Below, in pieces: positions 1 through 37,901 of a stretch of DNA of 37,901 bases. The first letter of the stretch is position 1, and each line of letters starts with the position of its first letter. Source of the DNA: a virus. Lineage: Duplodnaviria > Caudoviricetes. Where the stretch lies: IMG/VR virus record IMGVR_UViG_3300038425_000145, positions 1-37,901 of that record; one strand, written 5' to 3'. The notes under the pieces were generated by a model, which ran no database searches, was not told where the DNA came from, and was given only the letters and a program-made list of their open reading frames with translations. The position numbers and the translations under genes are program-made.

Positions 1-1043
1 CCGTAAGCAGCGGGCAAAAGACAGGTTAGGTCGGCGGTCTGTGCTTCGCTGACAGCATGGTCAGACGCGCAATAAAATTGTAGCTCGTCGAGCGGAGGCA
101 ACTTGTCATACTGATTAAACCACTCCGCTTGGAAGAAACCACCTTTTTCGGGACTAGGTTCTTGCTGCTGAATACCAGAGGCGCGGGGATTTGCCATACG
201 TTCGTCAACTTGCTCCTTTGTGAAGTATTCGGGCCAAAGATACTCGCCAACTTTGCGTCCAAGTGGGTCTTCGTCAGCTTGCTCTTGGGTCTCGATTAGC
301 AACCTCAAGCGAATAATCCTCCACTTAGTAGGCTCCTTCGCCATGAGCCGTCCTACTAAGTCATCTTCGTTCCTGTGATTGGCAATAATCACACGCGCAG
401 AAACAGGTTGGAGTCGATTGACAAAGTCATTCTCCCACCAAATCCAGATTCCGTCGTTAAAAAGCTTCGACCCAGCTTCTTGTTCTTGGCCACAGAAGTC
501 GTCAATGACGCCAAGGTGCATACGCTCGCCACTTATTCCCTTGCCGACGCCTGCGGCTTTATACGAACATCCGTTAGTCAAGGCCCACTCGTCGGAGGCG
601 CGGGAGTCATTCTTGAGGGCGATGCCAAGCCAGCGTTCGTTTCCAACAATCACGTCCCGCGCGGCCTTGCCCCATTTGTTTGCATAGTCAGACGAGTGAG
701 AGCAAGCAAGAATACCAAGGGGGATTGTGGGCTTTCCCGTGTCTTTCATCAAGCGGTCGAGCCGTCCCATTTGTGCCAGAAACCACGGGGGAAAGAGCTT
801 TGAGATATACGTCGATTTCGCGCTCCCTGGGGGTGTGAGAACCATAAGCCGCAGGGGTTCATCGGGGGCTTCCGCCCCGCGCACGAGGGCTTTGAATAAG
901 TTCTCGACGAGCAGTTCCAACTCGTGAATAATAAGCAAGTGATGCTTTGCTGGCACGAACCCCGGATTCGCTTTCAAACACCAAGCATGAAAACTCCCGC
1001 GCACTTTCATGCGTTGAAGAAACTCTTGTTGGGCTTGGGTCAT
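1..1043 (-). CDS. terL: Terminase large subunit, 3'-truncated at window edge
   Basis: Manual translation from ATG at 1043 stays open to the edge: MTQAQQEFLQ..., Walker A MVLTPPGSAKST, AAGVGKGISGER, Walker B LGVIDD, coupling region IIANHRNEDDLVGRL, LWPE, nuclease-domain start ASDHAVS. Not in the ORF track because there is no stop in the window. Confidence 0.93.
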   Translation of the reverse strand, partial: MTQAQQEFLQRMKVRGSFHAWCLKANPGFVPAKHHLLIIHELELLVENLFKALVRGAEAPDEPLRLMVLTPPGSAKSTYISKLFPPWFLAQMGRLDRLMKDTGKPTIPLGILACSHSSDYANKWGKAARDVIVGNERWLGIALKNDSRASDEWALTNGCSYKAAGVGKGISGERMHLGVIDDFCGQEQEAGSKLFNDGIWIWWENDFVNRLQPVSARVIIANHRNEDDLVGRLMAKEPTKWRIIRLRLLIETQEQADEDPLGRKVGEYLWPEYFTKEQVDERMANPRASGIQQQEPSPEKGGFFQAEWFNQYDKLPPLDELQFYCASDHAVSEAQTADLTCLLPAAY

Positions 1044-1046
1044 GAC

Positions 1047-1598
1047 TTAGTTTGGTTGCGACGCTGTAATCTCGGCTTGGACTTTCGCGCGGAGCTCGTC
1101 ATCAGACATCGAGGCAACGGGCTTCGCGTCGGTCGTCATGGGCTGCACGGGCTTACCGAGAAAACGGTCGAGCAAGGCGGTCGAGGCGGAAATGCGGTCT
1201 TGGTTGCGAACTTCTGTTCCGTCACGCACGGCCTTGAGGGTTCGCAGGGACGGAAGAACCTCGGCTTCAAGAAACTCTTTCATTTCGTCTTGCACGGTTT
1301 TGGCAATGGTTTTGACTATGTGCTCACGGGCAATAGGTTGTTTTAACAAACGCCTAACGTAACTTGGGTCATAATCTGTATGTTTTGCAATTTCTTCGCC
1401 ATTGTAACCTTGTGCAGCCATCTCAAACATTAAGCGATGAACAGGTTTCTCTCGCTGCAACCGAATGTTTGTATCGGTATCCCCAAACAACGCACCATCA
1501 ATCTTCGCGACGTCTTGTTCCCCTTGCAACAACTTAGGAACAATAGGCCCGACATGATGTTTCAGATTCGACAACGGATTGAAGTTGCTGCTGCTCAT
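1047..1598 (-). CDS. terS: Probable terminase small subunit (HTH-containing)
   Basis: Immediately upstream of terL. HTH-like GYNGEEIAKHTDYDPSYVRRLL, plus RISASTALLDRFLGKP and MSDDEL motifs typical of TerS-like proteins. ATG 1598 preferred over 1643. Confidence 0.7.
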   Translation of the reverse strand: MSSSNFNPLSNLKHHVGPIVPKLLQGEQDVAKIDGALFGDTDTNIRLQREKPVHRLMFEMAAQGYNGEEIAKHTDYDPSYVRRLLKQPIAREHIVKTIAKTVQDEMKEFLEAEVLPSLRTLKAVRDGTEVRNQDRISASTALLDRFLGKPVQPMTTDAKPVASMSDDELRAKVQAEITASQPN

Positions 1599-1713
1599 TC
1601 GACTGTGCCCACGGCTGTAAATCCTGCATTGCGAGTATCTCACGCAATGTTTTTTCTCGGCGTTCGACCCGCGCCAAGCTCTGCTTGCTTGCTTCTACGC
1701 TTATTTTTTCCAT
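1534..1713 (-). CDS. Small hypothetical protein, possibly leaderless
   Basis: ATG lies 6 nt downstream of the predicted -10 box; 59 aa (MEKISVEASKQ...); overlaps the terS start. Confidence 0.4.
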   Translation of the reverse strand: MEKISVEASKQSLARVERREKTLREILAMQDLQPWAQSNEQQQLQSVVESETSCRAYCS

Positions 1714-1719
1714 CGCATC

Positions 1720-1748
1720 AATATAGCACGGCACCGCGCGGTTGTCAA
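1720..1748 (-). promoter_or_regulatory. Sigma70-type promoter for the terminase operon
   Basis: Minus strand TTGACA-17 nt-TATATT with an extended -10 TG. Confidence 0.75.
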
Positions 1749-1810
1749 TAGGGTATTTGAAGAAATCTTTTCGGCGTCGAAGCATCCTCGCAGAGCTTTT
1801 TCCTCGCGTT

Positions 1811-1829
1811 TGGTCCAGTCTCTGGACCA
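1811..1829. promoter_or_regulatory. Dispersed palindrome copy 1
   Basis: TGGTCCAGTCTCTGGACCA; the GGAC arm is followed by CATACT. Same family as the copies at 5054, 10821, 17178, 22063, 28769 and 36429. Confidence 0.55.
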
Positions 1830-2048
1830 TACTCCTCTGCTCATTCCATACTAGCCGAAAGTCGTATAAAATGGTGCGGTTTTGCGGGGGAGGTTCCACT
1901 ATATCCTCGTCTCCGTTCTGAAGGGGTGGGCGGGGCTGGCCGTATTGTTTTACAATGGCTTTACATTGTATTTACATTGTCAGCCTAACTAATATATGCG
2001 CCCGCCGCTTGCTTCGCAGCCAGCGGACTCGCTGGCCAAGCTCAAAGC

Positions 2049-2065
2049 TTGGCACGAGGAATGCT
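2049..2065 (+). promoter_or_regulatory. Sigma54-like -24/-12 promoter
   Basis: TTGGCACGAGGAATGCT; GG-N10-GC spacing, one mismatch to YTGGCACG-N4-TTGCW. Confidence 0.5.
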
Positions 2066-2203
2066 TTCATAAGAGATGCAGGGCGATTAGACCCGGAAGC
2101 TGGCTTGCCAGCGGGAATGATGCGATGCCATCAATTCAGACCCTAACCGCGCTAATCAGGTTCAAAGCCAGCCCTGCGCTATTTGGGGTGCCAAGCTGGA
2201 TTG

Positions 2204-2220
2204 CTGGCACAATTCTAGCT
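2204..2220 (+). promoter_or_regulatory. Sigma54-like -24/-12 promoter
   Basis: CTGGCACAATTCTAGCT, GG-N10-GC, upstream of the ORF at 2287. Confidence 0.45.
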
Positions 2221-2286
2221 ATGATGCTAGATGCTCTTTGAAATTTGCACCCCCGGCAATTAAGCTAGGGTGCGGAAAGGAAAAAA

Positions 2287-2502
2287 ATGAAAAAAATGGA
2301 ATATATTGCTATATGCACCGTAAGAAAGCCGTGGCAAGCTTTTCGAGTGGCGGAAAGCTTCAACCTAGAAGCTTTTAATGAAAGTTCATTGGGGTTTGAA
2401 GCGTTTTGCAAAGAAAACGAAATTGCTTTCGCACCTTGCGAAATGCCAATCGACGAACTTTCCATTGTTGAGAACCCTAATTGCTTTACGGTCGAGGATT
2501 AG
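2287..2502 (+). CDS. Hypothetical early protein (acidic, 71 aa)
   Basis: ORF with an A-rich leader; first gene of the plus-strand block. Confidence 0.55.
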   Translation: MKKMEYIAICTVRKPWQAFRVAESFNLEAFNESSLGFEAFCKENEIAFAPCEMPIDELSIVENPNCFTVED

Positions 2503-2514
2503 CAAGGCGCAACT

Positions 2515-2531
2515 CTGGCATGAGAACTGCT
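2515..2531 (+). promoter_or_regulatory. Sigma54-like -24/-12 promoter within an inverted repeat
   Basis: CTGGCATGAGAACTGCT, GG-N10-GC, embedded in GCATGAGA-N5-TCTCATGC. Confidence 0.4.
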
Positions 2532-2634
2532 CTCATGCTAGACTTGCTCTTTGGAATAGCTGGTTACAAGATTTACGATTGCAAGGTGAATTGCCATATG
2601 ATTTGGCTGCCTTGCAAGCGTAGAAAGGAACAAA

Positions 2635-2997
2635 ATGCCAGCGTTAGAGAAAACAACGAACCTGTATACTGCATTTGAGCGGATTACGCCCATATTGAAA
2701 GCAAACGGGTCAAACCTAACTGCGAAAGCGGTCGCGACGGCGGTGATGGAATCGGTCGTGAATGATATTTGCGACGCGGTTCTGGCGCAAAAGCCGCAGG
2801 TTGATGGAGTAGGAGCAATCGGTGCGGACTGTCTTGATTGGTTCATGGCAGATGAGCAAAAAAACCTGCGGATTGCTATAAGAAACCGCATTATGCCCTG
2901 CATCACGGCGGCGAAGAATTACCAGAACGTGTATCTGGAGCCGTCTGGCCTTATGCCAAAAGCCGTCGGTTCAACCGACAAAAGCGAATTCGTATAA
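2635..2997 (+). CDS. Hypothetical early protein ending KSEFV
   Basis: 120-aa ORF with AAGGAACAAA upstream of ATG. Confidence 0.7.
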   Translation: MPALEKTTNLYTAFERITPILKANGSNLTAKAVATAVMESVVNDICDAVLAQKPQVDGVGAIGADCLDWFMADEQKNLRIAIRNRIMPCITAAKNYQNVYLEPSGLMPKAVGSTDKSEFV

Positions 2998-3086
2998 CGA
3001 ACGCGCAGTCAGTAGAGCAAGCAAGCATAAAGTGACTAAATGCTTGTCTCTCTGCCGATTGAACAAGCGGCGGAAGAAAGGTTAGC

Positions 3087-3302
3087 ATGGAACCAAATGA
3101 AAAAATGGTTGCTGTAGCCGCCGCAAGCTCGTTGTTGTGGCAGTTAAACAGACCAGAAAAAGGATTAGTGACGGATGTTTTGCGCCGTGCGTTCATTCGC
3201 AAAGTCGCAAGGCAACTGAATGAGTTGTTGGAAAACACGCTTGGAGAACGCGACGCAATCCGGTTGCGTTTTAAGTGCGCAAAAAGAAACCCTAAATTAT
3301 GA
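3087..3302 (+). CDS. Hypothetical basic protein
   Basis: 71-aa ORF; start uncertain. Confidence 0.5.
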   Translation: MEPNEKMVAVAAASSLLWQLNRPEKGLVTDVLRRAFIRKVARQLNELLENTLGERDAIRLRFKCAKRNPKL

Positions 3303-3440
3303 CTCTTTACGACAAAGTCCAAAACGCGGTTTGGTTTGCGACGCTTGGATGGGCGTATTATTGCCATCGTCGGCACCGTTGGATTAAGGTGCAAGTGCGT
3401 GGTGCAAGAAAGCCGACGCGATAAGCATGGACAAAGCAAG

Positions 3441-3696
<256 letters not shown>

Positions 3697-3780
3697 CTGA
3701 AGTGGGACAGGGCTTGCCTTTTGCGCTGCTTATCAGGACGAATTGATTGATACATGGACAATGGACAACAAGGTAAAAGC

Positions 3781-3797
3781 TTGGCATGGAAGCTGCT
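3781..3797 (+). promoter_or_regulatory. Sigma54-like -24/-12 promoter
   Basis: TTGGCATGGAAGCTGCT, GG-N10-GC, about 85 bp downstream of the inverted-repeat locus. Confidence 0.45.
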
Positions 3798-4298
3798 ATC
3801 ATAAAAGCTATGATTTCCGGCTCTTTACCCTCCATCAATGCGGCTTATAGCAATCCTTTGGTGCGTAAGCTAAAAATAAATGGTCGCTGCGTGAAAAGAC
3901 CTTTTTGCTTAAGTCCAGAAATGAGCGAAGCCCTAGCTGATTTGAAGGAGCGGTCTTTTATACCGCAACCCTTTCGTAATATCCAAGAGCTTTGGCGTGC
4001 GTTAGATTGGCCTGAACCAAAAGCGGCAAGCCATTCCTATTGGCGTTTGACCCCATGCAAAGCTGGAGCGCATTATGCGTTGCCTACAATAAACGGATTT
4101 TTAGTTGCTACGGACGGCGTGCAATGTATTATTATACGCGCTGATTCCAAAGCTTTTTTATCGCATGTTGACGCGTTTGATTTCGTGGAAAAGTTAGAGC
4201 TTAAGGTGCAAGATTTTGACTCTTATGAAGGGAAAAAAGTAAGGAAAGTAGTAAAGAGTCCGCGTCGGTCAAAAGTTGATATTTTGGAGTTTGTATGA
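3786..4298 (+). CDS. Hypothetical protein ending VDILEFV
   Basis: 170-aa ORF (true start may be later); ATGA-coupled to the next gene. Confidence 0.7.
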   Translation: MEAAIIKAMISGSLPSINAAYSNPLVRKLKINGRCVKRPFCLSPEMSEALADLKERSFIPQPFRNIQELWRALDWPEPKAASHSYWRLTPCKAGAHYALPTINGFLVATDGVQCIIIRADSKAFLSHVDAFDFVEKLELKVQDFDSYEGKKVRKVVKSPRRSKVDILEFV

Positions 4299-4489
4299 AT
4301 AAGAAAATACTTGAAGCGTTTGCACGCAGTATTCGTGAGCTTAACCAACTTGGTGAGCGTCGTGATTCTATAACGCAGCAAATTTACACTAGCCACGCAC
4401 AGCACGCTTTAACAATGGTTGTTGAAGTCGCAAAACAATTCAACTCCCATTTCGACGAAGCACGCTTTCGTAAAGCTTGTAGACTATGA
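4295..4489 (+). CDS. Hypothetical phage protein
   Basis: ATGA overlaps at both ends; C-terminal N.hFDeaRF..AC motif common in small phage proteins. Confidence 0.75.
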   Translation: MNKKILEAFARSIRELNQLGERRDSITQQIYTSHAQHALTMVVEVAKQFNSHFDEARFRKACRL

Positions 4490-4851
4490 GCAACCCCCGC
4501 AAATTCGAGGTATCCGAGCAAGACCTACTCGCATTGATGCACGCGTTGAACAAGTTTGAACCCTTGTTCAAGCTGTTGCTATCGGACGAGGACACAGCAG
4601 GAATATGTGCGTTACCGTCATGCGGCTTACCATTTGTCAAGCGTGAGTCAAAACAGGCTTATTGCTGTCCCGCGCATCAGGTTAAAGCGTCAAATGACCG
4701 AAGGGTAAAAAGGCATACGCTGACTGGCACTGCTATCGCAGATGCGCCAATGGTTAAGTGTCAAGTCGCGGAGTGTCAAAACCAATTTGTCCTCGATATG
4801 CGAGTGCCGTTTCCATATCGTTGTAGAGAATGTGCGGCGAAATCGGTTTAA
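4486..4851 (+). CDS. Zinc-finger protein
   Basis: CALPSC...YCCPAH and CQVAEC...CREC clusters. Confidence 0.7.
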   Translation: MSNPRKFEVSEQDLLALMHALNKFEPLFKLLLSDEDTAGICALPSCGLPFVKRESKQAYCCPAHQVKASNDRRVKRHTLTGTAIADAPMVKCQVAECQNQFVLDMRVPFPYRCRECAAKSV

Positions 4852-4866
4852 CCAACAATCAAATAT

Positions 4867-5049
4867 ATGAGTGACCAAGCCCACAGAATATCGGTGCCGA
4901 AGGCGTTAGCTATGGCAGGATTGGACGACATCACGGAGTGCGACGATAGCGTCGTGCCTGCGTGTTCTTCAGAAGGGTGTGAAGTCGAGCCAGACGGCAA
5001 GTGCGAACATGGGCTTCCGTCAGTCCTGCTCGTGGCTGGATTGATTTAG
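4867..5049 (+). CDS. Small Cys-rich phage protein
   Basis: VEPDGKCEHGLPS...GLI motif; 60 aa. Confidence 0.7.
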   Translation: MSDQAHRISVPKALAMAGLDDITECDDSVVPACSSEGCEVEPDGKCEHGLPSVLLVAGLI

Positions 5050-5053
5050 TTTT

Positions 5054-5068
5054 GTCCAGAAACTGGAC
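5054..5068. promoter_or_regulatory. Dispersed palindrome copy 2
   Basis: GTCCAGAAACTGGAC followed by GATACT, 10 nt before ATG 5079. Confidence 0.65.
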
Positions 5069-5078
5069 GATACTTCTT

Positions 5079-6254
5079 ATGCTTAAAGAATTAAACGAAA
5101 GCCAAATCGCGTTGCTAAAAGAGCAACGCGAAAAATGGATTAGTCTTGGTCTCGCAACAGGCGAAATAGGTGTTGAAGAAACACGTAGAATTTATAAAAG
5201 CCTATACAAAGCTTACTGGCACATGGAAGAAAAACGGCCTATTATTGTTTTAAGTTCTCCTTTAAGTTGTCATTTTGCACTAAATTTAGTTAGTTCACAA
5301 GTTGAGTCACAAGTTAGGTCACAAGTTAGGTCACAAGTTGAGTCACAAGTTAGGTCACAAGTTAGGTCACAAGTTAGGTCACAAGTTGAGTCACAAGTTT
5401 GGTCACAAGTTGGGTCACAAGTTTGGTCACAAGTTAGTTCACAAGTTAGGTCACAAGTTGAGTCACAAGTTGAGTCACAAGTTAGGTCACAAGTTAATTC
5501 ACAAGTTAGGTCACAAGTTAGGTCACAAGTTAGGTCACAAGTTGAGTCACAAGTTTGGTCACAAGTTAGTTCACAAGTTAGGTCACAAGTTGAGTCACAA
5601 GTTGAGTCACAAGTTGAGTCACAAGTTGAGTCACAAGTTGATTTTATTTGGCCTTACTTATCCGGCCAATTTTGGGCTGGTTATTTTTCTTGGATTGAAA
5701 CTTACGCGTTTTTAGGTGTAAAAAACTTACCAAACATAACCTCTTTGAAAGACACGGTAAAAACCTCAATTTACTACCCATTAAAAAATGTTGTTATTTG
5801 TGGTTCTCGTTTTACTGAAATATACAAAAACGAACAAGGCCAGTTACATAAAGACGGTAAAATGGCACTTGCTTATTCTGATGGTTGGGGTGTCTTTGCT
5901 CTTAATGGTGTGAGAATGAAACCAGAATATGTTTTAACACCTGCCAACCAAATAAATCCTATTGATGTCTTAAAAGAAGAAAACGCAGACCAACGACGGG
6001 AACTTATTCGCAAGGTTGGAATTGAGCGAATGATGCAGGCTTTACCGAAAAAGCTTTTGTCAAAACAGGATACCTACGAACTTTACAGTGTTAACCTCTC
6101 ATCCGAATGTCCCGATGCTCGTTACCTAAAAATGGTGAACCCATCCATCGGCTGTTTTCATCTCGAAGGCGTTGCACCAAAATGTTCAACTGTTGAACAA
6201 AGTCTCAACTGGCGAAACCAGAATAGATTTACTCACCCGTCAATACTAACATAA
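5079..6254 (+). CDS. DUF6745-like protein with internal SQVx tetrapeptide repeats
   Basis: ATG 5079 (MLKELNESQ). Repeat region is followed by LHKDGKMALAYSDGWGVFALNGV and ENADQRRELIRKVGIER, recognised as typical of this family. Confidence 0.8.
   Translation: MLKELNESQIALLKEQREKWISLGLATGEIGVEETRRIYKSLYKAYWHMEEKRPIIVLSSPLSCHFALNLVSSQVESQVRSQVRSQVESQVRSQVRSQVRSQVESQVWSQVGSQVWSQVSSQVRSQVESQVESQVRSQVNSQVRSQVRSQVRSQVESQVWSQVSSQVRSQVESQVESQVESQVESQVDFIWPYLSGQFWAGYFSWIETYAFLGVKNLPNITSLKDTVKTSIYYPLKNVVICGSRFTEIYKNEQGQLHKDGKMALAYSDGWGVFALNGVRMKPEYVLTPANQINPIDVLKEENADQRRELIRKVGIERMMQALPKKLLSKQDTYELYSVNLSSECPDARYLKMVNPSIGCFHLEGVAPKCSTVEQSLNWRNQNRFTHPSILT
5295..5642 (+). repeat. 29 x 12-bp coding tandem repeat (TCACAAGTT+NNN)
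   Basis: Invariant TCACAAGTT with a variable fourth codon (E, R, W, G, S, N, D). Confidence 0.97.
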
Positions 6255-6264
6255 AATAAACAAA

Positions 6265-6576
6265 ATGCGAAAACCACAACAGCAAGGCGACGTCCTACTC
6301 GAACCGATTGATTCCTTGCCAGTCGGAGAACAAAAAACAATAGCAAAAGGCCGTTGCGTGCTCGCCCACGGCGAGTCGGGACATTTTCATGTTCTTGAAA
6401 ACGACGAAGCAGAACTTATCCAAATCGGCGAAAAATTACTACTTAAACTCGGTAAGCAAGCTACACTTGTTCACGAGGAACACAAACCACAAACTCTTGA
6501 ACCCGGCATCTGGGAAATCGGTCGTGTGCAAGAATACGACTGGTTCTCGAAAATGCAACGACGAGTCATTGACTGA
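6265..6576 (+). CDS. His-rich partner protein of the DUF6745-like gene
   Basis: QQGDVLL, LAHGESGHFH, HEEH and QEYD motifs; usual neighbour of this family. Confidence 0.8.
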   Translation: MRKPQQQGDVLLEPIDSLPVGEQKTIAKGRCVLAHGESGHFHVLENDEAELIQIGEKLLLKLGKQATLVHEEHKPQTLEPGIWEIGRVQEYDWFSKMQRRVID

Positions 6577-6700
6577 CTTTAGGCGTTGACGCTGCAAAGC
6601 AGGGAGATTATTAACACGGTTTCCTTAAAATCAACGCTCCGTGGCGGTAAGTTGCCGCTGTTGTGGCGTAAATCCGCAACGAGCCGCCACGGTTTATTTT

Positions 6701-6853
6701 ATGCCTATCCTTTTTACATCGTATCAGAAAACCACAAAGCCTTTTATCGACGCTCACGGCATCATGCACAACAAGCGCATGACGACAGCGTTCTGGTGGT
6801 TTACCGACATGAAAATTGCCGTCGAGCGATACGAAGACTTGTGGATGAATTAA
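6701..6853 (+). CDS. Small hypothetical protein
   Basis: ATG-initiated part of ORF 6641..6853. Confidence 0.35.
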   Translation: MPILFTSYQKTTKPFIDAHGIMHNKRMTTAFWWFTDMKIAVERYEDLWMN

Positions 6854-6886
6854 CCCGTGCCGTTTCAGGCGTTAGCGTTACAAGCA

Positions 6887-7119
6887 TGAAGCAGATTATG
6901 TTAAATTTGAACTCGGACACGAATGCGATGTCGACCACGCGTGGCTTTGCCTCGCAAGCGTCGTTTCCGCGAGTAGTGTCCGAGTTCTTCGATTTTATGC
7001 CGACGAACCGAAGATGGCAAGGCGGCTTTCAGTATTCCTTTGGACGCAAGGTTAAGCCCAAAGATGTATTGCTTTTTAACCGTAGGCTTCGTGGCGCAAC
7101 GCCGCATAGCGGGTTTTAA
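6887..7119 (+). CDS. Hypothetical protein
   Basis: C-terminal part of ORF 6586..7119; start uncertain. Confidence 0.35.
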
Positions 7120-7175
7120 CGTGTTTTAACCGCCCTACGGTTATTTGATTTGATGGACAACTTGATGTTAAATTT

Positions 7176-7454
7176 ATGAATGATACTAAACTCAAACAAG
7201 CTCTGGCGAAGATGTTGCCGGAACATATCTGGTGGAGCAAGGAAGATGCTGGACTTCGCTGGAAAGAAGTAGCGGCATCAAATGATAAGACTTGGAAAGT
7301 TCTCAACACCGAACTCCTGCATCTTTGTCAACAAGTAATCAATAATTTGTCTCTTGGAAAACTTGCTAAATACGAAATGGCAGAGTTGACACTAGAAGAT
7401 GCTTGGCAAGAGCATGTGAAAAAACTTGCAAAAGTAAAAGGAATTGAGATATGA
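7176..7454 (+). CDS. Hypothetical phage protein
   Basis: 92 aa; ATGA overlap with the next gene. Confidence 0.75.
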   Translation: MNDTKLKQALAKMLPEHIWWSKEDAGLRWKEVAASNDKTWKVLNTELLHLCQQVINNLSLGKLAKYEMAELTLEDAWQEHVKKLAKVKGIEI

Positions 7455-7942
7455 ACAGTGATACACCAAGAACTGAAGCAATTAAACGATTGCGTGAAGA
7501 AGTAGCAATAAACTCACCAGCAAGCGAAAGTGATGGCCGCGACCAGTTTAGTATGGATATTTTGTTAGTCTGCGTTGCTGTTGAACAACTCGAACTCGAA
7601 CGTGAGCTTATAGCAAGTAAAGAAAAGCTTGTATTGATGGAGAGCCAGAGCCAGACGCAAACGCTCCTTAAAATCAATGATGGGCTGGAACAGGAGCTTG
7701 CAACGAAAGAGAAGGAGTTGACCAAGCTCCAAGAAAAGCTTGAATACTGTGTCACCGAATGTATTCAACTCACCAACGAAAAATACCAACTCCAAGAAGT
7801 TGCGAGGGAGTTGGCGCGTGTTCTATTTACTTATTCAGTTCGTTTAGATATTTCGCACAATGCCGGAATATGCGATTCATTAGATACCTACAACAACCTC
7901 CCCGCATCAATTCGTGGGGAGAAAGGAAGTGAAAACATTTAA
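7451..7942 (+). CDS. Coiled-coil hypothetical protein
   Basis: SDTPRT N-terminus, LERE motif and heptad pattern. Confidence 0.75.
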   Translation: MNSDTPRTEAIKRLREEVAINSPASESDGRDQFSMDILLVCVAVEQLELERELIASKEKLVLMESQSQTQTLLKINDGLEQELATKEKELTKLQEKLEYCVTECIQLTNEKYQLQEVARELARVLFTYSVRLDISHNAGICDSLDTYNNLPASIRGEKGSENI

Positions 7943-8213
7943 GGAATTTTGGTTAAGATTACAAGAACTCGACCATGAAGCTGTTGATGCCATTGGTGAT
8001 GATATAGTTCCACCAAAACATATAATAGAAATTGCTTTTAAGGAGTTTCAACTCGACGCTTTCAAAGCGGGTATGACGAGGGCGACAGAAATTGTCAAAG
8101 CTTATTGGTCTAGGCTCAATAGCGAAGATTCTAAAATATGGGGAAAGGACGCACTACCAATAGCAAAAGATAAAATCCTTACTGACCGTAACAACTTGAA
8201 GGAGATACCATGA
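7929..8213 (+). CDS. Hypothetical protein
   Basis: GTG after AAAGGAA; QLDAFKAGMT motif. Confidence 0.7.
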   Translation: MKTFKEFWLRLQELDHEAVDAIGDDIVPPKHIIEIAFKEFQLDAFKAGMTRATEIVKAYWSRLNSEDSKIWGKDALPIAKDKILTDRNNLKEIP

Positions 8214-8317
8214 AAACAGTTGACTATTTAATGCTTGTTTGTTGGTTTTTAGCGATATGGTCAATACTCTATAACATTGACTCACATCTAAAAACAATTA
8301 TTAGCTTACTACAATGA
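8210..8317 (+). CDS. Small membrane peptide
   Basis: MKTVDYLMLVCWFLAIWSILYNIDSHLKTIISLLQ; ATGA overlaps at both ends. Confidence 0.55.
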   Translation: MKTVDYLMLVCWFLAIWSILYNIDSHLKTIISLLQ

Positions 8318-8652
8318 CCCCACAAAACCAAATCAAAGCTATTGCGGAGTTAAAAAGGTATAAACCATACCAAGATGGCTGGCTTAACGAAAACGGTAGC
8401 TGGGTATCGAATGATATGATGGGATTGTGTCTCACCTCCCGTGATGCCATTGTGCCGGTGATTCAGAAGTTGAATCCTGTTATTGGAAACGAATCTGAAT
8501 ACAGATTCGTTCAATGTCTTTGTGAAGCAATACCGGGAATAACAAGAAAGGGTGAATTAAACTTTCCAGAAATTTTTCATCTGTTAATTTATGCAACTCC
8601 ACCGCAACTCTGCGAAGCACTTCTTCGCGCAACTGGAAAATGGATTGAATGA
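8314..8652 (+). CDS. Hypothetical phage protein
   Basis: ATPPQLCEALLRATGKW C-terminal motif common in phage small proteins. Confidence 0.75.
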   Translation: MTPQNQIKAIAELKRYKPYQDGWLNENGSWVSNDMMGLCLTSRDAIVPVIQKLNPVIGNESEYRFVQCLCEAIPGITRKGELNFPEIFHLLIYATPPQLCEALLRATGKWIE

Positions 8653-9068
8653 TTAAACATATACTTTTAGCATCAGCAATAATGCAATCCACGGGTTTGA
8701 GCCAACAGCCAAAATATGACAGTATGTCAACAAATACCGTGAACCGTATTGCTGATGCTATTTTTCGTGCCGAGGGTGGAGTAAGGACGACGCATCCTTA
8801 CGGAGTAAAACTGGTAACAGACCACCCTCGGCACGTTTGTATCAATACTATTAACCATGCGTGGAGAGATTTTGAAGGGGATACACGAAACAAGGAGCGT
8901 TTTGCGCGTGAGGCGTTCGATAGGCCGGAACTACCCGGTATTGTTAGTCTCCCCTTCATTCAATTTCTCGGTAAGCGATACTGCCCACCGTCTGTGGACG
9001 GTAGAGGTTATCGGAACTGGACTAATAACGTTTGGAGAATAGGCCAATTCAATGTTAGTAAAAATTAA
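8649..9068 (+). CDS. Putative lysozyme-fold/transglycosylase-like protein with hydrophobic N-terminus
   Basis: IADAIFRAEGG (candidate catalytic Glu), HPYGV, RYCPP and NWTNNV motifs. Confidence 0.5.
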   Translation: MIKHILLASAIMQSTGLSQQPKYDSMSTNTVNRIADAIFRAEGGVRTTHPYGVKLVTDHPRHVCINTINHAWRDFEGDTRNKERFAREAFDRPELPGIVSLPFIQFLGKRYCPPSVDGRGYRNWTNNVWRIGQFNVSKN

Positions 9069-9246
9069 ATCCACACTCGAAGCCACGCGTCTCCTTCATA
9101 AGGTCAACGTTCCTACCTTCGTCATCGAAAACATTCAAAGCAAAACTCTTGAAGTTGACGAGCACTTGAACGTCAAGTTCGACTGGCTTGGACAAGAAAC
9201 CGAGTGGAATATACCAGCGGAGTGTGTGGAGATTGTGGAAAAATGA
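9052..9246 (+). CDS. Small hypothetical protein
   Basis: 64-aa ORF overlapping the previous gene. Confidence 0.6.
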   Translation: MLVKIKSTLEATRLLHKVNVPTFVIENIQSKTLEVDEHLNVKFDWLGQETEWNIPAECVEIVEK

Positions 9247-9251
9247 TTTAT

Positions 9252-9489
9252 GAGCGCGTGGCGGAATGTAAAGACGCAACTGTGGCAAGTGGAACGATAA
9301 TGAAAGCTCAACCTAAATCCAGTAATGGACGAATGTCTGACGCGGTTGGGGTAGGAGCGAGAGGACTCCTTAATACTACTCATGTCGTTTGCCAAAAGGC
9401 TGGTCAACGTCCGGTAGGATGCTTACTAGTGACATCGCCGTCCCAGTCCATACTGTTCCATGCAGGTTCAAATCCTGCCGCGCTCACCA
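9252..9489 (+). ncRNA. tRNA-like RNA with a ~160-nt structured insert replacing the anticodon loop
   Basis: Perfect 7-bp acceptor stem GAGCGCG/CGCGCTC plus ACCA; Leu-type D-arm TGGCGGAATGTAAAGACGC; T-arm GCAGG-TTCAAAT-CCTGC; no normal anticodon loop. Confidence 0.8.
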
Positions 9490-9490
9490 A

Positions 9491-9510
9491 TTTGGCACCA
9501 AAGTGCCAAA
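9491..9510 (+). other. Hairpin directly 3' of the CCA end
   Basis: TTTGGCAC-CAAA-GTGCCAAA, perfect 8-bp stem. Confidence 0.5.
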
Positions 9511-9566
9511 CAGTTCGAGTCACTGATTAACAACGACTCACTTACGTAAGAGAAAGACAAAACAAC

Positions 9567-10325
9567 ATGAAATTAGAACGAGCAAATACGCGGGTAGGCG
9601 TTACCTTCCCAATAGCGAACCTTGAAGACTCCGATGTTCTTCTTGCGATTCAAGAACCAGCAAAACTCACGCGCATCACGGATGTGCTGAACATGTATCT
9701 CGGCAACAAGACGGTCTCCGTTGAAGCGTCAAGTGACCTCGCGGACAAAATCGAATCTGCTGGTTTCAAGCGCGAAACCGAAACCACGATAAAAGATGGT
9801 GAGTCCGTCGAATTGCCGACCGAACGCCACTCAACACTCGGCAAGTTCATCCAGTCAGCTCTCGACGCTCTTGTTGCCGGCACATGGCGTCCCGAAGGGT
9901 TTACGCTGCCTTCTGGCGACGACAAGCAGAAGGAAAAAGGTGCGTTGGCGTTTCTGCAAACCTACGCCGATGCTTGTGGCAACTCATCGCTCGATGGTAA
10001 GGGGTGCTACCTGCCGACACTGGAAAAGACCACACGCACCGGCTCTGGCGGCCTTATTCCGAAGTGGGCAATGGACGGTGCTCGTCAAATCATCGCCAAC
10101 GGCTCACAGGCGAAATGGGCAGAGAAGTTCACGAATGGATATACCAGTGGCTCTGGTGTCGCAATCGACCCCATTGCATTCGAGGACTTCCAAGTTGTGC
10201 CGGATGCAAATGCTTCGGCCACGAATAAGCAAGCAGTGTTGGACACCAACGTGAAGCGTCTCGCCAAGTGCCTCGTCGAACAGCGTTCGCAGGAAAATGC
10301 GAAACGCGCACAGGAGTTTGCGTAA
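9567..10325 (+). CDS. Hypothetical protein (252 aa) ending AQEFA
   Basis: Long ORF with an A-rich leader; no family recognised. Confidence 0.85.
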   Translation: MKLERANTRVGVTFPIANLEDSDVLLAIQEPAKLTRITDVLNMYLGNKTVSVEASSDLADKIESAGFKRETETTIKDGESVELPTERHSTLGKFIQSALDALVAGTWRPEGFTLPSGDDKQKEKGALAFLQTYADACGNSSLDGKGCYLPTLEKTTRTGSGGLIPKWAMDGARQIIANGSQAKWAEKFTNGYTSGSGVAIDPIAFEDFQVVPDANASATNKQAVLDTNVKRLAKCLVEQRSQENAKRAQEFA

Positions 10326-10560
10326 GGCGAAACAATCAGGTGGGTTGGGATTCCCACCAAGGTGCCACGACTACCTCCCAAATACGTGGCTTGACGGGGA
10401 GTAAAATGTTAGTAGTGAGAAAGAAACTGCTAGGCTCACGGGCCTTGTCATGACTTATCCACGAAACCAAATGAAACCCGTGACTTTTAATAAGCGACTG
10501 GCATCGTTTGTTCCTTCAACACGTGGGCATCGAAAGGTGCCCACCTTTGAGTGAACTACT

Positions 10561-10800
10561 ATGCAAATACCAATTAAGTCAACTTGGAAAGACCCGATTG
10601 GAACAAAATTAACCAATAAACGTATCTCTAATAGAATACGTGAAGGATGGTATGGACGCATAGCACAACTTCGCTTGCTTGCTCGTGGAGCAGACAAAGC
10701 CAAGCGTCGTGCAGCAAAGGAAGAACTAAAGCGGTTTGACGGTATCATGGTTAAGACAAAGAAACTTGCCCGTCCTGTTGATATAATGGAATTTGTATAA
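10561..10800 (+). CDS. Basic hypothetical protein ending VDIMEFV
   Basis: 79 aa, K/R-rich. Confidence 0.7.
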   Translation: MQIPIKSTWKDPIGTKLTNKRISNRIREGWYGRIAQLRLLARGADKAKRRAAKEELKRFDGIMVKTKKLARPVDIMEFV

Positions 10801-10994
10801 GCGATTTCCTTCCTCCGTCTTGTCCAGAAACCGGACAGCACATCTTCGGCATTGCCACAACAAAGAATAACGGAGACCGCCCTGTGCGAGTCGAGTTCTT
10901 TGATGAAGCCATTGGTTTCTTTCACTGTGTTGATGTTGAGACTGGCGAGAAACTAGTTGTCTTTCGCCAACAAATCAAGCTTTTACCAAAATGA
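10797..10994 (+). CDS. Probable small gene with an ATA start, or start-lost pseudogene
   Basis: Open frame (I)SDFLPPSCPETGQHIFG...QQIKLLPK* fills the gap exactly; ATAA overlap upstream and ATGA overlap downstream. Confidence 0.45.
   Translation: MSDFLPPSCPETGQHIFGIATTKNNGDRPVRVEFFDEAIGFFHCVDVETGEKLVVFRQQIKLLPK
10821..10837. promoter_or_regulatory. Dispersed palindrome copy 3
   Basis: TGTCCAGAAACCGGACA. Confidence 0.55.
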
Positions 10995-11194
10995 ACAGTG
11001 AACCGCGCCAACGGCGATTGGCTCCGGCGGGCTTGTTCGGCGTCACGCAACCGAAACAGCCTCACGGCTGTCCAGTGTGCGGTGGAAAAGGAAAAGTGCC
11101 GCGCAACTTTTATGGCGACCAAACATGGTCAACCGCTGTAATGCCTGAACCAACCTGTAAAAGCTGCGGCGGCAGCGGTGTAATAATCTGCTGA
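10991..11194 (+). CDS. DnaJ-type CxxCxGxG zinc-finger protein
   Basis: CPVCGGKG and CKSCGGSG. Confidence 0.75.
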   Translation: MNSEPRQRRLAPAGLFGVTQPKQPHGCPVCGGKGKVPRNFYGDQTWSTAVMPEPTCKSCGGSGVIIC

Positions 11195-11357
11195 CGCCGA
11201 ACGAAAAAAGCAGAACCACCGCCGACTCATGGCATGAACCGCAAAGCGAATATGAACGGAAACAACTTCTTTCGCCGCGAGTCTGAATACGAGCGTGTCC
11301 AACACGAAACCAATTATCAATTTGAGAAAGAACACAACAAACTAACCATTACACCCT

Positions 11358-11708
11358 ATGACCGAATTCAAAAACCCGTGGCTCGGAGACCCGAATCACA
11401 GTCGCTCGACACTAATCGTCCCTACAAGAGTCATAAGTGAAATCAAACGCATCGAGCCGAAAGACGGCGCCGTTCAAACCACTGTTAGCATCCTAACCGA
11501 CAAATTCCTTTATGAACTTACCAAACTCAACCTCCTTACCGCCGACCGAGCAAGTTATCACGCCGCCGTGCTCAACGCCAGAATCGTCTTGTGCGACAGC
11601 ACCGGCAAACCCTTCGGAGAGCCTACGCGACCTATTGAAAGCGGAAGCACCGTTACTAAGCCTCCCATCGGGCGCAAGTCTACTCGCACCCGAAAAACCA
11701 CTCGTTGA
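11358..11708 (+). CDS. Hypothetical protein
   Basis: 116-aa ORF. Confidence 0.6.
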   Translation: MTEFKNPWLGDPNHSRSTLIVPTRVISEIKRIEPKDGAVQTTVSILTDKFLYELTKLNLLTADRASYHAAVLNARIVLCDSTGKPFGEPTRPIESGSTVTKPPIGRKSTRTRKTTR

Positions 11709-11862
11709 AATGACGCCAGAAGAATTGTCTAACTGGCACGCACGCTTGCGAGACAACCGAAACCACATGACCATGATGGCGCACATCGCGGCAGTAGGCG
11801 TCAGCACGGTTAAAAAAGAAACCAAAGCCGCGAAGAAAGTTGATATAAGTGAGTTTGTATGA
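11512..11862 (+). CDS. Hypothetical protein ending VDISEFV
   Basis: Start could be 11512 or 11710 (MTPEEL); ATGA-coupled to the next gene. Confidence 0.6.
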   Translation: MNLPNSTSLPPTEQVITPPCSTPESSCATAPANPSESLRDLLKAEAPLLSLPSGASLLAPEKPLVEMTPEELSNWHARLRDNRNHMTMMAHIAAVGVSTVKKETKAAKKVDISEFV

Positions 11863-12131
11863 AAAAACGTTATCAAAAAGTAATCGAAGAAACAGATTGT
11901 AGTTCTCTAACCAAAGCCCCTTGGGATGTAAAATCACGAGAATTAGCTTGGCGTCGTGGTTTTAATGCTGGTCGTGAACAGGGATGCCTAGTAACAGAAC
12001 AAAAGTATAAATCAAAACTTGAATCAAGGCAAGCACAGGCAGAATTTACGCGTGTCGAAATGCTCAAGTTTATTGTAACAATTACCGACGCGGCTTCTTA
12101 TGCTTTACTTTCTTACGATAAGAATTTATGA
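11859..12131 (+). CDS. Hypothetical protein
   Basis: ATGA overlaps at both ends. Confidence 0.7.
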   Translation: MKKRYQKVIEETDCSSLTKAPWDVKSRELAWRRGFNAGREQGCLVTEQKYKSKLESRQAQAEFTRVEMLKFIVTITDAASYALLSYDKNL

Positions 12132-13105
12132 CTCTAACACTCCTCCCCCTCACTGACGGAGCCTTTCTCATCGATAACTCCGGCCTTGAAAAACTTCGTT
12201 GTCCACGCGCCTTTCAATACTCCGAGCTTAATCGCCGTTCCGCTATTGCCGAACGTGCCGGAGCAAACTTCGGCTCCACGATACATCGTGGCTTGGAGAC
12301 ACGCTACAACAATGTCGGCACGAACGAGGTCGACGACTTGACCAAAGTTAAAATCGAAGCTGACATGCTTGCGTGGCTTTCCGAGAACCCGCAGCCAGAG
12401 AATGACTTCCGCAATTACAACCACGCTTGCAAGATGATGGCGGTGTATAATAACATTTACAAGAAAGAGGAGTTTGAGATACTGAAAAACCAAGCGGGCA
12501 AACCGATTATTGAGGCAACTTTTGCGTTACCGTTTGGAGAAATTCCAGCAACTGAAAGTTTATACGTTAATCAAGGAACCGACGATTTAGTTCCCATCAT
12601 CTACTGTGGCAAAATCGACCTCGGTATCAAAGACCACAACGGTATCTGGTCCTTCGACCACAAAACCTCCTTCCAATTCGGCGACACCTTCGACAAACAA
12701 ATGGCGATGGATGGAGGACAACTCGGCTATTGTTGGGCCTTATCACAAGTCACAGGTAAGAAACCTCAAGGCTACATCATTGACGCTATCCGCGTTCGGC
12801 GACCGTCGAAAAAAGACGAGTTCTCCGAGAAAAGCTGTATCGACGGGACGGACTTCAAGCGCACACCGTATTATGTCAGCCAAGACATGCTCGACGAATG
12901 GAAAGCCGATGTGCTGGCTCTAATCCAAAACATCTTTGCGTATCATGCTGCTGGACACTTCCCTCGGCATCGCTGGAATTGCACGAATAAATATGGAATG
13001 TGTGATTATTATGATGTGTGTTCGTGTCCGCGAGAACAGCGTGATATGATTTTGAATGGAAGTTTGTTTGAAGAAAATACGTGGACGAAAGGACTGAAAA
13101 TATGA
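12128..13105 (+). CDS. PD-(D/E)XK exonuclease (RecB/Cas4-like)
   Basis: CPR, FGSTIH, IE, GKID, DHKT, QLGY and C-terminal Cys cluster. Confidence 0.88.
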   Translation: MTLTLLPLTDGAFLIDNSGLEKLRCPRAFQYSELNRRSAIAERAGANFGSTIHRGLETRYNNVGTNEVDDLTKVKIEADMLAWLSENPQPENDFRNYNHACKMMAVYNNIYKKEEFEILKNQAGKPIIEATFALPFGEIPATESLYVNQGTDDLVPIIYCGKIDLGIKDHNGIWSFDHKTSFQFGDTFDKQMAMDGGQLGYCWALSQVTGKKPQGYIIDAIRVRRPSKKDEFSEKSCIDGTDFKRTPYYVSQDMLDEWKADVLALIQNIFAYHAAGHFPRHRWNCTNKYGMCDYYDVCSCPREQRDMILNGSLFEENTWTKGLKI

Positions 13106-13275
13106 CATTAAAAAATAAAACTGAAATAACAATTCCACTAAAGGAATTTTATACTGTAATAGCAGAAAAAGTTAGTCAAGAGTTGGGTAAACCAGTTGAA
13201 GTAACTAACCATACCACTTCTTATTACAAAGATGAAATAACATTTGAAGTTACAGAAAAAGAAAACAAGCCATGA
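13102..13275 (+). CDS. Small hypothetical protein
   Basis: ATGA-coupled ORF MTLKNKTEI.... Confidence 0.6.
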   Translation: MTLKNKTEITIPLKEFYTVIAEKVSQELGKPVEVTNHTTSYYKDEITFEVTEKENKP

Positions 13276-14054
13276 AACTTATTCGTGAACTCCGAATGGG
13301 CCAATCTAAGTCCTTCAAGACTGGGGCAGTCGTTGGTAGTTATCCCAAGCCCCTTCTTTACTTCGGCTTCGACCACGGTGGCGTCGACATTATCCCCAAC
13401 GTCAAAACCGACGGCTTCGACATCATCTACGCCGACCTCGACTTTCGCAAGCCGGGCAGCTTTGTGTGCGATGCGCCGACAAAGAGAGTCACGGTGCTCG
13501 ACTATGCTAGGGTTTGCCCCGTCACTCTTGCTCTCGACTACTTACCGACAAAGTCCCAAGAAGGTATGCAGGCTTTCTACCGCGACTACAACCAGCTTGC
13601 TGGTAAAGCGGAACTGCCTTACAAGACCATTGTTTTCGATAGTGTCACTGGCTACACCGACATAATCCTCGCGCACCTTTCTTCCTTCAACCCCAACGCC
13701 ATGTGTGATGCTCGTCAGTGGGCGTATCAGGCAGGGAACAAGGTGCGTCAGCTTATCCTCTCGTCGACTTGTCTCCCTGCTCATATCGTTTTCATCATGC
13801 ACTCGGCAATCGAAAAGGACGAGCTGACCCAGCAGATACGCGAGCTTCCCTCGGTTTACTCCGGCCTTCGTAACGACATTGGGGGATTGTTCTCACAAGT
13901 GTTTTATTCAGCCAAGAACGCACAAGGAAAACCAGTGATATGGACAAATGATAAAATGTTTGTTAAGGGTATTGGCCCCCGCTGGCCGTCGGGACTGGCA
14001 CAAGAAGTTAGTCCCGACTTTCAATCAATCTACGGAAAGGAATTAACACAATGA
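13272..14054 (+). CDS. AAA_24/Sak4-like recombination ATPase
   Basis: GQSKSFKT Walker A-like, TIVFDSVT Walker B, IMH motif; lies between the exonuclease and SSB-like genes. Confidence 0.8.
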   Translation: MKLIRELRMGQSKSFKTGAVVGSYPKPLLYFGFDHGGVDIIPNVKTDGFDIIYADLDFRKPGSFVCDAPTKRVTVLDYARVCPVTLALDYLPTKSQEGMQAFYRDYNQLAGKAELPYKTIVFDSVTGYTDIILAHLSSFNPNAMCDARQWAYQAGNKVRQLILSSTCLPAHIVFIMHSAIEKDELTQQIRELPSVYSGLRNDIGGLFSQVFYSAKNAQGKPVIWTNDKMFVKGIGPRWPSGLAQEVSPDFQSIYGKELTQ

Positions 14055-14233
14055 AAAAGAAACCAACCGATAAACAAAGACTAGACTTTATTTCTGGTGC
14101 AGTTGAAGACCGAGAAAAAGTGATAAGTAGAATACATTGCTACGAAGCAAACAGTGGTCGTGGTTATTTTGAGTTAGCATTAAACGTGCGTGCTGCTATT
14201 GACGATATAATGAAAGAAAAGGGTTTAATATGA
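14051..14233 (+). CDS. Small phage protein
   Basis: TDKQRLDF...RAAID motif. Confidence 0.7.
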   Translation: MKKKPTDKQRLDFISGAVEDREKVISRIHCYEANSGRGYFELALNVRAAIDDIMKEKGLI

Positions 14234-14583
14234 AACCCGAAATCTCCACCGAGGACAAGTGGCGCAACAAAAACGCCATTCAGCAAATAACCGCCGAAGC
14301 CGCGAACGAGATAGCCCAAAAGGTCGCTACCAAGCAAGCCCAACGTTCGCAGGAAGAAATCGTCACCGACAAAGCCGAGAAAATTATATCGGATGTGTGT
14401 CAGACCTTTCTCCGTATGCGGGATATTAAGGTCACGCCAACGTCTTTTAGCGCAGCCGTGAAGATGATTTACGACTTGAACAAAGCCGAGTTCAACAAGT
14501 GGTCAAAGGAAGAACTCGTGATTCTTGCGGCGTTTCAGAACGCGATAATATCCACGGAACAATTAAGAGCGGAGCTTATATGA
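14230..14583 (+). CDS. Hypothetical protein
   Basis: 117 aa, ATGA-coupled. Confidence 0.7.
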   Translation: MKPEISTEDKWRNKNAIQQITAEAANEIAQKVATKQAQRSQEEIVTDKAEKIISDVCQTFLRMRDIKVTPTSFSAAVKMIYDLNKAEFNKWSKEELVILAAFQNAIISTEQLRAELI

Positions 14584-14660
14584 AACTCCTCGCTATTTTG
14601 CTACTAATCAGCCTGATATTAGTAGCATTGTCTGAAACTATCGGGCAAAACAAAAAGTAA
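14580..14660 (+). CDS. Small hydrophobic peptide
   Basis: MKLLAILLLISLILVALSETIGQNKK; ATGA overlap. Confidence 0.4.
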   Translation: MKLLAILLLISLILVALSETIGQNKK

Positions 14661-14685
14661 GAAAACAAAGAAAGCATAGAAAACT

Positions 14686-15147
14686 ATGAACGACACATCA
14701 AACATCGCACCGCCTCTTGACCTCGACTTGAATAGCGTGGACACGTCCATGCCATTACTGGCCAAAGGCATCTACGACCTCCAAATCACAAAGGTCGAGA
14801 AGAAGAAAACAAGCAAAGGTGGCGACATGATTGCGTTGGAGCTGTCCACAACGGCCCCGTCGAAATCGGTCAAAGACGAAGACCTGGGAATCGGTATCAA
14901 GGTGTTTTACAACCTGAACCTCTCGGTCTCCGGCAAGGCCACATGGGACATTATCAAGCGTAATGTCGCAGCCGTCGTGCAAGCTGCAAGGGTGCAGACT
15001 AACTGGGGCGACTTTCAAGCGAATCCCGCGATTTTGCAGGGTTCGATTGTTCGTTGCTCGGTCGACGTGGCACCTGCTGGCGTCGACAAAAACGGCAAGG
15101 CATATCGTGAGAAAAACGAGATTCTTGTGTTCATGAAACCGAGTTAA
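14686..15147 (+). CDS. DUF669-like single-stranded DNA-binding protein
   Basis: PLLAKGIYDLQITKVE, SKGGDMI and KNEI motifs; Sak4 context. Confidence 0.75.
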   Translation: MNDTSNIAPPLDLDLNSVDTSMPLLAKGIYDLQITKVEKKKTSKGGDMIALELSTTAPSKSVKDEDLGIGIKVFYNLNLSVSGKATWDIIKRNVAAVVQAARVQTNWGDFQANPAILQGSIVRCSVDVAPAGVDKNGKAYREKNEILVFMKPS

Positions 15148-15151
15148 AGTT

Positions 15152-15355
15152 ATGCTCGCACTAGGCCAAATAAATCAACCAGATTGCTGTGAAAAAGTAG
15201 CTGGCTCTGATGAAACGGTTCGTGGTAACTTAACACGCACGAAAGAACGGCTCGAAAAACAGTTGGCAAAAGTAAATGCTGGCTTGGAGGTTCTGGATAA
15301 ACAACCAGAGTTTTCAAAAAGTATCGAGACTTTGTTGACTGCAATGCGGGCCTAA
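15152..15355 (+). CDS. Small coiled-coil protein
   Basis: 67-aa ORF. Confidence 0.65.
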   Translation: MLALGQINQPDCCEKVAGSDETVRGNLTRTKERLEKQLAKVNAGLEVLDKQPEFSKSIETLLTAMRA

Positions 15356-15412
15356 ACAAGGCAGGTGGAACCCGCTGGCAGACCGGGTGTTGTGGAGTCT
15401 GCCAATTACTTT

Positions 15413-16564
15413 ATGGAACAAGTCGAAGAAAAACCAATTATCACAAAGCCGCCGGATGTTGTCCTTACCGAGGAGCAACAAATCGCTATTGACAATATCG
15501 CAAAGTGGCTCGAAGACCCTTGTAAGCAGGAGTATAAACTTGGTGGCTATGCTGGCACAGGGAAGACCACCGTTATTAAAAGCGTTATTAAGAAACTCGA
15601 CGAAATCGACATAGCCGTGTCCGCTCTTACAGGTAAGGCGGTCAATGTTCTCCAGCGAAAGAGTGTCCACGCACAAACCTTGCACAGCCTTATTTATGAC
15701 TGTGAAATGCAAAACAAGAAACTTGTCTTTGTAAAGAAGCGCAAGCCTGACGTCAAGCGAGACTTAATCATCGTCGACGAAGCATCCATGATTTCGACAG
15801 AGCTTTACAACGACCTTAAATCTTTCGGGATAAAACTTCTTTTTGTGGGTGACCCTGGTCAGCTTGAACCTGTGGGAGACAACCCTAATCTTATGTTGTT
15901 TCCTGACTATATTTTGTCCAAGATTCACCGACAAGCCGAAAAGAGTCCTATTATTTACTGGGCTAATGAGATTCGACAAGGTCGAGGAATGAACTACGTT
16001 GGCGACGGAACAGACCTTGTCATTCGAGACAAGAATATCAAGACAAGTGACTTCTTTGCGGTTGACCAGTTAATTTGTGCGAAGAACAAAACTCGTGAGC
16101 ATATGAACAGTATGGTTCGTCGAGCAAAATATCTTGAGCCGAACACGCTCGTCCAAAACGAGAAAATCATTGTTCTTCGTAACAACATTCAAGAAGGCGT
16201 TTTCAACGGCATGATTTTGTTCGTCGATAAGATAATCAAAGAGGACGTCGTTGGCAAATACACCAAACATAAAGTTTGGATATGCGACTGCGTGGATGAG
16301 ATTGGAACGCCTTATGAAATCCCCATTTGGCAGGTTCCATTCTTAACGCCAGAGAAACTAGGCACAGGAAAAGATGTTTTTGTTCCGCGTGAAGTCGTTT
16401 ATTGCACTTATGGCTATGTAATAACTTGCCATAAAAGTCAGGGTTCTGAGTGGGACAAGCTAATCGTCTTTGACGAATGGATGCCACCACAGGTGTGGGA
16501 CATGAAACGTTGGCGATACACGGCCATCACTCGTGCAGCAAAGCAGTTAACTTATTGTATGTAA
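15413..16564 (+). CDS. SF1B helicase (RecD/Dda-like)
   Basis: GYAGTGKT, TGKA, IIVDEASM, VGDPGQL, IHRQA, TCHKSQGSEW, YTAITRA. Confidence 0.93.
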   Translation: MEQVEEKPIITKPPDVVLTEEQQIAIDNIAKWLEDPCKQEYKLGGYAGTGKTTVIKSVIKKLDEIDIAVSALTGKAVNVLQRKSVHAQTLHSLIYDCEMQNKKLVFVKKRKPDVKRDLIIVDEASMISTELYNDLKSFGIKLLFVGDPGQLEPVGDNPNLMLFPDYILSKIHRQAEKSPIIYWANEIRQGRGMNYVGDGTDLVIRDKNIKTSDFFAVDQLICAKNKTREHMNSMVRRAKYLEPNTLVQNEKIIVLRNNIQEGVFNGMILFVDKIIKEDVVGKYTKHKVWICDCVDEIGTPYEIPIWQVPFLTPEKLGTGKDVFVPREVVYCTYGYVITCHKSQGSEWDKLIVFDEWMPPQVWDMKRWRYTAITRAAKQLTYCM

Positions 16565-17898
16565 TGAAACTCAAACTCGACCAAATCAAAATTGGCCCAC
16601 GACAACGCATCGACCTCGGAGACATCTCCGAACTAGCCGACTCGATGTTCCGCCTTGGCCAAATCCACAACATTGGTGTCAATGAAAACAACCAACTTAT
16701 TTTTGGTCGTCGCCGCCTCGCTGCTGCACAACAACTTGGATGGACAGAAATTGAGGCGACGGTTAGAACGGGACTATCAATTGTGGACGAGCAAGAAATC
16801 GAACTCGAGGAGGATATTCGCCGCAAGTCGAGAACGTGGCAGGAAGAAGTCATCGCGGTGGCCAAGCTCTACGCGCTGAAAGCTCGCCAAGCACGCCTTA
16901 AAGGTGAAAAGTTCGGCGTGCGGGACTTCGCTAATGAATATCCCGGTATTGGAAAGTCGCTTGTGGCCGAATACATTTTCACAATGGCCGACGAGTTGCT
17001 CAAAATGCCTCGCGATGAGAAGCTGTGGGGTGCAGGGAACTATAATAACGCAATGCAAGTTCTTCGTGGACGAAGCGAGAACGAGACTTACGCGGAAATG
17101 CAGCGTCGTCAGCAGTTGTTGAAAGCGATGCCAGAGAAGTTTATTGAAGTCAAACCTTTAACGAGTGGCACAAGTATTGTCCAGAAACTGGACACAACGC
17201 CCAAGAAAATCGGCATGACGCATGTCTCGTTAAGGGAGCGTGCACAGCTTTACAACAAGGCCTTCGAGCATCTAGGTCCGCCAAATACGTCAATGTTTTA
17301 TGAATACAAAAATAACCGTGAATTCGTCGTGGGTGGATGGTTTGTTGGGGGTGGGAATATCTCCGACTTATATGGTTCCTACCAGACTGAGTATCTTAAA
17401 CGCATCGGGAGTCTCTTTCCAGACGCGGTCAAAGTCGTTCATTTATTTGTGGGCAGCCTTCCCCCGTCGCCGAACTATACTCGTGTAGGTTTGCCGCAAG
17501 GGGAATACAAACCCGATATTGAGTGCGACACTCACCACCTCTCGTCGAAGCTGCCGTTCAAAGCGGATGTTATCTATGCCGACCCGCCGTATTCGATAGA
17601 GGACTCCGAACACTACCAAAATAGCATGGTCAACCGCGAGCGCGTTGTAGCCGAGTGTGCCTTATGCCTTGAACCCGGTGGCTTTTTGGTTTGGTTGGAC
17701 CAAGCTTTACCGATATTTAGCAACAACGACCTTCAGCTTGTTGGCTTTATCAGTTACATCCGCTCAACGGGAAACCGCTTCCGCGTCGTTAGTCTATTCC
17801 GCAAACCAATTAAACCATGTCCTCCTACATCATCCAATCCCGCAAACAGCGACACCACCTTATCGAAGACTCCGGCATTGTCCGTTCCTGCACAATAG
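16564..17898 (+). CDS. ParB N-terminal domain + HTH + DNA amino-methyltransferase-like fusion
   Basis: GRRRLAA ParB motif, ELEEDIRRK, HTH-like VRDFANEYPGIGKSLVAEYI, then HLFVGS and YADPPY MTase motifs. ATG overlaps the helicase stop (TAATG). Confidence 0.85.
   Translation: MKLKLDQIKIGPRQRIDLGDISELADSMFRLGQIHNIGVNENNQLIFGRRRLAAAQQLGWTEIEATVRTGLSIVDEQEIELEEDIRRKSRTWQEEVIAVAKLYALKARQARLKGEKFGVRDFANEYPGIGKSLVAEYIFTMADELLKMPRDEKLWGAGNYNNAMQVLRGRSENETYAEMQRRQQLLKAMPEKFIEVKPLTSGTSIVQKLDTTPKKIGMTHVSLRERAQLYNKAFEHLGPPNTSMFYEYKNNREFVVGGWFVGGGNISDLYGSYQTEYLKRIGSLFPDAVKVVHLFVGSLPPSPNYTRVGLPQGEYKPDIECDTHHLSSKLPFKADVIYADPPYSIEDSEHYQNSMVNRERVVAECALCLEPGGFLVWLDQALPIFSNNDLQLVGFISYIRSTGNRFRVVSLFRKPIKPCPPTSSNPANSDTTLSKTPALSVPAQ
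17178..17194. promoter_or_regulatory. Dispersed palindrome copy 4 (inside the ParB-MTase linker)
   Basis: TGTCCAGAAACTGGACA preceded by AGTAT (ATACT on the minus strand). Confidence 0.6.
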
Positions 17899-18116
17899 AC
17901 TTGCTTGAGGGTCTCGCGTTCGATGTTGCTCGGTCTTTAATCGAACAGAAGGGGTGGACTCTTGTCCCGGAGATAGAGAATCCGGTCAATGTGTTCTCCT
18001 TCCGTGGTGACGAATACGAGCTTCACTGGAAGGACAACAAGATTGTCAGCATCATTAAGAACAACGAGGAAATTTCGTGGGCAGAGTTTCCGCAAGCGTT
18101 GAAAGGGCTTTTGTAA
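17817..18116 (+). CDS. Hypothetical protein
   Basis: 99 aa; stop overlaps the polymerase ATG. Confidence 0.7.
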   Translation: MSSYIIQSRKQRHHLIEDSGIVRSCTIDLLEGLAFDVARSLIEQKGWTLVPEIENPVNVFSFRGDEYELHWKDNKIVSIIKNNEEISWAEFPQALKGLL

Positions 18117-20902
18117 TGGTTCCTAACAAGTTTCCTTCCTACACCTCTGGCCTTCGCCTCGCACTTATCGGCGAAGCTCCCGGACGTGACGAGGTTCAAT
18201 TCGGCGCACCTTTTGTCGGCGCGTCGGGACGTTTTCTTGCTACCCTCTTGTCCCGTGCCGGCGTTCAAAAAGATGCTTGTTACCTTGGCAACGTCTCACA
18301 ATACCAACCACCAAATAACGACATAACCAAGTTCTTATGGCACGGCGACGAAATCCAACACGGCTTATATCAACTGACCCAAGACCTCGTGGCGTTCAAA
18401 CCAAACCTTGTAGTTCTCCTTTGCGACCTTGGCAACATTCCCTTAAAAGCGGCAAAGGACTGTGCGTCTCCGATGACGAAAAAGCATGCGTTCAGTGTTA
18501 CTAATTGGCGTGGTTCGTTATTTTTGGGTAACGAAGGGCCGTTCAAGGGAATGAAATGTATGGCAACATACCACCCTGCGTTTTGCCTGCGGGATTCTGG
18601 GTCAGCACCATTTCTTCAACTTGACTTACGAAAAGCTGTTCGAGAAGCAGCTAGTCCGCTACTTAATTTACCACAACGAAACTTTCTGATTAACCTATCA
18701 GAAGAAGAAATTATTTTTCGTTTTCGACAAATACGCAAAGACAAAATTTCGGTTGCTTTTGACATAGAAGGCTACGTTGATGCAATGACCTGTATCAGCT
18801 TTGCGACAAGTCCCCAAGAAGCTTTTATTTTGGACTGCGACAAAATGTCTCCTTTACTTTGGCAAGAAATGGCTTTCGTTTTGGAAGACCCCGAAGTCCC
18901 AAAAGTATTACAGAATGAACTTTACGATACCTTTGTTCTTCATTACTCTTATGGAATAAGAGTGCAGGGCAAGTCTAATGATATAATGATTAAACATTGG
19001 GGACTTTATAGCGAACTCGCAAAAGAAGATAAGACGATGTCGGATTCGGAGTCTGCCACAACAAAGAAAAAGACTCGTGGTAAGGGCGGCCTAAGTCTCG
19101 CTATTCAGGCTTCTCTTTATACGGATGAACCCTATTACAAATACGAACGCAAAATCGAAGATAAAGAAACTCATCATATTTACTGCTGTCGAGACTCAGC
19201 CGTAACCAAAGAATGTTGTCTTGCACAACAAGCAGCCTTTGATGGACTTAATGGATGGGACCAAGTTCGCACAGCAAAAGAAAGGGAACTAATTAAAGAG
19301 CATTACAAATTTAACATGGGAATGTTAAACGTAATGCTTTATATGGAACTTCGTGGAATTAAATATGACGTTAAGAGAGCGGCTACTCGGCGTCAAGATT
19401 TGCTTAAAGCATTACACGAAGCCCAAGCCAAATTAAACGTCATAACCGGCCACGGCTTTTCGTGGACGAAAGGAATTGATGAAATCAAGAACAAGGCACA
19501 AGAAGTTATGTGGACGAAAAAGGGAGACCGTCCTTACAAAGAACATATCGAATCAGTCAAGAGACTTGAAACGCTTATTAAAACGTCTAGCCCTAGCCTT
19601 GCCACAATAGGCGAAATCGAAGACCTCTGTGAAGTCTCGTTAAACGTAGATAGCGCAAAACAATTCCAACGATATTTATATGAAATACTCAAATTACCAG
19701 TGCAAATGTCCGACGTTAGGGGACAAGAACCACACGTTACAAGTGACTACGAAGCCTTGCTCAAGCTCTCCCGTTGGTGCCAACAAAACACGAAAACTGA
19801 AGCTTTTGCCATTGTCCAAAAAGCTATTGAAATACGTGCTCTCGGCACTAGAGCGCAAATGCTCGGTATCAGTGCAGACAAAGACGGACGAATCCGGTGC
19901 GGTTATAATCTTGTTGGCTCTAACACCGGACGAATTACATGCTATGAGTCCCCTACCGGGAGTGGTTACAATTTACAAACCATTCCAAACTACACCTCTA
20001 CGAAGGAAGCTCCGGGAAATGTTCTTGGAGATAGAGATTTATTTGTTGCAGACAACGATTGCTGGTTATTCCAATGCGACTTGTCTGGTGCCGACGGATG
20101 GACAGTGGCAGCGTATAGTGCAATGCTTGGCGACCCGAATATGCTGCTTGACTACAAAGCCGGTATCTCGCCGTTCAAAATCCTTACCTGTATGCTTCGT
20201 GGATGGAAAGTCCCCGACGACAGGCAAGAAATCGCGCAGCTTGTTAAGAAAATAGGTAAAGACGACTGGGACCGTTTTGCCTGTAAACGAGTCCAACACG
20301 GTGGTTCTTACCTTGAAGGCGGACTAACTATTAGTCGTAACATTCTCAAAGACTCCGAGGGAAAGCTCTACATGACTTCGACGGAGTGTGACGGACTCAA
20401 GAACTATTTCTTCACCCGTTACTGGGGCGTGCGTAAATGGCACGATTGGATAGCACGACGCTTGAAAGAGCGTCCTATTCTTGTCGCCGCCTCCGGCCAA
20501 GTCAGGCAATTCTTCGGACGGCCTGACGAGATATTAACCAAAGCGGTCGCGTTCGAGCCGCAGGCCAACACGACCTACGCCACGAATCTTGCGGCGTGGA
20601 GATTATGGAGTGATGATGAAAACAGGTATTCACAAACTAACACAAAAGGAGAAAGAATGGATTGCGTCGCTATCCCCAATACAACACGCACGTTGGCGGG
20701 GGTTTCTCTCCGAATCGAGCCTCTACACCAAGTCCATGACGCCCTCATTGGCCAATTCCGCAAGTCCGACACACATTGGGCTGTTCCTCGCGTGCGGAGC
20801 TACTTCGATAACCCACTGGTCATCGCGGGGCAGACTATTACCATTCCGTTTGAGGGGAATTTTGGAGTTAGTTGGGGTAATCTAAACGAAGGAAAGATAT
20901 GA
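18116..20902 (+). CDS. polA: Family A DNA polymerase with N-terminal family-4-like uracil-DNA glycosylase and 3'-5' exonuclease domains
   Basis: IGEAPG...PFVGASG and TYHPA (UDG); FDIEG and YCCRD (exonuclease); TGR, NLQTIP, DLSGAD, KRVQHGGSY, QVHDAL (PolA). Confidence 0.92.
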   Translation: MVPNKFPSYTSGLRLALIGEAPGRDEVQFGAPFVGASGRFLATLLSRAGVQKDACYLGNVSQYQPPNNDITKFLWHGDEIQHGLYQLTQDLVAFKPNLVVLLCDLGNIPLKAAKDCASPMTKKHAFSVTNWRGSLFLGNEGPFKGMKCMATYHPAFCLRDSGSAPFLQLDLRKAVREAASPLLNLPQRNFLINLSEEEIIFRFRQIRKDKISVAFDIEGYVDAMTCISFATSPQEAFILDCDKMSPLLWQEMAFVLEDPEVPKVLQNELYDTFVLHYSYGIRVQGKSNDIMIKHWGLYSELAKEDKTMSDSESATTKKKTRGKGGLSLAIQASLYTDEPYYKYERKIEDKETHHIYCCRDSAVTKECCLAQQAAFDGLNGWDQVRTAKERELIKEHYKFNMGMLNVMLYMELRGIKYDVKRAATRRQDLLKALHEAQAKLNVITGHGFSWTKGIDEIKNKAQEVMWTKKGDRPYKEHIESVKRLETLIKTSSPSLATIGEIEDLCEVSLNVDSAKQFQRYLYEILKLPVQMSDVRGQEPHVTSDYEALLKLSRWCQQNTKTEAFAIVQKAIEIRALGTRAQMLGISADKDGRIRCGYNLVGSNTGRITCYESPTGSGYNLQTIPNYTSTKEAPGNVLGDRDLFVADNDCWLFQCDLSGADGWTVAAYSAMLGDPNMLLDYKAGISPFKILTCMLRGWKVPDDRQEIAQLVKKIGKDDWDRFACKRVQHGGSYLEGGLTISRNILKDSEGKLYMTSTECDGLKNYFFTRYWGVRKWHDWIARRLKERPILVAASGQVRQFFGRPDEILTKAVAFEPQANTTYATNLAAWRLWSDDENRYSQTNTKGERMDCVAIPNTTRTLAGVSLRIEPLHQVHDALIGQFRKSDTHWAVPRVRSYFDNPLVIAGQTITIPFEGNFGVSWGNLNEGKI

Positions 20903-21075
20903 GAACTACAATACGAGACTTAATCCGTGACCTTGAAGAAGCCGCAGCGGGAAACTATGAAAAAGAGGTGCGTTTCCATCACCCAGAATACTGCGAAGCC
21001 GACCATGACTATTTTGACTATGAACAAACTGTTGACAAACCCTTAAACAAAGTGACGATTCATATCAAGGACTAA
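20899..21075 (+). CDS. Small acidic hypothetical protein
   Basis: MRTTIRDLIRDLEE..., 58 aa, fills the pol-ligase gap with an ATGA overlap. Confidence 0.65.
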   Translation: MRTTIRDLIRDLEEAAAGNYEKEVRFHHPEYCEADHDYFDYEQTVDKPLNKVTIHIKD

Positions 21076-21076
21076 T

Positions 21077-22054
21077 ATGGCACTAATCAAACAAGTCATG
21101 AAGGGTCCGAACGAAATCCTGCCTTTCGACCACCCCACAATTCGTTATCCCCAACTCGCTTCGACCAAGTTTGACGGCTTTCGTTGCTTGTGCTTGTGCG
21201 GCGAACGCTTTTTATCTCCAAACCTTAAGGACATACGAAACAAGAACCTTGCTGGCTTCCTAGCTGAACTTGGCAACCTTTGTAACAAGAATCACCTTGT
21301 CGTTGATGGCGAACTCTGGTCACCCAAGCGTTCCTTTCACGAAGAAATTAAGGCGAATGGCATTAGCAGTATTCTTACCACGTTTGACCTCAACATCCCC
21401 AATGACATCGGCTATTACGTCTTCGATATGATGTGCGAGGAGGACTGGGACGGTGGAACCGAGGAGTTGTTTTTTACCCGTTATACCACGTATTCTCAAA
21501 TTCTACATAACATACCCCATGTTATCCCTGTTTTGCAATATCCCGTCCACAGTCCACAAGAAGCCGAAGCGTTTTTCAACAACCAACTCGACCTCGAACA
21601 AGAAGGCATGATTTTGCGTCAACCCAACGCCAAATATAAGCACGGGCGTTGCACGACTAACCAAGACGGCATGTGGAAGTTTAAGGAGTTCATCACGCAT
21701 GACGCGATGATTGTTGGCGTTGAAGAACAGATGAAGCTAAAGCCGGGTGTCGAGCGAACTCGTAACGAGATAGGCCATCTTGAACGTCGGTTCGAGCAAG
21801 ACTTATATGAACCAGCAGGAATGGTTGGCGCGTTTGTCGTGCAACAAGACCCACAAGATGGACAAGCACATCAATTTAAGGTTAAACCCGGTAAGGGACA
21901 AAACGCTTACCTCAAAACATCATGGTGGCAAGATTACAAGCAGCATCCTGAAAAGTGGCATGGGAAGCATATTGAGTATCGCTACATGCCCCACGGGACT
22001 AAGGACAAGCCTCGTATTGGCTCGCTCGTTCGTTTTAGACCAGATAAAGATTAA
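21077..22054 (+). CDS. ATP-dependent DNA ligase
   Basis: KFDG, VDGEL, YVFD, EGMILR, WKFK and C-terminal PRIG...FR. Confidence 0.93.
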   Translation: MALIKQVMKGPNEILPFDHPTIRYPQLASTKFDGFRCLCLCGERFLSPNLKDIRNKNLAGFLAELGNLCNKNHLVVDGELWSPKRSFHEEIKANGISSILTTFDLNIPNDIGYYVFDMMCEEDWDGGTEELFFTRYTTYSQILHNIPHVIPVLQYPVHSPQEAEAFFNNQLDLEQEGMILRQPNAKYKHGRCTTNQDGMWKFKEFITHDAMIVGVEEQMKLKPGVERTRNEIGHLERRFEQDLYEPAGMVGAFVVQQDPQDGQAHQFKVKPGKGQNAYLKTSWWQDYKQHPEKWHGKHIEYRYMPHGTKDKPRIGSLVRFRPDKD

Positions 22055-22062
22055 GGGAGTTC

Positions 22063-22079
22063 TGTCCACAAACTGGACA
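22063..22079. promoter_or_regulatory. Dispersed palindrome copy 5
   Basis: TGTCCACAAACTGGACA followed by ATACT-ATG. Confidence 0.65.
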
Positions 22080-22084
22080 ATACT

Positions 22085-23338
22085 ATGGGATATTTAGCAG
22101 ACTATCTACACTATTACTCTGGCACCGAGGTTCCCGAGGAATACGTCTACTGGTCGGGCTTGTCCATACTCGGCCACATGCTTGGTCGCAAGTGTTGGAT
22201 AGCACACGGAGACTACTTCAAGTTCACTGGTGCTTTGTTCGTCACTCTTGTCGGCGAAGCTGGTTCTGGCAAGAACACTGGCTTAAGCGTGAACAAGAAA
22301 ATCATGGTTAAACACTTTCCTGACTACCTTATGTCCGCGTCAATACAAAGCCGCGAGGACATTGCTTGGCAAATGGGGGAAGAAACTGCCACGAATCCCA
22401 AAGTCTGGAAAACCCCCAACGGAAGCCTGCAATCCTTTCGTCCTTTTTATATTCTTAACAACGAGCTTGCTTCGTTCTTGTCCGTCGACAAGATTCGCAT
22501 GGTAGAGTTCCTTACCGAAGTGTTCGATGGCGAGGACTTTAGCACGGGGTTCAAAAAGGATAGACAGCTTGACCCTACACGTCGCCAGTGGTTCTCTGAC
22601 CCTCATGTCTCGTTACTCGCTGGAGCTGTGCCAAGCTTTTTTATGGACACGCTCAAAATGGACTTGTTCTCTCGCGGGCTTGGACGACGAATGATTATTG
22701 TCAACGCGAGCCGGACAAAGTGTATACCGAACCCAAGGTTTCCGTTAGGTGCCGAAACTGCACTAGCCCGCGCAATCGAACACCTTAAAAAAGCCGAGAA
22801 ATACAGTGGCGAGATTCGACTCAACCCCGAAGCCTCCGAATGGTGGGACGCATGGTATAAACAACATCGTGATAATCGTCCCGGCGACCCGATTTTAAGT
22901 CAATTCTGGGTTACCGAACCAATGCAAGTTCTCAAGGTCGCTCTTGACTTAAACATGTGCGAGTTCCCTTTCAAGGACAAGATGGAAATCGCTCACTTGC
23001 AAGCTGCCGAGGCGTTATTGCAAAAGCTCAAGCCTGACATTATTCGGCTAACAAGTGGCATCGGACGCAACGAACTCGCCGGAGTTGGTGCGCAACTCCT
23101 CGACTTCATCGAGCGCACAGGTGGGATGCAGACGGAGAACAACGTGCTTAAGTATTTCCGTCGGTATGCTTCAATGCCAGAGTTCATGGAAATATGCAAT
23201 TCCTATATTAAAACTGGTGAACTCATCGTCACCGCAAATAAAGAAGGTCACTTAGCTTACTTCACTCCTGCTGGCCGTGAAGCATACTTAAAAATGAAAA
23301 ACTCTGCTCCTATTGGTGCGCCGGATAGCAGGCCATAA
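22085..23338 (+). CDS. DUF3987-like P-loop ATPase (putative replicative helicase)
   Basis: TEVPEEY, LVGEAGSGKN, NELASF and SRGLGRR motifs. Confidence 0.7.
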   Translation: MGYLADYLHYYSGTEVPEEYVYWSGLSILGHMLGRKCWIAHGDYFKFTGALFVTLVGEAGSGKNTGLSVNKKIMVKHFPDYLMSASIQSREDIAWQMGEETATNPKVWKTPNGSLQSFRPFYILNNELASFLSVDKIRMVEFLTEVFDGEDFSTGFKKDRQLDPTRRQWFSDPHVSLLAGAVPSFFMDTLKMDLFSRGLGRRMIIVNASRTKCIPNPRFPLGAETALARAIEHLKKAEKYSGEIRLNPEASEWWDAWYKQHRDNRPGDPILSQFWVTEPMQVLKVALDLNMCEFPFKDKMEIAHLQAAEALLQKLKPDIIRLTSGIGRNELAGVGAQLLDFIERTGGMQTENNVLKYFRRYASMPEFMEICNSYIKTGELIVTANKEGHLAYFTPAGREAYLKMKNSAPIGAPDSRP

Positions 23339-23346
23339 TAGGCTAG

Positions 23347-23424
23347 AAAAGCGACAGGTGCCGCCTAAAAAGCGACAGGTGCAATCTTGCTATCTGGTGC
23401 ATATAGCGATAGCAGAAAGCGACA
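23347..23424 (+). repeat. Direct repeats AAAAGCGACAGGTGC x2 plus a partial third copy
   Basis: Copies at 23347 and 23368 (21-bp period); AAAGCGACA at 23416. Confidence 0.75.
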
Positions 23425-23428
23425 ATCT

Positions 23429-23626
23429 ATGCCAAACATCATTCCAATGAAGAAAGTAAAGCACGAGGATGGCACAAAAGAAACGGTTCTAAAATTCGGC
23501 CATGCGACTTGTCCAGTTTGCGGACAAGACTTTATCAAGGTAAGAGCAAAGCAACGTTACGACAAATATCTATGTCGCAATCGAGACTACTGGAAAAAGA
23601 AAAACAAAGAAGAATTTAATAATTAA
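23429..23626 (+). CDS. Small zinc-finger protein
   Basis: ATG 23429; CPVCGQDF...QRYDKYLCR. Confidence 0.65.
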   Translation: MPNIIPMKKVKHEDGTKETVLKFGHATCPVCGQDFIKVRAKQRYDKYLCRNRDYWKKKNKEEFNN

Positions 23627-23627
23627 T

Positions 23628-24200
23628 ATGAACCATCAAATTATACTACCAACAAAACGCAGTGTCAACTACTTAGTTAACTACGGAAAACTCACGGTCA
23701 AGAAAAACGGTTGGCTTGCCAACAAGCTAATTAGTTTTTTACTTTATCTAAAAATTGTTAAATGGAACATTTACGAAACAGAAACAATTACTACTATTTC
23801 AATTTGTGTAGATGATTACATTCGTTTTGTAAACAAGGAACGAAATAAAATCGGGCGTGATTATGGTAATCGAGACTTAATTTTAATTATGGGTCCCCGA
23901 CAATTTCAAGAAATCGTAAAGCAAGAAGTATTTGTGCCAATGGTTTTTACTTGGCCAGACAAAAACACCGCGTTAAATGTTTGCGGTTTAATCACATGTG
24001 TTCTTCCGTGGATTGACGGAGTGGTTTTGGTGCCACGAGAATACTGGCCGATTGATACAAAAATTGTGGAGAAGGTTGTTGCCATGACTCCCGAAATGGC
24101 AGATGACGAACGAAAGAAACAAGAAGGAATACGAGCAGCGAATATGTGGAATCGGTTTATGGGAAGAACGGTCACTGAAAGCTACGTGGATGAGGACTAA
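23628..24200 (+). CDS. Hypothetical protein
   Basis: 190 aa; last plus-strand gene of the block; VLPWIDGVVLVP motif. Confidence 0.75.
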   Translation: MNHQIILPTKRSVNYLVNYGKLTVKKNGWLANKLISFLLYLKIVKWNIYETETITTISICVDDYIRFVNKERNKIGRDYGNRDLILIMGPRQFQEIVKQEVFVPMVFTWPDKNTALNVCGLITCVLPWIDGVVLVPREYWPIDTKIVEKVVAMTPEMADDERKKQEGIRAANMWNRFMGRTVTESYVDED

Positions 24201-24451
24201 ACATACCCCGCAAACTTAAATCGCTTTGGTTGGTGCTCTTTACAATAAAGCTCCTGTCCCTTAAACAACTCCCTCAACGATATGAAAAAGTCATTTCTAC
24301 ACCCGCTTTTGAAGCAGCGCACCTTTATTCGGCGTGGCTGTTCCGGCTTGGGGGACGGCGAGGCTTCCAAAGTCTTTGACTCGCACAATGGGGTCGACTC
24401 CGGCGACAACGTGGTAGTTGACTTTGGCAAGAATTTCGTATCTATCTTCAT
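24197..24451 (-). CDS. Possible small zinc-binding protein
   Basis: CFKSGC...YCKEH; overlaps the end of the psd-like gene by 155 bp. Confidence 0.4.
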   Translation of the reverse strand: MKIDTKFLPKSTTTLSPESTPLCESKTLEASPSPKPEQPRRIKVRCFKSGCRNDFFISLRELFKGQELYCKEHQPKRFKFAGYV

Positions 24452-25085
24452 TGGGTTTAAGCGGTATAACTAAATCAACTTGACTACCAAAACGAACAAT
24501 CCCAAAGCGTTCTCCCTGACACTGATGCTCATAGCCCCAGTTGGCTATTTCATCCACATCCCGTTCTGCAACCTGAATCATATAGTATGAGGTCTTTATT
24601 CGAGGTGCATACATTCTGGTTATGCAACGCTCATTGGGAAAGAGGTAACCCATATCCTCTGGGTGTGAACCTTTCCCGTGCATCAAGTCCTCCTGCTCCA
24701 ACATCATTGAAAAATTATGCGTAAACAAATAAGGCGTCTTGTGGACCTCAGTCAAATAACCACTGGTCGGACACCGATTGACGTGGACGTCATATTCCGT
24801 CATGTAAATGCCGATGCAAAGAAACTCTCCGGCCAACTCTTTGTCATCGAGCAAATCACGGGGCGTGAATTTTCGACCTTTGACCACAACTATACTCTCG
24901 TCCGCTTTGACGCGGGGGTGAGCATACAAGATAACCCCGTCCGCCGGCGCAAGAAACAGTTCAGGGCGAATATAAACAGGTCGAAGCGGGTCACGAAAGA
25001 ACTCACGCCCGTAACGATTCCCGGCGTTGGTTTCTTTAATCCTGACTACTTCTGGACTCTTAATCCATTGAGCTAAAGGTAGCAT
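24297..25085 (-). CDS. psd: Phosphatidylserine decarboxylase-family pyruvoyl proenzyme
   Basis: FFRDP, APADG, DVHVNRCP, NER and GERFGIVRFGSQVDL (G|S autocleavage site); no N-terminal membrane anchor; true substrate uncertain. Confidence 0.88.
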   Translation of the reverse strand: MLPLAQWIKSPEVVRIKETNAGNRYGREFFRDPLRPVYIRPELFLAPADGVILYAHPRVKADESIVVVKGRKFTPRDLLDDKELAGEFLCIGIYMTEYDVHVNRCPTSGYLTEVHKTPYLFTHNFSMMLEQEDLMHGKGSHPEDMGYLFPNERCITRMYAPRIKTSYYMIQVAERDVDEIANWGYEHQCQGERFGIVRFGSQVDLVIPLKPNEDRYEILAKVNYHVVAGVDPIVRVKDFGSLAVPQAGTATPNKGALLQKRV

Positions 25086-25088
25086 AAT

Positions 25089-25346
25089 ATGAAAATAAAC
25101 ACTAAGGAAATCTGGTGGTGTAATTCACATCAAAGACAGGCAACCCATATAGATTGGAAACAGGGTAAGTGGGTATGTGACCCGAAACTCGGTGGAATTT
25201 TGTTACCGTGTGTTTGCATAAACATAACGGGAATTGCTAGAATATGTAATTCAAGTGACTCACAAAACACGAAAGCTTTGCTCCCGAAGCCTCGCACTCG
25301 CTCAAATCAAAATACGAAATCTCCTTTCCCAATTCATGACAAATAA
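25089..25346 (+). CDS. Small Cys-rich protein, antisense to the late operon
   Basis: WCNSHQRQAT...CDPKLGGILLPCVC; the Cys-rich part fills the gap between the two enzyme genes. Confidence 0.5.
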   Translation: MKINTKEIWWCNSHQRQATHIDWKQGKWVCDPKLGGILLPCVCINITGIARICNSSDSQNTKALLPKPRTRSNQNTKSPFPIHDK

Positions 25347-26175
25347 GCTCAAGACGTTCGTTTTTATTCTTCTGGTCATCGTAGCCCTCATCGCCTCGGC
25401 GCAAATACTGAAGATTGGACGAATTGTATATCGCGTTTTCCACTTTCAAGGAGTTACATATTCCCGCGTATGCGTCATTCTTACTTACTGGCCATACTGT
25501 TGCAACGCGCTCGACCGCGCGAACTTGTTCCCTCTCCATGATTTCAGAACACATCATAACATTATACTCATCCATCGGTAGAACCGAACAATCAAGATGG
25601 TAAAGAACCTCGTCAGTCTCTTTGATAGGAAGAATTTTACAACCAAAAGTTGACTCCAACCACTTATGCGCACGAATGTCCGACCTAAACCCATACCCTC
25701 CTATGTAGATATTGTCCCGCAAGTATTTCAACTCCGGCTCACCTTCAAAACGAAACGGGCACTTGACGACTTCATAACCAAGGTCTCGAAGGAGACCGGC
25801 GGCGACCCATTCTTCGCCATCGCGTCCTTCGGCAGTAAAGTTAGAAAGGACTATCACGTTACGATTCTTAAGGTGCGGCAGGTAGGCGAAGCAGTTGACA
25901 TACGTCTGGTCTTGAAGCCCTTTCATGGGGGTAAGAAGATAAGTCAAAGAGTTTGCCGCGAGACAGTTGTAAAGATTATACCACTGGGCAAGAAACTTCG
26001 GACGGTCAAGTTCATGCGTGGATAGTTCTTCCATTGTTTTGTTGTTCTTTATCTTAGTGTCCACAAAGGCCGGTGGACACATGACGAATACGGGATATGG
26101 GTATTCGCTCGGCGTTTTCGGCATCCACTTGGGACTCGAAAGCGCGTTTTGTTTTTGGGGTGCTTGTGTTGGCAT
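25237..26175 (-). CDS. Amidinotransferase/DDAH/arginine-dihydrolase (pentein) family enzyme
   Basis: MCPP, QW, GLQD, RDGEE, FEGE, GYGFRS, YHLD and C-terminal candidate catalytic Cys in SGAKLSC. Confidence 0.88.
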   Translation of the reverse strand: MPTQAPQKQNALSSPKWMPKTPSEYPYPVFVMCPPAFVDTKIKNNKTMEELSTHELDRPKFLAQWYNLYNCLAANSLTYLLTPMKGLQDQTYVNCFAYLPHLKNRNVIVLSNFTAEGRDGEEWVAAGLLRDLGYEVVKCPFRFEGEPELKYLRDNIYIGGYGFRSDIRAHKWLESTFGCKILPIKETDEVLYHLDCSVLPMDEYNVMMCSEIMEREQVRAVERVATVWPVSKNDAYAGICNSLKVENAIYNSSNLQYLRRGDEGYDDQKNKNERLELICHELGKEISYFDLSECEASGAKLSCFVSHLNYIF

Positions 26176-26177
26176 AA

Positions 26178-29100
26178 TTAAAATTGCTGACTAAATCCTC
26201 TTGCTTTCCGCATTGTCGGTGGCTTGAAGCCTCTCGGAGCTTTACTATCAATCTTCGCTTGTAGCTGACTGAAAAAGCTGTCGGCTATTTGCTTTTGTTG
26301 GGCAACGGCGTTGTCATACATCTTGCGCTGTTCTGGACTAAGCGACGCTTTGAACTTATCCTCGTTCTCTTTGTTCACAAAGCGGAAGTTCTCTAGCTTA
26401 CTGAACTCCTTCTGCAAGTCCATCTGTGCTTCGTGTTTAGCTTCGTCATCCGACAACGACGGATGCTGGTTGGCTTTCTCACTAAGTAACTGTTGGTATT
26501 GTTCCTTCGCTTTGTCCATATCGCCCACAAGTAACGCTTGCTTCAACGGCAAATACTCGCTAGGCGCGAAACTTGCCTCGTCGGTGCGAATGTTATTAGA
26601 CTGCTTCCACTGGGTTGCCCTATTTCGTATGATAGAAAACGGAGCCTGACTCGCTTGCACGCCAACCACCGAGCCGAGTCTTTGTCCAACCCTAGCCATA
26701 GGCGAGTTAGCTTGTTGGTTCTGCACAAGCGGGCCGACCAATGGATTAAGCTGTCCAAGCATCGCTTGAAAATACGGAGGCTTTTCTCCGGGTGTTCTTT
26801 GCTCGTAGCCAAGACCCCCTTCGGTTCTGCCAGTCAAGCCAACGGACAAAAGGTTAAGCGGTGGCCCACTGAAAGGTGCAACTGCTGTGCGGCCAATATC
26901 TTTCATCGCATCGTAGGCAGTTTGCCCAATAGAAGCTGGCTGCTCTCCCCGTATCCTCGGCATCACCTGTTCCCGCATAACAGCACCCACTCCCGACGCT
27001 CGTGCGCCGCGGTAGAGCATTGTCCACTTCCACATATTGATAACCTCGTAGCTGCCATCTTTGTTCTTGTGCAGAACGATATCCCCGAACTCGGTGCCTT
27101 CTGGCCGTGTCGAACCCGTGGTCATCTTGTTCACCGTTGCGGGAATAATCAACGCGGCAGTAGCGATACCCACCGCGATGGACAGGCGTAGGCGCAAAGC
27201 GTCCAGATTGCTCGCTGCCTTAACGCCTGGCGACATTGTCAAGTTTCCCACTGCCAACCGATTGAAGTTCCTCCCCGCAACATTGAACGAGCCAAGTCCT
27301 GTTTCCTGCATACCTTGTTGGAACCAAGTCATGAATCGCTTGTTATACTGACCGGCTCGCCCGTTGATATAGCGACGCCGCTCGGCAGGAATGTCCTTCA
27401 CCGTGCCATCTTTAACCAGACTATCAAACTCGCGGTTGAGAACTACGCGAGTCACCGTGTCCGCAATCTTCAACGCATGACTACTCCACCCGCCAAGAGA
27501 CTCGCCACGAAAAGTCACACCTGCTTCGGCTGCCTTCGCGAGTTCTTCTTGAATTTCTGGACTATTAGAGACGATGTCGTGTTGAGCTTTGGCGACTTGT
27601 AACGCTTTTAACGGCAACGCCAACAACCCCTTTGGGCTATTCGCAACAGCGACCATATCGTTGAAGGTGTGAAACCCAAGGTCAATGCCAAGGCCAACTT
27701 GCGTCTTGATAATCGCCTGACTCGCCACGTGCAACGCAGGCGCACCCTCTTTCAACGCTTCTTTCCAACTTGTATTAAGCTGCAAGGCTTGTTTCAATGT
27801 CGGCGAAATCCGCTTATCGAACGCAAGCCAACGAGACACATTAACATTCTCCCCGTCCTGAATCAATGAACGAAGCGTCACGGGATTCTGCTGTCGAATC
27901 ATACCAGCGGGAGTCTCGTCACCGGGTTTAAGCAACTTGAGAAGTCCCGCTTTCTCGCCTTCGCTATAAACGTCTCGCAATGCCGCCTGCTGCGCGTTCT
28001 TTGTCAGCATTCTAAACGCCATGTTGCCAGCGTCTAGGTTATATTCCTCACCAGTGAACTTGCGCTCCTTGCTAAACGCCGAGCCACGCTTCATTGTTGC
28101 GAGTGGGCCGACCGTTGAAGGCGCGTTCTCGACTTGCTCGATTTTGTCGTCCCTCAGTATCGCTATCAAGTTCGCAAACGCCCCCGTCTGCTGGCCGGAC
28201 TCGGCCAACGAGCCACCGAGCTTTTCGTGCATTTCGGTTGCCAGCGGTTGTATATGTTGCTTCCACGCCGCTAACGCTTTCTGAAACTCCGGGTTCTTCA
28301 ACGCCGCTTGGTATTGTTGCTCGTTCGCAAAGGGACTGTTCTTAAGCTTGAATACTGGGTTACCAATACCGCCCGATGCACGCCGCATATCCTCGTAGAT
28401 AAGGCCGCCAAGCTGCTTACGGAACTGTTCGTTATTAGCTTTGTCACCAAGAACCTTTGTGATATTTGCGTGTGCGCGTAGCACGCTTGCGACCTGGCTA
28501 TTTGCATACTTCGCCACCATGTTGGCAAACCCCGGATTCAACGCCTCAATCTTCGGCAAGTCATATCCCTGTCTTTTCAACATCCATGATTTGAACATGT
28601 GCTGGTCGGTCACGGCATCGAAGATTTGACTACCGAAGGCTTTCAGGCTGTCGAGTTTGGCATGGGCGTCCTCAACGAGTTTGGGAGTGCCTTCTGTTGC
28701 CCCAGTCTCCTTCACTGCCTTCGACACAGGAGACTCTGGAAACAACGCTCCGCTCTCCGGCCCAGTCCTGTCCAGTTTCTGGACAGCACCTTTAACCACA
28801 TTCCCCTCACTCGTAGGCGCAAATTGAATCCTTTTCGTCAGTCTCCCTTCAAGCTCGTTCTTCGCGGCGATGAGATTCACGAACTTATCATGCGCTGCTT
28901 TTTGACTCACGGGGTCCTGCGACACCTTATCTGGGTGCGACTGATTAAGAAGATTTTTGAACACCATTTGCAAGACACGACGCTTCTCCATTAGCTGCCC
29001 TTGTGTCAGCTTCGCAAAGGGCACACTTCCAACCTTGGGGTTAATACCAAGCTGTTGAAACAACGCTTCGGTCTTGACTTTTTTAATGCTTGGGCCGTAA

Positions 29101-30356
29101 GAACCAAGCTTGTTGACGCCCTTAACCACGGTTGACGGAGCAAGAGGATTAGACGTTACTCCCCCACCGCCTTGCACATTGCGGCTGACATCTGCTCGTG
29201 CAACTCCAGACTGTCCTCCGGGTATTTTTTCTTGAGGTGCGCTTTGAATCGGGACTTGCGGGGCGAGTCCTTTTTGTTGCTGTGCTTGCCCTTCAACGAC
29301 TTGTGGGCTTCCTGTCCCAACTGCTGCTGGCTTATTTTCACTTGCTTCCTTTTGTAGTTGTGCAACGCGACCAAGAAAAGCCTGGTGCAGTTGCGGGTTT
29401 TGTCGACTAATCTGCGATAAAAATTGGTTCTCGGCGGGGGACAGCCTGCCGGCTGTTGGGTCGGCAACCTTCTTTGCAAGGTTCTCGATGACGGGATTTA
29501 GCGTCTGTGGCTGAACAACCGGCTCTTTCGCTGCTTGCTGCACAGGACCCAACGTCCCACCTTGGTTTGAAGGAACTACAGTAGCCACAGCCGGTTTTGA
29601 AGCCAACTTGGATTTGGGAACAGATGTTGCATCAACAGAAGAAACGACGGGAGCTGTCGCGGCTTTTGGGGGTGGGACTGGGGCTACTGAAGACTGTTTT
29701 GGCTGTTGCTCTTTAACAAAATTCGCACGTGCGTTTAGTTCGTCAAGAGTTAACTCTCTTTGCGGCTGTAACTTCATCCACTCGGAAATAGCAGGATTGT
29801 CCGCGTTACCGTAACCAAGGTCATAACCTTTCTTGGCCGCGATACCCGCAATAATCGACAACGGAAGAACCGAGGCTTCCGTTCTTTCTGGTAATGATGC
29901 TCCCGAACCCGGAGATAAAACCCCGGCTGACTGTGCTAATGGCGCAACTACGCCACCAGCAAGCCCCGTGCCATAAGCCAGTCTCCCTGCACTACCAAGT
30001 GTCGGCAACGTCGGCCCAAACTCAGGCGGCACACCAACCGCCATTAACGCCAAGCTACCGGGAGTTGCTAAAGAGTTAACAAGGTTTTGGCCGCCAGCAA
30101 CGAGACCTTGAACAGGCGTCTGTGGGTTTTGATTAACATTTGAAAAGACTGGATTCTTAGAGCTAAACAAAGCATCCATCATTGGCTGATAATTAGAGCC
30201 AAGAATACGTTCTCCAAGAGAAGGCTTGTAAGCAGAGATTCCCGTTGCATGACCAAGGCCCGGAAAACTGGCTGGTGTTGATGCTATTTCGTCAAATATG
30301 TCTCCCTTCGGAGTAACACTATTCGACGGCGCAATTTGGTCGAATATATCAGGCAT
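26178..30356 (-). CDS. Large internal virion/ejection protein with a J-domain-like segment
   Basis: 1392 aa; DIFDQI/DIFDEI N-terminal repeats; last of a series of ejection-like genes; SHPDK motif. Confidence 0.7.
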   Translation of the reverse strand: MPDIFDQIAPSNSVTPKGDIFDEIASTPASFPGLGHATGISAYKPSLGERILGSNYQPMMDALFSSKNPVFSNVNQNPQTPVQGLVAGGQNLVNSLATPGSLALMAVGVPPEFGPTLPTLGSAGRLAYGTGLAGGVVAPLAQSAGVLSPGSGASLPERTEASVLPLSIIAGIAAKKGYDLGYGNADNPAISEWMKLQPQRELTLDELNARANFVKEQQPKQSSVAPVPPPKAATAPVVSSVDATSVPKSKLASKPAVATVVPSNQGGTLGPVQQAAKEPVVQPQTLNPVIENLAKKVADPTAGRLSPAENQFLSQISRQNPQLHQAFLGRVAQLQKEASENKPAAVGTGSPQVVEGQAQQQKGLAPQVPIQSAPQEKIPGGQSGVARADVSRNVQGGGGVTSNPLAPSTVVKGVNKLGSYGPSIKKVKTEALFQQLGINPKVGSVPFAKLTQGQLMEKRRVLQMVFKNLLNQSHPDKVSQDPVSQKAAHDKFVNLIAAKNELEGRLTKRIQFAPTSEGNVVKGAVQKLDRTGPESGALFPESPVSKAVKETGATEGTPKLVEDAHAKLDSLKAFGSQIFDAVTDQHMFKSWMLKRQGYDLPKIEALNPGFANMVAKYANSQVASVLRAHANITKVLGDKANNEQFRKQLGGLIYEDMRRASGGIGNPVFKLKNSPFANEQQYQAALKNPEFQKALAAWKQHIQPLATEMHEKLGGSLAESGQQTGAFANLIAILRDDKIEQVENAPSTVGPLATMKRGSAFSKERKFTGEEYNLDAGNMAFRMLTKNAQQAALRDVYSEGEKAGLLKLLKPGDETPAGMIRQQNPVTLRSLIQDGENVNVSRWLAFDKRISPTLKQALQLNTSWKEALKEGAPALHVASQAIIKTQVGLGIDLGFHTFNDMVAVANSPKGLLALPLKALQVAKAQHDIVSNSPEIQEELAKAAEAGVTFRGESLGGWSSHALKIADTVTRVVLNREFDSLVKDGTVKDIPAERRRYINGRAGQYNKRFMTWFQQGMQETGLGSFNVAGRNFNRLAVGNLTMSPGVKAASNLDALRLRLSIAVGIATAALIIPATVNKMTTGSTRPEGTEFGDIVLHKNKDGSYEVINMWKWTMLYRGARASGVGAVMREQVMPRIRGEQPASIGQTAYDAMKDIGRTAVAPFSGPPLNLLSVGLTGRTEGGLGYEQRTPGEKPPYFQAMLGQLNPLVGPLVQNQQANSPMARVGQRLGSVVGVQASQAPFSIIRNRATQWKQSNNIRTDEASFAPSEYLPLKQALLVGDMDKAKEQYQQLLSEKANQHPSLSDDEAKHEAQMDLQKEFSKLENFRFVNKENEDKFKASLSPEQRKMYDNAVAQQKQIADSFFSQLQAKIDSKAPRGFKPPTMRKARGFSQQF
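28769..28785. promoter_or_regulatory. Dispersed palindrome copy 6
   Basis: TGTCCAGTTTCTGGACA, the exact reverse complement of the copy at 17178. Confidence 0.6.
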
Positions 30357-30359
30357 ACG

Positions 30360-31190
30360 TCAAAAAGCAAAGCCAGCCTGACGAGCCATTTGACGAGCCA
30401 AATCTTTGTCACCGTTCGCTTTTTGTAGAAAAAGCTGCGCGACTCCGAGACTGATAGGACGACCACCAGTCTGCGGATTCGCTGGTGCCTGCTGCAACGC
30501 ATTAGTCGTTGGCTGACCAGTTCCTGCTCCACCCGACTGCGGCATCGGTGGCTTCGCATTGTAGAACAAATTGCTCAACGTCCCGACCACCTTCGGGTCT
30601 TGATTCGGCAGATTCGTCGAGCTTAACGCTTGTCCATAAAGACGACCAGCGTCAAGCTGATTACGCATTTCGGCATTAGGGTTAACGGCGGGCTGACGCA
30701 CGGGTGCGGTTGCAAGAGGACTAACAACAGGCTGTGCTTGCGGCTGCTGCAAACCCTGTTGCTGTGGTGGAGTGTTCCCCATTGGGCCATAGTCGGGACT
30801 CGTAGACGGCTGTCCCCCAACCAAGCTATTTCTATCGAACACACTCGACCCGGCTGGCACAACCAGCGGCGCGTTCTGCCGATTCTGCAAGTTACCAGCG
30901 GCCACCTGCGCCATCAACATACGAATCTGGTTCGCCATCTGCTCGTTCTGGTTCCTCATGTCAAGACCTTGCTGTTGGTTATTAAGACCCTGTTGCCTAA
31001 TCCCCAACATGCCTTGATGATACTGCTGCAAGTTCTGCATTGCTTGCATTTGACGCGCTTGATTTGCCGCGTTCAACGCGAGCTGATACCGCTCCTGCGG
31101 CAAACGCATTAAGCCCTGTGCCAACGCGTTGCCTGTTTGCTGCCCAAACGCCGCAGCGTCCTGCGTCCACGGATTGCCAATAATAGCCAT
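30360..31190 (-). CDS. Gln-rich putative ejection protein
   Basis: Q/N/P-rich; C-terminal FLQKANGDKDLARQMARQAGF motif; podovirus synteny. Confidence 0.65.
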   Translation of the reverse strand: MAIIGNPWTQDAAAFGQQTGNALAQGLMRLPQERYQLALNAANQARQMQAMQNLQQYHQGMLGIRQQGLNNQQQGLDMRNQNEQMANQIRMLMAQVAAGNLQNRQNAPLVVPAGSSVFDRNSLVGGQPSTSPDYGPMGNTPPQQQGLQQPQAQPVVSPLATAPVRQPAVNPNAEMRNQLDAGRLYGQALSSTNLPNQDPKVVGTLSNLFYNAKPPMPQSGGAGTGQPTTNALQQAPANPQTGGRPISLGVAQLFLQKANGDKDLARQMARQAGFAF

Positions 31191-31201
31191 AATGTTCCTT
31201 A

Positions 31202-31897
31202 TTAAAATAGACCGTATGGATATGGTATTTGGTTAAAACTAAACGTTGGGACACCAAGATAACTTGTCCCATTCATTTCACCAAGCACATTAGCAGACTG
31301 ACTTGCTGATACCCCTGTTGCTGGTGCTGACATTGCACTTCCAAGTCCCGTCACCAACCCCGCCGTGCCAAGCAGCGACCCCAATGCCTGCAACCCCTGT
31401 TGCGAGTTCTGTGCGTCCTGTAACTGCGCTGGCAACACATTCGCCCAACCACGCGCGTTTTGGTTAATTACGCCAAGCTGGTTCTGTGCTTGCATATCTT
31501 TCAAGTATTGCTGCAAGCCATAGTTTGAATAACCGCCATAGTTTGAGGCTGCCGTATTCGACATATTCGTCTTGGCCTGTTGCGCTTGAGCGTTTACACC
31601 ACTATCCCCCAACGTGTTACTCGGCATCGAAGCAGACAACGGCACAGCTTGTGCGTTCTGTATCAGCCCCGCAAGCTGCTGTTGACCCTGCCCAATCTGT
31701 TGCTTTGCGGCTTGTGGCGTTGACTGGTCAAGAGACTGCTGGAACACTTGTTGTCCTTGTTGCTGATACCCCCGGTTCCTCGCCATTTCTTGGTTGACAG
31801 CGGAGTTCATCGCACCATGGGTTCTTTCTCCCGCATAAGCGTTTACGCCTGCACCAGCACCACCAAGCACCAATCCTGCAATAGTTCCACATGCCAT
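31202..31897 (-). CDS. Putative ejection/DNA pilot protein
   Basis: Gly/Ala hydrophobic ends with a Gln-rich core. Confidence 0.65.
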   Translation of the reverse strand: MACGTIAGLVLGGAGAGVNAYAGERTHGAMNSAVNQEMARNRGYQQQGQQVFQQSLDQSTPQAAKQQIGQGQQQLAGLIQNAQAVPLSASMPSNTLGDSGVNAQAQQAKTNMSNTAASNYGGYSNYGLQQYLKDMQAQNQLGVINQNARGWANVLPAQLQDAQNSQQGLQALGSLLGTAGLVTGLGSAMSAPATGVSASQSANVLGEMNGTSYLGVPTFSFNQIPYPYGLF

Positions 31898-31908
31898 AAT
31901 CGTTCCTT

Positions 31909-32517
31909 TTAGTATGAAGTTGCCGGTAAAAAGTTACTTGAGCCACCCGAATTAAACCCATATCCGCCAAGCAACGCGGTAGCAGGATTATATGTATTCG
32001 CAAGCTGGTTCCCAAGATATTGTTGGGAGAAGTTTGCGAACAGATTCCCTATCGGCTGAAAAGACGAAGGAGCTTGAAAACCCGACGCCGCAGCTATCGC
32101 TGACTGCCCGATAGCGTTAGGATTACTCGCTGTCTGTGCTTGCCCAATAAGGTTTGATTGCTCTTGTCCAACCTGCTGTTGTAACTGCTGTGCTTGTGAC
32201 AAGCCCTGCTGCGCGATTTGTTGTGTCGCTTGTGTATTCTGTTGGCTCAACCTATTCTGCAAGTCCTGTGCTTGACTAGAATTTTGCAACCCTTGTCCTG
32301 CAAGCTTGAAACCAAGGTTGTTCGCGTTCTGCTGATACTGCTGTTGCAACAACGGCATTTGGTAGTTTTGATACGCTGTTGATATTCCCTTGTAAAAGTC
32401 TGGCGTGAAGCCCGCAAACGCCTTGTTGATGTTCGCAACAGACTGGTTCGTTAACGCCTCTTGTTGCGCTTGTTGGTCGGCCATTTGACGACCTGCATTT
32501 GAACTTCCGCATCCCAT
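31909..32517 (-). CDS. Gln-rich putative ejection protein
   Basis: MGCG start, Gln-rich helices, synteny. Confidence 0.65.
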   Translation of the reverse strand: MGCGSSNAGRQMADQQAQQEALTNQSVANINKAFAGFTPDFYKGISTAYQNYQMPLLQQQYQQNANNLGFKLAGQGLQNSSQAQDLQNRLSQQNTQATQQIAQQGLSQAQQLQQQVGQEQSNLIGQAQTASNPNAIGQSAIAAASGFQAPSSFQPIGNLFANFSQQYLGNQLANTYNPATALLGGYGFNSGGSSNFLPATSY

Positions 32518-32518
32518 A

Positions 32519-32875
32519 TTATGCCTTTATGTAGAGTTTGACTGGTTTAGTGTATTCGATATACCCCGCCTTCGGCAACAGCCGATTATAAGGGCTGTCA
32601 GGGTCACATGGAATACAAATTTGTTTGTAATTTGACAACGCACCTTCAAGAAAACCCATAAGACGAGCAGAATCAAGTGGCCCAACCTTCTCTCGATGCT
32701 GCCACGTTAAAACAATTGGAATAACCCCAACTGAAAGATACCCAACAATCTCGTTACCTTTTAACGAGACATGAGTGGGACAATACACTCCTGAATGTTG
32801 GTCTTTCTCCGCACTAGCTTTAAGCTGCTCCCAGTCTTGCTGAACAAATGGTCTTATTTTAACAATCTCATTCAT
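32519..32875 (-). CDS. GNAT-fold-like virion assembly protein
   Basis: IRPF...D, EIVGY and RLLPKAGY; lies between nozzle and ejection genes, as T7 gp13-like genes do. Confidence 0.5.
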   Translation of the reverse strand: MNEIVKIRPFVQQDWEQLKASAEKDQHSGVYCPTHVSLKGNEIVGYLSVGVIPIVLTWQHREKVGPLDSARLMGFLEGALSNYKQICIPCDPDSPYNRLLPKAGYIEYTKPVKLYIKA

Positions 32876-34149
32876 TTCTCGTCTCCGGGTTCATAGTGAA
32901 GAACTAAAGAACTAAGCGTTGGTGCGACTTGACCCGTGCCAGCGGCAGTGCTTACGGCTTTAAGTTGGGCTCCGTATCCCTCATCAGTCCAGTCAATACT
33001 GCCTGTCTGAAACGACGCCGCGGTATTGTTTGTAGGATTAACGTTACCCGTAATTTGCTGTAACCCACCCCCATTCGTCACACCATTAAAATCCATTGAA
33101 CCAGAAAACTGCCATTGGCCAATAATCACCCAGTCAAGTTCTGTTGCAGTTTTGACCTGTGCGGATTTCTTCAAGTCAAACCAGGGAGTAACTACAACCG
33201 CTTGAGTTGCGTCGTATTGTGCAGTATTCAACGGGTCTCCATATACGCCAATAAAAGCCTTGTTACCAAAAGGAAACTTTGTGGTGGTTGTGCCACGAAA
33301 ATACACGAAAGAATTCCAAACACGCAATCCACTAATGGTGAAGTTAAACGTGGGTATCGTCGGCAAGTAAGACGCCCACGCAATAATCTTTGACGCGGGA
33401 TAGTAAGACAAAACGTAGAATGTTCCATACGTTCCAACACTCGGAAAATAAATCATGTAGCGATTGCCAATAGGGTCGACCGTGGCAACGATACCCTGCA
33501 ACTGCGAATTCGTTTGTCCCTGTATCGCAGCTTTTACCAAAGAGTCAATCGGGCTTCCAATGTCACTGATATAGCCATTAAGGTTAATGGACTGCACCCG
33601 TAGGCTCCGTATTCCCGAATCCGATGGAAACATAACATCAAGGTCTCCAAGAGACTGCACGGAATTGGGGGCAACCACTCCAATGTTCGACAAAACTTGT
33701 TTTTGTGCTATTAGTGTCGAGTCAGCATTTATAGACCATATTTGAGTCGTGTGCCGAGAGAACAATGCCATTTGACCCTGAAACGGAGACAAGGCCAACA
33801 AGGTCTCTGGCTGCTGACTCTGGTTCGCTATTTGAATCTTAAACGCGCCGGGAGCTTGTTGCTCCCACGCGGTAGCATCGCCATTGTTGGAGCCGGCCCA
33901 ATATGTCCCTGCAACAAGATGCACACGGTCGTAAAGCGTAATCGCAGATACGGGGACGACTCCTGTCATTCGGCCTGTGCCGAAGTCATATGTCTGCGCT
34001 GGCAAAACAATCTCAAAGGCAAACTTATCACCAACTGTCCAAGCCCCATCAACAAGCACGTTCCACGTTGGACCACGGCCAGTTACTCCATTAACTCCAC
34101 CAGAGAGAGGTGTTACGGTCCAAACATTAGGAATGTTAGTTGTAGCCAC
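32872..34149 (-). CDS. Tail nozzle/DNA stabilisation protein, C-terminal part
   Basis: Beta-propeller-like motifs IGVVAPNSV, SDSGIRSL, DIGSPID; weak GTG start 4 nt after the upstream stop. Confidence 0.7.
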   Translation of the reverse strand: MATTNIPNVWTVTPLSGGVNGVTGRGPTWNVLVDGAWTVGDKFAFEIVLPAQTYDFGTGRMTGVVPVSAITLYDRVHLVAGTYWAGSNNGDATAWEQQAPGAFKIQIANQSQQPETLLALSPFQGQMALFSRHTTQIWSINADSTLIAQKQVLSNIGVVAPNSVQSLGDLDVMFPSDSGIRSLRVQSINLNGYISDIGSPIDSLVKAAIQGQTNSQLQGIVATVDPIGNRYMIYFPSVGTYGTFYVLSYYPASKIIAWASYLPTIPTFNFTISGLRVWNSFVYFRGTTTTKFPFGNKAFIGVYGDPLNTAQYDATQAVVVTPWFDLKKSAQVKTATELDWVIIGQWQFSGSMDFNGVTNGGGLQQITGNVNPTNNTAASFQTGSIDWTDEGYGAQLKAVSTAAGTGQVAPTLSSLVLHYEPGDEK

Positions 34150-34153
34150 AAAA

Positions 34154-36421
34154 TCAATATACTACAGAAGCGGCTTGAGTAGCAGTATTACCAACTGCAT
34201 CAGTAATTGTGCAACTTAATTTTCCATAAAAGGAGTAAGCACCACCTGGTGTAAAAGTTAATGCTAATGTTGCAACATTCGTTGTTGCACCACTAGTTAT
34301 ATTTCCGGGTGGTCCACCAAGACAAAGTATTCCCAATGTGTATGTAAAAACCCAGTTATATGTATAAGTGCCAACAACACCACCTAAAAGGTTATTTACT
34401 GCAAACATGTAAACACCGGGAGTAGCGTATATGTAAGCAGGTAAAATGTTAAATGTTATTGGATTAACCGTGTTTGTCGCGCCACCGGAGAGGCCGTTAT
34501 AGACTAAACCACCTGAATAACACGTGTATGCAATTGTGCAGCCAGCAGTTCCAGCAACAGTAGCAGAACTAGCAGTTAAGCAACTTATCACAAGATTCAC
34601 AGTTCCAGCCACAACGGTATTCACATAAGCATAAGCAGTGTAACCCGCATTTGTTTTAATTTGAGTTACGATTTTCTGCACGAAGGAAAGCAGGGTATCA
34701 CTAATATCGTAAATAATTGTTGCTCCAAGAATAGAAACGGTTATTACGCCCGTCGTGTTATAGAGCAAACCCGTAACCTTATCCCCCGATGCCCATGCCG
34801 CAGTGAAATTAAAGACTATATTATCAACACAAAGGTCACCGGTAGCTACTGTCTGCAAATCATAACCATTTGCCGTCGTGCCGATATTTGAATTAGCATA
34901 GACAGTTATTGTATTTCCAGTGGCCACTGCGTTATATGCACCATTCAAAGCGGTGTTCGTGTTAATACTTAATGCTATATTGGTCGCTGTTTGAGTTAAA
35001 TTTGTATCAAACGGAACTGCTGCTTGTAAAAGGTTTGTTCCCCACGTTGCTCCACTATCAGTAGAAACTTTAATCGAGGACATTGAAGCGCTTCCTGCTA
35101 TTGAACCGCCAGTCAAAACAATACTTCCCGCAGCCGCCACAGCACTGATGGTCTCAACACTATTACTTAAATATGAGCTAACCATTGTTCCACTCCCAAC
35201 ATTTGCAGCAGGAGTAGAGACTAATGAGAAGCTCTGTCCCGGCGTAGTGTAAATCTGAAACTCATAACCCGTTGCACCCGCTGAAACAACGCTCCCAACA
35301 GTAAAACCGCTTAACGCCCCATCTGTTATCTGTCCTGCAAGTTGCTTTGCGATGTCCTGATTCGTTGCCCAACCATTCAAAACTTGTCCATTACGAAAAG
35401 CTGGCACATATTCCTGACCCCAATAGGCAAAGGTGTTTCCGTCAGAAAATGTTGCTGACACCCATGTAAAGCCGCCAAAGGAGGTTGAAGCTGTAATCGC
35501 CGTCAACGCGTGATACGTTGCGTCGAACGTCGCGCCATCCTGCACCGCTGGATGCACGAGAGGTTGATAATAAACAAAGTTCGTGAACCCACCCGGCCAG
35601 TAGGCAGTGCCGTTTGTATCTGCGGTCGTTACCTCCGTGCCAGCCGTCGTTGCATAGGTAATAGCGTAGCCATTACTAACCTTAGTAATAGATAAAACAA
35701 CCACTTGTCCATTATATCCCGTGCCACCCATTCCTGTCATGACAATACTGTTACCATTTACCACACCATAAATAGGTGGATACGAAACTACAACAACCGT
35801 TGCAATTCCGCCAGCTTTTGCTCTTGAAACTGTCGTGCAAGAACCAAACGAATTTTGCGGATTATTACCTGGTCCATAATTAAATTGTGTCGTGCCCCAA
35901 CCAACGATACCACTTGTATCACCAACGACAGTTTCACTCACGTGGTCTGTCACACTATAAACCAAACTATAATAATTTGGTGTGCCTGTGTGATACGTTG
36001 CAGAAGTAAGAACAAAGTTCCCATTATAGCTGTCTAATCCACTATTCGCATTAACGCCGAGGCCAATTACGTTAATAATATCCCCTGCCACCCACGAATA
36101 AAGTGGTTTTGCCGCAGAGATGTTTAAGGTTACTACTCCCGCAACATTCTGTCGATTTATGGTTGTCGTAATTAACGACCCACTCCCAAAGCAAACAAGA
36201 CCACCAAAGTAACCTGGCGTGAATCCCTGCCCAGTCACCTCAATGCCAAGAGCGTTCTCTGGAATGTAAGAACCAACTTGAAACGCCCTTCGCTTTTCAA
36301 TTTCCGCTCCCTCGTTAACATGGGCATCCTGTAACTGTAACAGCGCGCCGGGTTGAGTGGTTAGCTCGCTCCGGCGTGTATCAAGTCCGTTCTTAAAGTT
36401 CGAGAAGGTTATGAAGGCCAT
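34154..36421 (-). CDS. Tail nozzle/DNA stabilisation protein, N-terminal part with beta-rich insertions
   Basis: ATG 36421; FSNFKNGLDTRR...DAHVNEGAEIEKRRAF typical nozzle N-terminus; T/G/V-rich modules. Confidence 0.7.
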   Translation of the reverse strand: MAFITFSNFKNGLDTRRSELTTQPGALLQLQDAHVNEGAEIEKRRAFQVGSYIPENALGIEVTGQGFTPGYFGGLVCFGSGSLITTTINRQNVAGVVTLNISAAKPLYSWVAGDIINVIGLGVNANSGLDSYNGNFVLTSATYHTGTPNYYSLVYSVTDHVSETVVGDTSGIVGWGTTQFNYGPGNNPQNSFGSCTTVSRAKAGGIATVVVVSYPPIYGVVNGNSIVMTGMGGTGYNGQVVVLSITKVSNGYAITYATTAGTEVTTADTNGTAYWPGGFTNFVYYQPLVHPAVQDGATFDATYHALTAITASTSFGGFTWVSATFSDGNTFAYWGQEYVPAFRNGQVLNGWATNQDIAKQLAGQITDGALSGFTVGSVVSAGATGYEFQIYTTPGQSFSLVSTPAANVGSGTMVSSYLSNSVETISAVAAAGSIVLTGGSIAGSASMSSIKVSTDSGATWGTNLLQAAVPFDTNLTQTATNIALSINTNTALNGAYNAVATGNTITVYANSNIGTTANGYDLQTVATGDLCVDNIVFNFTAAWASGDKVTGLLYNTTGVITVSILGATIIYDISDTLLSFVQKIVTQIKTNAGYTAYAYVNTVVAGTVNLVISCLTASSATVAGTAGCTIAYTCYSGGLVYNGLSGGATNTVNPITFNILPAYIYATPGVYMFAVNNLLGGVVGTYTYNWVFTYTLGILCLGGPPGNITSGATTNVATLALTFTPGGAYSFYGKLSCTITDAVGNTATQAASVVY

Positions 36422-36428
36422 AAGTATG

Positions 36429-36443
36429 GTCCAGTTCATGGAC
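36429..36443. promoter_or_regulatory. Dispersed palindrome copy 7
   Basis: Minus strand TGTCCATGAACTGGAC-CATACTT-ATG, directly before the nozzle gene. Confidence 0.6.
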
Positions 36444-36590
36444 AGAACTATTAAAACCAAAGCAACGCCATATCAATTCCTGTCCTCCTTGAATGCGTAT
36501 TCCATAAAATTAAATTGCGCCGTGTTTAAGAGGCCCAAATAACGAGGCCAGCCAAAGTTTTCCGATGGCAATATAGCGGCGCGAGGTTGG

Positions 36591-37106
36591 TTAAAATGTG
36601 AATCTCAAAAATAATCCCGCGTTGACCTGATTCCAATTTTGCGAGCCGTTGACAACGTGTTCGTAGTCCCCAATCAAACCAAGATTCAGCGCGTTGCCGT
36701 TGCTGAATTTCCAAGTGTGCAGGCTCACAAGCGCGCCCGGCCCGGCGCTTGCATAGAGCGTGCTCTTGCCCATGCCGGTTGACGCCTCCACAAACGGCGT
36801 GATGCTCACGCTGTTCCAGTGGATTGTAGTTTGCAACTGCGCCTGCACGCCCGCCTCGGAAAACGCGCCGCCAAATGTTTCCGCCCGCAACCCCGCCCAA
36901 ACGTAAGGCGTCACCCCGTAAAGAATCGCGGCCCCGCCTCCAAACTGCTTGGTATCCGTCCGATATGAGCCATACGGGATTGCAGCCCAGTTCGTGTTAA
37001 GGGTCAGGCTGGTTACGTTTGTGATGGTGATGTCGGCCTTCACCGACGTTACCCCGCACATCGCCAGGGCGAGTGCGGCCAATACCGCGATTGTGATTTT
37101 CTGCAT
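36591..37106 (-). CDS. Outer-membrane beta-barrel protein with signal peptide
   Basis: Signal peptide MQKITIAVLAALALAMCGVTSVKA; alternating amphipathic strands; C-terminal LFLRFTF beta-signal. Confidence 0.75.
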   Translation of the reverse strand: MQKITIAVLAALALAMCGVTSVKADITITNVTSLTLNTNWAAIPYGSYRTDTKQFGGGAAILYGVTPYVWAGLRAETFGGAFSEAGVQAQLQTTIHWNSVSITPFVEASTGMGKSTLYASAGPGALVSLHTWKFSNGNALNLGLIGDYEHVVNGSQNWNQVNAGLFLRFTF

Positions 37107-37132
37107 AGTTTTAGTTTTTGATTGTTTCGTTT

Positions 37133-37273
37133 TCAAATCATCGCCGCCCAAATAAGCAGCGTTCCAAAGACAACAAAAGCCGCGATAACCGCCGCGTCCA
37201 TCAATAACTCCAGCCAGTTCCGCACAATCCATTCAAGAATTGCGTCTGTTCGCGTGTCGCGTTGCCGTGTCAT
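37133..37273 (-). CDS. Small single-TM peptide
   Basis: MTRQRD...AAVIAAFVVFGTLLIWAAMI; ATGA-coupled. Confidence 0.5.
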   Translation of the reverse strand: MTRQRDTRTDAILEWIVRNWLELLMDAAVIAAFVVFGTLLIWAAMI

Positions 37274-37353
37274 ACTTCAAAAGTGAATGTTACTTGGTGA
37301 GTGTTTCCATTCTCATCAGTCCAGGTTTTGGTTTGAATGACTATAAATTTCAT
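37270..37353 (-). CDS. 27-aa peptide
   Basis: MKFIVIQTKTWTDENGNTHQVTFTFEV; ATGA overlaps at both ends. Confidence 0.45.
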   Translation of the reverse strand: MKFIVIQTKTWTDENGNTHQVTFTFEV

Positions 37354-37628
37354 GGCTCGACTGCCGGGGTTTCCGGCGTTATGGGTTTTGATTTAGGACT
37401 TGCGTTTATTACAATCCCTTCCGCCGAGTCAGTTTGCGACTTCGCATACGTCGTCGAGCGATACATCTTGATTGCCAATGCACCCGCACTGATTGCTCCC
37501 ATGATGGACTTCGACCAGAAAAGGGTTTGCGGTGCAAAGAGATTGTAAGCCTCATCTGTTCCCAATGAGACTGTAATCGAACCCGCGACGGCGATTGTCG
37601 CGTAAAGATATGCGTCAAAGTGTTTCAT
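37350..37628 (-). CDS. Holin-like membrane protein
   Basis: Two hydrophobic segments and a polar tail. Confidence 0.5.
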   Translation of the reverse strand: MKHFDAYLYATIAVAGSITVSLGTDEAYNLFAPQTLFWSKSIMGAISAGALAIKMYRSTTYAKSQTDSAEGIVINASPKSKPITPETPAVEP

Positions 37629-37630
37629 AT

Positions 37631-37888
37631 TTAACCTCCGTTATTCCGTATGATTGAATTTGGAATTGGCTTGCCTGTTCGTTCCGCAACGATTTCAGTC
37701 AACAGTTGGATTGATGTGTCTAGTTTGTTCAAGTGGTCATCCTGAACATTCTGATGCGCGGACACAAGTTGTGCAGCGTTAAAGGACGCATCTGCCTTGT
37801 CTTGTAATTTAACGATGAAAATCAAGCCCGTAGCAAGTGCAAGAATTATTGTTATCCCATCCCAAGTAATTTCGTGTTTGAATATCAT
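37631..37888 (-). CDS. Single-TM coiled-coil membrane protein (lysis-cassette-like)
   Basis: ITIILALATGLIFIV followed by a coiled coil. Confidence 0.55.
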   Translation of the reverse strand: MIFKHEITWDGITIILALATGLIFIVKLQDKADASFNAAQLVSAHQNVQDDHLNKLDTSIQLLTEIVAERTGKPIPNSIIRNNGG

Positions 37889-37901
37889 ATTTTGTTCATC
37901 G

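What the first reader, a model, noticed from the sequence alone, without database searches (positions are those of the whole stretch)
24297..26175. Late-operon cassette: guanidino-group enzyme plus anchorless PSD-family decarboxylase, a possible new phage amine/polyamine or modification pathway
Seen: two co-oriented enzyme genes follow the largest virion gene by only 2 nt. The first has pentein-fold motifs (MCPP, FEGE, GYGFRS, YHLD, terminal Cys) closest in pattern to ArgZ-type arginine dihydrolase/DDAH, but with substitutions (FEGEPE for FEGAGD; GAKLSC for GGAAKC). The second has the intact PSD Asp-His-Ser set (APADG, DVH, FGS) but no hydrophobic N-terminal anchor. Established: pentein enzymes hydrolyse or transfer amidino groups, and the PSD fold can be repurposed for soluble amino acids (fungal PsiD). 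Inference: the pair is a two-step pathway. One option is Arg to ornithine/citrulline to a diamine that neutralises packaged DNA. Another is phosphoserine to phosphoethanolamine to a guanidinoethyl group on lipid, protein or DNA.
Basis: partly seen in the sequence, partly recalled or inferred. Interest (0 to 1): 0.82.

Follow-up and report, generated by a model that had tools for sequence, protein, structure and literature searches.

The report
Phage arginine-to-polyguanidine enzyme pair
At the end of its putative virion genes this phage carries two enzymes that travel together through many phages and bacteria and also sit at the two ends of a bleomycin gene cluster; they likely turn arginine into agmatine and possibly chain it into short guanidine polycations, which would help pack the phage DNA.

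Summary
Observation confirmed: a 312-aa ArgZ-like pentein and a 262-aa PSD-fold pyruvoyl decarboxylase, both with intact catalytic sets. The pair is a conserved module: 146 of 153 viral loci (some contigs twice) and 74 of 80 genome loci hold both; 58 of the 80 add an exporter. The scan found this pair before on other DNA (four notes, read as Arg to putrescine). New here: (1) both genes sit at the ends of a bleomycin cluster, the decarboxylase directly before the first NRPS gene; (2) an acidic patch replaces the basic patch of lipid PSDs; (3) agmatine-deiminase-like and amidinotransferase neighbours; (4) one pentein fused to an AdoMetDC-like domain. Bleomycin B2 ends in agmatine and B4/B6 in agmatine oligomers (recalled). 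Best reading (0.4): the decarboxylase makes agmatine, and the pentein transfers an arginine-derived amidine onto it, giving oligo(butylguanidine) polycations. Rivals: Arg-ornithine-putrescine (0.25), Arg-agmatine-putrescine (0.15). Lipid or DNA modification is unlikely; the window lacks every GATC and GTAC. No activity was measured; ten paper searches found no description.

The parts
25237..26175 (-). ArgZ-like pentein (guanidino-modifying enzyme), 312 aa; Cys303-His193-Glu144, Asp89, Asn45, Asn94, Arg118, Arg164, Asp195 intact; family-only invariant Asn44, Glu146, Lys150, Cys196, Ser302
   Evidence: phrog_12759; pLDDT 92.7
24297..25085 (-). PSD-fold pyruvoyl decarboxylase proenzyme, 262 aa; Asp49/Asp99-His101-Ser201, predicted cleavage at Gly200-Ser201; acidic patch at 174-179; no hydrophobic N-terminal segment
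   Evidence: phrog_12670; pLDDT 90.6
26178..30356 (-). 1392-aa protein directly upstream, putative internal (ejected) virion protein; context, not part of the module
   Evidence: no Pfam/NCBIfam family (7, 8); atlas nearest clusters viral, LPD38/LPD3 as weak leads (86); head-closure hit further upstream E 8e-4 (9)
25089..25346 (+). small antisense ORF (85 aa; conserved part about residues 4-52) inserted between the two enzyme genes; WWCNSHQR...CDPKLGG family
   Evidence: four phage homologues at 54-65% identity; absent from L004 and L157
24197..24451 (-). small Cys/His-rich ORF (84 aa) overlapping the PSD tail, last ORF of the leftward block
   Evidence: homologue at the same place in L157; no Pfam hit

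Best explanation
The two genes form a conserved module that likely makes arginine-derived guanidine polycations: the PSD-fold enzyme is predicted to decarboxylate arginine to agmatine, and the pentein would join further arginine units onto that amine, giving short oligo(butylguanidine) chains that the phage would pack with its DNA. Shown: folds, intact catalytic residues, linkage, neighbours, position in a bleomycin cluster. Inferred steps: (1) self-cleavage at Gly200-Ser201 gives the pyruvoyl group; (2) Arg to agmatine + CO2; (3) the pentein binds Arg by its alpha-amino and carboxylate groups, Cys303 attacks, one NH3 leaves as in ArgZ; (4) the ornithyl-isothiouronium is captured by the primary amine of agmatine instead of water, giving N-omega-(4-guanidinobutyl)arginine; (5) the decarboxylase removes its carboxyl, giving the dimer amine, which can be extended again; (6) bacteria export the product through the linked MATE or ABC exporter, phages have no exporter and keep it for DNA condensation.
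For: Bleomycin link: genome G103 holds a bleomycin cluster (BlmA 120 of 121 residues identical to PDB 1jie; BlmB 686 bits over cut-off 625). Its PSD homologue (40% identical to the window's) follows the ArsR and SulP genes and ends 40 nt before the first NRPS gene; its pentein homologue (38%, all 20 listed key residues identical) starts 35 nt after blmB and runs into the module's ABC exporter. PMC7017467 (passages) names orf28, the gene after blmR-blmT, as first gene of operon II, so the PSD homologue is orf28 by position; GenBank already notes the Campylobacter phage PSD as similar to AF210249_12. Bleomycin B2 ends in agmatine, B4 and B6 in agmatine dimers and trimers linked through disubstituted guanidines, and the putrescine congener is minor (all recalled, not from a call). 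Five other genomes with BlmB-like genes lack both genes, a sixth lacks the PSD family, and in G003 the pairs lie on other contigs than tlmB. Cationic substrate: net charge -2 to -4 at 173-179 in 159 of 164 family PSDs against AGLVARR in two controls; a PSD-fold arginine decarboxylase exists (Ao-ADC1: Z 10.3; PMC12904898 section 5). Arg as pentein substrate: Arg118, Arg164 and Asp89 kept in at least 160 of 163 sequences, the positions that hold carboxylate and amine in ADI/DDAH (PMC11659421 section 9; mapping through ArgZ, ArgZ-to-DDAH equivalence recalled). Exporter in 58 of 80 genome loci, none in viral loci. Neighbours that act on guanidines: agmatine-deiminase-like gene in 14 of 153 viral and 10 of 80 genome loci, including all four nearest rows to the window's PSD in the quick tree, without N-carbamoylputrescine amidase in 5 of 5 phage records and none over the cut-off in 5 of 5 bacterial genomes (best hits beside a dihydropyrimidinase); amidinotransferase in 3 loci, two of them with an extra PLP ornithine/arginine-type decarboxylase. 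Phage position: after gp23 in 77 of 106 non-identical loci, near terminase, portal or head-closure genes in others.
Against: No activity was measured, and I know of no natural pentein whose main reaction is this transfer. The family keeps the ArgZ residues Asn45 and Asn94 (ArgZ Asn22, Asn71), recalled as the dihydrolase determinants, and ArgZ is by far the nearest structure. It keeps Asp195, where DDAH has Lys to make room for a substituted guanidine (PMC11659421 section 9). B4/B6 are minor congeners and could be side products of a hydrolase; their structures are recalled only. The bleomycin link rests on one genome (2 of 401 Streptomyces genomes had the PSD family) and the cluster may simply have landed inside the operon. 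Most loci lack the guanidino-acting neighbours. The SpeE-like neighbour (3 loci) is degenerate and says little. In NCTC12673 and DAC16 the genes lie among replication genes. Nothing shows the product inside virions.
Confidence: 0.4

Rival explanations
1. Two-step putrescine route: the pentein is an arginine dihydrolase (Arg to ornithine + 2 NH3 + CO2) and the PSD-fold enzyme an ornithine decarboxylase; putrescine serves DNA packing in phages and is exported in bacteria.
For: All ArgZ catalytic and substrate residues kept; ArgZ nearest fold; acidic patch fits ornithine too; PotD-like and ArgB-like neighbours in 5 and 6 loci; one pentein fused to an AdoMetDC-like domain, a fold that phages have turned into ODC or ADC (PMC9992855, passages); L162 pairs the PSD with an amidinotransferase, which yields ornithine.
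Against: Co-transcription with bleomycin NRPS genes should then favour the putrescine congener, yet A2 and B2 dominate (PMC7017467; amine identities recalled); agmatine-deiminase-like neighbours have no role; a PLP decarboxylase of the ornithine type sits beside the pair in two loci; ATP-driven export in 24 loci is costly for putrescine.
Confidence: 0.25
2. Agmatine route to putrescine: the PSD-fold enzyme is an arginine decarboxylase and the pentein hydrolyses agmatine or N-carbamoylputrescine to putrescine, replacing agmatinase or AguB.
For: Agmatine-deiminase-like neighbours without AguB; Ao-ADC1 precedent; agmatine in bleomycin B2 (recalled).
Against: Both carboxylate-binding arginines are kept, also in loci with the deiminase (15 of 15); agmatine deiminases are the most distant penteins structurally (Z 20-21).
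Confidence: 0.15
3. Another guanidino-containing small molecule or a modification of protein or glycan, made from Arg or from another cationic amino acid such as S-methylmethionine.
For: Some loci lie among glycosyltransferase, aminotransferase or NRPS genes; the major bleomycin A2 ends in a decarboxylated methionine derivative (recalled).
Against: No third enzyme is shared across loci; phages need only the pair.
Confidence: 0.15
4. Lipid or DNA modification: phosphatidylserine or phosphoserine decarboxylation followed by amidino transfer onto lipid or DNA, or a part in the deoxyinosine genomes of Fletcherviruses.
For: PSD fold; three N-terminal helices could still be amphipathic; all but one of the 39 Campylobacter phage records with one gene also have the other.
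Against: Charge reversal of the lipid-PSD patch; no linked pssA; separate PSD in 4 of 5 hosts; Asn94 instead of the Asp of amidinotransferases (recalled equivalence); GATC 0 of 85 expected, GTAC 0 of 71, 6-base palindromes at 0.35 of expectation in the window; bacterial copies sit with exporters.
Confidence: 0.05

Closest known systems
ArgZ (Synechocystis Sll1336) / AgrE (Anabaena Alr4995) arginine dihydrolase domain, PDB 6JUY-6JV1, 6LRF-6LRH
   Same: Fold (Z 34, rmsd 1.8 A), Cys-His-Glu triad, Asn22, Asp65, Asn71, Arg90, Arg139, Tyr167, Asp170 equivalents
   Different: 24-26% identity; 80 bits against a cut-off of 450; stand-alone, no cyclodeaminase fusion; invariant Asn44, Glu146, Lys150, Cys196, Ser302 where ArgZ has Ile, Ala, Leu, Thr, Lys; always partnered with a pyruvoyl decarboxylase
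PRK05305-type / archaeal phosphatidylserine decarboxylases and E. coli PSD (7CNW, 6L06)
   Same: FFRDP, APADG, DVHVNR and RFGS motifs; D90/D142-H144-S254 equivalents
   Different: Below every NCBIfam cut-off; N-terminal hydrophobic segment deleted; acidic instead of basic patch; about 20-residue insertion; no pssA partner
Ao-ADC1 arginine decarboxylase of Aspergillus oryzae (9JER, 9JF5) and PsiD tryptophan decarboxylase (8X4Q)
   Same: PSD fold used on a free amino acid with a pyruvoyl cofactor (Z 10.3 and 10.4)
   Different: 12-15% identity, larger fungal proteins, a separate lineage; precedent only
Viral polyamine pathways (PMC9992855): AdoMetDC-derived pyruvoyl ADC/ODC of phages; chlorovirus ADC-AIH-NCPAH-HSS
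   Same: Virus-encoded arginine-to-amine metabolism with a repurposed pyruvoyl decarboxylase
   Different: That paper has no occurrence of 'dihydrolase' or 'phosphatidylserine' and reports no arginase in phages and no AIH outside chloroviruses
Bleomycin cluster orf28 and the pentein gene behind blmB
   Same: Orthologous-looking members of both families (40% and 38% identity) with the same key residues and the same ABC exporter family
   Different: Split by about 60 kb of NRPS/PKS genes; I found no assigned function in the one paper on the cluster that I could read

Membership tests
Pentein (guanidino-modifying) superfamily | alpha/beta propeller with Cys-His-Glu/Asp triad | tested here: met
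ArgZ/AgrE arginine dihydrolase (NF052232) | score above curated cut-off 450 | tested here: not met
   80.3 bits
ArgZ/AgrE arginine dihydrolase (NF052232) | Asn22 and Asn71 equivalents | tested here: met
   Asn45, Asn94; (their role is recalled; the two ArgZ papers were not held)
ArgZ/AgrE arginine dihydrolase (NF052232) | two arginines and an aspartate for the alpha-carboxylate and alpha-amine | tested here: met
   Arg118, Arg164, Asp89; PMC11659421 section 9
ArgZ/AgrE arginine dihydrolase (NF052232) | Arg to ornithine + 2 NH3 + CO2 | not testable with these tools
   needs an assay
DDAH | Lys in place of the Asp after the catalytic His | tested here: not met
   Asp195 in 162 of 163 sequences; PMC11659421 section 9
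Agmatine deiminase (PF04371) | profile match; no carboxylate-binding arginines | tested here: not met
   no PF04371 hit; arginines kept
L-arginine amidinotransferases (AGAT, StrB1, SxtG, HsvA) | closest fold and Asp at the Asn94 position | tested here: not met
   Z 22-24 against 34 for ArgZ; Asn94 (equivalence recalled)
PSD fold (PF02666) | profile above cut-off; Asp-His-Ser autocleavage set at a Gly-Ser bond | tested here: met
   92 bits; Asp49, Asp99, His101, Gly200-Ser201 (PMC7952604 passages)
Phosphatidylserine decarboxylase proper (PRK05305 type) | equivalog cut-off | tested here: not met
   best 74.5 bits against 183; control L248 scores 409 against 315
Phosphatidylserine decarboxylase proper (PRK05305 type) | hydrophobic N-terminal segment, basic AGLVARR patch, linked pssA | tested here: not met
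   (0 of 161 above KD 1.6)
Phosphatidylserine decarboxylase proper (PRK05305 type) | membrane binding and activity on PS | not testable with these tools
   amphipathic binding cannot be excluded from sequence
Ao-ADC1 / PsiD clade | sequence-level membership | tested here: inconclusive
   no profile hit in PDB; structural match only, Z about 10; no tree with these rows was built

The most novel reading that the evidence does not exclude
A two-enzyme oligoguanidine synthase: a pentein that works as an ornithyl-amidine transferase plus a PSD-fold arginine decarboxylase iteratively build agmatine oligomers, a natural counterpart of synthetic polyguanidines. Phages from podovirus-like to T4-like would pack them as a DNA-condensing polycation, bacteria of many phyla would export them, and the same genes would explain the agmatine and oligo-agmatine tails of bleomycins B2, B4 and B6.
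Probability: 0.35. Interest if true: 0.92.

Novelty: new variant of a known kind. Interest (0 to 1): 0.75.

Why it matters
The module is widespread (212 clusters at 50% identity with E below 1e-30 for the pentein profile, a count that includes ArgZ-type relatives) and is annotated as PSD plus DDAH or amidinotransferase, so viral 'psd' genes counted as lipid AMGs (PMC11360552, passages) may partly be this enzyme. Under any of the top three readings it is an undescribed arginine-to-amine route with two new enzyme activities, present in culturable phages (Fletcherviruses, Bacteroides DAC phages). Under the best reading it adds a new natural polycation class and a new pentein reaction. It also makes the origin of the bleomycin B-series terminal amines directly testable with two named genes.

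Tried and rejected
Link to Fletchervirus deoxyinosine or agmatidine-type DNA: searches and the text of PMC13091555 (no occurrence of the six terms) gave nothing; bacterial context and palindrome avoidance argue against. SAM decarboxylase role for the PSD: raised by the SpeE-like neighbour in genomes without an AdoMetDC match (2 of 3), dropped because that SpeE lacks the GGG-x-G and acidic SAM-binding motifs and occurs in 3 of 80 loci. A general tie to bleomycin-family clusters: not found. Plasmids: only one lipid-type PSD with pssA. No PSD-pentein fusion among the 14 long proteins checked from the best 150 representatives. No whole genome is held for the window; no RNA holder was listed. The first all-against-all clustering timed out and was redone on subsets (39, 45). 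In one search the label ARGB marked an acyl-CoA ligase cluster by my mistake; the counts used come. Contig de-duplication failed, so 146 of 153 counts loci, not contigs. The tree is the quick tree; the careful search did not finish. The papers on ArgZ, AgrE and on the bleomycin cluster boundaries and comparisons were not held; they, and supplements I did not open, may bear on residue roles and on any function already proposed for orf28. No complex prediction was run, since binding is not claimed.
Full report
Observation. The window is a phage genome fragment with a rightward replication block (exonuclease, Sak4-like, helicase, PolA, ligase, primase) and a leftward block that ends in a 1392-aa ORF, the 312-aa ORF at 26175..25237 and the 262-aa ORF at 25085..24297. 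Close homologues lie on contigs of 45-48 kb and L004 is rated 59% complete at 27.9 kb, so the window is probably about four fifths of the genome. The quoted motifs and the 2-nt gap are real. The 151 nt between the two genes hold a small antisense ORF of a phage family; in L004 and L157 the genes abut.

The pentein. NCBIfam ranks arginine dihydrolase first but far under its cut-off (80 against 450). The AlphaFold model (pLDDT 92.7) matches ArgZ/AgrE at Z 34, rmsd 1.8 A, ahead of AstB 27, DDAH 26.6, ADI 25, amidinotransferases 22-24 and agmatine deiminases 20-21. Through the alignment, Asn45, Asp89, Asn94, Arg118, Glu144, Arg164, His193, Asp195 and Cys303 correspond to ArgZ Asn22, Asp65, Asn71, Arg90, Glu118, Arg139, His168, Asp170 and Cys264; each is kept in nearly all of 163 locus sequences. 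PMC11659421 (section 9 and passages read) states that in ADI and DDAH two arginines hold the carboxylate and an aspartate the amine, and that DDAH has Lys where ADI has the guanidino-binding Asp. So the substrate most likely is an alpha-amino acid with a guanidine, i.e. arginine. The family also has invariant residues that ArgZ lacks (Asn44, Glu146, Lys150, Cys196, Ser302), all next in sequence to catalytic residues.

The decarboxylase. PF02666 scores 92 bits, every PSD equivalog stays under its cut-off. Asp49, Asp99, His101 and Gly200-Ser201 match E. coli D90/D142-H144-S254 (PMC7952604, passages). The model (pLDDT 90.6) matches E. coli PSD (Z 12.0), PsiD (10.4) and the Aspergillus arginine decarboxylase (10.3), with unrelated EIIA domains at the same level. 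Against PRK05305-type controls from the same host genomes, the family has lost the hydrophobic segment (0 of 161 above KD 1.6; controls 1.83 and 1.13, and 0.21 for an E. coli-type control) and has an acidic patch (net -2 to -4 in 159 of 164) where two controls read AGLVARR. Controls sit beside pssA; a pssA-like ORF occurs in 1 of 237 family loci, 7 kb away. Four of five host genomes hold another, higher-scoring PSD. A cationic soluble substrate is the simplest reading.

Linkage. Among annotated phages 44 of 47 records with the pentein also have the PSD and 44 of 45 the reverse: 38 Campylobacter records, about 42 kb apart in NCTC12673, and 6 Bacteroides phages, adjacent. In IMG/VR I fetched the best 80 of 152 and the best 80 of 232 confirmed loci; 146 of the 153 distinct loci (some contigs twice) hold both genes, 132 within 10 nt, and the 7 others end within 1.9 kb on the partner's side. 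Of the best 80 of 184 genome loci, 74 have the pentein next to the PSD, 68 in the order PSD-pentein, and 58 have an exporter downstream (34 MATE, 24 ABC); viral loci have none. Distances of the two proteins correlate (rho 0.906, 81 pairs, shuffled maximum 0.22), which shared ancestry also produces. In phages the pair follows gp23 in 77 of 106 non-identical loci, and lies by terminase, portal, head-closure or very large ORFs in other lineages, but among replication genes in DAC16 and NCTC12673.

Neighbours. Agmatine-deiminase-like genes occur in 14 viral and 10 genome loci; the four rows nearest the window's PSD in the quick tree all have one, the window does not, nor do three of the other four records beside L004, while DAC16 has one elsewhere. 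No nitrilase was found in 5 of 5 such phage records, two of them complete, and no AguB over the cut-off in 5 of 5 such bacteria. Three loci carry an amidinotransferase, two with a PLP decarboxylase of the Orn/Arg family. ArgB-like genes occur in 6 loci, PotD-like in 5, a degenerate SpeE in 3. One family pentein is fused to an AdoMetDC-like domain, a fold that phages have turned into arginine or ornithine decarboxylases (PMC9992855, passages), which ties the pentein to a basic-amino-acid decarboxylase independently of the PSD fold.

Bleomycin cluster. A GenBank note led me to search 401 Streptomyces genomes; 2 had the PSD family. In G103 the gene follows ArsR and SulP genes and ends 40 nt before an NRPS gene; about 60 kb on, behind blmA and blmB, come the pentein and the module's ABC exporter, all on one strand. 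PMC7017467 (passages) describes blmR-blmT as operon I, with BlmT a sulfate transporter, and orf28 as the first gene of operon II, and names A2 and B2 as the products. By position the PSD homologue is orf28. Both homologues keep the window's key residues. Other BlmB-like genomes and the tlmB contig lack the pair. From memory, not from a call: B2 ends in agmatine, B4 and B6 in agmatine dimer and trimer joined through disubstituted guanidines, the putrescine congener is minor, and DDAH's covalent intermediate can be diverted to amines in vitro.

Mechanism. Taking these together, I rank first a route in which the decarboxylase makes agmatine and the pentein, after releasing one ammonia from arginine, hands the ornithyl-amidine to agmatine; decarboxylation then gives the dimer amine and allows another round (0.4). 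It accounts for the carboxylate site, the exporter, the guanidino-acting neighbours, the extra PLP decarboxylase and the B-series tails. Against it stand the lack of any assay or natural precedent known to me, the retained dihydrolase asparagines and Asp195, and dependence on one cluster and on recalled chemistry. Arg-ornithine-putrescine (0.25) is the plain homology reading and the one earlier notes of this scan chose (I had reached it before reading them); Arg-agmatine-putrescine gets 0.15, other products 0.15, lipid or DNA modification 0.05. The window's complete lack of GATC and GTAC and its low palindrome content suggest its DNA is not shielded by a hypermodification. Packing of the product with DNA is inferred from gene position only.

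Literature. Ten full-text searches found no description of the pair; most subscription papers are outside that library. Read: PMC13091555 (term search, no hits), PMC12904898 (passages, first part of section 5), PMC9992855 (passages), PMC11659421 (passages, section 9), PMC11360552 (passages), PMC7017467 (passages), PMC5983701 (passages), PMC7952604 (passages). Both proteins fall in PHROGs of unknown function. Look-ups of earlier scan notes by words for the agmatine-deiminase and bleomycin links returned none.

Verdict. A real, conserved, undescribed two-enzyme arginine module, seen before by this scan on other DNA, with a new lead that changes the likely product. New variant of a known kind (viral polyamine metabolism); categorically new if the oligoguanidine reading holds. 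Interest 0.75.

Noticed in passing
window 23668..23640, minus strand: Perfect 12/12 sigma-70 promoter (TTGACA-17-TATAAT) inside the start of a plus-strand ORF, pointing antisense towards the primase gene.
   Followed up: no
whole window: No GATC (85 expected) and no GTAC (71 expected); six-base palindromes at 0.35 of expectation.
   Followed up: partly
window 28797-29096 (-), within the 1392-aa ORF: J-domain-like stretch with an HPD motif; Pfam DnaJ E 0.022, below cut-off.
   Followed up: partly
window 18077-20902 (+): Family A DNA polymerase with an N-terminal uracil-DNA-glycosylase family 4 domain.
   Followed up: no
window 16477-17898 (+): ParB-like domain fused to a DNA-methyltransferase-like domain (phrog_3816).
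   Followed up: no
window 5001-6254 (+): Protein with a long SQV(E/R/W) four-residue repeat before a DUF6745 domain.
   Followed up: no
P0329 and P0363: Pentein of this family fused behind an AdoMetDC-like domain (atlas 0.88, 10 of 10 hits PF02675; BLAST E 1e-4 to an AdoMetDC); single-contig sequences; the domain of P0363 looks degenerate.
   Followed up: partly
P0289, P0304, P0308, P0312, P0343: Family penteins split by 320-390-residue insertions at conserved motifs that look like inteins (read by eye); P0289 has two.
   Followed up: no
P0249, P0286: Family penteins with extra domains that resemble modules of phage head proteins (recalled resemblance only).
   Followed up: no
L005-L009, L051, L087, L122, L146; L257 (DAC16): Agmatine-deiminase-like genes in phages; PMC9992855 reported none outside chloroviruses.
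   Followed up: partly
L001:15913-16887: GMP-reductase/IMPDH-domain gene and two dUTPase-fold genes near the pair in Bacteroides phage DAC16.
   Followed up: no
L157, L158, L186, L194, L202: Contigs in bacterial or archaeal MAGs that look like phage DNA; L157 is a close relative of the window's phage.
   Followed up: partly
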